64,000 nucleotides of DNA from Phormidesmis sp. (lineage in GTDB: Bacteria > Cyanobacteriota > Cyanobacteriia > Leptolyngbyales > Leptolyngbyaceae): the NCBI GenBank assembly GCA_965248535.1, contig CBDFJR010000005.1:1120001-1184000 (forward strand). The letters run 5' to 3'. A program made the position numbers and the translations under genes. A model generated the notes under the pieces. That model saw only the letters and a list, made by a program, of their open reading frames with translations. It had not been told where the DNA came from and ran no database searches. This document shows, piece by piece, positions 1-64,000 of the stretch. The first letter of the stretch is position 1; each line of letters starts with the position of its first letter.

Positions 1-1
1 G

Positions 2-328
2 ACTAGACCTCTGCCAAGTCTCAATCGCCCTCAGCCTAAATACTCCAATTCTTCAGCCTATATTGATGCCACCGATCGTCCGCTCTCACCAGGTGAAATG
101 TTTGCCCTATTTATTTTGGGGCTAACTTTTTTGGCGTGTTTGCTATTGGCGATCACGATCGGGTTTACTAGAGGTGAAACGGCCTTTCAACCGATCGTCG
201 CAGATATTCCCCTAATTCAAGAAACCGTGCCTGATCTAAAGCCATTTTTAGCAGACCCGACGGCAACGGTTACGCCTGCGATTCCGGCTCCATCTGACCC
301 GATCGATCTCATCCCACCTAACGATTAA
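2..328 (+). CDS. 3' part of a membrane-anchored protein, probably the cyanobacterial J-domain protein that precedes DUF3143 (5' end outside window)
   Basis: The frame of ORF 98..328 is open back to base 2 (TRPLPSLNRPQPKYSNSSAYIDATDRPLSPGEMFALFILGLTF...). The AYxDxxDRPLSxGE + TM motif and the downstream neighbour match my recollection of this family. Confidence 0.6.
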   Translation, partial: TRPLPSLNRPQPKYSNSSAYIDATDRPLSPGEMFALFILGLTFLACLLLAITIGFTRGETAFQPIVADIPLIQETVPDLKPFLADPTATVTPAIPAPSDPIDLIPPND

Positions 329-335
329 AGACTGC

Positions 336-602
336 ATGACTTTGCCCTCTGCTGATACACCTTTATATAATCACCCGCTGCCTCAGATCGAGTCATGGCT
401 TGGTCAACACGGGTGCAAACAAGATTCAGAAGACGTTCACTGCTGGCTGATTGAAAAATCTGAGTGGCGCGCCGAACTCTGTCTGGATGTCGATCAAATT
501 AACATCCGCTACATTCAAGAAGACGGGCCTGATATTCAGCGATCATTCAAATATTCTCTCAGCCGCCAAGACCTCGAAGATGCAATTTTTGCAGGGCCTT
601 GA
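336..602 (+). CDS. DUF3143 family protein
   Basis: LPSADTPLYNHPLPQIESWL...RSFKYSLSRQDLEDAIFAGP, typical of this cyanobacterial/plastid family. Confidence 0.85.
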   Translation: MTLPSADTPLYNHPLPQIESWLGQHGCKQDSEDVHCWLIEKSEWRAELCLDVDQINIRYIQEDGPDIQRSFKYSLSRQDLEDAIFAGP

Positions 603-668
603 ATCGAATTTGAGGGGCAATCTTCAATCTCTGAATGGAAGAATGCCGCATCCACGATGTAAAAGGTA

Positions 669-1418
669 TCAAATTTTGCCAAACCTTCGTTCTCGTTGCT
701 GATAAGCGACTAGCGCTTGGTGAAATTCAGGGCGATCGAAGTCAGGCCATAGCGTATCGGTGACATAAATTTCGCTATAGGCCATTTGCCACAGCAGAAA
801 GTTGCTTAAGCGCATTTCACCGCTTGTCCGAATTAATAGATCAGGGTCGCAGATGCCTGCCGTGTAGAGATGACGTTCAAACAGACCTTCGTCAATGTCT
901 TCGAGTTGCACTGTGCCCTGCTGAACTTGAGCCGCGATCGCTCGACACGCCCTTAAAATTTCTTGCCGCCCGCCATAGTTGGTGGCAACCGTGAAGCAAA
1001 TACCCTGGTTGTTTTGAGTTTCGATCATCGATCGCTCAATTTCAGCCTGAAGACTTCTTGGCAAAGCCCCCAGATTGCCAACAAACTTAATGCAAACATT
1101 TTCCTGCATCATCTCTCGCAGTTCTTGACGCAGCACCCGCTCAAATAGCGTCATCAAAAACTCAACTTCCTCCAGAGGTCTGCCCCAATTTTCGGTCGAA
1201 AACGCATAGGCCGTTAGCGCCTGCACTCCCCAATCTCGACAGCACCGCAGCAGCCCCTTGAGGGCATCGACTCCGCGCCGATGCCCCATAATTCGAGGTA
1301 GCCCCTGACGTTTGGCCCAACGTCCGTTGCCGTCCATGATGACCGCAACGTGTTTAGGCAGATGGTCTCGCTTTAGATCCGCTGGTAACTCTTGTAAGAC
1401 GGTGTGCTTGGCAGTCAT
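669..1418 (-). CDS. uppS: isoprenyl transferase (undecaprenyl diphosphate synthase)
   Basis: [42 protein letters not shown] motifs; start taken at ATG 1418 (MTAKH). Confidence 0.95.
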
Positions 1419-1585
1419 TGTTTTTCGTGAAGAGCCGATGCTTGAGTGATGGGAAGTCAAACGCAGAAAGATGGATGAGAAAAGTTTTGATTGAGCGATC
1501 GCACAGGGTGGCACTCTAGACTGACGACTCTAAACCGCAAGTAAAATGAACCTCCTGCAAAGATGCCATAGTACAAGAATCTGAG

Positions 1586-2590
1586 CTAGTCACTCTGATT
1601 TTTTGGATCTTTTGATTTGGGGTTAGGTCGCAAGCTGCTGTCAGTGTCACCCCTCTTTTTAGGTCGAAATAAGCGTGAAAACAGAGACAATGCTCTACCA
1701 GAAATCTGACGAGCCAAACTCCGCAAATCGGGGGCGACGGCTTCACGATCGCCCGATTGCGAAAAGCGCGCTTCTAAAAGTTCTTTGAGTTTGATGCTGG
1801 TTAGGGGGCGATTGAGCGCGCCTCGTTCGGCTAGCGAAATCGACCCAGTTTCTTCAGACACGACGACACAGATGCAGTTTTCAACCCGTTCTGTGATGCC
1901 CATAGCGGCCCGATGCCGCGTGCCTAGCTGTCGAGAGGCAGTGCGTTCTGAGAGAGGTAGAATTACCCCGGCTGCAATAATGCGAGAGCCTCTGATTAAG
2001 ACTGCCCCGTCGTGCAGCAAGGTGGTCGTTTGAAAGATGGTTTGCAGCAGTTCTTTAGAAACTTCAGCATTGAGCTTAACCCCTGGAACTGAAAAATCTC
2101 GCTCGTCGATCGGAGTAGAGGTTTCTAAAATCAGCAGTGCGCCGATCCGATTTTGCGACAGTTCTTTAACGGCATCGACTATCTCGTCGATCACGCTGTC
2201 CGATCGCGGCAAGCTTCTTCGCGATGGCTGAAATAGCTGGAAGATTTCGCCTCGCCCCAACTGTTCTAAAAATCGACGAAACTCTGATTGAAGAATAAAT
2301 GCCATCGCGACTGCTGCCCCAATCACCAGGTTGTTGAGCACAAAACTCAGCAGTTTTAGCTCTAGCCGTTGGCTGATGGCGGCAGCCAACATAAGCACAA
2401 TAAAGCCTCTGACCATCCAGAGAGTGCGGCGCTCACCGATGATGACCAACATCACATAGGTCAGCGCCAGCACTAACCCAATATCAATTAAGAACCTGAG
2501 ATTGTCGAGTATGAAAATCAACAAGGACTGTATCCAGTCGGGGTTTGTTAATAAGGATAAAGGGTCAAGTGTAGAGGGTGCCAGCAACAC
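1586..2590 (-). CDS. cdaA: diadenylate cyclase CdaA (TM + DisA_N)
   Basis: N-terminal TM helices, LHDGA and GTRHRAA motifs; lysA-cdaA-uppS order; exact start uncertain. Confidence 0.92.
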   Translation of the reverse strand: MLLAPSTLDPLSLLTNPDWIQSLLIFILDNLRFLIDIGLVLALTYVMLVIIGERRTLWMVRGFIVLMLAAAISQRLELKLLSFVLNNLVIGAAVAMAFILQSEFRRFLEQLGRGEIFQLFQPSRRSLPRSDSVIDEIVDAVKELSQNRIGALLILETSTPIDERDFSVPGVKLNAEVSKELLQTIFQTTTLLHDGAVLIRGSRIIAAGVILPLSERTASRQLGTRHRAAMGITERVENCICVVVSEETGSISLAERGALNRPLTSIKLKELLEARFSQSGDREAVAPDLRSLARQISGRALSLFSRLFRPKKRGDTDSSLRPNPKSKDPKNQSD

Positions 2591-2654
2591 AGGCGCGTTT
2601 CAAGTTAGGTTTTATTCAATCTTCAAACCAACTTCACCCTCTACCCTGTTGGCT

Positions 2655-4055
2655 TTATCCTTCTTTCAATCGTTCTGGGAGGCGATCGTGCCTGATCAGA
2701 TCTTCATAGGTTTCGCGCTGTAGGATGACGTTAGCCTCTCCTGCCTTTACCACAACGGCAGCAGGGCGGGGGAGCCGATTGTAATTGGAGGACATGCTGT
2801 AATTGTAGGCTCCGGTTGCCATGACCACGAGAATGTCTCCAGAGTGGGTCTCTGGCAGTTGCGCGTCTTTGATCAGAATATCGCCTGATTCGCAGTGCTT
2901 TCCAGCGATCGTCACCTCACCTACGATCGGGGCTGACATCCGATTGGCCACCACTGCCCGATAGAGCGATTGATAGGTGATCGGGCGCGGGTTGTCAGAC
3001 ATCCCGCCATCGACACTGATATAGGTGCGGATGCCAGGGACAGTTTTTTCTCCACCGATGGTATAAGCCGTCACACAGGCCGAGCCGATCAGCGATCGCC
3101 CCGGTTCTGACAATAATTTTGGCAGGGGAATGTTTTCAGTCTGACAGGCAGCCACGACAGACTCACACACAACCTTCACCCATTCGTCAATACTGGGGGG
3201 ATCATCCGATTCGGTATAGCGAATGCCCAAACCGCCGCCAATATTGAGTTCTTGAATCGCCAATCCATAGTGAGCCGCTTTGCTTAACCACTGCACCATC
3301 ACGGCTCCTAGATCCTGGTGGGGTTGCAGTTCAAAAATTTGGGAGCCGATGTGAGCGTGCAAACCCACAAATGTCAAAGATGACTGTTGGCTGATGAACT
3401 TAAACAGATCGTCAACCTGGTTGGGATCAAAGCCAAACTTGCTGTCTAAGTGCCCCGTGCGGATGTATTCGTGGGTGTGACACTCAATCCCTGGGGTAAG
3501 TCGCACCATGATACGAGTAGGTGTTTGACGATCGGCGGTCAAATTCGTCAATGTCTTTAGTTCTAACCAGTTGTCTACCACGATCGTGCAGCCCGACTCG
3601 ATCGCCTGCCTCAACTCGTCTAATGATTTATTGTTGCCGTGCAGATAAAGCCTGCTGGGATCAAGCCCTGCTTTTAGAGCAGTGTAGAGTTCGCCACCCG
3701 AAACGATATCGATCCCCAAGCCTTCACTGCCAACGATCGCGCAGACTGCCAGACAATTCCAGGCTTTCGAGGCGTAGAGCACTTGTGACTCTCCAGGATA
3801 GTAGCGCTTAAACGCATCGCGATAGTGGCGGCAAGCGGTTCTCAGCGTCTCTTCGTCCAAAATATAGAGCGGAGACCCAAATTTTTGCACCAATTCAGAG
3901 ACATCGAAGCCTCCAATCTCTAAGCGATCGTGGCCGTTGACTTGGGCAGTCAGGGGCAACAGGAATTGATTAGGGGATCGCTCCCCAGAAAGCGTTGCAT
4001 TAGGCAAATACTGCCGACCGGAGTTTTGAACATCCACAGGTTGAGTCAGTGTCAT
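2655..4055 (-). CDS. lysA: diaminopimelate decarboxylase
   Basis: YASKA PLP lysine, HAHIGSQI, GGGLG, EPGRS, CESGD, GAYNYSMSSNYN. Confidence 0.96.
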   Translation of the reverse strand: MTLTQPVDVQNSGRQYLPNATLSGERSPNQFLLPLTAQVNGHDRLEIGGFDVSELVQKFGSPLYILDEETLRTACRHYRDAFKRYYPGESQVLYASKAWNCLAVCAIVGSEGLGIDIVSGGELYTALKAGLDPSRLYLHGNNKSLDELRQAIESGCTIVVDNWLELKTLTNLTADRQTPTRIMVRLTPGIECHTHEYIRTGHLDSKFGFDPNQVDDLFKFISQQSSLTFVGLHAHIGSQIFELQPHQDLGAVMVQWLSKAAHYGLAIQELNIGGGLGIRYTESDDPPSIDEWVKVVCESVVAACQTENIPLPKLLSEPGRSLIGSACVTAYTIGGEKTVPGIRTYISVDGGMSDNPRPITYQSLYRAVVANRMSAPIVGEVTIAGKHCESGDILIKDAQLPETHSGDILVVMATGAYNYSMSSNYNRLPRPAAVVVKAGEANVILQRETYEDLIRHDRLPERLKEG

Positions 4056-4157
4056 TTCTTTGTTTTCGTCCTCGCTAGCGGCAAGCTCAAGCCATTTTTG
4101 CTACTACCAGTGTACAATTGGGGGCTGTGCATTCTGACTCTAATTCAACAAGCTTGT

Positions 4158-4745
4158 GTGACTTCTCTCCTAAAACTTGAGCGCTTAACTTCAGAGCTTC
4201 TTCCGGCTGTTGTAGATCTCGATCAGCAGTGCTTTGGCGGCCTGTGGACGCTAGAGGGCTACCAGAGAGAATTAGACAGCCCCAATAGCGATCTCGTGGT
4301 TTTAATCGATCAAGACTCCATGATCGTGTTAGGGTTGGGCTGTCTCTGGGCGATTCTAGACGAGGCTCACATCACGATCGTGGCCGTTCACCCCAGCTAT
4401 CAGCGGTTAGGGTTTGGGCAGACGCTCCTAACAGCCTTGCTGCGATCAGCCCACCAACGAGGGTTAGAAAGAGCTACCCTAGAGGTCAGAATTTCTAATC
4501 AATCCGCGATTAATCTATATCAAAAATTTGATTTTCGCGAAGCAGGGCGACGAAAGCGCTACTATCCCGACACAGGCGAGGATGCCAGCATTCTCTGGCG
4601 TGGCGGGCTGCAACACCCTAACTTTCCCAACTTGTTGATGGCTTGGCAGACCCAACTCTGCGATCGTCTCCATGAAAATAATTGGACTTTAACGGTAACC
4701 CCTGATACGTTTACGACAGAAGAATTTTTGCTGACAGACGTTTAA
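4158..4745 (+). CDS. rimI: ribosomal-protein-alanine N-acetyltransferase (GNAT)
   Basis: EAHITIVAVHP, QRLGFG, LEVRISNQSAINLYQKF, GRRKRYY; GTG start at 4158 chosen to avoid overlap with lysA. Confidence 0.88.
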   Translation: MTSLLKLERLTSELLPAVVDLDQQCFGGLWTLEGYQRELDSPNSDLVVLIDQDSMIVLGLGCLWAILDEAHITIVAVHPSYQRLGFGQTLLTALLRSAHQRGLERATLEVRISNQSAINLYQKFDFREAGRRKRYYPDTGEDASILWRGGLQHPNFPNLLMAWQTQLCDRLHENNWTLTVTPDTFTTEEFLLTDV

Positions 4746-4915
4746 ACGTTCTGTGACAATCTCCCCCTAGTAATCAATCTCAGGTCTGTGGCGATCGCGA
4801 ACGATGAAGTTCGGTAATCGCGACTCTTTCCTGTGGCGTAGACCCAGTAGCGAGACAATTCCGCTATGTTAGAATCATCGGTACCGGCAACGCAGCAGGT
4901 GAGTGGAAATACGCC

Positions 4916-7396
4916 ATGTTTGAACGCTTCACAGAAAAAGCCATTAAGGTGATCATGCTAGCCCAAGAGGAAGCTCGCCGCTTGGGTCACAACTTCGTGG
5001 GTACAGAGCAGATCCTCCTGGGTCTGATTGGAGAAGGGACCGGCGTCGCCGCCAAAGTACTGAAGTCTATGGGCGTTAACCTCAAAGACGCTCGGATTGA
5101 AGTCGAGAAAATCATCGGTCGAGGTTCTGGCTTTGTTGCCGTGGAAATTCCCTTTACCCCACGGGCAAAGCGAGTTCTAGAACTGTCTCTCGAAGAAGCC
5201 CGCCAGTTAGGTCATAACTACATTGGCACTGAGCACCTGCTCTTGGGTCTGATTCGAGAAGGTGAAGGAGTCGCCGCCAGAGTGCTTGAAAATCTAGGAG
5301 TCGATCTCTCCAAGGTTCGCACTCAAGTGATTCGGATGTTGGGCGAAACCGCCGAGGTTTCTCCAGGTGGCAGTCAAGGGCGCACCAAAACTCCGACGCT
5401 TGATGAGTTTGGGGCCAACCTGACTCAGATGGCAGCCGATGGCAAACTCGACCCCGTGGTCGGTCGCCAAAAAGAAATTGAACGAGTCATCCAAATCTTG
5501 GGTCGTCGGACTAAGAACAACCCTGTTCTCATCGGCGAGCCGGGTGTGGGTAAAACCGCGATCGCGGAAGGCCTCGCCCAGCGCATTGCCAACGACGACA
5601 TCCCAGACATTTTGGAAGATAAGCGTGTCGTCACCCTAGACATCGGTCTGTTGGTGGCGGGTACCAAATACCGAGGCGAGTTTGAAGAGCGCCTCAAGAA
5701 GATCATGGATGAAATCCGGTCGGCCGGAAACGTCATTCTAGTGATCGATGAAGTGCATACCCTCATTGGTGCAGGGGCGGCTGAAGGGGCGATCGACGCT
5801 GCCAACATCCTCAAGCCAGCCTTGGCGCGGGGTGAATTGCAGTGCATCGGAGCCACCACGCTCGACGAATATCGCAAGCACATTGAGCGAGACGCTGCCC
5901 TAGAGCGCCGATTCCAGCCCGTCATGGTGGGTGAACCCTCTGTTGACGAAACGATCGAGATTTTGCGAGGTCTGCGCGAACGCTACGAGCAGCACCACAA
6001 ACTGAAGATCTCGGATGCTGCCCTTGAAGCGGCTGCCAAGCTCTCAGACCGCTATATCTCCGATCGCTTCTTGCCCGACAAGGCGATCGACTTAGTAGAC
6101 GAAGCAGGTTCCCGCGTCCGGTTAATTAACTCTCAGTTACCACCTGCTGCCAAGGAACTGGATCGGGAATTGCGCCAAGTTCTCAAAGATAAAGACGACG
6201 CGGTGCGGTCACAAAACTTTGACCGTGCAGGCGAACTGCGCGATCGCGAAATGGAGATCAAAACTGAAATCCGGGCGATCGCTCAAACCAAAAAGACAAC
6301 CTCTGACGCGGGTGAAGAAGTGTCTCCCATTGTGGATGAGGACGATATCGCTCACATTGTGGCTTCATGGACAGGGGTTCCGGTGAATAAACTCACTGAA
6401 TCTGAGTCTGAAAAGCTGCTGCACATGGAAGACACGCTGCACACGCGGCTGATCGGTCAAGACGAAGCGGTGAGAGCGGTGTCTCGTGCAATTCGTCGGG
6501 CGCGGGTGGGCTTGAAAAACCCTAACCGCCCGATCGCTAGTTTCATCTTCTCCGGCCCAACCGGGGTAGGTAAAACTGAGTTGACAAAAGCGCTGGCTGC
6601 CTACTTCTTCGGCTCCGAAGATTCCATGATTCGGCTCGATATGTCCGAGTTTATGGAGCGGCACACGGTTTCTAAACTGATCGGGTCGCCTCCGGGCTAT
6701 GTGGGCTATAACGAGGGCGGTCAGTTGACCGAAGCCGTTCGTCGCAAGCCTTACACGGTGGTGCTGTTTGACGAGATCGAGAAGGCGCACCCAGATGTGT
6801 TTAACATGCTGCTGCAAATTCTTGAAGATGGGCGATTGACCGATGCCAAGGGTCGCACCGTTGACTTTAAAAACACGCTGCTGATCATGACCTCGAACAT
6901 CGGTTCTAAGGTGATTGAAAAAGGTGGCGGCGGTTTGGGCTTTGAGTTCAGCAATGAAGACGTAGCCGAGTCGCAATATAACCGCATCCGATCGTTGGTT
7001 AACGAAGAACTGAAGAACTACTTCCGTCCTGAGTTTCTCAACCGTCTAGACGAAATCATCGTCTTCCGTCAGTTGATCAAAGAAGAAGTCAAGCGGATTG
7101 CAGACATCATGCTTAACGATGTCTTTAAGCGCCTGACTGAGCAGGGAATTACGCTGGAAGTCACAGAGCGATTTAAAGATCGCTTGGTTGATGAAGGCTT
7201 TAACCCCAGCTATGGAGCGCGTCCTCTACGTCGAGCCATCATGCGCTTGCTAGAAGACTCGCTGGCTGAAGAGATCCTCTCGGCGCGCATCAAAGATGGT
7301 GATGTCGCCATTATGGATGTCGATGAGAGCGGTCAGGTGAAAGTGCTGCAAGGAGAGAAGAGAGAGCTACTGCCGCTTCCTCAAGCAGTTGAGTAA
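4916..7396 (+). CDS. clpC: ATP-dependent Clp protease ATP-binding subunit ClpC
   Basis: [26 protein letters not shown] start, two Clp-N repeats, Walker A motifs GEPGVGKT and GPTGVGKT. Confidence 0.98.
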
Positions 7397-7427
7397 TCTC
7401 TAGATCTCTGAACCAATCTAAGTTTTT

Positions 7428-7463
7428 AAGTGGTAGAAGTCCTGAGATTTCTACCACTTTTTT
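7428..7463 (+). terminator. intrinsic terminator of clpC
   Basis: AAGTGGTAGAAGTC-CTGA-GATTTCTACCACTT hairpin followed by a T run. Confidence 0.85.
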
Positions 7464-7477
7464 GTATCAATTGATAC
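7464..7477. promoter_or_regulatory. candidate NtcA box upstream of mscL
   Basis: perfect palindrome GTATCAATTGATAC = GTA-N8-TAC; no canonical -10 at the class II distance. Confidence 0.4.
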
Positions 7478-7619
7478 TCAAACTACTGACACAAAAAGCT
7501 TTTTTGCACCAAAAAGTTAATAGAATTTAACAAAATCCCTTAAGATAGCCAAATATAATACGTTTCAAGCTCAGTGTAATCAACCTTTATTGGTTGCATC
7601 CATCCCAGGAATTATTTTT

Positions 7620-8036
7620 ATGGCAAGAAGTGGATTTTTGGCAGATTTTCAAAAGTTTTTGATGCAGGGCAACGTTATTGATCTGGCAGTTGCTGTCATC
7701 ATTGGTGGCGCATTTGGCAAAATCGTCACGTCTTTTGTGGAAGACATCGTTACGCCCCTCATTCTCAACCCTGCGCTGCAAGCCGCTAAGGTCAACGATT
7801 TGCAAAGTTTGTCAGTCAATGGCGTTAAATATGGGGTCTTTTTGGCGGCAATCATCAACTTCATCGTGATTGCGTTTTCTATCTTTTTGATGATTCGGGC
7901 GTTTGAGAAATCGAAGAAGCGGTTTGCGCGTCAAGAAGCGGTTGCAGAAGCGGCTGCTGCCGATCCAGTCGTGTTATCTCAAGAGCGTTTGACGGGAGCG
8001 ATCGAGCGTCTCACTTCCTCCATGGAAGGTCGCTAA
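7620..8036 (+). CDS. mscL: large-conductance mechanosensitive channel
   Basis: FQKFLMQGNVIDLAVAVIIGGAFGKIVTSFVEDIVTP; YGVFLAAIINF. Confidence 0.95.
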   Translation: MARSGFLADFQKFLMQGNVIDLAVAVIIGGAFGKIVTSFVEDIVTPLILNPALQAAKVNDLQSLSVNGVKYGVFLAAIINFIVIAFSIFLMIRAFEKSKKRFARQEAVAEAAAADPVVLSQERLTGAIERLTSSMEGR

Positions 8037-8043
8037 GATGGGA

Positions 8044-8084
8044 GCGATCGTTAAACTTTCTGCTCAAGAAGGCTTAACGATCGC
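8044..8084. terminator. hairpin between convergent mscL and DUF790 genes
   Basis: GCGATCGTTAA...TTAACGATCGC inverted repeat. Confidence 0.6.
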
Positions 8085-8094
8085 CGCTGTATTT

Positions 8095-9309
8095 CTATTC
8101 CAAAACCTCTAAGACGGCTTTGGGCAACAGTTGGTCTTTAAACCAGACAATTCGGGCAGAGGTGTCATTGAAGTTGACTCCTGCTTTTTCTAAATTGAGA
8201 CGCTCTGAAATGGCCAAAATCAGGTCGTCTCGTCCCGCTTGCCGGACTTGGGAGAATTTCTTTTTGAGATATTCGGGTCGCCAATAGCCAACAATTTCTA
8301 ATAAAAAAGTGCGTCCGTCTGGGTGAACGAGCCGAAAGTCAGGAATCATCACACTGCCAGGAATCGGGATGAGATCGACTTCTCGCTCTAGCTGCCACTC
8401 AGTTTTGGCTTTTTGCCAGCGCTCGACAAACCCCGCTTCTAGCATACTGTCGTAGGTCTTGCCGGGAGGATAGTGGCTGACCAGCCCGCACTCTGAGTCG
8501 AGGGCAAAGCGTCCGGTTCGCGTCTTGCCAGAATAGCTATCGTTGACTTGCAACTCGGCGGTCAGGCTCCATTTAGAAACGTGAAGTAGCGCGGGAAGCA
8601 GTTTAGCGATCGCTAATCCATATCGCGTCGAGGGCTTAAACAAACTGGTCGGGCCATCGACCGTGAGCGTAAAGCCGTGGTCAGCGTCGCCCTCAATGTA
8701 GGTCATTAACTGAAACAGTTTGACATAGCGAAACAGCAGCTTATATTGACCCGGATCGTTGCGGTGAGCATTCAAGATTAGGTGACTGGCCCGATAGAAG
8801 ACTCCCTGCACCTGCGAGAGATTGTAGCGATGCAGCAGCGCTTCGGGAGTTGGAACTTCAAACTCAGTCAAAATTTGATTGTCGGGTAGATCGGCATAAA
8901 GCCCCGATCGGATCTGCTCAGTCAAAACTTCATGCCCCAACTCTTGAGTGAGGGAATCTGCAAGACGATCGAGGGTGATTTGAGTCGCTTGAGCACTGGG
9001 CGCAACTTGGGCAGACAGCGCAAAAATCCGCTCTCTGAGCATCGGCGGCTCTAACGGACTAATGGTTTCAAAGGTGCTAAAGCTGCTGTTGAGGAGATGG
9101 GCCAGCCCGCGTTTGATGCGATAGTCGGTTTCTTCACCTTCGAGTTCTAGCAGTTGGCGATTGAGTTCGCCTTTGGTGATGCCTTTGGCTTCTTGAAATA
9201 GGGTGATTAAGTCTTCAGCGATCGCCAGATTAGACCCATCAAGCTTCAACCGCTTGGGCACCAACTCTTCACCATTCATCCGGTGCATCAACAGATCAGA
9301 TGGCAGCAT
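8095..9309 (-). CDS. DUF790 family predicted nuclease (archaeal Bax1-like)
   Basis: MLPSDLL start, YNLSQVQG, DGPTSLF..STRYG, YDSMLE, IPDF...LEIVGYWRPEYL (PD-(D/E)XK-like). Confidence 0.88.
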   Translation of the reverse strand: MLPSDLLMHRMNGEELVPKRLKLDGSNLAIAEDLITLFQEAKGITKGELNRQLLELEGEETDYRIKRGLAHLLNSSFSTFETISPLEPPMLRERIFALSAQVAPSAQATQITLDRLADSLTQELGHEVLTEQIRSGLYADLPDNQILTEFEVPTPEALLHRYNLSQVQGVFYRASHLILNAHRNDPGQYKLLFRYVKLFQLMTYIEGDADHGFTLTVDGPTSLFKPSTRYGLAIAKLLPALLHVSKWSLTAELQVNDSYSGKTRTGRFALDSECGLVSHYPPGKTYDSMLEAGFVERWQKAKTEWQLEREVDLIPIPGSVMIPDFRLVHPDGRTFLLEIVGYWRPEYLKKKFSQVRQAGRDDLILAISERLNLEKAGVNFNDTSARIVWFKDQLLPKAVLEVLE

Positions 9310-9894
9310 TTAGTCCCAAATCTCGCCTAAATCGAGGGTGAATTCAGATAAAACAGGCTCTCCAGAGAGGGTGACGGGACGAGAGAGGATCTCGATCGGT
9401 TGACCCGGCCGATAGATTTCAACCTGTTCATCTTGAGGATTAATCAACCAGCCTAGAGAGGTTCCATTCTCTAGATATTCTCGCATCTTGGCACGGGCGG
9501 CTTCTAAATCGTCAGTCGAAGAGCGCAACTCAATCACAAAATCAGGACATAGGGGAATAAATTTCTTTTTCTGCTCAGGAGTCAAAGCATCCCATCGGTT
9601 TTGCCGAACCCAGGAGACATCGGGCGATCGGGTTGCTCCATTGGGAAGCTTAAACCCCGTTGAGGAATCAAAACTCTTACCCAGTTTCTTTTGCTGATTC
9701 CAAAGCCAGACTTGCCCAGTCAATCCAGAATTCCAGTTTCCGGTTTCGCCTCCGGTGGGTGATATAACGACTAATTCTCCTTGGGCCGTGCGCTCAAATT
9801 TCAAGTCTTGGTTAGCGCGGCAGATTTGCTCAAACTGCTGGTCAGTGAGTTCTAAAACAGGTTTTAGATGGAGGGTAAGAGTGGTTGACTGCAT
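9310..9894 (-). CDS. Uma2 family endonuclease (DUF820)
   Basis: FDSSTGFKLPNGATRSPDVSW, PDFVIELRS, KMREYLENG..LGWLINP; stop abuts the DUF790 ATG. Confidence 0.92.
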   Translation of the reverse strand: MQSTTLTLHLKPVLELTDQQFEQICRANQDLKFERTAQGELVVISPTGGETGNWNSGLTGQVWLWNQQKKLGKSFDSSTGFKLPNGATRSPDVSWVRQNRWDALTPEQKKKFIPLCPDFVIELRSSTDDLEAARAKMREYLENGTSLGWLINPQDEQVEIYRPGQPIEILSRPVTLSGEPVLSEFTLDLGEIWD

Positions 9895-10005
9895 GAGACC
9901 TCTACAATCCTGGCATTCTTGTAGTTTAACGACTCTATGTAACTTCTTGGCTTTTGCCGCGTCATAATAGGGGGCAGCTTTTACGATCGGTAGACGGGTT
10001 GGCAT

Positions 10006-10893
10006 ATGTTTAAGTCACGCTGGCAATGGATGATCGCGCTTGCGCTCTTGGCTTTAGTGGCAGTCACGGGTGTTTGGCTGCTTCACCCAAAAGAAACTTC
10101 AGCCCCGACGAATCCATCGTTGATCGGTGAACGAACGGTTGATCACCTGATGCTGGGCAACCCTAGTAAGGCAGGAGTTGACCCCAACAATTTTCTGTTG
10201 CAAAGCTCAGAGAGCCTCGATCAACTTCGACCTTATGTGACCTCCTATAACCGCAGTCGCAACATCCCCAATTGGTCAAGCTGGCAGTTAAACAAATCGT
10301 GGTTAGGAAGTTCTCCTCGGCGCAATGATTTTCGTCCTGATCCGACGTTGCCCAAGGGTTGGTATCAAGTTAGATCAAGTGACTATAACAACAGTGGCTA
10401 CGATCGGGGGCACATGACCCCGGCTGCCGATCGCGACAACACGCCCCAAAATGTTTCTGCCACATTTTTGATGACCAACATTCTGCCGCAAGCGCCTGAT
10501 AATAATCAGGGCCCGTGGGCGCAGTTAGAAAACTATAGCCGCAGTTTGGTAGAGCAAGGAAAGGAACTCTACATCATTGCGGGTGGCTATGGCTATCAGC
10601 GATCGATTGGGAAAGGCACGGTCAAAATCTCGGTGCCCGATCGGGTGTGGAAGGTGATTATCGTGATGGACAAACCCGGACTCACCGCTAAAGATGTGAC
10701 GGTAAACACACGAGTGATTGCGATCGATATGCCTAATGTGCAAGGCATCAAAGACATGGACTGGCGCAAATATCGAGTTAGCGTTGATTTAATTGAAGAG
10801 AGAACAGGCTATAACTTTTTGACCAATGTGCCCGATGCGGTGCAGGTGCACATTGAGGAGAAGGTCGATAAGGTCGTCGATCGAGTTAATTAA
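10006..10893 (+). CDS. nucA: secreted sugar-nonspecific DNA/RNA endonuclease NucA
   Basis: N-terminal signal/TM, YDRGHMTPAADR, TFLMTNILPQAPDNNQGPW. Confidence 0.92.
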   Translation: MFKSRWQWMIALALLALVAVTGVWLLHPKETSAPTNPSLIGERTVDHLMLGNPSKAGVDPNNFLLQSSESLDQLRPYVTSYNRSRNIPNWSSWQLNKSWLGSSPRRNDFRPDPTLPKGWYQVRSSDYNNSGYDRGHMTPAADRDNTPQNVSATFLMTNILPQAPDNNQGPWAQLENYSRSLVEQGKELYIIAGGYGYQRSIGKGTVKISVPDRVWKVIIVMDKPGLTAKDVTVNTRVIAIDMPNVQGIKDMDWRKYRVSVDLIEERTGYNFLTNVPDAVQVHIEEKVDKVVDRVN

Positions 10894-10898
10894 GGCTT

Positions 10899-10931
10899 AG
10901 ACCTCCGACTTCTTTAAGAAGTCGGAGGTCT
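10899..10931. repeat. 33-bp perfect palindrome (REP-like element, probable bidirectional terminator)
   Basis: AGACCTCCGACTTCTT-T-AAGAAGTCGGAGGTCT between convergent nucA and nuiA. Confidence 0.85.
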
Positions 10932-10939
10932 GGAGAGGT

Positions 10940-11351
10940 CTAGGTCTCGATCGCTTTCGTAGACAACCCGGCTAGATTTTTGTTGGGCGTTTGTCCGACG
11001 ATATAAATATCCTAGTTCGATTGTGCCGACTTGGTAGACTTTGAGATCGGTGAGGGTTTGTTTAAGCGTAGCAACCAGTTGCTGATATTTTTTCATCGTT
11101 TCAATCTCTTCGTCTCCATACCAATCTTGTGGTTGAGTGACGACTTCAAAAAAAGAGTCGAAGTCAACGGGTTTGACGATCGTATGCTCTGAGTGATCAG
11201 TCAACTTCAACAACTGCTCATTGGTCAAATCTAACTGTGTCGGATCTTGCCAACAAAACGCCTCAAAGGGATGCTCTGACTCACTGATCCACAGCAGATT
11301 GTTGCAGGCTTTTTTAAGTTGGGCGATCAGGTCTGAAGAGTCTTGAGTCAT
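10940..11351 (-). CDS. nuiA: nuclease A inhibitor NuiA (apparent +1 frameshift near 11011)
   Basis: LLWISESEHPFE, DWYGDEE motifs. Removing one G at 11011-11012 restores the canonical C-terminus LDIYIVGQTPNKNLAGLSTKAIET* with stop at 10940. Confidence 0.88.
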
Positions 11352-11356
11352 GGTGA

Positions 11357-12838
11357 TTACCAGTCGGCTTCGGGTTCGGCGGCCCGAGGAATTGATTTTC
11401 TAGGAACAGCATAAACCGAAGGGGGCGGCACTAGCTCTAGCTGACCTTGTTGCGGTGACTTGGCAGGAGGTTTTTCTCCTTTGCGACGACGAGACACGCC
11501 TTCTTCGCTGGTGTCTTCGGCCACGACTTCATAGAGCAGCGCTAACTTGTTGGGGTCTTTGCCTTTGCGAAGAATGCGCCCCAATCGCTGAATATATTCG
11601 CGAGTGGAACCTGTGCCCGACAGCACGATCGCAACACTCGCCTCTGGCACATCCACGCCTTCATTTAAAACTCGTGAAGCCACCAGCGTTTTATAGTCTC
11701 CTTGCTTAAATCGAGTCAGCACATCGTGGCGTTCTTTAACAGGGGTTTGATGGGTGATGGCCGGAATCAGAAACTCCTGGGAGATGCGATAAACGGTCGC
11801 GTTGTCGTCGGTAAAGATCAGCGTCCGTTCGGGATAATGCTGGGCTAAAAGATCGGCTAAAATTCGGAGTTTGCCTTCAGTGCCGAAGGCGATCGCTTTA
11901 GCTTCTCGGTGGGCTAACATAGCTTTGCGTCCGGCTTTTGAGCGGGCACTCGCCTGCACAAATCGCTGCCAACCTTGAGCGCTGCTGAGATAAATATTCG
12001 CTTCTTTTAAGAATGCATTGCGGATTTGCATTAAGCGATCGTAGCGTTCTCGCTCCTGTTTAGAAAGCTTGACTTTGATTTGAGTCGCTTTGTGTTTGGC
12101 CAATGCCGAACCGGATAATTCTTCTGCGGTTTTGCGATAGACTTCGGCACCAATTAAAGTATTCAAGTCTTCATGTTTGCCGTCTGTGCGTTCGGGTGTG
12201 GCGGTCAATCCCAATCGATAGGGCGCGATCGCAAACTCTGCAATCACCCGATTGAAATCGCTGGGTAAATGATGGCATTCATCAAACACTAACAGCGCGT
12301 ATTGATTACCAAGAGTTTCAGCATTAATCGCAGCGCTATCGTAGGTTGACACGAGAATGGGAGTGCGATCGCGTGACCCGCCGCCGAGCAGCCCTACTTC
12401 GACATCAGGAAACGCCGCCGTTAAATGGGCATACCACTGGTGCATCAAATCTAACGTGGGCACCATGACTAACGTGCTGCGCTGCGTGGCTTGCATGGCC
12501 AACTGCGCTAGATAGGTTTTTCCGGCGGCCGTGGGCAAAACCACAACTCCCATGCGTCCGGCGTGTCTCCATGCGTCGAGGGCTTCTTGCTGGTGGGGGT
12601 AAGGCTCCATTTCTAGGCTGGGCACCATTTCGACTTCTGCAAAAGCTTTGGCTTTATCGTCAAGCTCGGTGCCTTCAGCGCGCATTGCCAAGACTAAATT
12701 GCGATATCGATGGGCAGGAATGCGAAACCGCTCAATGCGATCGTCCCAGATTGCATAGTCCATCCACGCCTTGCCTTTGGGAGGAGGATGGAGAATGAGA
12801 GTGCCCCGATCGAACTTGAGCGTAGGAGTACGAGCCAT
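11357..12838 (-). CDS. XPB/Ssl2-like superfamily 2 DNA helicase
   Basis: VVLPTAAGKT, DECHH, LGLTATPER, VLNEGVDVP, YIQRLGRILR. Confidence 0.9.
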   Translation of the reverse strand: MARTPTLKFDRGTLILHPPPKGKAWMDYAIWDDRIERFRIPAHRYRNLVLAMRAEGTELDDKAKAFAEVEMVPSLEMEPYPHQQEALDAWRHAGRMGVVVLPTAAGKTYLAQLAMQATQRSTLVMVPTLDLMHQWYAHLTAAFPDVEVGLLGGGSRDRTPILVSTYDSAAINAETLGNQYALLVFDECHHLPSDFNRVIAEFAIAPYRLGLTATPERTDGKHEDLNTLIGAEVYRKTAEELSGSALAKHKATQIKVKLSKQERERYDRLMQIRNAFLKEANIYLSSAQGWQRFVQASARSKAGRKAMLAHREAKAIAFGTEGKLRILADLLAQHYPERTLIFTDDNATVYRISQEFLIPAITHQTPVKERHDVLTRFKQGDYKTLVASRVLNEGVDVPEASVAIVLSGTGSTREYIQRLGRILRKGKDPNKLALLYEVVAEDTSEEGVSRRRKGEKPPAKSPQQGQLELVPPPSVYAVPRKSIPRAAEPEADW

Positions 12839-12964
12839 GAGTTTTGCTCAGAACACTTGTTCGCTTGTCTGATGTTCATCGTGTCATCTCTCAGAAGGTT
12901 TCGCAAGTCAAGCGGCAAGATTAGAGATCAAACTCAAAGGAATCTCTCTAATGCAGACTAATGC

Positions 12965-12997
12965 AGATCCCTAATTTCTTCAAGAAGTTGATCGTCT
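12965..12997. repeat. degenerate copy of the 33-bp palindromic element
   Basis: AGATCCCTAATTTCTT-C-AAGAAGTTGATCGTCT, same length and core as 10899..10931. Confidence 0.6.
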
Positions 12998-13108
12998 CCG
13001 CCTTTGGCATCAGAGATGATCAGAAAACTCACGGAAACAGTCATTCTAAAAAGTCCTTGGAGTAAGACAATGCTTACAGCATCGTTGTCGATTTAGAGGT
13101 TATTTACT

Positions 13109-14212
13109 ATGGTTTCTGCCCGTCAATCTCCGATCGGGGTCGCGATCGTCGGCACAGGCTTCGGTCAAAAAGTTCACATTCCGGGATTTCAAGCCAATCC
13201 TCGGACTCAACTCGTGGCGGTTTATCATCGTGACCTAGAGAAAGCCCAGGCGATTGCCCAAGCTCATAATATTCCCCACGCTTGCCAAACCCTAGAAGCA
13301 GTCGTTTCACGGTCTGATGTGCAACTAGTCAGCGTCTCGACTCCGCCGTTTTTGCACTATGAGATGGCCAAAACCGTGCTTGAAGCCGGAAAGCACCTGC
13401 TGTTAGAAAAACCGACTGCCCTATCGGTCTCAGAAGCGCGACATTTACAAGAACTAGCGGCGCAGCGAGGCGCGATCGCGATGGTGAATTTTGAGTTTCG
13501 GTTCATTCCAGCCTGGCAGCGATTAGCCGAGTTGATCTCAGAAGGCTATGTCGGACAAAACCGCTTGATCAAAATAGACTGGCTCGTGTCAAGTCGTGCC
13601 GATGCCTCCCGCCCCTGGAATTGGTATGCCCAAAAAGAGCAGGGTGGCGGCGCACTGGGAGCGATCGGGTCTCACGCCTTTGACTATATCGCCTGGTTAT
13701 TTGGCCCGGTCAAGCGGCTGTGTGCCCGGCTGCAAGTTTCGATCCCAGAGCGACCCGATCCCATTTCAGGACAGTTGAAACTCGTGGATGCTGATGACAC
13801 CTGCCTGATCATGCTCGAATTAGCCGACGGAACGCCCTGCCAGCTTTGTTTGAGTGCCGCCACCTATCAAGGGCGCGGGCATTGGGTAGAAATCTATGGC
13901 GATCGGAGCACGCTCATTCTCGGCAGCGACAATCAAAAAGACTATGTGCATGGTTTTAAGCTGTCGGGCAGTCAAAACGGGCAGCCGTTAGCCGAGCTAG
14001 AAATTCCTCAGCGCCTCGCGTTTTCTCAAGTCTATGCCGACGGCAGAATTGCCCCATTTATGCGAGTCATCGATCAGTTAGTGTTGAGCATCGATCGCCG
14101 CGAATCGCTACCGCCGTCACTCACAGAAGGCGTATATTCACAACGCTTGATGGACTTAGCCCACGAATCGAATGAAACCGGAACCTGGGTCAATGTGCCC
14201 GATCGAGTCTAA
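13109..14212 (+). CDS. Gfo/Idh/MocA family oxidoreductase
   Basis: VAIVGTGFG Rossmann motif, GKHLLLEKP, GGGALGAIGSH. Confidence 0.9.
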   Translation: MVSARQSPIGVAIVGTGFGQKVHIPGFQANPRTQLVAVYHRDLEKAQAIAQAHNIPHACQTLEAVVSRSDVQLVSVSTPPFLHYEMAKTVLEAGKHLLLEKPTALSVSEARHLQELAAQRGAIAMVNFEFRFIPAWQRLAELISEGYVGQNRLIKIDWLVSSRADASRPWNWYAQKEQGGGALGAIGSHAFDYIAWLFGPVKRLCARLQVSIPERPDPISGQLKLVDADDTCLIMLELADGTPCQLCLSAATYQGRGHWVEIYGDRSTLILGSDNQKDYVHGFKLSGSQNGQPLAELEIPQRLAFSQVYADGRIAPFMRVIDQLVLSIDRRESLPPSLTEGVYSQRLMDLAHESNETGTWVNVPDRV

Positions 14213-14214
14213 TT

Positions 14215-15489
14215 CTACGGCCCGATCGGAAGCGTAATTTTGAAGAGGGTTCCTTGACCGAGTTGAGAGTCAACCTGTAGTGTTCCATAATGCTTTTTAA
14301 CGACAATCTGATAAGCGATCGCGAGTCCCAGTCCGGTTCCTTTGCCGACTGGTTTTGTAGTAAAAAATTGCTCAAAAATTCTCGGTTTCGCGTCTTCAGG
14401 AATGCCTATTCCATTATCTGCGATTTGAATAACGGCTGACCTCTGATCTTCGTGAATAAATGTCTGAATAACAATTTGATTGCCTTGAGAATTTTGAGGC
14501 TGGTTAGCATCTTCAAACGCATCGATCGCATTAGCAATAATATTCATAAAAACCTGGTTGAGTTGACCCGGAAAGCACTCAATGAATGGCAGATCTCCAT
14601 ACTCTTTAAGAATGACAATCTCCGCCCGATCGGGCTTTGCTTTTAAGCGGTGTTTAAGAATTAAAAGCGTGCTGTCAATTCCTTCATGAATATCGAATTT
14701 GACTTTGGTGGCGATGTCCGATCGAGAAAAAGTTCTTAAAGACACACTGATATCATGAATTCGCTCTGTGCCTTGCTGCATCGACGCAATAACTTTGGGC
14801 AAATCATCCATGAGAAAGTCTAGCTCGATCGTGTCAGCATGAGCAGCAATTTGGCTATCTGGCTCGTGTTGCTGATACATCTGAAGGTGAGCAACCAAAT
14901 CTTGAATATAGCGCTCAATATGCAGCAGATTGCCATCAATAAACCCGACCGGATTGTTGATCTCGTGAGCGACCCCGGCCACGAGTTGACCCAATGCTGA
15001 CATCTTTTCACCCTGAATGAGTTGAATCTGAGATTGCTGTAGCTGATGAACTGTGTTGGTTAGCTCGATCGTTCTTTGTTCGACCAAATGTTCTAGTTTT
15101 TTGTTTAAGTGCCGCAATTTTAAGTGCAGATTGACTCTTGCTAAAATCTCCTCTTGTTGAAACGGTTTAGTAATATAATCAACCGCACCTAGATCAAACC
15201 CTTTCACCTTATTAGCTACATCTGACAGCGCAGTCATAAAAATCACGGGCACCTCTTGAGCAAAGCCTGAAGTTTTAAGACGACGACAGGTTTCAAAGCC
15301 GTCGATTCCGGGCATCATCACGTCAAGTAGAATTAGATCGGGAGTCACCGCAGCAACTTTCTCAAGGGCGCTTTCTCCGCTTTTAGCAATCAAAACACAA
15401 ATATTTTCCTGTTCTAAAACTTTAAATAAGACTTTAATATTAGTTGGATTATCATCTACGATTAAGATTAGCGCTTGTCGATTTTTCAT
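14215..15489 (-). CDS. hybrid response regulator / histidine kinase (REC-HisKA-HATPase)
   Basis: [36 protein letters not shown]-box; [35 protein letters not shown]. Confidence 0.93.
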
Positions 15490-15592
15490 AAATTAGTTAA
15501 AGTCTGTTAGATAAAAATTTGTCTGTATGAAACATTGTTTAATTGATAAAATAATCCTTCAGTCCGAAAGGGCTTAGACGAAAAATCATGGT

Positions 15593-15745
15593 CTAGCTTT
15601 TTCGCACTTGGGCATCTGAGATTGACTGAATATAGCCATGACCCATGCAGATGATGGCTACGATCGCTAGGGTCACGCCGACAGAGATTTTAACTAGCGT
15701 TTGACGAGCGATCGGGCGCTGTTTTGGCGGCTTGAGAGTGATCAT
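15593..15745 (-). CDS. 50-aa single-TM ORF, possibly a truncated sensor N-terminus
   Basis: my translation: MITLKPPKQRPIARQTLVKISVGVTLAIVAIICMGHGYIQSISDAQVRKS*; co-oriented upstream of the hybrid kinase. Confidence 0.4.
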   Translation of the reverse strand: MITLKPPKQRPIARQTLVKISVGVTLAIVAIICMGHGYIQSISDAQVRKS

Positions 15746-16102
15746 TTTTGGTTGAGGGTTGAGTCTAAGATTTGCTAAAACTCTTTGGATGGTTGACCCA
15801 TTCTTTCATCGGGTTTGCCCCCATTTTTCCCAAAACTCCTGACTAGCAAACAAATGCCTCTAAACCGCCTTAACCTTCAAAGTTTTACAAAACTCTAGTA
15901 CAAAGTAACTTTTTGCCCCTTAAATTTGATACATTGGTACTAAGCTGCTTTAAGGGTGGGCGTAGGATTGGAGTTAATTCTCAGATTTACGTCCTTCAAT
16001 GCCTTTGACTCCACATATAGAGTGAGCGGCTCAAAAAATTATTAGATATAGCGTCTACGATCGGTTACTCTAGTCTCATTCCGTTGTGTGGTGTGAGCAG
16101 TT

Positions 16103-19100
16103 ATGTCTTTTGTTGGTCTACACATTCATAGCGACTACAGCTTGCTTGATGGTGCCAGTCAGTTACCTAAACTGGTCGATCGGGCAATGGAATTGGGAAT
16201 GCCCGCGATCGCCCTCACCGATCACGGCGTAATGTATGGCGCGATCGAGCTAATGAAGGTCTGTAAAGGCAAGATTACGCCGATCATCGGCAACGAAATG
16301 TATGTGATCAACGGTGACATCACTAAGCAAGAACGCCGCCCTCGCTACCACCAGGTCGTGCTGGCAAAAAACACGCGAGGCTATAAAAACTTAGTCAAGA
16401 TCACCACAATTTCTCACCTCAAAGGCGTTCAGGGCAAAGGCATTTTCTCGCGACCCTGCATCAGCAAAGATTTATTAGAGCAATACCACGAAGGTCTGAT
16501 CGTCACGAGTGCCTGTCTCGGCGGTGAAGTGCCACAGGCGATTTTGCAAGGCAAGCCCGAAATCGCCCGTCGCGTCGCCCAGTGGTATAAAGACTTATTT
16601 GGCGATGATTATTATTTAGAAATTCAAGATCACGGCTCACCAGAAGATCGGATCGTCAACGTCGAGGTCGTTAAGATTGCCCGTGAGCTAGACATTAAAA
16701 TTATTGCCACCAACGATTCTCACTATATTTCTTGCTATGACGTAGAGGCGCACGACGCGCTGCTGTGCATTCAGACAGGCAAGCTGATCTCAGAAGACAA
16801 ACGCCTCAGATATAGCGGCACCGAATATCTTAAATCAGCCGACGAGATGCGACTATTGTTTCGCGATCACCTGCCTGATGACGTGATTGAAGAAGCGATC
16901 GTGACCACTGTCGAGGTTGCCAACAAAATCGAGGAATATAAACTTTTTGATGAACCGCGCATTCCCAACTATCCCGTCCCCACAGGTCAAACGCATGATG
17001 GTTATCTCGAAAAAATCACCTGGGAAGGACTGTTTAAACGGTTGAAATGCCACGATCGTGCCGAGGTCAGCCAGGTCTATCAAGATCGTCTGATCTACGA
17101 ACTCGAAATGATGCAGCAGATGGGGTTTGCGACCTATTTTCTCGTGGTGTGGGACTACATCAAATACGCCAGAGACAACGGCATTCCCGTCGGGCCAGGA
17201 CGGGGATCGGCAGCCGGATCGCTGGTTGCCTATGCGTTGGGGATTACGAATATCGATCCGGTGCACCACGGCTTGCTGTTTGAGCGGTTTCTCAACCCCG
17301 AACGCAAATCAATGCCCGATATTGACACCGACTTTTGCATCGATCGCCGCGATGAAGTCATCCAATACGTCACTCAAAAATATGGGACTGAACGAGTCGC
17401 GCAGATCATCACCTATAACCGCATGACCTCTAAAGCCGTTCTCAAAGACACGGCGCGAGTGCTGGATGTGCCCTATGGCGATGCCGATCGCATGGCGAAG
17501 ATGATTCCGGTGGTTCGAGGCAAGCCTATAAAGTTGGAGGTGATGATCTCTGATAAAACGCCTGCGCCAGAGTTTAAAGAAAAATACGACAAAGATCCCA
17601 GCGTGCGGCACTGGTTAGACACAGCGATCGGGATTGAAGGCACCAACAAAAGTGTGGGCATTCACGCGGCTGGAATCGTGATTTCCTCCGATCCGCTCGA
17701 CGAAATTGTGCCTCTGCAACGCAACGCAGACGGGGCCGTCTTCACCCAATATTACATGGAGGACATCGAAACCCTGGGCCTGCTAAAAATGGACTTTTTA
17801 GGACTCAAAAACCTAACGATGATCCAAAAAACGGTCGAGTTAGTTCAGCAAACTCGTCACGTCACGATCGACCTCGACAACCTCTCGCTTGAAGATCCCG
17901 GAGTCTATCAACTGCTGGCACGAGGAGATTTGCAGGGCATCTTTCAGCTTGAGTCGTCGGGGATGCGGCAAATCGTTCGTGACCTCAAACCGTCAGGCAT
18001 TGAAGATATTTCCTCCGTGCTTGCCCTTTATCGCCCTGGGCCACTTGATGCCGGACTGATTCCTAAATTTATCAATCGCAAACACGGGCGAGAAGCGATC
18101 GACTACGCCCACGACATTCTCAAACCGATTCTTAACGAAACCTACGGCATTATGGTCTATCAAGAGCAAATCATGAAGATTGCTCAAGATATGGCAGGTT
18201 ACTCGCTGGGTCAAGCGGATCTATTGCGGCGGGCAATGGGCAAAAAGAAAAAGTCTGAGATGGAAAAGCACCGCGAAATGTTCGTGGAGGGTGCCGGAAA
18301 GAACGACGTAAAACCCGCGATCGCCGATGCCCTGTTTGAGCAAATGGTGCAGTTTGCTGAATATTGTTTCAACAAATCTCACTCAACGGCTTATGGCTAT
18401 GTCACCTATCAAACCGCTTATCTAAAAGCAAACTATCCCGTCGAATATATGGCGGCATTGATTACTGCAAATAGTGGCGATCAAGATAAAGTCCAAAAAT
18501 ATATTGCCTCTTGCGTCAGCATGAATATTCAGGTGCAGTCGCCTGACATCAATCGCTCTGGGGTAGACTTTACGCCCACTGGCGAGAATATTTTGTTTGG
18601 CTTAAATGCCGTCCGAAATGTGGGACAAAGCGCCGTTGAAGCCCTTCTCGTCTCCAGAACCGAAAAAGGCGAATTCAAATCCTTGGCAGACTTGTGCGAT
18701 CGGGTCGATTCTCGCGCCATTAACCGTCGAGCGTTAGAATCTCTAATCTACTGCGGAGCCTTTGACAACGTTGATTCAAATCGCAATCAACTCATTCAAG
18801 ACTTAGAGCTAGTCATGGATTGGGCACAATCTCGTGCTAAGGATCGAGCCAGTGGTCAAGGCAACTTATTTGATTTAATGGGCGGCGGTGCGAGTCAACA
18901 AGCCAGTTTTGAGACAGCACCCAAAGCGACCAGAGTGCCCGACTTTCCGCAACAAGAAAAACTGCGCTTAGAAAAAGAAGTCCTGGGATTCTATATCTCT
19001 GACCACCCGCTCAAACAGTTGCAAGAGTCAGCCAAGATGCTTGCACCGATTAGCTTGAGTGATTTAGGCGACCGTCAAGAAGGCGACAGCATCAGCGCGA

Positions 19101-19591
19101 TCGTCATGCTCACAGCCGTTAAAGCCGTCACGACTAAGAAGGGCGATCGGATGGCGATCATCACGATCGAGGATCTCACCGGACACTCAGAAGCCGTCGT
19201 CTTCCCCAAATCGTTTGAACGAATTGGACATTTGATCCTTCCCGATGCCCGCTTGATGGTGTGGGGCAAAGTCGATCGCCGCGATGACCAGGTGCAGTTC
19301 ATCATTGACGATGCAGAACCGATCGAAACCGTCCGCATGGTGATGGTCGAACTCGAACCTAGCAAAGCAAACGACAGTCAAGAACAATATCGACTGCGGC
19401 AAATCTTGCAAGAGCAACGCGGCGAAGACCATAGCGCTAGGATTTCAGTAGTGGCGATCATCAGTGCTCGCGATCGCTGTCACTTTGTGCGGTTTGGGCA
19501 AAAGTTTCGAGTCCACGATGAGCAGGCAGCCGTAACTGCTCTGACAAAGGGCGGATTTCGGGCGCGAGTGTCTTCGTTAGTCAGTGCTTAA
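16103..19591 (+). CDS. dnaE: DNA polymerase III alpha subunit, full length and intein-free
   Basis: PHP motif [27 protein letters not shown], continuous [11 protein letters not shown]-terminal OB fold. Confidence 0.98.
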
Positions 19592-19616
19592 AGGACGACA
19601 GGAGCAAAGTAATCTA

Positions 19617-19804
19617 TTGCAACAATCGCCGCTTTATCAAAAATGGCAAATGGAAGCTGAACTGTGAGGGATGGAAAAAGCGCGGCGATCGCTCTGAAGT
19701 TGCTTAAAAAGAAACGTCTGTTGGATGAAATTGCTGAAGTCAAAGACTTTTCGATCGAACAACTGCAACAACTGCAAAACAGTCAGCTCTCGGACTGGTC
19801 ATGA
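19617..19804 (+). pseudogene. relic of the C-terminus of an Rpn/YhgA-like protein
   Basis: LQQSPLYQKWQMEAEL*GMEK / AIALKLLKKKRLLDEIAEVKDFSIEQLQQLQ, with an internal stop and a frameshift. Confidence 0.5.
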
Positions 19805-19853
19805 ATTCCCCATGAGCCTACATACTAAGCTCACCAAAATTTGATCGAATAGA

Positions 19854-20185
19854 ATGAAAATGCCATCGGGCTTAGTCATTCAAGAGCAAAAATTAACGAA
19901 CTACCTCCTGATTTATCAACCGAAAGATCACAAGTCTCAGTTTCTTGCACGCGCAGGCTACACGCTTCAAACTTGGCAGCGGTTGAAGAATTGGAAGTAA
20001 CAGCAGCGATCGCGACTGAGTGGGGAACGAGATTTAAGGTCAACTGTCAGTGGAATGGCTTGAATGGTCGCAGTTTAAGAGTGGTGACGATTTGGCAGAA
20101 TGATACGGGTTCTGATCTGATTCGGTTTGTGACGTTGTATCCCGATAAGTCTGAGGAAGAGAGTCAAGGGCGGGAGGATCAAAGA
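19854..20185 (+). pseudogene. DUF6883-like putative toxin, broken into two frames
   Basis: 19854..20000 gives MKMPSGLVIQEQKLTNYLLIYQPKDHKSQFLARAGYTLQTWQRL. Another frame continues ...WGTRFKV...GLNGRSLRVVTIW...IRFVTLYPDK. Confidence 0.65.
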
Positions 20186-20434
20186 ATGATTGATTCATTA
20201 TTTCACTGGGTTGTTTTGCTGCGGGATGTGCCGAATTGTGCCGTGAAGGTGGGCGATCGAGGTGTGATTGTGGATGAGTTGCCGTTTTCTGAAATGCATC
20301 AGGAATCGGGCTATACGATCGAGGTTTTTCGGCAGGGTGAGACGGTCGAGGTGGTGTCGGTTCCGGCTGCTTGGGTGGAGGTTTTGCCGGAAGTTTGGGG
20401 ACAGAAGGATGTGAGCGAGATCGTTGCCCGTTAG
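20186..20434 (+). CDS. DUF4926 domain protein (putative immunity/antitoxin)
   Basis: GGAGG RBS then MIDSLFHWVVLLRDVP...GDRGVIVD...GYTIEVF. Confidence 0.7.
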   Translation: MIDSLFHWVVLLRDVPNCAVKVGDRGVIVDELPFSEMHQESGYTIEVFRQGETVEVVSVPAAWVEVLPEVWGQKDVSEIVAR

Positions 20435-20582
20435 CGATCGATGTTTTGCGAGAGCTTCGCCACATGGGGTGGTCGCGCTTCCTCTGGGGTGAGAATTGAC
20501 CTCATTTCTTCGGTTGGCGAATTGTGCGATCGCGGTTCATCTGTCTTGATAAGATTGAAATACTGAATTGGAGGGGTTCTAT

Positions 20583-20828
20583 ATGCTTGCTAGCTATCTG
20601 GATCAAGCAATGGAGATTGCGGTTTATGAAATCGTGGAGGGTAACCGCACGTATTGGGGAGAAATCCCAGGGCTTCAGGGTGTCTGGGCAACTCATCAGA
20701 CATTAGAAGGGTGTCGTCGGGAGTTGCGAGAGGCGTTAAGCGATTGGATTGCTCTAAGATTGCAGCTTAGATTGAGGATTCCTGAAGTTGCAGGCATTGA
20801 TTTGAATCATTTGACACAAGCGGTCTAA
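20583..20828 (+). CDS. hicB: HicB family antitoxin
   Basis: MLASYLDQAM...YWGEIPGLQGVWA...TLEGCRRELREALSDWI. Confidence 0.85.
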   Translation: MLASYLDQAMEIAVYEIVEGNRTYWGEIPGLQGVWATHQTLEGCRRELREALSDWIALRLQLRLRIPEVAGIDLNHLTQAV

Positions 20829-20831
20829 CGA

Positions 20832-21074
20832 ATGCCTCGATTGACTCCAATTTCCAGACGAAATCTGGTGAAACGTTTTAGAGAATTGGGCTTTGAGGGA
20901 CTTTTTGCGGGTGGACGACATCCTCAAATGCGAAGAGAAGAGGTAACGGTGATCATTCCGAATCCTCATGAGGGTGACATTAGCGTAGGTCTTCTGTCTA
21001 GAGTGTTGAGACAGGCTGGGATTTCTCGTGAAGAGTGGTTCGGGGAAGAACTCGACGAGGAATCTGAAGAATGA
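20832..21074 (+). CDS. hicA: HicA family toxin
   Basis: LGFEG..GGRHPQM, IPNPH.GDI..GLL.R.LRQAGI. Confidence 0.87.
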   Translation: MPRLTPISRRNLVKRFRELGFEGLFAGGRHPQMRREEVTVIIPNPHEGDISVGLLSRVLRQAGISREEWFGEELDEESEE

Positions 21075-21236
21075 ATCTCGTAGATTTTGAGCGGGGCATT
21101 AGCGATCGCACTTCAAATAGGCGCGATCCTTCGGAGTTTGCGAAGCGATCGCACACCCTTTCCCCTTCAAATCGGCACGATCGCTAAATTAACCCCAAGC
21201 GGTACAAGATAGAGCGGTCAAACTAGCTCAGAAACC

Positions 21237-22112
21237 CTATTTCAACAGTTGGGGGTTGCCCTTTGCGTCATAGAGAAACGGATTAGGCCCCACCGCATTG
21301 ATCAAATCTTTTGGCTTGAGGTCGCCTCTGACTAAGCGAGAGAGCGTGTCCTGTCCGCCCGGCTGATAAACAATCGATCGCTCGACCCGGTTAAATCCTG
21401 CATTGGGGCGAACTTTTCCTGAGGCACCCAACAACTCAACCACCAGAGAATTTTGTCCTGGCTGCAACCCTGTGAGATAGAGCGGAAAGCGATCGGTCGT
21501 CTTCACGCTTTTGCCATTCAGGGTGTAGCGCACCGCCGCCGTTCGTCCTAGATTCACCCCGTCCACTACATAATCTAGCAAGATTGGCTCTGCGCCATAG
21601 GTGCCGCTCGCGGGCGAGACCAGCGTAATCAATCCAATAGGCTGATTATAGTCAGCAGCATTTTTGCCATCAAACTGCTGTACGCTAAACGTCACATGCG
21701 TCTGAGAGCCGCGATTGCGATAGCTCTGGTTCCAGGGTCGCGCCGCCACCACTCTAATCGTGTGGGTTCCGGGACTGAGCGTCAGCTTTAGCGGCTGGCC
21801 GGGGTCAAAATAGTCGATCGGAGAATTGTTATCAACGATCACCTTAAGATGCAAACCCAGCCCAGTTTCGGGGTCTTTGCCAGGAGAGAATCGCTTGACA
21901 GCAAGTTGCAGGGCTACCTCGGTTGAGTTGAGGGTGGCTCCGGGCAGAGGCGACACGATTTTAATATCTGGAGCAGCCTGATCAGTTGTGGGGGTCAACG
22001 ATTCGATCACGGCTGGCGTGGGCACAGCGGTTTGGGCGATCGCCCAGACACTATTAAACATCGTGAGCGCGATCGCCGTTCCCGTTCCCAGTACAGCAGT
22101 TTTGAGACTCAT
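21237..22112 (-). CDS. conserved cyanobacterial exported protein of unknown function
   Basis: signal peptide ending AIA-Q; LGLHLKVIVDN, PGTHTIRVVAARPW, GAEPILLDY. Confidence 0.75.
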   Translation of the reverse strand: MSLKTAVLGTGTAIALTMFNSVWAIAQTAVPTPAVIESLTPTTDQAAPDIKIVSPLPGATLNSTEVALQLAVKRFSPGKDPETGLGLHLKVIVDNNSPIDYFDPGQPLKLTLSPGTHTIRVVAARPWNQSYRNRGSQTHVTFSVQQFDGKNAADYNQPIGLITLVSPASGTYGAEPILLDYVVDGVNLGRTAAVRYTLNGKSVKTTDRFPLYLTGLQPGQNSLVVELLGASGKVRPNAGFNRVERSIVYQPGGQDTLSRLVRGDLKPKDLINAVGPNPFLYDAKGNPQLLK

Positions 22113-22139
22113 CGCTAAAGCTCCTTAAGGTGAATAGAA

Positions 22140-22153
22140 GTAACAAATTCTAC
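22140..22153. promoter_or_regulatory. candidate NtcA box
   Basis: GTAACAAATTCTAC(A) = GTA-N8-TAC, 28 bp upstream of the ATG at 22112. Confidence 0.4.
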
Positions 22154-22308
22154 AGTTACATCCATTTATCTCTGAGCATATCTATTGATATAAAAGTCTT
22201 AATGTTGCGCTCTAAGGATTGTGATTTGGTTAAGTATCGGTGACTGGCATCGTCCAATGGGCACATCAATGCCCTACCTTGGAGTCTGGCTAGCTTGAAT
22301 TCACGATC

Positions 22309-24285
22309 CTAAGTCAGTTGCCAAACTTTCACCGTGTTGTCAGAACTGCCACTCGCAAACCGTTGTCCGTCGGCACTGATGGCCACCACATTGACCGCGT
22401 TTGTGTGCTCAGTCAGCGTCCCGATTAACTCCCCGGTCGCCAGAACCCAGAGCTTGATGGTTTTATCACTGCTGCCGCTGATCAGCGTTTTACCGTCGGG
22501 GCTGATGGCGATCGAGTTGACCGTCTCAGTGTGACCCAACAAGGTGCGAATCACCTGCCCCGTGTTGGGGTTCCACAGTTTGATAGTTTTGTCTTTGCTG
22601 CTACTGGCTAAAATTTGTCCATCGGGGCTGATGGCGATCGACATGACTGAGTTGAGATGTCCGCTCAACGTTCTCACGAGGTGGCCTGTGTTCAGGTTCC
22701 AGAGTTTAATCTGGTTATCAAGCCCGCCACTGGCCAAAATCTGGCTGTTGGGGCTGATGGCCACCGATCGCACCATTCCCGCTAAGTCAGTAAAGCTTTG
22801 CAGCAGTTCCCAAGTTTTTGTGCGCCACACGCAGACGGTGCGATCTTCGCTGCCACTGGCAAAAAACTGGCCATCGGGGCTGATGGCCACCGAGTTAACA
22901 TCTCGACTGTGACCTGCTAGCGATCGCAGCATCGCCCCATTGGGCAACTGCCAAATTTTAATCGTGTCGTCATCACTGCAACTAATCAGCGTCTTGCCAT
23001 CAGGACTGGTGGCTAAAGAATTGATCGGCTTGCTGTGCCCGATAAGAATTCCTAGCCGCTCTCCGGTCGTCAAATCCCACAGCATGATGCGATCGTCTAA
23101 GCCGCCACTGATCAGCGTTCTGCCGTCTGAACTGAGGGCGATCGACACCACCCAAGACGAGTGCCCACTCAACGTGTGCAAACATCGACGCAGACCAACC
23201 GACGGCGGTAAACCCAGACTTTTGGCAGCAGAGGGATGCCCGATCGACGGCTGAGAAGGTCTTGCCCCAGAGGGTCTACTAAACGCGCTGTTGCCAGACA
23301 CGATCGGCGTTCCAGACGTGGGAGGCTGAGTCACCCCCGCCGCACTTCCCGCCGCAAATGACCTTTGAGGAGACGCAAAGGCTGGCGTAGCCAGCGCCAG
23401 TCGCAAATCGTGCATCGCTTCGTCTGCGGTTTGATAGCGATCGTTGACCAGATCTTTGAGCATTTTATCGAGCATCTGCCCAATGCGATCGCTGACGGCC
23501 GCTCCTCGCTGCGCGATCGTCTCTCGCCACAGCCACCGCCCCGCCAGCGGATCGTAGAGATCTTCAGGTTTGATTTGAGTCAGCAGATAGACACAGGTTG
23601 CCCCCAAACTATAAAAGTCACTCGCGGGGTAAGCTCGACCGTTTCGCAACTGCTCGATCGGCGCATAGCCCTCGGTGCCGATTTTAGTTCCGGGTTGAGT
23701 TGAGGTGCTTTCGGTCAAGAGCTTGGCCACCCCAAAGTCGATTAACACGAGTCTGCCATCGGCCTTACGACGAATGACATTTGAGGGCGTGATATCGCGA
23801 TGAATCACATGATGATCATGCACAAACTTCAAAATCGGCAGCAGCCGCACCAGCACCTCGCGAATTTTCTGTTCACTAAAGGCCCCTTGCCGATGAAGCT
23901 CTTGCGCCAGAGTTGGGCCTTCGATAAATTGCTGGACTAAATAGAGCCGCTGATCGTGTTCAAAATAGGCCAGCAGCGTCGGAATGTGGGGATGCTCACC
24001 CAATTCATGCAGCCGCATCGCCTCTTGTTCAAACAGTTTTATGGCCTTTTCTAACGCTTTGGTGCCCTTCGACTGGGGTGAAAACTGCTTAATTACACAA
24101 TACGTTCTCAGCCGATCTTCATCGACCGCCAGAAATGTTTTGCCAAACCCACCTTGACCCAAGGGCTTTAAAACGCGATAGCGCCCTCGCAGCATCGGCA
24201 CCAGCTTTGCCCCGCAGCTTTGACAAAACTCTGTCCCATCAACATTCTGGGGGCGCTTACATTCAGGATCTAAGCAGTAAGTCAT
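22309..24285 (-). CDS. Ser/Thr protein kinase with C-terminal WD40 propeller
   Basis: N-terminal Cys knuckle, LGQGGFGKT, IHRDITPSN, DFG, GTEGYAP; seven GH...WD-type repeats. Confidence 0.95.
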   Translation of the reverse strand: MTYCLDPECKRPQNVDGTEFCQSCGAKLVPMLRGRYRVLKPLGQGGFGKTFLAVDEDRLRTYCVIKQFSPQSKGTKALEKAIKLFEQEAMRLHELGEHPHIPTLLAYFEHDQRLYLVQQFIEGPTLAQELHRQGAFSEQKIREVLVRLLPILKFVHDHHVIHRDITPSNVIRRKADGRLVLIDFGVAKLLTESTSTQPGTKIGTEGYAPIEQLRNGRAYPASDFYSLGATCVYLLTQIKPEDLYDPLAGRWLWRETIAQRGAAVSDRIGQMLDKMLKDLVNDRYQTADEAMHDLRLALATPAFASPQRSFAAGSAAGVTQPPTSGTPIVSGNSAFSRPSGARPSQPSIGHPSAAKSLGLPPSVGLRRCLHTLSGHSSWVVSIALSSDGRTLISGGLDDRIMLWDLTTGERLGILIGHSKPINSLATSPDGKTLISCSDDDTIKIWQLPNGAMLRSLAGHSRDVNSVAISPDGQFFASGSEDRTVCVWRTKTWELLQSFTDLAGMVRSVAISPNSQILASGGLDNQIKLWNLNTGHLVRTLSGHLNSVMSIAISPDGQILASSSKDKTIKLWNPNTGQVIRTLLGHTETVNSIAISPDGKTLISGSSDKTIKLWVLATGELIGTLTEHTNAVNVVAISADGQRFASGSSDNTVKVWQLT

Positions 24286-24427
24286 TAATCAGAAGTCACA
24301 GGTAACTGGGCAGTCAGGGGCGAGGCTCCCACGATCGTCACGGGAAGGGACATCATTCTGATCTTACTCCTCAAACGTCCACCAGGTAAGCTGAGAACAA
24401 ATAGCTCATCGTTGAATGCTTTTAATC

Positions 24428-24688
24428 ATGCCTGATTCCATCACGATCGTCGTCAAACTTTTTGCAGCTTATCAAGAAGCCTATGGCGTTTCAGACTTGA
24501 CCTTAGAACTCCCGATCGGGGGGACGGTGGCTGATCTGCGCGATCGGCTGCTCGCAGACCATCCCGAACTTACTCAATGGCGTGACCTGACTCGATTTGG
24601 CGTTAACCTGCACTTTGTCGAGCCTGACACCGTGCTTCAGTCTGGCGACGAAGTGGTGTTTATTCCCCCAGTCAGCGGCGGCCTTTGA
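24428..24688 (+). CDS. moaD: MoaD/ThiS family sulfur carrier (ends GG-L)
   Basis: VKLFAAYQE, GDEVVFIPPVSGG(L); alternative ATG at 24416. Confidence 0.8.
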   Translation: MPDSITIVVKLFAAYQEAYGVSDLTLELPIGGTVADLRDRLLADHPELTQWRDLTRFGVNLHFVEPDTVLQSGDEVVFIPPVSGGL

Positions 24689-24743
24689 ATCCCGACTTTT
24701 TTTATCGGGATTGTTTGACTCGATTTTTTGCCCATGCTAGTAT
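24688..24743 (+). promoter_or_regulatory. sigma70-type promoter of the thrC-like operon with an adjacent inverted-repeat operator
   Basis: AATCCCGA-N9-TCGGGATT (24688-24712), then TTGACT (24715-20), 17 bp, TGc-TAGTAT (24738-43). Confidence 0.6.
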
Positions 24744-24799
24744 CAGTTCACATCAGTCACTAAACCGTTAGAACGATTGCACCGAGAGGATTTCACGAT

Positions 24800-26104
24800 A
24801 TGACTCAGGCGACCCAACCCAAAAATCACTCCATCACTGCTGCCTTTGAAGCGCTGAAATGCAAAGAATGCGGCACAGAGTATGAACTGAAGGCAAGCCA
24901 CGTCTGTGAGTTTTGCTTTGGCCCACTCGAAGTGAAATATGACTATGAGTTTTTGCGCCGCACTGTCACTCGTGAAACAATTCAGGCTGGCCCCAACTCG
25001 ATTTGGCGCTATCGTCCGTTTTTGCCTGTTGCCACCAACACCCCGATCGATGTCGGCACAGGCATGACTCCTCTGGTGAAATCTAACCGTTTAGCCCGTC
25101 GCCTAGGTCTCAAAAATCTTTATATCAAGAACGACGCGGTGAATATGCCGACCTTGAGCTTTAAAGATCGGGTGGTCTCTGTTGCTCTAACTCGCGCTCA
25201 AGAGCTAGGATTCACTACGGTTTCGTGTGCTAGCACCGGGAATCTGGCTAACTCGACAGCGGCGATCGCGGCTCATGCAGGTCTCGATTGTTGTGTGTTC
25301 ATCCCGTCTGATCTAGAAGCGGGCAAGGTGATGGGCACCCTGATTTACAATCCCACGGTGATGTCAGTTCACGGCAACTACGATCAAGTGAATCGGCTTT
25401 GCTCTGAGGTCGCCAACACCCACGGCTGGGGCTTTGTCAACATCAACCTGCGTCCTTACTATTCAGAAGGGTCTAAGACCTTAGGCTATGAAGTTGCCGA
25501 ACAGCTAGGATGGCAGTTGCCCGATCACATTGTTGCGCCGTTAGCATCTGGTTCTTTGTTTACCAAGATTTATAAAGGCTTCCAAGAATTCATAGAAGTC
25601 GGGTTAGTCGATGCCAAGCCCGTGCGGTTTAGCGGTGCCCAAGCTGAGGGCTGCTCTCCGATCGCCAAAGCCTTTGAAGAAGGCCGCGACTTTATCTCAC
25701 CTGTGAAGCCCAACACGATCGCTAAATCCATCGCGATCGGCAACCCGGCAGATGGGGTCTATGCGATCGACATCGCCCGCAAAACCAACGGTACGATCAC
25801 GTCAGTCAACGATGCCGAAATCATTGAGGGCATCAAGCTGCTAGCCGAAACTGAAGGTATCTTCACCGAAACCGCAGGCGGCACCACGATCGCCGTTCTC
25901 AAAAAGCTGGTGGAAGCAGGTAAAATCGATCCTGACGAAACCACGGTGGTCTACATCACAGGCAACGGTCTCAAGACTCAAGAAGCGGTGCAAGGCTATG
26001 TGGGCGAACCGTTTACGATCGAGCCAAAACTCGACAGCTTTGAGCGGGCCCTAGAGCGGTCAAAAACCCTCGATCGTCTAGAGTGGCAGCCAGTTCTCGT
26101 CTAA
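24800..26104 (+). CDS. thrC: threonine synthase-like PLP enzyme with N-terminal Zn ribbon
   Basis: CKECG...CEFC, PTLSFKDR, CASTGNLA, EGSKT, ITGNGLKT; true substrate uncertain (see findings). Confidence 0.8.
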   Translation: MTQATQPKNHSITAAFEALKCKECGTEYELKASHVCEFCFGPLEVKYDYEFLRRTVTRETIQAGPNSIWRYRPFLPVATNTPIDVGTGMTPLVKSNRLARRLGLKNLYIKNDAVNMPTLSFKDRVVSVALTRAQELGFTTVSCASTGNLANSTAAIAAHAGLDCCVFIPSDLEAGKVMGTLIYNPTVMSVHGNYDQVNRLCSEVANTHGWGFVNINLRPYYSEGSKTLGYEVAEQLGWQLPDHIVAPLASGSLFTKIYKGFQEFIEVGLVDAKPVRFSGAQAEGCSPIAKAFEEGRDFISPVKPNTIAKSIAIGNPADGVYAIDIARKTNGTITSVNDAEIIEGIKLLAETEGIFTETAGGTTIAVLKKLVEAGKIDPDETTVVYITGNGLKTQEAVQGYVGEPFTIEPKLDSFERALERSKTLDRLEWQPVLV

Positions 26105-26186
26105 AAATGATCAAGGGTGAAGGTCAACTTTAAGACCGCTCATCGTTGATCGCTTGTCATCAATCCCTCATCATTTTTCCTTCATC

Positions 26187-26462
26187 ATGACTGTTAAAGT
26201 TCTCATTCCGACTCCGTTGCAAAAACTCACGAATGATCAAGCAACTGTTGATTGCAGCGGCACCAGCGTTGCAGAGTTGCTAGAATCTCTCGAACAAAAC
26301 TGCCCCGGCATTAAAGCTCGTCTCTGTGATGAGCAGGGACAGTTGCGGCGGTTTGTCAATTTCTATGTCAATAGTGAAGACATTCGCTTTTTAGATGGTG
26401 TCAATACTTCCCTTAGCGATGGCGATGAGGTCAGCATTATTCCGGCGATCGCGGGCGGCTGA
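26187..26462 (+). CDS. MoaD/ThiS/CysO-like ubiquitin-fold sulfur carrier
   Basis: [13 protein letters not shown]...[15 protein letters not shown]...IIPAIAGG* with free C-terminal GG. Confidence 0.9.
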
Positions 26463-26487
26463 TTTCACGACCCAGCTATAATTCATC

Positions 26488-26523
26488 AAGCCGTTGGTCA
26501 GGAATTCTTGACCAACGGCTTTT
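26488..26523. terminator. terminator hairpin between convergent genes
   Basis: AAGCCGTTGGTCAGGAATTCTTGACCAACGGCTT plus T tail. Confidence 0.85.
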
Positions 26524-26531
26524 AGTATTTG

Positions 26532-27290
26532 TTAAATGGATTGCGGACTCGCTAAAAAAACCTTGGTTTGATATCTCAAATAGACAATGCCTTCGTCTTC
26601 CCGGCGTTCATAAAGATTGTTGAGGTCAATCATCAGTTGTTCATGAGCCGTTCCATTTTGAGGAACATAGGATCTACTGTTGGCGTTGCCAATCAATCCC
26701 GCTCGATCGAGCGATTGTTGAAAGAAAAAATGACATTCCTGCACATCAGTGAAGTTAGGATTTTCAGGGATAAATTCTGGGCGATCGAGCGCAGGATGTT
26801 GATCAGAGGCTTTCTCCATCAGTTTCCCGTATTCCTGAGTAAAGGGATCGCCTAAATCCCGATTGTTCCAAACGAGTGCTAGCCGTCCCGATGGTTTAAG
26901 AATGCGCCGAAACTCCATCAATGTCGGCTCAGGATCAAACCAGTGAAACGACTGAAAGCACGTCACTAAATCAAGCGAATGATCAGATAACCCCGTCTGC
27001 TCAGCGGTCACCGCTCGATACTCGACGTGAGGATGCGATTCTGCGGCGGCACTCATTGCGGCATTTGGCTCGATCGCCCAGACATTCACCCCTCGATCTG
27101 CTAACAACCGCGCCGAAATGCCCGTTCCTGCGCCAATATCGGCTGCAATTAATTGAGATGGCTCACCCAATCTCGCGAGAATTTTGTCGATCGCTTCCTC
27201 TGGATAGCTGGGGCGATAGTTGGCATAGTCAGAGGCACGATCGCTAAATCGATTCAACGGGTCAAGCTGATGAAGTGGAAGACTAGACAT
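26532..27290 (-). CDS. class I SAM-dependent methyltransferase
   Basis: RFSDRASDYANYRPSYP, ADIGAGTG, QSFHWFD, RILKPSG. Confidence 0.9.
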   Translation of the reverse strand: MSSLPLHQLDPLNRFSDRASDYANYRPSYPEEAIDKILARLGEPSQLIAADIGAGTGISARLLADRGVNVWAIEPNAAMSAAAESHPHVEYRAVTAEQTGLSDHSLDLVTCFQSFHWFDPEPTLMEFRRILKPSGRLALVWNNRDLGDPFTQEYGKLMEKASDQHPALDRPEFIPENPNFTDVQECHFFFQQSLDRAGLIGNANSRSYVPQNGTAHEQLMIDLNNLYERREDEGIVYLRYQTKVFLASPQSI

Positions 27291-27380
27291 TGTTGATAAA
27301 CAGTAGACTGCTGACTCCAAGGGTACGACACCTGCCTACAAGTTTGTTTAGCGATAAAATACAAGAGCTACTTCTGGCTG

Positions 27381-28199
27381 GTGCCCGCTATGGTCGATAC
27401 ACTTCTCCTCCAGACCAACGCTGACCCGGACGGCTGGAACCCTCCCATGCCGCCCACCGACTTGATTTTTGACGATGGAGAACCCTTGGAAACCAATCAA
27501 CATCGCGTTGCGATGAATGTGCTGATTCGCTCTTATCAGCAATATCGGGCGGGGCAGACCGACTTTTATGTCGGGGGCAATATGTTTATTTACTACAGCA
27601 GCACTCAGGTTAAAAATCGCGACTTTAGAGGGCCCGATTTCTTTGTTGTGCTAGATGTAGAGGGCAGCCGCGATCGTCAGGGTTGGGTGGTGTGGGAAGA
27701 AGAGGGACGCTATCCCGATGTGATTGTTGAATTGATGTCTCCCAGCACGGCCAAGGTCGATTTGGGTCTTAAAAAGCAGCTCTACGATCGTGTCTTCAAA
27801 ACTCAAGATTATTTTGTTTACAATCCTTTTGACTCAAACTCATTGCAGGGCTGGCATCGCAGCAATTCCTACGAGCCGATCGCGCCCGATCAACGCGGTT
27901 GGCTGTGGTGTGAAACCTTAAGACTCTGGCTAGGAAGCTGGACAGGGACGATCGATCGCGAGACAACAAGCTGGCTAAGGTTTTATGACGCAAATGGCTC
28001 TTTAGTGCTGTTGCCCGAAGAGGTCGCCCAACAACGAGCCGAAGCAGAGACTCAACGGGCTGATGAAGAAGCTCAACGGGCCGATGAAGAAGCTCAACGG
28101 GCTGATGAAGAAGCTCAACGGGCTGATGGAGAACGACTTCGGGCTGAACGTCTGGCGGCTCGGCTGCGAGAATTGGGAGAAGACCCCGATCGGATTTGA
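27381..28199 (+). CDS. Uma2 family endonuclease with C-terminal heptad repeat tail
   Basis: PPTDLIFDDGEPLE, FRGPDFFVV, PDVIVELMSPST; 21-nt tandem repeats encoding (QRADEEA)n at ~28030-28130. Confidence 0.9.
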   Translation: MPAMVDTLLLQTNADPDGWNPPMPPTDLIFDDGEPLETNQHRVAMNVLIRSYQQYRAGQTDFYVGGNMFIYYSSTQVKNRDFRGPDFFVVLDVEGSRDRQGWVVWEEEGRYPDVIVELMSPSTAKVDLGLKKQLYDRVFKTQDYFVYNPFDSNSLQGWHRSNSYEPIAPDQRGWLWCETLRLWLGSWTGTIDRETTSWLRFYDANGSLVLLPEEVAQQRAEAETQRADEEAQRADEEAQRADEEAQRADGERLRAERLAARLRELGEDPDRI

Positions 28200-28229
28200 T
28201 GGCTTAACATTGGGAGTCTGATTTGCCAA

Positions 28230-28282
28230 CAAAAAGCCTCTAGCCTAAGCCAGAGGCGAATTATCAGGGTGCATCTACGATT
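28230..28282 (-). ncRNA. terminator-ended short element, candidate sRNA
   Basis: minus strand: ATCGTAGATGCACCCTGATAATTC-GCCTCTGGCTTAGGCTAGAGGC-TTTTTG. The hairpin is clear; sRNA status is inferred. Confidence 0.35.
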
Positions 28283-28352
28283 CCTGTATCCTCATAGACC
28301 AGCCTGCTTTCCGGGGAAAATCCCAGGGCATCTATAAAATTTTCTTAAAATC

Positions 28353-29186
28353 CTAGAGTGACCGTCTTTGCTGATTGGCCGCTTGTTTGATCGGCTCCAG
28401 CAGATCGAGCGACAAATGCAAGCTGTTGAGAGAGGAATAATCATCGCGTTTAGTGTCAGGGTTTGGCCCGTGATAGTCGCTGCCGCCCGTCATCAGCAAC
28501 TGATAGTCTGCACAAAGCGCCTCAAGGCGGGCAACTTGTCTGAGGGTGTGGCTAGGGTGAAACACTTCAATGCCCATTAGCCCAGCCTCAACGAGAGGTG
28601 GCAAAACCTCTTCGACAGATCCCCCTCTAAACAGGCACGGATGCGCCCATACGGGAACAGCTTTGCACGATCGCAGCAGTTCTATCCCCTCCTCGCTGTC
28701 AAATTTTTCATAGTGAACATAGGCAGGCTTATCATCACCGAGAAAGCGATCGAAGGCCTCTCGCGATGAGCCGACATAGCCTGCCCGCACCATTGCCGAC
28801 GCAATATGAGGACGACCCGGAGCCATGCCCTCTCCGGTTTCTGGCAACTCGACGGGGTAGCCGAGATCCGCTAGTTTTTCAACGATTTTTTGCGATCGCC
28901 GTTTGCGTCCTTCTAATCGCTCATTTAATGGCGCAGACAGCAGATCGCGATCGGGGTAAAAGCCCAAAATGTGGAGAGAGCGATCGTTGCAAACGGTGCT
29001 GAGTTCGAGTCCGGGAACAATTTCGAGGCGATCGATCGCGGCAGCAAAGGCTTCATCCCAGCCGCTCATCGTATCGTGATCGGTGATGGCTAACGCTCGA
29101 ACCTGTTTAGCGATCGCGGCGTTGACCAACTCCGTAGGGGTCAGAGTGCCGTCAGAATAGGTAGTGTGACAGTGAAGTTCTAACAT
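28353..29186 (-). CDS. PHP domain metal-dependent phosphoesterase (TrpH/YciV-like)
   Basis: LHCHTTYSDG, ITDHD, GRPHIA, AHP, GGSDYHG. Confidence 0.9.
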   Translation of the reverse strand: MLELHCHTTYSDGTLTPTELVNAAIAKQVRALAITDHDTMSGWDEAFAAAIDRLEIVPGLELSTVCNDRSLHILGFYPDRDLLSAPLNERLEGRKRRSQKIVEKLADLGYPVELPETGEGMAPGRPHIASAMVRAGYVGSSREAFDRFLGDDKPAYVHYEKFDSEEGIELLRSCKAVPVWAHPCLFRGGSVEEVLPPLVEAGLMGIEVFHPSHTLRQVARLEALCADYQLLMTGGSDYHGPNPDTKRDDYSSLNSLHLSLDLLEPIKQAANQQRRSL

Positions 29187-29225
29187 ACTTCATATTACAG
29201 CACTTATTTTTTAGGTTGTGACCCA

Positions 29226-30047
29226 ATGCCTGAAGGCCCAGAAATTAGACAAGCGGCGGACGAGCTAGCCAAAGCTTTGGTCGATCGACCCGTGACGGAG
29301 ATTTTCTTTGCCTTCGATCGGCTCAAGCCATTTGAGGAAACCCTGACCGGAGAGACGATCACCGCCATCAAAACCCGTGGTAAGGCGATGGTAATTTGCT
29401 TTTCGATTCCGCTTTATATCTATAGTCACAATCAGCTTTATGGTCGCTGGTATGTGCGAAATTTGCAGTCTTACCCGACCACAAATCGGCAGTTGAGATT
29501 GGCGATTCACACCGCAAAAAAGTCGGCGCTGCTCTATAGTGCGTCTGACATTCAGGTGTTGGATGAATATGGGCTAGCGACTCACCCATTTCTAAGTCGA
29601 GTCGAGTTGGATGTGTTGGATCAAGCGGTCACAGTTGAAGAGATTAGCGATCGCTGTCTCGATCAGCGATTTCGTCGTCGCCAGTTAACCTCGCTGCTGC
29701 TAGACCAGCATTTTTTAGGTGGATTGGGAAACTATCTTCGCAGTGAGATTTTGTTTGTCGCCAGAGTGCATCCGTCTTTAAGGCCCGTAGACTGCGATAC
29801 TGAACAGATCCAGTCATTGGCGCAAGCGGTATTATTAGTAACGCACCAGTCCTATAGAACCAAGGGCATCACCAATGATTTGCAAATTGTCGCCCAACTC
29901 AAAGAGCAAAACTATAAGCGCAGTGACTATCGACACTATGTTTTTGGTCGTCAAGGGAAACCTTGTTTTTTGTGCGGCACGGCGATCGTTAAAGACATCT
30001 ATGCAGGTCGGCGGCTCTATTTTTGTCCTCAGTGTCAAGCCCTCTAA
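29226..30047 (+). CDS. nei: endonuclease VIII (Fpg/Nei DNA glycosylase)
   Basis: MPEGPEI, RGKAM, HNQLYG, GLGNYLRSEILF, C-terminal zinc finger CFLC...CPQC. Confidence 0.9.
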   Translation: MPEGPEIRQAADELAKALVDRPVTEIFFAFDRLKPFEETLTGETITAIKTRGKAMVICFSIPLYIYSHNQLYGRWYVRNLQSYPTTNRQLRLAIHTAKKSALLYSASDIQVLDEYGLATHPFLSRVELDVLDQAVTVEEISDRCLDQRFRRRQLTSLLLDQHFLGGLGNYLRSEILFVARVHPSLRPVDCDTEQIQSLAQAVLLVTHQSYRTKGITNDLQIVAQLKEQNYKRSDYRHYVFGRQGKPCFLCGTAIVKDIYAGRRLYFCPQCQAL

Positions 30048-30068
30048 TCTTTCTCCCAAGCTGAATGT

Positions 30069-30347
30069 ATGCCTTTGATTAACGCGATGCAGAGCCTGTT
30101 CGATCGTCCTCCGATTCCTTTTGACCCCAATCGGCAGTCGCTCAAGAGTTGGGCAAAGTTTTGCCTGCAAGATCGGGGGTTTAAGGTGGTTTATGCTCAA
30201 AATGCCGACTTTGCGATTGAGACCAACACGGGTGAAAAAGCCTATTTTAACGTCAACACCAGCGCTGAGAATTTAGACCTCAAAACAGGATGGATTGTTG
30301 TCGCTGAGTCGGGTCAAACTGCAACCGTGATTGCCCCTCAACCCTAA
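30069..30347 (+). CDS. hypothetical protein
   Basis: 92-aa ORF co-oriented just after nei, non-overlapping except at the convergent stop. Confidence 0.65.
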   Translation: MPLINAMQSLFDRPPIPFDPNRQSLKSWAKFCLQDRGFKVVYAQNADFAIETNTGEKAYFNVNTSAENLDLKTGWIVVAESGQTATVIAPQP

Positions 30348-30934
30348 CTGACCTTAGCTTTGCGAGAGGCTTTGACGATCGTCATATTGGAACTGCGGCG
30401 CGATCGGGCGACTTCGGCCGTGCGTGGCCCTGCCCGATCAGGACTCAATCCGATATTGCCGCCTTTGTTAAAAACCATGAGTCCTTTAACGTCTTGCCAA
30501 AACGGACGATCGGACTGATGTAAATCGAGCAACAACAGCGTCACACTCAGCAGCAAAATGCCAATGCCGATTACAAACAGCGCCAAGGCGATCGTGATCA
30601 ACCCAGCCCCATCCCAAACCGTTCTCAGGGCCAGAGAAAATGTGCTGGCAACAAACACCATAAACGCATAGTGAATCGCGATCGTGCTCTTTTGCGCCAG
30701 TTTGACCTGTTGATGAAGGTGACGAAGCTGCTTTTTGAGCAACAAGAGCCGATCGCCCTGGGAGTCATAGGCAAGATGCAACACTTGACAATATTCTAGG
30801 CTGGTCGTTTGCAGGCGCTGTTCTAAAGCGCTGCGTCTTAGCAGCAAACCCGCCAAAATAAAGGCGCAGGCAACAATCATGAGCACTGAGTTGAGAATTA
30901 GCTGAATCAGTTGGGTGGTTTGCTCGACGCTCAT
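30344..30934 (-). CDS. DUF2721-like membrane protein
   Basis: MSVEQTTQLIQLILNSVLM, three hydrophobic helices. Confidence 0.7.
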   Translation of the reverse strand: MSVEQTTQLIQLILNSVLMIVACAFILAGLLLRRSALEQRLQTTSLEYCQVLHLAYDSQGDRLLLLKKQLRHLHQQVKLAQKSTIAIHYAFMVFVASTFSLALRTVWDGAGLITIALALFVIGIGILLLSVTLLLLDLHQSDRPFWQDVKGLMVFNKGGNIGLSPDRAGPRTAEVARSRRSSNMTIVKASRKAKVS

Positions 30935-30982
30935 GAGAGTTCCTTTAAACCGGATTGGGGTGCTATTAGGATACCATAGTTT

Positions 30983-30996
30983 AGTACAGAAGTACT
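30983..30996. promoter_or_regulatory. cyanobacterial LexA (SOS) box
   Basis: AGTACAGAAGTACT matches RGTAC-N3-DGTWCB, and the palindrome extends to TTTAGTAC/GTACTAAA; it lies upstream of the DUF2721 gene. Confidence 0.6.
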
Positions 30997-31104
30997 AAAT
31001 TTGACAGACCTAACTGCCCCAGTCTTCACCGTTAAGCCTCAACCCAGATCGTGCCCTGCTTCTAGGAAGCCCCAAAATTCTGCAATTCTGAGGGCTAACC
31101 GTGA

Positions 31105-32493
31105 TCAGACTTGAGTCAGGGTCTTGGCAGGAACCACGATCTCACTCAAAACATCCCGCGATCGCGCCGGCACTAACATCTCATGGGCGATCGATTGGGC
31201 TAGCAGCCGTCGATAGAGATCGCTCAACTGCGCCGCCACGCCCGACCAGCTAAAGTTTCGCTGCACCCGCTCAGAGGCCCGCAGCCTTAGCTTGGTCGCC
31301 CACAAGTCATCGCCGAGAATGCGATCGATTGCCTTTGCAAATGCCTTAGTGTCTTGAGGAGGAACCAATAATCCGGTTTCTTCAGGGACGATCGAGAATT
31401 TCAAGCCGCCCACCGCAGACGCGACGACGGGAGTGCCACAGGCCATTGACTCGATCGCCACCAACCCAAACGGCTCATAGTGGCTAGGAATCACGCAAAC
31501 ATCGGCTGCCGTGTAGTAGAGTGGGAGCCGATCGTGTCCAACTCGTCCTGCAAAAGTTGTTTGATTGGATAGTCCCAACTCTTGCACAATGCGCTCAATG
31601 CGGATGCGTTCGTCACCGTCTGGTTGGGTCGGGTCGCTGCCCCCCACAATCACTAACCGGATGTGAGCAGGATTGGTTTTGAGTTGAGCACAAGCCCGAA
31701 CCAAAGTTTCGATGCCCTTGCGCGGGTCAAAGCGTCCGACATAGAGCACAATTCTTTCATCGGGCCGGAACTCTAACTGCGATCGCGCTTCTGATTTTGG
31801 AATCACATGAAACGTCTCAATATTCGTCCCGCAGGGAATCACTTCGATGTAGCCTTGCTGAGAAATCAGACTCCGCAGCGCTTCCTGCTCTTGCGGACTG
31901 GTCGCCACCGTGCAGTTTGCATGCTCTAAAATTTGTCGTTCAACGTCTAAGCGAATGTTAGCGATCGCCGGACGGTTTGGCACCGATTGATATTTAATCG
32001 CACCTATCGAATGATAGGTATTGACAAGCTGAACGTTATGGGTTTTTTGCACTTCTAAACCCACCCAAGCCGACATCCAATAATTCGTGTGGATTAAAGG
32101 ATAGCGATGCTTGGCTTGATAAGTTTGAAACGCCTCGACGAATGCTGGCATAAATTCAAACAAGCGATCGCGCGGAATGAATTCTGTCGGCCCTGCCGTC
32201 AAGCGAATCGTGCGGCAGTGGGGAGAATGTTGCACGATCGTGGCATCTTCGGCCTTGGTCTTGCGGGTAAACATATCCACCTGCCAGCCCAGCTTTGCCA
32301 GCGCTTCGCCCACTTGACGCACATAGACATTTTGTCCGCCTGCTTCTTCTCGGCCAATGTCGGCGGCAGGGTCGCCGTGATCTGAAATCAGCGCGATCGC
32401 TTGTCGATTGGGAGCCTTAGAACGCGCCGAAATAAAGGGATCATGAACAGTGGAAATGGATACACTTTGCTGGTCGCTTAAAAGCACCATCAT
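31105..32493 (-). CDS. GT-B glycosyltransferase (GT4; MshA/sucrose-phosphate-synthase-like)
   Basis: ISDHGDP...AGGQNVYV, HTNYWMS, VGRFDPRKG, YEPFGLVAIESMACG. Confidence 0.88.
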   Translation of the reverse strand: MMVLLSDQQSVSISTVHDPFISARSKAPNRQAIALISDHGDPAADIGREEAGGQNVYVRQVGEALAKLGWQVDMFTRKTKAEDATIVQHSPHCRTIRLTAGPTEFIPRDRLFEFMPAFVEAFQTYQAKHRYPLIHTNYWMSAWVGLEVQKTHNVQLVNTYHSIGAIKYQSVPNRPAIANIRLDVERQILEHANCTVATSPQEQEALRSLISQQGYIEVIPCGTNIETFHVIPKSEARSQLEFRPDERIVLYVGRFDPRKGIETLVRACAQLKTNPAHIRLVIVGGSDPTQPDGDERIRIERIVQELGLSNQTTFAGRVGHDRLPLYYTAADVCVIPSHYEPFGLVAIESMACGTPVVASAVGGLKFSIVPEETGLLVPPQDTKAFAKAIDRILGDDLWATKLRLRASERVQRNFSWSGVAAQLSDLYRRLLAQSIAHEMLVPARSRDVLSEIVVPAKTLTQV

Positions 32494-32628
32494 TTAATTT
32501 TCACCTCATAGATCAGTGGTTAGCCACGATCGACGAGTGAACGATTCACCCATCAAACCGGACTTTTAGCAACAGGCGACTAACCACCACAACTGCAAAC
32601 TCACGATTGTCAACTCATCAACAGGCAC

Positions 32629-32656
32629 AAAAAAAGTGGAACGGGTTGATCCACTT
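32629..32656 (-). terminator. terminator-like hairpin after the upstream glycosyltransferase
   Basis: minus strand AAGTGGA-TCAACCCGT-TCCACTT-TTTTT. Confidence 0.6.
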
Positions 32657-33741
32657 AGTTGTTAGTGTTTGCTGTGAGCAAACTAGGCACACGACCGTTT
32701 TTATTCGTCGATTGTCCCGTCAAAATCTGAAGATAGGCGGCTTCATACCCGTCAGTCATTTTCTGGACGCTAAAGTGGTCAACCACATGCTGGCGGCAGG
32801 CGGCGCGATCGAGTTCAGGAAGGCGCGCCAGAGCCGCAATGCACTCATCTACGGTGTCACACAAGAAACCCGTTTTGCCGTGAGCAATCACTTCAGGAGC
32901 CGAGCCGAGTCGCATTCCAATCACGGGCGTTCCGGCGGCCATTGACTCTACCATCACCAGCCCAAACGGTTCTCGCCAGGTGATCGGAAACAGGGTTGCT
33001 ACAGCACCGCCCATGAGCGTGTTTTTCTGAACGTGGTTTGCCTCACCCAGATATTGAATTTGCTCACCGTCAATGTGAGGGGCAAGTTCTTGCTCATAAA
33101 ACTCGCGATCGACGATATCAATCTTGCCAGCCATTTTCAGATTCCAGCCTGTGCGCTTGGCAATCTCGATCGCCAAATGCGGCCCTTTTTCGGGCGATAG
33201 CCGACCTAAAAATGCTAAATAAGGCGGCTCACCCGGTTGAGCATAAAACTTATAGCTCTCGACATCAATGCCGTTATAGACCGTCGAAACGCAGTTTAAG
33301 CCGAGTCTGGCTTCTCGCTGGGCGTTGGAGATGCTCACGAAGGGCTGCTGGCGCGATCGTCGATACATCTTTCTCGTTGTCGGAAGTAAATACGCCATGT
33401 AGCGTATGGATCGTCGGCGTTTTGACGAATTTTGCATAGGGCAACGCCGCACAGCCCATGTGAGAATGTATGATGTCAAAGTCTTGAGCTTGATCATAAA
33501 CCTGACCAAGTTGCAGCATTTCGTAGATCGAATACTCTTTCACGGTTGGGTCTTGGCGCAGGGCACGAGCGTGAACCGATTCAAGGGTTGCTAAACTCAG
33601 AGAGTCACCTGACGCAAACAGAGTCACCTCATGGCCGCGTCGCACCAGTTCATCGGTCAGCAGACTGACGACCAGTTCAATGCCGCCATAGGCCGGGGGA
33701 GGAACTCTTTCCCACAGAGGGGCTACTTGAGCAATCCGCAT
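32655..33741 (-). CDS. GT4 glycosyltransferase (apparent +1 frameshift at ~33371)
   Basis: MRIAQVAPLWERVPPPAYGGIE in one frame and GRLSPEKG...WREPFGLVMVESMAAG in another; deleting one A joins them as DNEKMYRRS. Confidence 0.88.
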
Positions 33742-34407
33742 ACAAACCTCCTAACAAAGGTCAAACTAGATTTTAAAAGTCTTGATCTCAGACTCTGATG
33801 GGCTGCCGAGTGATTTTAGGGCACTTGAACTCGCAGGGAACTAAATCAGGTTTACTAGAAAATTTAACGTTTGCCAAGGCGGTCATTTCGACTTGACAAG
33901 TGCAGACGACTACACTTGTTGTATGTGTAGTACGAAGATCTGCTGAAGTTGAGTAAGTAAAAATACTCAAGAATCTTGAAGAACGATCGCGATTCTGCCA
34001 CCAGAGTTTAGAGGGGAGGCCAACTCTCTCTACAAGACGCTACAGCGCCGAATTCAAGTGACTCAACGCTCAAACGTGAAGTGATTTGAGCAAGAAGAAC
34101 GGTGTTCCAGACTACTTAATTCTGGATCAAGGTCAAGAATCTACAGAATTTCTGAACAATGGTTCTTTTTGGTACACCAAACAACTTATTTCTTGTTGCA
34201 GATTTATTCGTGCTATCGAATCGGTCTTTAGAGAGTTTACAGAGTTTGCGGCCCGATCGTAAGGGGGCTTTGAGCCTTTTTTCTAAAGATTTTCTGATCT
34301 TTCTAAACGGGCTTCTCTGGCTCGCAAACTCTCTGAGCTAGACAGCACCCTATCGCCAGATTTTTAAAGTCTGACCATTGACCCAACTGAGGGTGGTAGG
34401 ATCAACG

Positions 34408-34486
34408 CTCAAGCTAGGGGTGCCTAACCGGGCTGAGAACAAACCCTTAGAACCTGAGACTGGGTAATGCCAGCGAAGGGAAGCTG
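34408..34486 (+). ncRNA. TPP (thi-box) riboswitch
   Basis: AGCTAGGGGTGCC...GGCTGAGA...ACCCTTAGAACCTGAGACTGGGTAATGCCAGCGAAGGGAAGCT directly upstream of thiC. Confidence 0.95.
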
Positions 34487-34506
34487 TTTATCTTGAGGAA
34501 TCGAAT

Positions 34507-35881
<1,375 letters not shown>

Positions 35882-35897
35882 AAGTCACCTATTGTTT

Positions 35898-35933
35898 AAG
35901 AAGCCTGTTTCATCAATTGGAACAGGCTTCTTT
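35898..35933 (+). terminator. intrinsic terminator of thiC
   Basis: AAGAAGCCTGTT...AACAGGCTTCTT-T. Confidence 0.8.
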
Positions 35934-35962
35934 GTTGATTTTCTATTGTTCTCTGATTTGAC

Positions 35963-36352
35963 ATGCACGATAAATATGCAGATCTGTTGTCTCAATATCA
36001 GCCGAAATTAATTAGAACTGAGGAGGAAAACAACAAAGCTTTGGCGATCGTAGAAGAATTGATGCACCGTCCAAATCGCACCTTAGAAGAGAAGGAGCTT
36101 TATGAGTTACTGATCGCGCTGATTGAGAAATTTGAACAGGACTATTACTCACCTGGTAAAGCTTCTAATCCTCACTCTCTACTGCTTTTTTTAATAGAGC
36201 AACGCAATCTCAAACAATCAGACCTGGTAAATGTGATGGGTTCTGAGGAGGTTGTTTTAGAGGCGATCGCTGGCAGCCGAGAAATCAATCCAGCTCAAGC
36301 AAAAACTTTGGGCAGATTCTTTCAAGTTAATCCGAGTTTGTTCATGACCTAA
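35963..36352 (+). CDS. HigA-like antitoxin / HTH regulator (no adjacent toxin)
   Basis: PKLIRTEEEN..AL, LIEKFEQ, LKQSDL...G.REI...AK.LG.FF.V.P.LF. Confidence 0.8.
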   Translation: MHDKYADLLSQYQPKLIRTEEENNKALAIVEELMHRPNRTLEEKELYELLIALIEKFEQDYYSPGKASNPHSLLLFLIEQRNLKQSDLVNVMGSEEVVLEAIAGSREINPAQAKTLGRFFQVNPSLFMT

Positions 36353-36496
36353 AAGATAGATGACTTTAGAAATAGGCTAATTGTTATTCAAACTGCTCCC
36401 TATGTGGAGTTGGTTTGTGTGGTCGTTGACTGATGCGATCGCTTTCTCACAAAGCTAAAAATCCTTTGATACAGAATGAAATTTCTCACTCTGAAG

Positions 36497-37090
36497 TCAA
36501 GATTCTGACCCAACAAAGATATCCCTGATTTTGACTCGAGCTTGAGGTATTACAGCACAAACGATCGTATCCTCTACTCCATACACTGCTTCTTCGTAGA
36601 GTCCTTCGACCAGCGAGAGGACAGTGACTTGGTTGCGTTGAGGATCTACAATCCAATATTCTAGAATGCCTCTAGCAGCATACTCTGATCGCTTATAGCG
36701 ATAGTCTCTGGCTTCATTGGCACTACCGGGTGAGACGACTTCGATCGCAACTAGCGGCGGCGGCATATCCCGCGTAATCGTGCCTCGCGTTTGACCTTGC
36801 AGCGCAGCACCACACTCCTCTCCGAAAATCATTAAATCAGGGAATCTAGTTTTTGCCCGTCGTCCGGTGACTTCGATTTCGATTTCTTTATAGCTTAGTA
36901 GAATTAGCGGAACGCACTTCAAAAGTTCTACAAACAATCGTCTAGCTACATAGCAGTTTTCTGGCGATTCTGGGGGCATTGCGACTAGTTCTCCATCCAC
37001 CAATTCGTAGCGGGTATCGGTATCGTCGTCATAGGCGAGATATTCTTCAAAGGTAAGCTTTTGAGATTTTGATGCGGCGGTTTGAGTCAT
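36497..37090 (-). CDS. Uma2 family endonuclease
   Basis: LTFEEYL..DD....[36 protein letters not shown]. Confidence 0.92.
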
Positions 37091-37154
37091 CGTGGTTGCC
37101 CCGGTTCACTGATTGCAATTTTAACGGTTATTGCGATCGAACTGATCACCTACC

Positions 37155-37742
37155 TCACATTCCTCGAATCACCTGCGTAAACTCACTCACCGCATCATAC
37201 TGATCTGCCATTCGCGAATACTGCGCCAACAACGCCAAATCTAAATCAGGCAGCAAAGAACTTTGGGCAACCTTTTCGTAGCCCTCCTCACACAGACAGT
37301 AGACCGAAATCATGCCGTCTTCCCAGAACCAAACTTCGGGGACTTTTAGCCGTTTGTAGATTTCTAGCTTGTTAATTCCGCCACTGGTGACTGTGATCTC
37401 TAAGACCAAATCTGGCATCAGCTTTTTAGCGCCCAAACTGTAAGCCTCATCCGGTTCTCGTCTTGCACCATCTTCCCGCTTGCCGAGGGTAGTGCTTCCC
37501 CGAACATAAAACCGAATTCCTCGCTCTCGCATGAAAGCTTCTGTCAACAAACTGACAGTGCTTTTAGGTTCTTCGTGTTCTTCAGAAAGCGGAGCCATAA
37601 TTTCTAAAAATCCGTCTAAATAGATCAAACGTGCGCCTGTGCCTTCTAGCTCTACGTCTAGTCTTTCGAGAGCATCCCAAGTGAGGTTATAGAGAAGAAC
37701 TGAGTTTTGGCGAGTTGGTTTTTCGAGAACTGGAGAATTCAT
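37155..37742 (-). CDS. Uma2 family endonuclease
   Basis: LEIMAPLSEEHE, EPDEAY, PDLVLEI, KLEIYKRLKVPEVWFW. Confidence 0.92.
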   Translation of the reverse strand: MNSPVLEKPTRQNSVLLYNLTWDALERLDVELEGTGARLIYLDGFLEIMAPLSEEHEEPKSTVSLLTEAFMRERGIRFYVRGSTTLGKREDGARREPDEAYSLGAKKLMPDLVLEITVTSGGINKLEIYKRLKVPEVWFWEDGMISVYCLCEEGYEKVAQSSLLPDLDLALLAQYSRMADQYDAVSEFTQVIRGM

Positions 37743-37784
37743 AGGTCGATCGCTCTAAACCTGGATGTGGTTATTTTAGGCGCT

Positions 37785-40700
37785 TTAGGCAAGCCCGATC
37801 GCCGCAACTAAGCTCGATGTCCCCAATAGATTAACAGCAGTGCCAGAACAAATAGGACACATACAAGCGGCTGGCGACATTGAGGGTTGCATATTGGAGG
37901 TTGATGCAACGGTTGCCGTGAGTCCACTCGCCGAGGCGGCTGTTGGGGAAGTGCTAGCAGGCGCGATCGCTGCTGGAGCCGCAGCAGCTTGCCAACTTCC
38001 TGAGCTGCTGTAGGTATAGTAAGTGCCACCCACTAGAATCTTCATTGAGCCGTTAGACCCGTAGTAGTTTTGCAGTTGAATCGAGCCAGAAGACCCTAGC
38101 CCGATCGTCAAGTTGCTGCCACTCACCGCAGTGGTCAAATTAGACAAGTTAAAGCCCGCAAGCTCTAGACTATCGGCAGCGTTGCTAGAGTCAATCACAT
38201 CATTGCCTGTAAACGTGCCCAACATATAGCCTTTAAAGACATTGCTAGCCGAGTTAGCGATGATGTAATCATTGCCGCGAGAATTGATCAGATTTTCGAT
38301 CACTGTGCCTTTGGCGATCGTGGTGCCAAAGCCAGACGTGACGTATTGCGGGCCTTGGGCAATGCCATCACTCGGATTACTGTCCTGACCATAGTCATAA
38401 TACGTTGACCCATTGTAGGAAGCCTGAGTCGTTAAAATGCCGCCTGGATTGAGGTCAAACCGATAGTTGACCCCAGCCGCCAACCGAGAAAAATCTAAGG
38501 TGTCTACTCCACCCGCATCCCAAAGAGTTTGCTTTAACTGGGTAGTCGTGCTGCCAAAAACCTGACTGGATACTTCATAGCCATAGACGGTGTTGAAGGT
38601 GTAAGTAGTCGCATTCGCATTTTGGTTCCTCGCCCCATAGAGATATTGCAGCGCCTGAATGTCATAACTCATCGGCGTAATCGCTAAACTGCCGTAGTAT
38701 CGAGTGTCACTCGTGCCATTGTTATAGGTCATCACGGTGTTTGTGGTGTTGTCTTCAGAAGGGGATAAGAAAGGCCCTTCCGTCGTTCCGCCTCCAGCGT
38801 TGTAACTTCCAGGATGCTTCAAGCCCAGCGTGTGCAGGGTCTCATGGATCAGTGCCATATAGCCATAGGTGCCTGCGCCCCCTTCAAAACTGCTGGCTTG
38901 TCTGGGGTTCAGGTGAACATCACCCCCTGTGCCATCGCCGGGATAGTAGCCATAGGCATAAAAGCTGTAGGCGGCATTGTTGAAGTCATACTTACCATCA
39001 GAATACATATAGCGAATAACTCCGCAACTTGTAGCTGAATCCGCTACTTCGACAAACTGAACATTGATAAACGTCGCGATCGACGACAAAATTGCCCGCA
39101 CATTGTTCTTAATCGTAGCGCTGACTTCTGAAACGGCCTCGCGCCCTGTGTAAGAGCCAGACCCAGCAGAGTAAAAGCTGTAGGTAATCACTCCCCCATT
39201 CGCACTGGTGTTCCAAGCAGCATGGTCGGCGTTTAGGAGAGCCTCGATCGTGGGATTGCCAGAGGTTGCACCATAGGTGACGGTAGGATTGGTGATCACA
39301 CTGGTGATGAAGACATTTTTAGAGTCGATGCCAGTGCCTTGATTGGCGTTGTTGTTCTCATTGCTTTCGCCAACGGCATTGAGCGAATCAACAATCATGC
39401 CAATGGAGTAGTTATCCGCGCTCCCCTTAGTCCAGAAGCTATCTGCATATCCCGGTAGAGAAAAGGTTTGGCTCAACACTGCTGTGAGAGAATTGGATGC
39501 GATCGCGTCTAGATCATAGGTTGCGAGAAGCCGATCGCTGGTGGTGATCGTCGTGTCTTTTGATAGATAAAACGCCACCCGAAACGGTCGAGCATCACTG
39601 CCCGTGTTTTGAATCCTGAAATTAGCTGTTAGGCTGGCTCCGGCGGTGAGGGAGACTTGAGTTAGGTCAAAGAACGCACCAGACAACTCCGGTTGGTTGT
39701 CAAACTCCCAACTGTCTTGCCCAAAATCGGTTTGAGTCGAAAGTGGACTGCGGGCATAGTCATATTCGCTGCCCAGAAAGTTGGTGCCTGAAGCCTTCCC
39801 CTGGCTAAAGTAGTAAGGAGTGTAGACAGCCTGACTGTTGTCAACGTCGTGGTATTGATCAACAAACACTTTGCCGACATCAGTCGCGATTCCTTCTCGA
39901 CTCGACTTTGTGATGTAATATTTGCCGTTTGCGCCGATTTCGTTATTGTTAGAATTGAAATCTACAAAACTCCCAACTGTGTAGGTTCCAGGTTGACTAT
40001 AGACCCATCCACTGTAGTAGTCAGCCGTGTTGTCTTTTCCGTTGTAGTAGTAAGCAAACTCGTATTTAGAGTAGCTGACGTTATAGACCCATTTGTCTAA
40101 TCCAAAATCGTTATCGAGACTGTTTGAGTTGCCAATAAAATCGTATTCACTGCCTAGATAATTTGTACCAGAGGTTTTTCCTTGCCCGAAATAGACAGGT
40201 GTGTAGGAAGTAGCGTTTTCACTGTTGTAGTATTGATTGACAAACACTTTACCAAGATCGGCAACATTGCCCGCCACGATCGCTGACTTAATCAGATATT
40301 TGCCAGAGCAGCCCGTCTCATTTTTCTCGACAATTGGATCAAAAATCTGACCCGCGCTGTAGGTATTCGCGGAAGCATAGACATAGCCTGTATAGGAGTC
40401 TTTATTGTTGTTGCTGCCATTGTAGTAGTAGGCAAACTCGTATTTATAGACGGGCAGAGCAGCCGCCAGATCGAGGGTGTAGCCTGTAATGCCACTTCCC
40501 TTTAAGCAAAGTCGAACGTAGTAGGTGCCCGCCGATAGTGACCCACTGCTGATCGATTCGGCTGAGTTGCCTGCGATCGCAGAGGTTTGAATCACCGCCC
40601 CACTGCTGTTGAGAAGCTGAAGATCCACATCGGCCCTCAGTCCACTAAGCGTCAGGCTCAAGCTACTATCTGCGCTCAGTGTAAATTGGTAATCGTCTTC

Positions 40701-41912
40701 TAGATCATTAGCACTGCCTAGTGATTCTCGAAATGTTGCGGTTTTATCGAGGGTGCCGATATTAAAAGCTTTGGCGATCGTGTCTCCAACGACATCGTTG
40801 ATGAGCTTTTGTTCAAATTGCTTGGCGCTGGAAACCAGATGCCAATTTGCGTCGGGAACTTTAGTCAGATAAACCGCCGACGTAATGGCGTTATTGTTCA
40901 TCAGCCAAACAGCATTCTCACCCGTGGCATAGTTTCGCCACACGACATCCACTTGCCCATCTTGATTAAAGTCAGTAGCCCCCTCAATCTTCCAATTTGC
41001 GTCGGGGACTTTAGTGAGATAAATGGCTGACTTAATGGCGTTATTGTTCATCAGCCAGACGGCATTTTCACCTGTGGCATAGTTTCGCCACACGACATCT
41101 ACTTGCCCATCTTGATTAAAGTCAGCAACCCCCTCGATCTTCCAATTTGCATCGGGGACTTTGGTGAGAAAAACAGAGGACTCAATGACGTTGTTGTTCA
41201 TCAACCAGACGGCATTTTCACCTGTGGCATAGTTTCGCCACACGACATCTACTTGCCCATCTTGATTGAAGTCAGCAACCCCCTCGATCTTCCAATTTGC
41301 ATCGGGGACTTTGGTGAGAAAAACAGAGGACTCAATGACGTTGTTGTTCATCAGCCAGATGGCATTCTCACCTGTGGCATAGTTTCGCCATACTAAATCT
41401 AGCTGCCCATCTTGATTAAAGTCGGCACTGCTCTCTAGCTTCCAATTGGGGTCAGACACCTTGGTGAGAAAAGCAGAGGACTCAATCGCGCCATCTTTCA
41501 CTTGCCAAACGGCATTCTCACCTGTGGCATAATTTCGCCAGGTCAAATCGGTTTTGAGATCTAAAACAGTAGACAGATTCAGACTGTAGCGAGCACTGTC
41601 TTGACTGGTAGAAACTCGAAGATAATAAGTTCCTGGCTGAAGAACCGCGCTGACCAGTTCATCGATCGTGCCCCGGTTATTTGATGCCGCCAAAATTTCG
41701 CTGCTGCTGATAAGACCATTGCGATCGCGGTCTTGAATTAGCTCAAGATTGGCATCTCCACTTAAGCGATCGAGCACTGCGCTGAGGCTGCCATAACTCT
41801 TTAGCTGAAACCGAAAATAGTCAGTTAGATTAGCGCTCACTGAGTCAGTCAACGTCTGCGCGCTAGAAGATAGGCTAATTTCCTTAGCCGTCTCTAAAGT
41901 ATTATTTGACAC
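37785..41912 (-). CDS. large secreted multidomain metalloprotease: PPC - FG-GAP/VCBS repeats - PPC - 2x Tyr-rich domain - CARDB - M10 (serralysin-like) - CxCxxC tail
   Basis: HETLHTLGLKHP zinc motif with Met-turn TVMTY; DFNQDGQVDVVWRNYATGENAVW repeats; VDSLNAVGESNENNN CARDB signature; WDAGGVDTLDFS, TVIENL serralysin C-terminal motifs. Confidence 0.88.
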   Translation of the reverse strand: MSNNTLETAKEISLSSSAQTLTDSVSANLTDYFRFQLKSYGSLSAVLDRLSGDANLELIQDRDRNGLISSSEILAASNNRGTIDELVSAVLQPGTYYLRVSTSQDSARYSLNLSTVLDLKTDLTWRNYATGENAVWQVKDGAIESSAFLTKVSDPNWKLESSADFNQDGQLDLVWRNYATGENAIWLMNNNVIESSVFLTKVPDANWKIEGVADFNQDGQVDVVWRNYATGENAVWLMNNNVIESSVFLTKVPDANWKIEGVADFNQDGQVDVVWRNYATGENAVWLMNNNAIKSAIYLTKVPDANWKIEGATDFNQDGQVDVVWRNYATGENAVWLMNNNAITSAVYLTKVPDANWHLVSSAKQFEQKLINDVVGDTIAKAFNIGTLDKTATFRESLGSANDLEDDYQFTLSADSSLSLTLSGLRADVDLQLLNSSGAVIQTSAIAGNSAESISSGSLSAGTYYVRLCLKGSGITGYTLDLAAALPVYKYEFAYYYNGSNNNKDSYTGYVYASANTYSAGQIFDPIVEKNETGCSGKYLIKSAIVAGNVADLGKVFVNQYYNSENATSYTPVYFGQGKTSGTNYLGSEYDFIGNSNSLDNDFGLDKWVYNVSYSKYEFAYYYNGKDNTADYYSGWVYSQPGTYTVGSFVDFNSNNNEIGANGKYYITKSSREGIATDVGKVFVDQYHDVDNSQAVYTPYYFSQGKASGTNFLGSEYDYARSPLSTQTDFGQDSWEFDNQPELSGAFFDLTQVSLTAGASLTANFRIQNTGSDARPFRVAFYLSKDTTITTSDRLLATYDLDAIASNSLTAVLSQTFSLPGYADSFWTKGSADNYSIGMIVDSLNAVGESNENNNANQGTGIDSKNVFITSVITNPTVTYGATSGNPTIEALLNADHAAWNTSANGGVITYSFYSAGSGSYTGREAVSEVSATIKNNVRAILSSIATFINVQFVEVADSATSCGVIRYMYSDGKYDFNNAAYSFYAYGYYPGDGTGGDVHLNPRQASSFEGGAGTYGYMALIHETLHTLGLKHPGSYNAGGGTTEGPFLSPSEDNTTNTVMTYNNGTSDTRYYGSLAITPMSYDIQALQYLYGARNQNANATTYTFNTVYGYEVSSQVFGSTTTQLKQTLWDAGGVDTLDFSRLAAGVNYRFDLNPGGILTTQASYNGSTYYDYGQDSNPSDGIAQGPQYVTSGFGTTIAKGTVIENLINSRGNDYIIANSASNVFKGYMLGTFTGNDVIDSSNAADSLELAGFNLSNLTTAVSGSNLTIGLGSSGSIQLQNYYGSNGSMKILVGGTYYTYSSSGSWQAAAAPAAIAPASTSPTAASASGLTATVASTSNMQPSMSPAACMCPICSGTAVNLLGTSSLVAAIGLA
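40850..41545 (-). repeat. 150-bp intragenic tandem repeat (about 4.6 units; FG-GAP/VCBS blades)
   Basis: GGCATT(C/T)TCACCTGTGGCAT-type motif recurs at 40911, 41061, 41211, 41361 and 41511. Confidence 0.95.
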
Positions 41913-42092
41913 TGGGTTCCCTCTGCAAGAATCTGAGTTCTTCTCTGAGAGTTCCTTACAAAAGATGGAGATCTATGTATTTATGAAAACTTCATATAAT
42001 AAATAAAACTCAGTGTGTACGGAGATTACGGATATCGATTTCAAAAGAAATTAGGACAGACTCAGCGATTGCCCGAAAGAACGCCGTTCTTT

Positions 42093-42265
42093 AACGTGAA
42101 TTTGACGAGTTTTTTCGGTTCGTTCTCAGCAACTTCTGCCCCCTAAATCCCCACGAGTGAGGGACTTTGAGCCAAGACTTCCACTTCAAAGTCCCCTAAA
42201 ATGGGAGAGTTAGGGGGCTTTCTAGATTCATAATCAGAGCGAACTACCTCTGTCAAACTGACGTT
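42093..42265. mobile_element. 173-bp MITE with terminal inverted repeats and a 5-bp target duplication
   Basis: ends AACGTGAATTTGAC / GTCAAACTGACGTT; TCTTT on both sides (42088-92, 42266-70); internal palindrome GCCCCCTAAATCCCC...GGGACTTTGA / TCAAAGTCCCC...GTTAGGGGGC. Confidence 0.75.
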
Positions 42266-42331
42266 TCTTTAAGACAGATCTGTCCCCTTCACGCAGCAAA
42301 TTGATACAAAACCCTGGTGGCAATAGACCGA

Positions 42332-43228
42332 TTATGAAATTGGCTCAAAAACCATTTGAGGCACCAAGAGCCGCCCGTCCTCCGATTCGATAATTTGAGC
42401 AATGCCCAAAAACCGATCGTCTTCCTGATGAACTCGGACGATCGCCGCATCGATTGCCCCATCCGTCACGACTTTTTGCCCCCAGCGCCAACGTTTAGCC
42501 GACTCTTCAGGCAAGGTGACGATCGGCAAATGGGCCAGAGCCACATCGGGTGCGATCGGCGAGAACGTCTGATTGTGCACTTGGGTAGCGAGTTCGTCTA
42601 GGGTCAAGCTGTGACTGAGCGTTAAGCCACTGCTGTCAGTGCGAATCAGTTTGGCTAATGTGCCGCCTACGCCTAACAGTGCGCCCAAATCACGGGCGAT
42701 CGAGCGAATATACGTCCCAGAGCCACAGGCGATCGCTAAGTCTAATTCTGGAAACTCGCCCGATCGCCACGCTAAAATCTCTAGCTGATAGATAGTGACA
42801 GACCGAGCGGGGACGGTGATCAATTCGCCCGATCGGGCCAGATCATACAGCCGCTTTCCCTGTACCTGAATGGCACTATAGCTCGGTGGCACCTGCTGAA
42901 TCGTGCCCTGAAAGAGCGGCAGGTTTGACTTCACCGCCTCTAAGGTCAACTCTGACCCAGACTGCCGCGTCAGCACCTCACCCTCTAAGTCATCGGTTGC
43001 GGTTGTCAACCCAAAGCGAATTGTTGCCTGATAGGCCTTATCCTGCGGCAAATATTGCAGTAGCCGAGTGGCTCGGCCTAGAGCGATCGGCAACACTCCC
43101 GTTGCTGCCGGGTCTAGGGTTCCGGCATGACCCACCCGCTTGAGCTTTAAAGATCGCCGCACTTTGGCGACACAATCATGAGACGTAAACCCCAGAGGCT
43201 TGTTGAGGTTTAAAAACCCGTTAGTCAC
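42332..43228 (-). CDS. truB: tRNA pseudouridine(55) synthase
   Basis: LNKPLGFTSHD, VGHAGTLDPAATGVL, QVPPSYSA, CGSGTYIRS. Confidence 0.96.
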   Translation of the reverse strand: MTNGFLNLNKPLGFTSHDCVAKVRRSLKLKRVGHAGTLDPAATGVLPIALGRATRLLQYLPQDKAYQATIRFGLTTATDDLEGEVLTRQSGSELTLEAVKSNLPLFQGTIQQVPPSYSAIQVQGKRLYDLARSGELITVPARSVTIYQLEILAWRSGEFPELDLAIACGSGTYIRSIARDLGALLGVGGTLAKLIRTDSSGLTLSHSLTLDELATQVHNQTFSPIAPDVALAHLPIVTLPEESAKRWRWGQKVVTDGAIDAAIVRVHQEDDRFLGIAQIIESEDGRLLVPQMVFEPIS

Positions 43229-43237
43229 AATTCACCT

Positions 43238-44923
43238 CTATTTAGTCAGTTGTTCGGCATTGAGCGATCGCACCAGACTCAACCGCAGCGGGTCTTGACT
43301 GATCAGTTGAGCGTAGCTAGCCGATAGATAAGGGCGATAGCTGGGCTGATTGGCAATATAGGTTTGAAAAAATGCCAGACTCAGAGCGCTCACATAGCGC
43401 CGAGAAACCCCAGGCGTAGGGCCTAATATTTCGGGTGGCAGCGGAATCGCATCATTATTGGTGGGTTCCTCTAAGGTAGAAAAATGAGTGCCGCGATCCA
43501 TCAGCACGAGGTAGCGATCGGGAGACCCCAACCAGGTGAAAGGCTGCAACTGTTCTTGCATCGCCGGAGCGATCGTATCAGCATTGCCAGACACCATCAG
43601 CGTCGGAATTGAAATTTGACTCAGCCCAGCTTGACCTAACACCGCACTATCGATCGGGTTAATGGCAATAATCGCTTTGACTCGCGAATCTTGTAAGTCA
43701 TAGTTGAGGCGCGGCAGGGCATTGGCCCGGCATTGCAAAAGCACCGACAAGTTAAGGGTGTTATCTAACGCTTGGGTGTCACAGTCTTTTTGCAGTTGCT
43801 CAAAGTTGATCGGGGCACCTGCCAGCGCTAAGACGGTATAGCCGCCAAAAGATTGGCCCAAAACGCCGACTTGCTCTAGATTGAGACGGCTATAGCGAGG
43901 GTCAGACTTGGTGCGGCGCGTCAGATCATCCAGCAGATATTTGATGTCAAGCGGACGATCGACAAACTCACTCGGTGCAGCCACCTCGCTTGCGGTGCCT
44001 GCAATCAACGCTTGAAGCTGGGCAGCATTGCTGCCAGGGTGTTCGGGCACGGCTACTGCAAACCCATGGGAGGCCAGATGCTCGGCCAAATAGCGAAACG
44101 TTGTGCGATCGGAACCCAACCCGTGAGAGATCACCACCACCGGGATCTTGCGGGCTTGCCCCTGCCCGATCGCCCTGATCTGAGGGAGATAGACATCGAC
44201 CGGAAACACGCGCTCTCGGCCCAACGCTGTCACAAAGCTGCGCGTCCGATCGACGAGCCGAATGGTTTCTTTTTGCCAGGTAAATGCGCCTCGCCCTGCC
44301 AAATCAGGCACCGGAGTATCACGAGTAATGGGCATAGCAAGCGCTTCTAGCTGAGACAGTTGCTCAAGCGTTGCGGTAGCTTGATTGGTGCGGGTGACGG
44401 TCTGCTCTAGGTCTCCAGCAATTTGTAGTGCGGACTGCAAATTGATTCGCAGCCCGCGAGTCGGAAATTTGCGAAACACATTTAGCGGAGTCAGCCCTTC
44501 GGGATCGCTGGAGGCCAAAATCAATGCGGCTCTGATCGCATAAAAGCCTGTATCTCTCGATTCGGGCTGAATCACTTGCCCCAAGCGCCGCAGCAGTATT
44601 TCTCCTTGAGGGGTATAGAGAAACTGAGAAACGGCGATCGGGGTCAAGTCTGCCCGCGCCACTAGGGCTTGCCGCAAATCCGCCAATTGTTTGACATTTG
44701 CATATTCAGCATAAACGAGCAGTTCGTTGTCTAATTCTCCATTGCGGGCATAGGCTTCGAGGGCCGCGACTGAAATTGATCGCTCCAGCACGCCATAGGA
44801 CAGATAGAGCCGCTCGGCGCTGGTGGCTGGGCGAGTCAGTAAAGCGACTGGAATCAGACTCAAACCCAGGAGTTTAAGGCTTTTCCGAATCCAATCAAGG
44901 GGAGGGCGAAAACGATCGTGCAT
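43238..44923 (-). CDS. DUF1400 + alpha/beta hydrolase (dienelactone-hydrolase-like)
   Basis: AERLYLSYG...ISVAALEAYA N-domain; VVISHGLGS, GQSFGGYT nucleophile elbow, THFS. Confidence 0.85.
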   Translation of the reverse strand: MHDRFRPPLDWIRKSLKLLGLSLIPVALLTRPATSAERLYLSYGVLERSISVAALEAYARNGELDNELLVYAEYANVKQLADLRQALVARADLTPIAVSQFLYTPQGEILLRRLGQVIQPESRDTGFYAIRAALILASSDPEGLTPLNVFRKFPTRGLRINLQSALQIAGDLEQTVTRTNQATATLEQLSQLEALAMPITRDTPVPDLAGRGAFTWQKETIRLVDRTRSFVTALGRERVFPVDVYLPQIRAIGQGQARKIPVVVISHGLGSDRTTFRYLAEHLASHGFAVAVPEHPGSNAAQLQALIAGTASEVAAPSEFVDRPLDIKYLLDDLTRRTKSDPRYSRLNLEQVGVLGQSFGGYTVLALAGAPINFEQLQKDCDTQALDNTLNLSVLLQCRANALPRLNYDLQDSRVKAIIAINPIDSAVLGQAGLSQISIPTLMVSGNADTIAPAMQEQLQPFTWLGSPDRYLVLMDRGTHFSTLEEPTNNDAIPLPPEILGPTPGVSRRYVSALSLAFFQTYIANQPSYRPYLSASYAQLISQDPLRLSLVRSLNAEQLTK

Positions 44924-45013
44924 AAAAAACACGGCTAGGGCAAGTGTGGACGTTCTTTAGGTTGAGCATAATCGATTTCAGGGTGATGCAAGGGACTGAT
45001 TGCTCACAACTTA

Positions 45014-47056
<2,043 letters not shown>

Positions 47057-47223
47057 CTATCCATCTAACTTAGTTTATTTGTACCACTAATTTTCACAAT
47101 TTGCCGTCCTTAGAAGCGCTATTATAGACTTCGTTCCATCCCTTAGTTCAGATTTTGCCGAGGGGTTGCAAAACGAGCACGATCGAGTATCCTGACTAGT
47201 AATTCCGTACTTTGGGGTGAACC

Positions 47224-47502
47224 ATGCGGGTTTGGCTGGCTTGTTTTTTAGTGTTATTTGGGCTGTCAGAACTGTTTCAGTGGATGAAGCAGCTTTCGCT
47301 GCCGCTGCCCGTCTTTATTTTGGGCGGAGCATTTTTGGCGATCGTGTCTAACTACGATCGTCGCGCCGGGTTTCCCTTCAACCAGATCAGCAGCCCGATC
47401 CGTGATCCCCAAGAAATGCCTCCGCCTGCTCAAAAAGTTAATCTGCCCCGATCGTCGTCTCCCCAAAAACCGATCTCATTTACAATTCGCAAACCAGACT
47501 GA
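47224..47502 (+). CDS. small conserved cyanobacterial membrane protein
   Basis: MRVWLACFLVLF...LPLPVFILGGAFLAIVSNY...ISFTI. Confidence 0.75.
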   Translation: MRVWLACFLVLFGLSELFQWMKQLSLPLPVFILGGAFLAIVSNYDRRAGFPFNQISSPIRDPQEMPPPAQKVNLPRSSSPQKPISFTIRKPD

Positions 47503-47703
47503 GGGCACTGTCGGACTATAAAGTATGCGATCGGATTGCAGTAGGTGAAGTCTAACGCCCCCCAAAAAACTCAGCATTCCAAAAAACAAAAAACTCTAGT
47601 ACAATACACCGCAGTGATGGAGTTGTGCCCCGAAGCCTGATCGTCCAAATCAGACTCCGAGGACTTCCATCCCTAGTTACCGTAACTAACTCAGGAGGCG
47701 TTC

Positions 47704-47823
47704 ATGATTGTACACCGTCGGCTTTGCTATGGGATCTTGAAAGGCTGGAATCAAGATCCTGCATACAGGTTTTCCCCCAACCAAATTTCTGAGCCATCAG
47801 AGTTTTTGTCCTCTTTTAATTAA
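47704..47823 (+). CDS. 39-aa small ORF with strong RBS and structured leader
   Basis: TACAAT -10 at 47600, AGGAGG at 47693, MIVHRRLCYGILKGWNQDPAYRFSPNQISEPSEFLSSFN*. Confidence 0.35.
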   Translation: MIVHRRLCYGILKGWNQDPAYRFSPNQISEPSEFLSSFN

Positions 47824-48219
47824 CCGAGAGGACAAAAACCATGGCAGTTAGGACGATCGTTCCTAGCTCGATTTCGTTTACGGTTGAGTTGCGTTGCTCA
47901 ATCGAAAAACGTTATCGGGTGAGTGTGACGTTTTAGATTTGCAAGAGCGTTATCTCTTTGTGTCGTCTGGCATTGTCTGAGATGTTAGCGAATCGTATTG
48001 AAGAGTTGTGTCTCAGAATTGAGTGAGATTGCGTCAAATCAACTGGCATTTCTGAAGTGGGATGGCACCAGTGATTTGACCACAGAGTATCAAGTTGTTC
48101 GAGTGTTGCCCGGTTATCAGGTTGAACGTTCTTTAATGAAGTTCAACATTGTTCTGGGTGAGGGTTCACTAATACAAGTAGAGGAGTTGCACAACAAAAC
48201 CACCATTCAACTCTAGAAA

Positions 48220-48329
48220 GTTGGGGTTAGGGAGTCATCAATACCCCTCTTGGGAAATGCTCCCCAACCCCAGCATAGCAAGGCTTTGGCGGTCTCTACG
48301 GGGAACTCCACGACCCCGGAACTGACGTT
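48220..48329. mobile_element. solo IS/MITE end relic
   Basis: ends in GAACTGACGTT, sharing AACTGACGTT with the right end of the 42093 MITE; preceded by hairpin GTTGGGGTTAGGGAG...CTCCCCAACCCCAGC. Confidence 0.45.
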
Positions 48330-48420
48330 TAGGAACGTGGATTCATTAAGGTGAAACGTCTCGCCCTAGATAGCTACGGTCTACAAAGTTTTTGTTGCTG
48401 CGTTGTGGGCTTCTGCCCCC

Positions 48421-48630
48421 TTGGAGAATCATCTGTAGTATTCATTGCTGCTTTGCAATTTCTAAGGTTTGATGTCTATTGTAGGGCAACTAGACGATCG
48501 CCTTTTAGCTGAAATAAGTTGGGGAACTTGGACGATCGTAAGCCGTGCCCTGTGATTCCGGCTCTCAAAGCTCGATTTCTTGATTCTGTAATAGATGATG
48601 ACGACGTGGAATTTTGACGTGAGGGATTTA
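48421..48630. repeat. 210-bp direct repeat, copy 1
   Basis: aligns without gaps to 49161..49370; 19 mismatches by my count. Confidence 0.95.
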
Positions 48631-48650
48631 CAGAATTTACCAATTCGCGG

Positions 48651-48914
48651 TTACAGTTTGTATGCTTCGCTGCGATGCGCGATCGCGACCACAAATACCT
48701 GCACCACTTTGTCGTCAATTGAATAAATGACTCTGTAATCTCCAACTCGGTAGCGATAATAGCCTAAATAGTCTCCCTTGAGGGCTTTAACGTTGGGGTG
48801 TGACTGGGGAGTTTGCTCTAGCTGTTGTAAACATCGGGCGATTTTCTTAGCTAGAGCTTTGTCAGCATTGACATAAGCCTTTTGAGCATCGGGATGGAGA
48901 AGAACTTCATACAT
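48651..48914 (-). CDS. RelE/ParE family toxin
   Basis: MYEVLLHPDAQK...KALKG...YRYRVGDYRVIY.IDD...VAIAHRSEAY. Confidence 0.9.
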   Translation of the reverse strand: MYEVLLHPDAQKAYVNADKALAKKIARCLQQLEQTPQSHPNVKALKGDYLGYYRYRVGDYRVIYSIDDKVVQVFVVAIAHRSEAYKL

Positions 48915-49185
48915 CGGAGCGAAGAGTTCTCCAAACTGTGTAATCGGCTTTGGGAGTTGCTTGATTTTGCTTAACTCGCTCTAACAATCCAGGAATCGCC
49001 AAAAGCTCTTGAGTTGCGGCTTCGCTTTCAGCATTTGCCAAGTAAGCCGCAAAATCAGCAAGCACCTGTAACCGTTCTGGCGACAGTTGTTTGAGCGAGT
49101 CATTAAGCTGGCGCTGTAATGCTGTCACAGATATCAAAGCCACTGGCTCTAGATCATCCATTGGAGAATCATCTGTAGTATTCAT
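48907..49185 (-). CDS. cognate antitoxin
   Basis: LSPERLQVLADFAAYL...ATQELLAIPG; 8-bp overlap with the toxin. Confidence 0.8.
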   Translation of the reverse strand: MNTTDDSPMDDLEPVALISVTALQRQLNDSLKQLSPERLQVLADFAAYLANAESEAATQELLAIPGLLERVKQNQATPKADYTVWRTLRSDV

Positions 49186-49370
49186 TGCTGCTTTGCGATT
49201 TCTAAGGTTTGATGTCTATTGTAGGGCAACTCAACGATCGTCTTTTAGCTGAAATAAGTTGGGGAACTTGAACGATCGTAAGCCCTGTCCTGTGATTCCG
49301 GCTCTCAAAGCCCAATTTCCTGACTCTGTAATGGACGATGACGATGTGGAATTCTAGCGCGAGGGATTCA
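49161..49370. repeat. 210-bp direct repeat, copy 2
   Basis: see copy 1; contains the upstream region and first 8 codons of the antitoxin. Confidence 0.95.
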
Positions 49371-49415
49371 ACTAAGGGAGTCGCGGGAAGTTTATCTCAA
49401 CGGAACAACTCAAAG

Positions 49416-49688
49416 TTATATTCTTTTCAGCAATTCATCGTACTCATCATGTGCGCCAATCCAAAACCAGTAGATGTGGTCATTTGGCTCTAGCAACCCT
49501 ACAACCCGGTAATTTAGACTCACACGAGCAGAATAAATCGGTTGGCGTTGACTCACTCGTTTAAACTGCAAGCTATTGTGATACGGATCTTCACGCCAGA
49601 GTTCATACGCTTTTTCAGCTTGCTCCTGTACTGATAGAGGTAGTTGATTGAGCCGCTTGCAAAAAGTTTTGGTGAGACTCGACTTCAT
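49416..49688 (-). CDS. ParE/RelE-like toxin
   Basis: F...L..LP..VQ.QA.KAYELW..DPYHNSLQFK, YSARV..NYR, WFWIGAHDEYD. Confidence 0.85.
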   Translation of the reverse strand: MKSSLTKTFCKRLNQLPLSVQEQAEKAYELWREDPYHNSLQFKRVSQRQPIYSARVSLNYRVVGLLEPNDHIYWFWIGAHDEYDELLKRI

Positions 49689-49915
49689 GGCTTAACCGGA
49701 AAAACCTCATCAAGTGGAACTGTTTCGCCCTCAGCAATTTCTTGCCGTACTGTGTCAGCTAATCGATCCCACTGTTCGTCTGTTGTTGCCTCAAAACGAG
49801 TCGTCCATGCCTGTTCATCTTTTAGTTCAGCCATTAAACGCGATGCGATCGCATCCTGCTGATCTGCTGGAAGTTTCTGAATTTCTGAAATGACTTGCCG
49901 AAGAAGTTCAGTCAT
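49685..49915 (-). CDS. cognate antitoxin
   Basis: MTELLRQVISEIQKLPADQQDAIA...DEQAW..RF; 4-bp overlap with the toxin. Confidence 0.8.
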   Translation of the reverse strand: MTELLRQVISEIQKLPADQQDAIASRLMAELKDEQAWTTRFEATTDEQWDRLADTVRQEIAEGETVPLDEVFPVKP

Positions 49916-50090
49916 AAGTTTACGGGTTCTATTACGTGAATCAAGCTAACGATCGGGCTAATCTAACGCTAAAGCTGCGACAGCATTAACTGTCTGAACA
50001 GTTGTCTATTCATACCCTTTCGACTGTTGACCGGACTCCATGCTCCCTCCTCACTTTACATTCTGTCTAACTGTCGCCCCGTAAACGAAA

Positions 50091-50176
50091 TCCTAACAAC
50101 ACTGTTCATCGGCGACAAGAAATCCTAAGCGGTGGACGAAGAGACTCTGCACTTCCACTGCAATAGAGCGTTAGAC
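50091..50176 (-). other. integron attC-like recombination site (86 bp)
   Basis: minus strand GTCTAAC-GCTCT-ATTGCAGT...GATGAAC-AGTGTT-GTTAGGA = R''-5bp-L''(8, one extra base)...L'(7)-6bp-R'. Confidence 0.7.
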
Positions 50177-50207
50177 CATCGCGCTGAACCGTCAAAATAT
50201 TCTGCAT

Positions 50208-50840
50208 TTAACCTAAGCCCAGTGTAGAAGCAATCTGAGGCAGCAACTTAGTACAAGCCCCAATAAACTGAATGGCGCTAGGTAATTCAGTACCAATCCC
50301 TTTCAATACTCTGATAGCACTTTTCACTAGCCCTTTTCTCCTCTCTTCTGAAGTCTCTTTTGCGGCTTCGCCAATCACTTTTACTTGCTCTAAGGCATCT
50401 GCTTTTAATTCGTAAGATAAATTCGGCTCACTATTTATCGCTGTTTTTAGATCAAGCAATAAGTTTGCAACTGTCTTTATGTCGTTATTGTTATTTCTTT
50501 GTAGCTCCCTAATGGTACTAGTAACAACAGCATCGCGCTCTGCCAACGTTAGCACCACACCAGAACTGTTGCTTATGCTAATTGTTGGCGTTGAACGATT
50601 TCTAGAAGCAAAGCTGGAAACAGTCTTCCATATGAGCAAACCTGACCCAATTGCTGAAATCAACCCGCCTGTCATAAATTGCGTGAATATGGGCTTCGCT
50701 TGTTGAAAAGGTTGATTAATATCTCCATATTTAAGAGATCCTGAGCCAATAGATGTAACAACGTCTATCCAACTAAGAAAAGCTGGAATGGCAATAACCA
50801 GTCCACACGCTATCAGTACAAGCGATATAAAGTATGCCAT
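50208..50840 (-). CDS. hypothetical membrane protein (2 TM + helical C-terminal domain), putative cassette cargo
   Basis: 210-aa ORF, AT-rich, no HIP1 seen; C-terminal LK.AI..E..L....K.DALEQV..I.EAA helical domain. Confidence 0.75.
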   Translation of the reverse strand: MAYFISLVLIACGLVIAIPAFLSWIDVVTSIGSGSLKYGDINQPFQQAKPIFTQFMTGGLISAIGSGLLIWKTVSSFASRNRSTPTISISNSSGVVLTLAERDAVVTSTIRELQRNNNNDIKTVANLLLDLKTAINSEPNLSYELKADALEQVKVIGEAAKETSEERRKGLVKSAIRVLKGIGTELPSAIQFIGACTKLLPQIASTLGLG

Positions 50841-51060
50841 GTTGCTACTTGTAGTTGTTTAAGGTTGCTCTTTGTGTTGTAGAAAGCAGCAGGTTTTTCG
50901 TATACTTTTCACCTACTCTTCCCTAATGTGTGAGGCTGAACTCAACTCTGGCATTACCCTAAAGGGTGATTTTAAATAGTTTGAGGGTACCTTGCGTTAA
51001 CTTGACGATGCACTCTAAACAGATACTCTCACAATCCTATTTTTACCCGTAATCTAGGCG

Positions 51061-51148
51061 GTCTAACTGTTACTATTGCCGTTTGGACTTCCCTTATTCA
51101 AAGTAACATGCTTTGTGGGGAAACTATGTCTGTGGAGAGTTGTTCCGA
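51061..51148 (-). other. degenerate attC-like site
   Basis: minus strand starts TCGGAAC-AACTC 3 bp after the 51152 stop and ends in a perfect core GTTAGAC; 88 bp, internal arms poorly paired. Confidence 0.45.
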
Positions 51149-51151
51149 TCG

Positions 51152-51367
51152 CTACAGCCTACCGATTAATTTATCGTATTCCGCATGAGTGCGATCCTCA
51201 GCGATCGCTTCCTCTGCCAAAGCGTCTAACTTTCCGTCTGCGATGTCTTGCTCTAGCTGATCATCCCAGCGCTGATAATCTACGTCAAAGAACCACTGTC
51301 TGAGTCGCTGAAACTCATCTAATTGAAGTGTAAGGATTGCTGCTTCAATTTGCTCAAGGGTTGACAT
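51152..51367 (-). pseudogene. antitoxin fused to the last residues of a deleted ParE-like toxin
   Basis: MSTLEQIEAAIL...WDDQLEQDIADGKLDALAEEAIAE followed by THAEYDKLIGRL, resembling the toxin end GAHDEYDELLKRI at 49416. Confidence 0.7.
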
Positions 51368-51440
51368 ATTTAGTCTCCAACGCTTCGATACTTGATCGAA
51401 TTATAGTGCTGCTGTGAAAACTGATTTTACACAAATTCCA

Positions 51441-51498
51441 AAATGGGAAAGGTCGATCGCTCCCCCGTTTCTCGGAGTCGATCGACCTTCACCCATTT
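51441..51498 (-). terminator. long hairpin after gap
   Basis: AAATGGG-AAAGGTCGATCG...CGATCGACCTT-CACCCATTT. Confidence 0.75.
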
Positions 51499-52536
<1,038 letters not shown>

Positions 52537-52775
52537 TCAAAGCGGTAGTAGACTCAGATTTTCTCCATAAGTTAGCGTACTTAATCGCCGATCGCCGTTA
52601 GCGTAATCTTTTCATTCGTTTGGCGATTGCTTTTGGGTTGCTCCAAGCTGTGATCATCAAAGACTCAGATTTGATGCGCCCATAGTCGTTGGTTTTGTAG
52701 CAAATATCACCTTTTTCGGTCTAGTAATCCGCTACATCTGTTACCCTAGCCGTTACCTGTTTTTCACCTATTGGC

Positions 52776-54197
52776 ATGAGTTTCACCCTTCAAAACGTTT
52801 TAATCTCCAGCGATCGTGCCTACGAAACGGTGGATGTTCAACTTGAGGATGACCGGATTGCGGCGATCGCTCCCCATTTAGACCCTGTGGGCACGTTGAT
52901 CGACGGGCGCAATAAGCTACTTCTGCCCGGTTTTGTCAATGCTCACACCCATTCTTCTGAGATGTGGCAGCGAGGACTGATTCCGCCTGTGCCCCTTGAG
53001 TTGTGGCTGGCAGAACTGCATCACTTTGCGCCCCTAGAACCAGAGCAAGTCTATCTGAGCGCGATCGGGACGGCGGTCGAAACGCTGCTCTCTGGCGGAA
53101 CGAGTGTAGTAGATCACTTAGTTTTGATCCCTGGGCAAGAATTGGAGACGATCGCGGCGGCAGTTCGGGCTTATCGTCAAGTCGGAATTCGGGCGTTTGT
53201 AGCTCCTCTGATCCAAGATCAGGCCCTATCGACAGGACTGCCGGATGGGGGAGTAAACCGAGAACATGATGACTATCTGCGATCAACCGCCGCAACGCTA
53301 GCGTTAATGCAAGAAGCAGTGACTCAGTTTCATCGCCCCGACGAAGGGGTGAATATTTTGGTTGCGCCGACGGGCGTGCAGCTTTGCTCAGATGCGTTAT
53401 TTGAAGGGTGCATTGAGTTAAGCGATCGCTACAATCTCTGTCGTCACGCTCACTTGTTAGAAACCAGAGCACAAAAGCTTTTGGCTCAAGAAAAATATGG
53501 CTGTAGCGCCGTTGAGCACCTTAAACAACTTGGGTTTTTGAGCGATCGCACCTCTCTAGCGCACTGTGTTTGGCTTGACGATGCCGACATTGAAATTATG
53601 GCAGCCACAAAATCAACAGTTGTTCATAATCCTCTCAGCAATCTGCGTTTGGGAAGCGGCATTGCCCCGGTTCTCAAATATCGTCAGGCAGGGGTGAATG
53701 TCTCGTTTGGGTGTGATGGCTCCGCGAGTAATGATTCGCAAGATGTGCTCGAAGCGATCAAAATTGGTTCGCTGCTGCACAACACCACTGATTTAGATTA
53801 TCAGAATTGGATCACGCCTCGCCAAGCGATCGAGATGGCCTCTCTGGGCGGTGCCACGGGCTTAAATCTGGGCGATCAACTCGGTTCGCTCACGGTGGGC
53901 AAAAAAGCTGATTTAGTCCTCTATGACTTGATGAGTCTGTCTTTGCTGCCGCGCACCGACCCGATCGGGCTGCTGGTTTTAGGTCGTCCGGTTAATGTCG
54001 TTTCTGACGCTTGGGTAAATGGTCAAGCGGTTGTCTTAAATAATCAAATCTGCAATGTTAATGTTAATGAACTAAGTCAATCTCTGTTTGATCAGAGTGA
54101 ATGGAATTTAGAACGGCAAGCTCCATCAATGGCCCAAATGGAAAGTCACTACCGATCGGTGATGGGGTTATCCGCAAAACCGTTGGGATACTCGTGA
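52776..54197 (+). CDS. amidohydrolase family deaminase (MtaD/AtzA/TrzA-like)
   Basis: PGFVNAHTH, HAHLLET, LAHCVWL, HNPLSNLRLGSG, GCDG. Confidence 0.88.
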   Translation: MSFTLQNVLISSDRAYETVDVQLEDDRIAAIAPHLDPVGTLIDGRNKLLLPGFVNAHTHSSEMWQRGLIPPVPLELWLAELHHFAPLEPEQVYLSAIGTAVETLLSGGTSVVDHLVLIPGQELETIAAAVRAYRQVGIRAFVAPLIQDQALSTGLPDGGVNREHDDYLRSTAATLALMQEAVTQFHRPDEGVNILVAPTGVQLCSDALFEGCIELSDRYNLCRHAHLLETRAQKLLAQEKYGCSAVEHLKQLGFLSDRTSLAHCVWLDDADIEIMAATKSTVVHNPLSNLRLGSGIAPVLKYRQAGVNVSFGCDGSASNDSQDVLEAIKIGSLLHNTTDLDYQNWITPRQAIEMASLGGATGLNLGDQLGSLTVGKKADLVLYDLMSLSLLPRTDPIGLLVLGRPVNVVSDAWVNGQAVVLNNQICNVNVNELSQSLFDQSEWNLERQAPSMAQMESHYRSVMGLSAKPLGYS

Positions 54198-54273
54198 GAG
54201 GTAGCCTAACTTTCTGATTTGATGTCAATAGTCTGATCCCGATCGCCCTTCTTCTTTTTACCCAAGTTTGCCC

Positions 54274-56838
54274 TTAACTTTCTGCTTCTTGAATCTGTTG
54301 AAGCATCGATCGGGTCATCGGATCATCCGAGAGTTCATCGGTGCGGTTCGCCTGAATTACTTGTTGCAGGAACGAGGCGAAGTATTGAACAATGCTTTGT
54401 GTGTGAGGATGCGTTTCTCCTAATCGCTGGTAGAAGATTGAGATCGCCTCAATGTATAAAGGTTCCACTTCTGCAACTTGCCCCTGATTTTCATAAAGCA
54501 CTGCCAAATTCCACAGGCTCTGAGCCACATTGGGATGATCGTCTCCCAGTTGCCGTTGCCTGATTTCCAACGCTAGCAGGTACAAAGGTTCCGCTTCCCC
54601 GTACCGCCCTTGTAACCGATACAATGTTGCCAAATTGTTCAGGCTCTGAGCTACATCGGGATGGTCGTCTCCCAGTTGCCGTTGCCTGATTTCCAACGCT
54701 AGCAGGTACAAAGGTTCCGCTTCCCCGTACCGCCCTTGTAACCGATACAATGTTGCCAAATTGTTCAGGCTCTGAGCTACATCGGGATGGTCGTCTCCCA
54801 GTTGCCGTTGCCTGATTTCCAACGCTAGCAGGTACAAAGGTTCCGCTTCCCCGTACCGCCCTTGTAACCGATACAATGTTGCCAAATTGTTCAGGCTCTG
54901 AGCTACATCGGGATGGTCGTCTCCCAGTTGCCGTTGCCGGGTTTCGAGCGAGCGCACAAACAGCGGTTCCGCTTCCCCATACCGTCCTTGCGAATAGTAC
55001 AATTCTGCCAAATTGTTTAGGCTCACTGCCACAGATGAATGATCGTCTCCTAGGCGTTGGGTCACGATCGCTTGACCATGCAAGAACCATCTCTCTGCTT
55101 CTTCAAATGCTAATTGTCCCAAATAAAACTGACCAATCCAAGTAAAAGGCTTAATCAGATCTGAATCAGATAACCAAGGCTCTAGCGTAGTGGCTGCTTC
55201 CTTAAGATGTGGAATCAGCGGTGCTAGTTGCTCAATCGCTGAAATCGTCAGGGGCAAAGAAATTTGTAAGTCGATCTCACATAGTTCTCGGCAGAACGAT
55301 CTCTTCATTTCTTCATCGGTTGGCATCTGCGATCGCTTCACCGCAAAAAATTCCCGCAACAACTGATGTAGTTGGTAAACCTCCTTGCCTTCATAACTCA
55401 GCAGACTCGAATTCACTAACTGCTCATCGCGCAAATTCTCTAACGCTTCCTCATCTGCCTCTGGCAAACACTGTTGCACCAACGCCCACGGAATTCCCGC
55501 TAAGGCAAACAGACTCAAAAGTGCTGCTAGCTGTTGCGCCTCTTCATTCAATTCCTGCCAACTTAACTCAAATGCTGCTCCAACGCCTAAAGTAGCTGTC
55601 ATTCCTACGTCAGGCTCAAGCAAAGCTTTAGCAGCTAGCCTCTGATTCTGCAATCGCTCCCACAGTTTTGCAACTGAAAGATCTTTTTTTTGCACTAGAT
55701 ATTGCCCGACTAGCTGTAATGCCAAGGGTAAATAGCCCAACCACTTGCAAAGTTGTGTTGCGGCATCTAGTTCTTGATCAATTCGTCCATCGGGAACTAG
55801 CGATCGCAGTAATTCCAGAGCTGACGATGCTGAGAGCGCATCAATCACCATCTCTTGAACGCCAAACCCGAACCGCGATCGCGTTGTCAACAAAACGTTA
55901 AAGCGAGACTTTGGAGGGGGCAGCAACGCTTGAATATCAGCGTAGTTCTGCACATCATCAAAAATGATAAGAACTTCCCCTGCCATCCAATTTCTCCAAC
56001 ACCAAGCAACTTGTTCAGTAACGAACAGATCTGATGGAGGTTCAAGACCCAGGAACCGTCTTGCAAATACAACCACCTGAAGACTAATGTCCTCGCGTGC
56101 TCTCAACCAGCAGATGCCGCCTGGGTATTCATCGAGATACCTCGATGAATATTGCAATGCTAGTTCCGTCTTGCCAATCCCGCCCATTCCAGCAATAGCA
56201 GAGATAGCAACGGTTCCCAACTGCTGATGCAAGGCTTTCAATTCTGCCTCTCTTCCCACAAAGCTGACATTACCGAGATAGGGAAGGTTCTGAGGAATCT
56301 GGGCAACTTCAGGACGCTCTATCAGCGTTGGCGTTTCCGAGACGAATCGAAACACATCTTTCCGCCAACTCCAAAAATCCTTTGCTTCTCGGCTAATTTT
56401 TTCTAGCAACGGTTGTGTTAGCCAAAGGATAATTGGATAGCGAAACTCCCGCAGCCCTTCTCGTGTCCACTGCAAATATCCCAAAAAGATTTCTTGCTCC
56501 GATCGATCTGCTCCATATCGATCTGAAAAGAGTTGTTCTAGCCCTACCACTGTCAACACACCTCGCCCACCTGCCTTCAGGTAAGAATCAGACTCGATGG
56601 TGCGTGCGATCGCTTGCTTGAGGCTTGGATCTTTCTTCGGCAGGATAATCTGATAATTGCGAATTTCAGGTTCTAGCTCCGCCTCATAACGTTGGATGAT
56701 CGCTTCTCGCAGTTTGAAGTTATCGCAGATCACTAGAAATAGGCTCAGACTGTTCTTGCTTGCTTCGATCGCGACTAGCAAGTCGTCATAAGCCATCTCA
56801 TTCAGTTGGCTCGGAGGTAATTTCTCATCGATTTGCAT
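54274..56838 (-). CDS. STAND/NLR-like protein: degenerate NTPase-like N-domain, NB-ARC ATPase, TPR repeats
   Basis: LQWTREGLR...DFWSWR..VFRF N-domain; FVGRE, GMGGIGKT, IIFDDV, LLTTR, GYLPLAL; 42-aa SLNNLA.LY..QGRY.EAEPL repeats. Confidence 0.88.
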   Translation of the reverse strand: MQIDEKLPPSQLNEMAYDDLLVAIEASKNSLSLFLVICDNFKLREAIIQRYEAELEPEIRNYQIILPKKDPSLKQAIARTIESDSYLKAGGRGVLTVVGLEQLFSDRYGADRSEQEIFLGYLQWTREGLREFRYPIILWLTQPLLEKISREAKDFWSWRKDVFRFVSETPTLIERPEVAQIPQNLPYLGNVSFVGREAELKALHQQLGTVAISAIAGMGGIGKTELALQYSSRYLDEYPGGICWLRAREDISLQVVVFARRFLGLEPPSDLFVTEQVAWCWRNWMAGEVLIIFDDVQNYADIQALLPPPKSRFNVLLTTRSRFGFGVQEMVIDALSASSALELLRSLVPDGRIDQELDAATQLCKWLGYLPLALQLVGQYLVQKKDLSVAKLWERLQNQRLAAKALLEPDVGMTATLGVGAAFELSWQELNEEAQQLAALLSLFALAGIPWALVQQCLPEADEEALENLRDEQLVNSSLLSYEGKEVYQLHQLLREFFAVKRSQMPTDEEMKRSFCRELCEIDLQISLPLTISAIEQLAPLIPHLKEAATTLEPWLSDSDLIKPFTWIGQFYLGQLAFEEAERWFLHGQAIVTQRLGDDHSSVAVSLNNLAELYYSQGRYGEAEPLFVRSLETRQRQLGDDHPDVAQSLNNLATLYRLQGRYGEAEPLYLLALEIRQRQLGDDHPDVAQSLNNLATLYRLQGRYGEAEPLYLLALEIRQRQLGDDHPDVAQSLNNLATLYRLQGRYGEAEPLYLLALEIRQRQLGDDHPNVAQSLWNLAVLYENQGQVAEVEPLYIEAISIFYQRLGETHPHTQSIVQYFASFLQQVIQANRTDELSDDPMTRSMLQQIQEAES
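54540..54938 (-). repeat. three identical 126-bp TPR-coding tandem units
   Basis: GTCTCCCAGTTGCCGTTGCC recurs at 54541, 54667, 54793 and 54919. Confidence 0.97.
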
Positions 56839-58125
56839 TAATTAGCCCCCTGCGCAGCATCAGGTCTCGAACAATTGGATGCAGGTCATACCACATGTCG
56901 CCGTTTTGATACTCTAAGACCTGCAAACCATGTAGTAGATTCAAAAAAGGTTCGTCTTTCGGATCTTCAGGCATGAACTTCTCATACGTCGTCTGCAAAA
57001 TGGTGTAATCCGCCTTGCCCAAGGTGGTTTCAAACTCTAATCTTAAGGCTTTAATGGCTTCGTCCAAGACCGCAGCATTGATCTTGATGTCTATTCGAGC
57101 AGGTTCGCGGCGAATTTTGCGCAGACAGATGCGGCAACACCGATTCGAGAACGAATTAGCTCTCGCAACACGCCTCCGCTGTAATGCACGATTTGGGTCG
57201 CAACCTCTGGCTCTAATATTTCTGCGGGAATGCGTTTGTGTAAAACTTCACAGAGTGTTTCGACCGCTTCTTTCTCTTCGGTGGGGTCAAGTTTGCGACG
57301 TTCTGATTTGGCAAAAAGTTTAGAAACTGGGACGACTGCAATTTGATCGTCTGCCTCTGTTCTTAAGGTTGTGAGTAAGGAGATGTCGCGGAGGCAGGAG
57401 ATCGGAACCGTGAAGACGATGCTAAATCCAGGCAGAAACAATGATTTCACATGATCTCGAAAGACACTTTTAACGAGTTCAAGATCTAATTTATCTAGGT
57501 CATCGATGATTACTAATACTTTTTTCTTGCTGACTCTCTGCATCTCTGCTGCAATCTCATTCAGCTTGGCAACTAAAGCAGAGAGATCCCGCTCAAACTC
57601 TTGCTTCAGCACTTCCCGGATGGAAGATTCCGCTTTCAACTTGCTCACGATCAGGTTCAAGAGGGTAAATCCGAATGAGCCTTCTGCCGAGAGCTTGTTT
57701 TCTTCAATCCGAGTTCGCTTTGCAAACCATCGATAGAATCCATCCCTAGTGGTTGCAGGAATTTGCATCTGCTCTTGCTCTGCTTTTAGGAGCATACTCA
57801 CGCCTATCGCGAACAGAATATTGATGTGATCCACGGCTGACATTTCAATTGTCTCTGCGATCGAGAAAAATACTACGAAGTAGCGATCACTCACCTGCCG
57901 TCCAAATTTTGCCAGGAGGGTTGACTTGCCAGATCCGGTATGTCCTGAAAAAATTACCTTTGCATCTTGCGCCGCGTTGTCTTCAATCAGTTGTTCTACC
58001 TCTTCTAGAGCTTCTTGCCCATACTCGACCCAAAATTTCTGCAACTGTTCTTCTCGAACAAGGGGTTCCAGGTCGGTAATTTGATAGGCTTTCTGAAAGG
58101 TTTGCAACAGAGAGGATGCGTTCAT
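56825..58125 (-). CDS. P-loop ATPase (AAA/KAP-like), apparent -1 frameshift at ~57150
   Basis: GHTGSGKS, VIIDDLDKL, SGGVLRELIR. Adding one base joins it via ..SNRCCRICLRKIRR.. to ORF 56825..57067 (LEYQNGDMWYDLHPIV). Confidence 0.85.
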
Positions 58126-58305
58126 CGGCTTTGGAAGATCACGAAATAAATCTCCTCTATGATGACTGATCGCCGGGATCTTATAACTAGGGCTATGTTG
58201 ATTTTTCCTTGAAAGTCTTGATTTGAGTGCGAACCCATAGTGCCGTGAAGCTTTCGTAGCCTAAAATTGTGCAATCGCAGCCGATAATTCCTGATTCTGT
58301 GTAAC

Positions 58306-58656
58306 CTAAAGTGCTAACTGAAAAGCATGGATCAAAGTCGCATCTAGTTGTTGGAGATGTGACGGGCTTAAGAGTCCCATCCGTTTCGCAATGAGTTGCT
58401 GACTCAGCGTTGTAATCCGAGTCACGCGCACTTTTGACGAAACACGCAGCCCAGTTTGAGCAAAGTCTGGATCTGAATCCAGCACAGCAAACTCTGCACT
58501 ATAGAGCGTTTCGACTTTTTGTGAGGAAATAAAGCAAACGGTGAACTCGTCAATCGCACCATTAGCTGAGAGAACAACGGCAGGACGAAACTTGGTTTGG
58601 CTAAGGTCGGTGAATGGAAATTCAACCAGCACAATGTCGCCTTTTTTTAGTCCCAT
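58306..58656 (-). CDS. PemK/MazF family toxin
   Basis: KGDIVLVEFPFTDLSQTKFRPAVV, TGLRVSSKVR. Confidence 0.88.
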   Translation of the reverse strand: MGLKKGDIVLVEFPFTDLSQTKFRPAVVLSANGAIDEFTVCFISSQKVETLYSAEFAVLDSDPDFAQTGLRVSSKVRVTRITTLSQQLIAKRMGLLSPSHLQQLDATLIHAFQLAL

Positions 58657-58862
58657 TCGATGGGTTCTCCATCTTCGAGGGTGTAGAGATCGGGTTCGTC
58701 TTTGAGGAAGTCGAAAGCGGTGCTGCGATCGCTGAGATAGGCAAGTTCTAGCGCGGAGGGATAAGGCTTTTCGCCGTAAAGTTTGTGATCAAACAGCGAT
58801 CGTTCTTCCGCTGACAGCGCGCGGATGGTCTGCACTAGGGATTCTACTAATTGTGTGTTCAT
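58647..58862 (-). CDS. putative antitoxin (DUF2281-like tail)
   Basis: MNTQLVESLVQTI..LS.EER...AFDFLKDEPDLYTLEDGEPI; overlaps the toxin start. Confidence 0.75.
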   Translation of the reverse strand: MNTQLVESLVQTIRALSAEERSLFDHKLYGEKPYPSALELAYLSDRSTAFDFLKDEPDLYTLEDGEPIEWD

Positions 58863-59108
58863 GAGAGGGTTCCAAGAATCTTGGGAGTCGTGGTTCTTCT
58901 ATCATGCCTTATGTTAAAAGTGCGAACACACCGTGTAGTGAAGCGTTCGCTGGCTGAAATGACTAGATCGCACACCCGTGATCGTTCTCACGTGATCTGC
59001 GATGCGTCGCAGTTTGAGTGCGGCATTCCCCGATCGAACATCCACCGATCGACACAAGCGATTAAAATTGAGATTCGATTCGCTCAAATTCTTTCACTTG
59101 AGGGCGGT

Positions 59109-62100
59109 ATGGCAGTCAAACCCGTTGAGTTAGCAGCCCGGTTAGATCACTACTACGAGCAGGTGCGTGCCGTCATTCTCAGCCGTCAGAACGCGATTTC
59201 TGGGCTGCTGCCCGCTAGCACCGCCGTCAACGCTCATGGCGACTACACAGATGCATGGGTGCGTGATAACGTCTACAGCATTCTCGCCGTGTGGGGGTTA
59301 GGGCTGGCCTATCGCAAGTTAGACGACGATCGGGGGCGCACCTATGAGCTAGAACACAGCGTTGTTAAGCTGATGCGCGGCTTGCTGTTTTCAATGATGC
59401 GACAAGCCGAAAAAGTCGAGAAATTCAAAGCCAATCAAACTCCCCTAGATGCTCTTCATGCCAAATATGACACCGACACGGGCAGCACCGTGGTTGGCGA
59501 CGACGAGTGGGGACATTTGCAGCTTGATGCGACCTCAATCTTTTTGCTGATGTTGGCCCAGATGACCGCATCGGGGTTAGCGATCGTCTTCACCATTGAC
59601 GAAGTGAGCTTCATTCAAAACCTCGTCTACTACATCGGCAGAACCTATCGCACGCCTGATTATGGCATCTGGGAGCGAGGCAACAAAATCAACCACGGCA
59701 GCCCTGAACTCAACGCTAGTTCGGTTGGCATGGCCAAGGCGGCCCTCGAAGCCTTAAATGGACTCAATCTGTTCGGCGTGCACGGCAGTCAAGCCTCAGT
59801 GATTCACGTTTTGCCCGATGAGATTGCTCGGTGTCGCACCACGCTAGAATCTTTGCTGCCTAGAGAATCTAGCTCTAAAGAAGTCGATGCTGCTCTCTTG
59901 AGCGTGATTAGTTTTCCGGCGTTTGCGGTTGAAGATCAGCAATTGGTCGATCGCACCCGCACCAAAATTGTCGGACTGCTGCAAGGTCGCTATGGCTGCA
60001 AACGCTTTCTGCGAGACGGGCACCAAACAGTTTTAGAAGACAGCAGCCGACTTCACTATGAGCCGTGGGAACTCAAACAATTTGAACATATTGAGTGTGA
60101 ATGGTCACTGTTCTTCACCTATCTGGCGTTAGATGGATTGTTCCGCGGCAATCGCCCCCAAGCCCAAGATTATCTCGACAAACTAGCTCAACTAGCTGTT
60201 GACCGAGACGGCCTAAACTTGTTGCCAGAGTTGTACTATGTTCCTGAAGAGTTGGTCGAACTAGAAAAGGCCAAGCCCTCTAGTCAAGCTCGATTGCCCA
60301 ATGAAAATATTCCTCTCGTTTGGGCCCAAAGCCTCTATCTGCTGGCGCAAATGATGCACGAAGGATTGTTGGCAGTCGGAGACGTTGACCCGATCGGGTG
60401 TCACCTTCGCATTGGTCAAAAACGCAAGGCTATTGTTCAAATTGCCCTCATAGCAGAAGATGAAGCGTTGCAGTCCAATTTAGCCGCCAACAACATCACG
60501 ACTCAAACGCTCAAACAAGTCGAGCCAATTCAAGTTCGTCATGCGAGAGAGCTAGCGGCCGCCTATGCTCAAGTTGGGCGCAATGACAAACTTGCGTTAA
60601 CGGGTCGCCCCATGCGCCGAATGCGAAGTTTAACGACTTCGAGAGTGTTTAAGATCTGCGGAGAAACGATCGTGTTTCTGCCCTCGTTCTTAGAGCCAGC
60701 CCGCTTTTATCTCACGCTCGACTACCACTTTCTGGTCTCCACGATTAAGAGCGAACTCGCCTACACCCATCGCCACTGGCAAGATTTGGGTAAACCGACC
60801 ATGACCCTGCTGCTCACCCACGAGATGCTAGAACTGGGTCGAGAAGCGCTGATCAACCTCGTGCAAGACCTGCAAAACGGTCGCTGTGGCGATATTCCAG
60901 TCCAGCTAGGTCGCCTCAATCAGCTTGCTCTCACGGCGGGCACTGAGCGCATCGACTCGCTGCACGATTTTGAGTTTCCGCCATCGTCGGTGATTGACAC
61001 GGCTTTGCCAAGCTACCACTTGGTTTATCACCCAGACAAAAACTATCCCTTAAGCATTTCGCAAGAATTCCAACTAGAGTGTGAAACTAATGTTCAAGTG
61101 CTGGTATCGAGCTTGCGCCAGTCTCACAATCTCTATGAACAGATCGAGCTATTGAGCACCCTTGTTCGTCTCAAAGGCTTAGATTTTGACACTCGTTTAG
61201 CTGGCCCACAGCCCGCGATCGTGGTGCAAGATCTCGTCAACGAAGTCTACGCCAAAGCCAGCAAAGGCGATGCGTCGGGTTGCCCCTATTGGGGAATTGT
61301 GCGGCGATCGGCAGGCTTGCTCGATAAAGTCGATGTCGGGCTGTCAGATGCCGTTACCGATATTTTGGTGCGACAAAAACAGATTTCGGTCGGTCGAGCT
61401 TATAGTGAAGATTCGCTGATTTTGCAGCCGTTGCCCTACACCGAAGTGCTCGAAAAATCCATCATTTTTGTCGAGAAGATCTGCGCGATCGGGTGCTGAC
61501 TCAAGAAATTATTATCTATCTCAGTTTGCTGATCAAAAGTGAACCTGATCTCTTTCAAGGCTTGCTGACTTTGAGAGTGGGTTATTTGATTTTGCTGATC
61601 GCGACGGAGCTTGCACAAGAATTAAAATTGACTCAAGACGAAGCCTATGAGCACTTGATGCAACTCAGTCCGTTTGAGATTAAGACGCGGCTGCGCCAAA
61701 TTCTAGTGGGCTATGCCGACCTCAATCAGGCGTTGTTTAAGCAAGAATCTCTGCGGGTGAAATTGCCCGATCGCGGCATCGATTGGGTGGTCTTGTTAGA
61801 TGAGCAAACCGAAGTTGAACCTGCTAATCAAGATTGGTGGCGCAAACGCCAGCTAGACGGCTCACTAAATCGCGTTCCGAAAGATTTTTATCCTAGCGTG
61901 TGGCAACTGCTGCATCACTGCGAAGGATTGGTGATTGGCGACAAATTAGAACGCCGCAATCGTCTTGATAGTGAACATCTGATCATGGAAATGACTGCTG
62001 GCGAGAAAAACTTTGCTCTGAAAATTGAACACTTATTAAACAAAATTCAAGCGCCAGAATATCGTCAGGTGAATGTAGAAGCAATGATGGAATTAGCGAC

Positions 62101-62338
62101 GATCGCCCAACGCAACCCCGATCTTAAAATCGAAGAATCGATCGTGCTAGATGTGCTGATTGGTCACGCAGTCCGATTGGCATGGCTCGACAAATTTCCA
62201 GACTTATTCGATCGCTATGATGAACACAAAGGATCAGCTTGGCGATCGTTTTATGAATCGTCGCCTTATGACTGTGCGAACTATGTTGCTAAAGCGATGC
62301 GCTTCTTGACGCAGTTGGGGCAAGCTAGCCTCGCTTAG
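59109..62338 (+). CDS. glycoside hydrolase family 15 / phosphorylase kinase alpha-beta-like protein (apparent -1 frameshift at 61453-61457)
   Basis: GLLPAST, DAWVRDNVYS, WGHLQLDA, PDYGIWERG, RFLRDG, WAQSLY; adding one A joins EKIHHFCREDLRDRVLTQE to the distal ORF (WWRKRQLDGSLNRVP). Confidence 0.88.
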
Positions 62339-62354
62339 ACAATTACGTTGGAGT

Positions 62355-63223
62355 TTAGCCGCGATCGGGGTCTTCTCCCAATTCTCGTAGACGGGCGGCC
62401 AAGCGATCGGCTCGTTGACGCTCCTCGTTGGCCCGTTGGAATTCTTCGTTAGCTCTTCGAGACTCCTCGTTAGCCCGTTGGGATTCTTCGTTAGCTCGTT
62501 CGAGGCTTCCTCGTTAGCCCGTTGGTGTTCTTCATCGGCCCGTTGACGTTCTTCATCGGCTTGTTGACGTGCGGCTTCTTCGGGGAGAGGCACGAGATTG
62601 CCGTGGCGATCGTAAAACCGCAGCCAGGTTGTCTGATCGATATCCACCGTCCCCGACCACGCGCCTAGCCACAACTCCAGGGTTTGACACCATCGCCATC
62701 CTTGATCATTGACGGGAATCGGCTGATAGCCTTGGTCTAAGTCCAGATGCCACCCTTGAAACGCACTGGGATCAAAGGGGTCAAACACAAAATAGTCTCT
62801 CGTGCGAAACACCTGCTCATAGAGGGTTTTCTTGGCTCCCAAATCAACGCTCATCGTGCTGGGTGACAGCATTTCGACAATCACATCAGGATATCGTCCG
62901 CCCTCTTCCCAGACCACCCAGCCCTTGCGAGATTGGTCAGGGTCAACCCCCAACACCGCAAAGAAATCAGGGCCTCTAAAGTCGCGATTGCGGACTTGGT
63001 TGCTGCTGTAATAAATAAACATATTGCCGCCAGCAAAAAAGTCTTGGCGGTCTAACCAGCCTTGATTGAGCGATCGAATCAAGACGTTCATGGCGACCCG
63101 GTGACGATGGCTTTCCAAAGGTTCTCCGTCATCAAAAATTAAATCGGTCGGGGGCATGGGAGGCTCCCATTCCGGCGGCTCTAGAATGGGATTAGTCTGT
63201 TCAGTAATGGCTTCTAGTGACAT
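62355..63223 (-). CDS. Uma2 family endonuclease with heptad tail (frameshift at ~62500)
   Basis: paralog of 27381..28199; the shifted frame continues (QRANEE)n...RLAARLRELGEDPDRG* ending at 62355. Confidence 0.85.
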
Positions 63224-63311
63224 CTTAGTGGTCTCCCCGATGCAAAATTTTCGCTTGACCCCTACCGTACATTTTACATAGATAATGGGGAGTAGCCCCT
63301 TCTTTGGTTCT

Positions 63312-64000
63312 ATGTTTCAGGTTACTCGTCGTCGTCTTGCGATTTGGTATACAACCGTTACGGCAGTGTTGCTGCTAGTGTTTGCGAGTGGGTTCTATTT
63401 ATATGTTCGCACGACGTTAATTGAACGCATTGATGACACGCTCAATCATGTAGTTGAAGTGGTGCAGCGATCGCTGGTGATCGAGCCGATCAATCCTCAT
63501 TTAGAAGGCGGAGAGGTGCGCGTGAATGTAGAGTCGAGCTTTCGAGATAATGCAATTCCAGTTGAGGATGATCACATTGATTTAGAGTGGTTTAGCCCCC
63601 AAGGTGAGGTGCTGTGGGCAACGTTTGCTGACAAGATCGCGGTGCCGCTCCGCTTTAATATCAATGGCGAAACCGTGCATTTATCCGATGATCATTTGCT
63701 GCGACAAGTGACCCAACGAGTTCAGATTGGGCGACAGGTGTTGGGCTATCTGCGCGTCAGCCATCCCTGGTTTGAGGTGACAAAGCCGACTCGTGAATTA
63801 TTTCTAGACCTGATTGTCGGAACTAGCGTCATGGTGGCGATCGTGGCCACGATCGGGTGGTTATTATCCGGTCTAGCTATGCAGCCGATTCGAGAATCTT
63901 ATCAACGGTTAAAGCAATTTACAGCAGATGCATCTCATGAGTTGAGAAACCCGATCGCGATTATTCAAACTAACGTGCAGGTTGCGCTCTCAGATCCAGA
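63312..64000 (+). CDS. membrane sensor histidine kinase, 5' part (possibly ManS/Hik27-like)
   Basis: MFQVTRRRLAIWYTTVTAVLLLVF TM1, second TM, H-box FTADASHELRNP; runs off the window. Confidence 0.88.
   Translation, partial: MFQVTRRRLAIWYTTVTAVLLLVFASGFYLYVRTTLIERIDDTLNHVVEVVQRSLVIEPINPHLEGGEVRVNVESSFRDNAIPVEDDHIDLEWFSPQGEVLWATFADKIAVPLRFNINGETVHLSDDHLLRQVTQRVQIGRQVLGYLRVSHPWFEVTKPTRELFLDLIVGTSVMVAIVATIGWLLSGLAMQPIRESYQRLKQFTADASHELRNPIAIIQTNVQVALSDP

Follow-up and report, generated by a model that had tools for sequence, protein, structure and literature searches.

Integron-derived loci that stand apart from an integrase gene have been described as CALINs and SALINs. A CALIN requires a minimum of two attC sites, and half of the CALINs lie in genomes that encode intI elsewhere (Cury et al. 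2016, PMC4889954; Neron et al. 2022, PMC9024848). SALINs are by definition free of any other att site in their vicinity, and their origin is put down to attC x attG insertion (Loot et al.). Arrays of the Vibrio cholerae sedentary chromosomal integron (PMC11023631) and of Xanthomonas integrons with inactivated intI (10.1101/2025.06.18.660453) are said to be mobilizable in trans. Beyond class 1 integrons, little has been written about attI sites, which go undetected by the standard tool (PMC9024848); loci such as the one described here would therefore be filed as CALIN or SALIN. A literature search (subscription papers and bioRxiv supplements lay outside it, and the taxon tables in the IntegronFinder papers' supplements may list these genomes) found no account of orphan or solo attI sites. 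In the same search, integrons and Phormidesmis came up together only as single mentions.

The window analyzed here is a 64,000-nt stretch of Phormidesmis sp. DNA, in which the region 48421-51367 (2,947 nt) is in part integron-derived. As read from the sequence, its integron unit comprises an attI site, a single 970-nt cassette, an attC site, and a 160-nt tail, with no larger array, and the locus as a whole is probably a decayed integron fragment lying among older toxin-antitoxin (TA) genes. The preliminary description had listed six minus-strand open reading frames (51152-51367, 50208-50840, 49685-49915, 49416-49688, 48907-49185, and 48651-48914), all of which are present, and had proposed integron origin and decay, both of which are upheld, the first by a covariance-model match and the second by loss of stem pairs and fold at the attC site. 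The attI-like site, a 211-nt direct repeat (91% identity), and a deletion of the first toxin had gone unnoticed.

The locus had also been described as a CALIN with attC sites in the plural; only one attC is present, the second-best covariance-model match in the region (E = 0.72) falling inside the ORF for a 210-aa protein. Because of this single attC the locus is SALIN-like rather than a CALIN: for a CALIN, two or more attC sites must lie within 4 kb, and here the nearest other matches are more than 100 kb away. It resembles CALINs in that intI is found elsewhere in the genome (both copies on the contig C2) and not nearby, and true CALINs occur elsewhere in the same genome. With SALINs it shares one CDS and one attC with no integrase nearby, but it differs from them in its flanks, with an attI-family match (51129-51076, E = 0.0074, a modest score) ahead of the cassette and an integron-linked tail behind it. 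Nor is it a complete integron, in which intI adjoins attI and an array. The Vibrio and Xanthomonas systems share with this genome attI, G/TT closure (crossover between G and TT), a homogeneous attC family, and TA cargo; here, in contrast, one large array is replaced by numerous short platforms, with three types of attI among them, and the TA genes lie outside cassettes. Taken alone, the locus is a small decayed relic, and its value is as a pointer to intI-less attI sites.

The attC site occupies 50091-50176 on the minus strand, its bottom strand being the plus strand. This 86-nt element, with the boxes and spacings first proposed for it, stands above chance by a covariance model (CM) of our own, built from 36 attC sites that all lie outside the window: the match falls exactly on the element (26.5 bits, E = 1.6e-4 in 64 kb and 0.012 genome-wide), is much better on the bottom strand than on the top (10 bits), and is the sole significant one in the window. 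Covariation in the family model was reached by none of 500 shuffles. R'' and R' boxes of attC sites lie 55-141 nt apart. Here R'' is GTCTAAC (50176-50170) and R' is GTTAGGA (50097-50091), in agreement with RYYYAAC/GTTRRRY except that the last R' base is not Y, and the extrahelical C and T are those of the genome's attC family. Genome-wide, attC-like sites number 51 and fall into 25 clusters, 14 of them single and 11 with at least two sites (two of these with intI); the window site ranks 51 of 52 among all CM matches. Earlier models gave E = 0.63 (an HMM of seven seeds) and E = 2e-4 (an HMM of 27 sites, several with over-long ends), and a scan with a strict attC grammar did not pick the site up. 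Decay is evident in the stem, which keeps 10 of 15 inner pairs against a median of 14 in the 36 sites, and in the bottom-strand energy (-6.9 kcal/mol), weaker than in all 36. The expected bottom-strand hairpin is not borne out: the minimum-free-energy structure is not the canonical bulged hairpin (z = +0.34), whereas a control attC (L007:4389-4477) retains the canonical fold at z = -0.3. Any recombination at this putative site has most likely been lost.

The unit upstream of the attC (50097-51066, minus strand) runs from G/TT to G/TT, and its start core (51060-51067) is complementary over 8 nt to its own R'' box, as had been reported; the reading of it as a closed cassette holds. Four of five units between attI and the first attC elsewhere in the genome show 7-10 nt of such complementarity. 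The cassette gene (50208-50840, minus strand) encodes a 210-aa protein with two hydrophobic N-terminal segments, read from the sequence, and a helical C-terminal domain that is common in cyanobacterial proteins. It has no Pfam match above cut-off, although its C-terminal half matches the PADLOC PDC-M14B models (best E = 4e-10). Seven full-length homologues share 50-82% identity; in 89 family and 400 class genomes only the C-terminal domain was matched, and collection scans returned no genomic context for the gene in other genomes.

Immediately upstream of the cassette lies a diverged attI-like docking site (51065-51140, minus strand; crossover at 51067/51066). An HMM of 25 sequences from outside the window matches 51129-51076 at the genome-wide E value given above, the top match once ten strong platform loci, with the repeats inside them, are set aside. 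The result depends on the breadth of the model, since a nine-sequence model gives E = 0.27 and a longer nine-copy model no match. The match ends at the G/TT at which the cassette closes. In the relative G004 (contig C1009) the same attI family adjoins an intact intI, whose product is 55-57% identical to the two resident IntI; an integrase of this type was not found in the present assembly. A loose attI pattern applied to 90 genomes stayed at control level except in G000 and G002. A promoter scan of 47400-51600 gave two sites against 6.2 expected.

Downstream, a conserved noncoding tail of 160 nt (49938-50096, minus strand) begins at the attC crossover. Its seven copies, spread over three of 90 family genomes, all come immediately after an attC scored by the CM, and an HMM of the six other copies matches 50097-49938 at E = 2.5e-35. 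In G007 (contig C538) it stands behind an array whose attI is of another type, and in one case it lies in mid-array; the tail therefore cannot be taken simply for this attI's 3' arm. The flanking sequences bear on the idea that a lone cassette landed at a chance chromosomal site through attC x attG recombination, as in the SALINs of Loot et al., the likeness to attI being accidental. Such an event would need only GWT at the target, would leave a single attC like those of the genome's other solitary clusters, and would accord with the modest attI score. Against it, the 65 nt upstream of the cassette align with the attI family up to the crossover, and the downstream tail is integron-linked sequence and not backbone. 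We regard a chance insertion as quite unlikely.

The remaining genes belong to three TA modules, all on the minus strand. Module 1, upstream of attI, is an antitoxin-like gene (51152-51367) that reads in frame into the final 13 codons of its toxin; homologues in G011, G023, and G010 match 51368-51198 and 51190-51152 and carry between these segments about 250 nt encoding an 86-aa toxin, so that most of the toxin gene has been deleted at 51198/51190. Module 2 (49416-49915) encodes a 76-aa antitoxin-like protein and a 90-aa ParE-like toxin (PF24732, 33.2 bits, cut-off 24.4), and module 3 (48651-49185) a 92-aa antitoxin-like protein and an 87-aa ParE/RelE toxin (PF05016, 51.3 bits, above its cut-off; TIGR02385, 37 bits). 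All four genes are open, and in each pair the small upstream partner overlaps the toxin gene, by 4 and 8 nt. Modules 2 and 3 are thus predicted type II TA systems of the ParE/RelE superfamily, in which the antitoxins are so labeled by position only because they match no family above cut-off. The preliminary description took the modules for cassettes, but no attC follows either toxin by CM or HMM. In other cyanobacteria an attC does close homologues of these pairs, at six of eight loci for module 2 (toxins 75-83% identical; one of the sites cut by a contig end, two weak) and at three of six for module 3.

Short cores had been read as further recombination sites. Those at the toxin stops (ATATAAC, 49415-49421; CTGTAAC, 48650-48656) are both present, but neither fits RYYYAAC, is conserved, or is followed by a hairpin (z = +0.5 and -0.3), and in cassette-borne homologues of the toxins the R'' box stands apart from the stop, some 8-55 nt past it. 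Among the genome's 1,348 long ORFs that end in TAA, 280 have C as the next base; two TAAC stops here are somewhat unusual (about 0.7% if the base is all 3,399 ORFs). These stops carry no site. Candidate mini-attC sites after both toxins were rejected because they do not fold. The stacked cores at 49944, 49961, and 50065, which lie in the tail, are likewise present but poorly conserved: the latter two occur in none of six homologous tails and the first in two. Over the 2,947 nt neither TAAC (8 against a mean of 7.1) nor RYYYAAC (2 against 3.5) exceeds chance, whereas minus-strand GTTRRRY cores number 11 against a mean of 3.6 in 2,000 random genome windows, of which 0.4% reach 11.

Modules 2 and 3 are interleaved with the 211-nt repeat. 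In copy A (49158-49368), what remains of a UvrD/PcrA-like helicase gene, its 3' end in antisense, is joined to the module 3 antitoxin's leader and first codons. This remnant is 81-84% identical to the end of an intact helicase gene at C2:442293-442421; in three other genomes (G001, G009, and G011) the intact helicase gene ends downstream of gap1. Copy B (48418-48628) is cut after eight antitoxin codons and meets, at 48331-48422, a dispersed repeat of about 90 nt that appears MITE-like and matches six of seven other genus genomes and one of 82 other family genomes. Relatives place TA modules at gap1 as well: the module 1 antitoxin follows gap1 in G007, and module 3 with the same helicase-remnant leader lies at the gap1 locus of G003. 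In neither fetched stretch was attC or attI detected, and since these contigs stop about 150-240 nt past the TA modules, sites farther downstream could escape. The genes ligA and gap1 are not adjacent to each other in same-genus genomes.

These observations bear on whether the whole 2.9 kb was once a single cassette array, in which modules 2 and 3 entered behind attI and then lost their attC sites by deletion. The cassette-borne homologues, a related TA pair that is a cassette in this genome's own integron (C2:1134568-1135146), the shared orientation of all genes with attI, and the excess of GTTRRRY cores would suit such a history. It fits poorly with module 1 upstream of attI, with the lack of any attC remnant after either toxin, and with module 3 and its leader at the G003 gap1 locus, where no attI was detected; in addition, a contig of run X5 (one contig, depth 7.5) covers 49276-49936 and then departs, joining module 2 to the remnant but not to the tail. 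A single array is in our judgment improbable.

In the history that we infer, the oldest layer would be a place downstream of gap1 where TA genes gathered, namely the three ParE/RelE-superfamily modules, together with the duplicated helicase-end remnant. The modules are of families that move as integron cassettes among cyanobacteria, but, having no attC here, they are not excisable by IntI as cassettes. An orphan integron fragment of 1.2 kb (attI, cassette, attC, and tail) would then have inserted among them, its cassette having entered at G/TT by attC x attI recombination through an integrase that formerly lay beside the site or worked in trans. Both attI and attC appear to have drifted later, and the cassette is therefore most likely fixed now. 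That a resident IntI could still cut the cassette out, or bring further cassettes into this attI, might be argued from the perfect 8-nt closure, the intact AAC/GTT triplets, the two retained extrahelical bases, and the open resident intI genes. Five of 15 stem pairs are broken, however, the canonical fold is gone, and no joint fell at either crossover among 15 of 21 joints listed from four runs, whose contigs drop rare variants; a live site is very unlikely. Relatives yielded no copy of this very site that was empty or held another insert, and breakpoints are thus known from paralogous sites only. HIP1-like CGATCG near both fragment ends was dropped as an insertion signal, since it occurs once per 224 nt, and the literature search found no link between HIP1 and integrons.

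Just outside the region lies a frameshifted copy (47560-48296, plus strand) of a 700-nt integron-linked unit with a structured leader, a 39-codon ORF, and a 123-aa ORF. Of 17 copies in the genome, 16 have an open 123-124-aa ORF, and only this one is broken; in G000, G001, G002, G003, and G006 the unit lies directly downstream of intI. The 123-aa protein has no Pfam, NCBIfam, PADLOC, or Atlas match. Its HMM gives 17 matches, mostly fragments, its AlphaFold model has a pLDDT of 40, and a scan for the locus of a distant homologue found none. An Rfam scan of 45000-55000 gave no matches at E <= 1. A GTTAGAC core (47550-47556, minus strand) at the left end of the unit, seen in one of 17 left flanks, might, speculatively and as a single case, be the scar of an attG x attC deletion. 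In G002, a half attC faces the same flanking gene as this core.

The recombinase that the preliminary description placed elsewhere is present: contig C2 carries two intact intI genes (468 and 466 bits against TIGR02249, cut-off 265), both open and with catalytic motifs, and the genome has no further TIGR02249 matches. It also has about a dozen intI-less attI sites, of which the one described here is a member. One paralogous intI-less site with attI and tail is orthologous in G000, G002, and G007 (flanks 84-94% identical) and holds inserts of 3,609, 3,353, and 1,117 nt, respectively, between its G/TT points; different inserts with G/TT breakpoints in three species show that such sites have been worked in trans. 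In G002, contig C104 repeats the layout of attI, one cassette, attC, tail, and TA genes at another locus, and the same cassette start is found at two and at three attI sites. Two orphan attI sites and the complete integron at C2:1132940 have a related first unit. It is conceivable, although we would put it somewhat below an even chance, that the genus runs a distributed integron, in which one or two IntI of other attI types would act in trans to load and unload many scattered intI-less attI sites out of a common pool of cassettes. Some of the sites would have multiplied together with the 700-nt RNA-leader/123-aa unit and others as minis made up of attI and tail; the window would then hold a dead member. 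Because the attI family is recognizable and multicopy and exchanges cassettes with no adjacent integrase, trans-loading and cross-recognition between IntI and attI become testable in a cyanobacterium. IntI genes above the curated cut-off are present in 24 of the 41 cyanobacterial genomes searched, a kin-biased sample.

The locus is a decayed integron fragment, composed of an attI-like site (51065-51140), a 970-nt cassette (50097-51066), its attC (50091-50176) and a tail (49938-50096), amid toxin-antitoxin (TA) genes that are not cassettes, and is a variant of known integron remnants. All six open reading frames (ORFs) and every motif listed in the preliminary description are found in the sequence; its view of an integron-derived, decaying locus stands, but not its plural attC sites or its TA cassettes. 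Integrons and CALINs are already known in cyanobacteria (PMC4889954), and a cyanobacterial attC model exists (PMC8352920). The earlier label of CALIN, which requires two attC sites (PMC4889954, PMC9024848), does not apply to a locus with one, and the fragment differs from a SALIN, defined by a single attC with no other att site, in its attI.

The Phormidesmis assembly (G000; 5.03 Mb, five contigs, 99.8% complete, cyanobacterial) does encode an IntI-type recombinase elsewhere, as had been proposed: contig C2 carries two intact integron integrases (468 and 466 bits; cut-off 265), each intI beside a divergent array. Their best solved relative is IntI4 (E = 9e-93), and the integrase model exceeded its cut-off in none of 14 control genomes. 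Of 41 cyanobacterial genomes searched, a set biased towards kin, 24 carry integrases over the TIGR02249 cut-off, several of these being fragments or having internal stops.

Nine loci share a platform that ends on G|TT, followed by unrelated sequence. Since it adjoins an intact intI in one relative (G004:C1009), and copies in G000 keep a stub of the first codons of this type of intI, the platform is identified as an attI. An attI model built from 25 sequences, none from the window, matches 51129-51076 (E = 0.0074 genome-wide), its alignment stopping on G|TT at 51067; because narrower models gave E = 0.27 or no match, we grade the match as modest and regard the upstream junction at 51067 as a putative attI. 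The start core of the cassette is complementary to its R'' over 8 bases, bearing out the closure noted earlier, and four of five other first cassettes tested behave alike.

The 86-nt element is, as first proposed, a real attC, decayed and the only one at the locus. We built a covariance model from 36 aligned bottom strands, all from loci outside the window, in which the stem shows covariation: 88% of 785 stem cells were paired, a level reached by none of 500 shuffles (slid controls, 27-40%). It matched exactly 50091-50176 on the bottom strand (26.5 bits, E = 1.6e-4 in a window search; top strand, only 10 bits). No second attC of note was found in the window by this model (next-best match, E = 0.72). 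A genome-wide search, in which 150 of 1296 candidates were scored, gave at least 52 matches (51 distinct sites in 25 clusters), the window attC standing 51st among the matches listed (E = 0.012). It retains both extrahelical bases but only 10 of 15 inner-stem pairs (median 14, minimum 9 among the 36 family sites); its folding energy is weaker than in all 36, and bottom-strand folding, suggested earlier as a check, did not yield the canonical hairpin.

Elsewhere in G000, attC sites are interrupted by an ORF-less element of ~705 nt, with copies mostly 98-100% identical (C2: 156851-157560, 609290-609981, 1133216-1133925, 1136159-1136868; C5: 44912-45618, 793635-794349, 933031-933735, 1939395-1940097), whose ends resemble those of group IIC-attC introns. 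A 198-nt gene-less first cassette (C2:161065-161262, C2:1132747-1132944, C5:797639-797830; 97-98% identical), carrying a long attC scored by the covariance model, is shared by the two complete integrons and a copy that has lost intI. In another genome (G024:C1:2622000-2641999), 17 co-oriented attC matches, many near-identical and ~308 nt apart, lie beside a truncated intI.

The 160-nt tail 3' of attC has six homologues, all within the genus, each beginning at an attC crossover; the stacked cores described earlier are present inside it but mostly unconserved among these. It is also found at the end of an array whose attI is of a different type, and once in mid-array, which disfavours a fixed 3' arm of the window attI type. 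Another locus (G002:C104) has the layout of the window: diverged attI, 814-nt single cassette, attC, tail and TA genes. One intI-less locus, which lies between genes labelled from their translations as endonuclease-III-like and 591-aa, is collinear on both sides in G000, G002 and G007 and holds a different insert in each (3609, 3353 and 1117 nt, respectively), bordered by attI G|TT and the tail. With no homology between attI and attC, the first cassette can be exchanged only by an integrase, which here would have acted in trans. Trans mobilisation of CALINs is stated in a Xanthomonas preprint (10.1101/2025.06.18.660453), and a study of mobile integrons (PMC12901181) reports truncated attI sites within cassettes; a literature search of limited coverage found no published account of dispersed orphan attI sites. 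That scattered integrase-less attI sites are loaded in trans by IntI from one cassette pool is plausible, though we put it somewhat short of an even chance.

Two of the six ORFs encode ParE-superfamily toxins over the Pfam cut-off. In the first of three minus-strand TA modules (51152-51367) the toxin is lost, ~250 nt being gone at 51198/51190 relative to homologues, which leaves the antitoxin fused to the final 13 toxin codons. In homologous loci fetched as best DNA matches rather than a random sample, attC follows module 2 (49416-49915) in six of eight and module 3 (48651-49185) in three of six, so both families are cassette cargo, with the R'' box ~8-55 nt past the stop codon; none directly followed module 1 in five loci, two near contig ends. 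In the window, however, neither covariance model nor HMM found an attC after the toxins of modules 2 and 3, so these are not cassettes here, nor is TAAC at the toxin stops a recombination site.

A 211-nt direct repeat (48418-48628 and 49158-49368; 91% identity), missed earlier, consists of the final 130-170 nt of a UvrD-like helicase gene, in antisense, joined to the module 3 leader. This helicase gene ends downstream of gap1 in G001, G009 and G011, and the same remnant/leader junction lies at gap1 in G002 and G003, which argues that the TA layer is either older than the attI fragment or unconnected with it. A contig from a sequencing run that is possibly the source sample spans 49441-51299 with four differences, arguing against an assembly artefact. 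Directly 3' of gap1 in G003:C35 and G001:C32 lie arsR-led clusters of differing content, marking a variable insertion site. G006 has two near-identical gap1 regions (C10, C13), through duplication or assembly redundancy.

To the left, 47560-48296 is the sole broken copy among 17 of a 700-nt unit present in all seven genus genomes and none of 33 others; five genomes have it directly 3' of intI. At its other loci the unit precedes attI, in the window it lies beyond the far end of the fragment; and ligA and gap1, whose interval was to be compared across relatives, are not neighbours there. The unit is thus probably part of a separate, deleted platform moved alongside by rearrangement. Its leader (also at L003:4918-5289, a fetched stretch) is near-invariant and its hairpin loops hypervariable; a 39-codon ORF ends in a hairpin that hides the ribosome site of a 123-aa ORF, and copies close with an inverted repeat that has GTT/AAC cores for its arms, and beyond this repeat the flanks diverge.

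In the cassette leader, a short palindrome (50944-50976), a possible operator, resembles one in the cassette leader of the C2:161000 integron, and is the only stretch matched by a contig of another sequencing run. Further along, 54274-56838 encodes an 854-aa NB-ARC and TPR protein laid out like bacterial NLR-like proteins.
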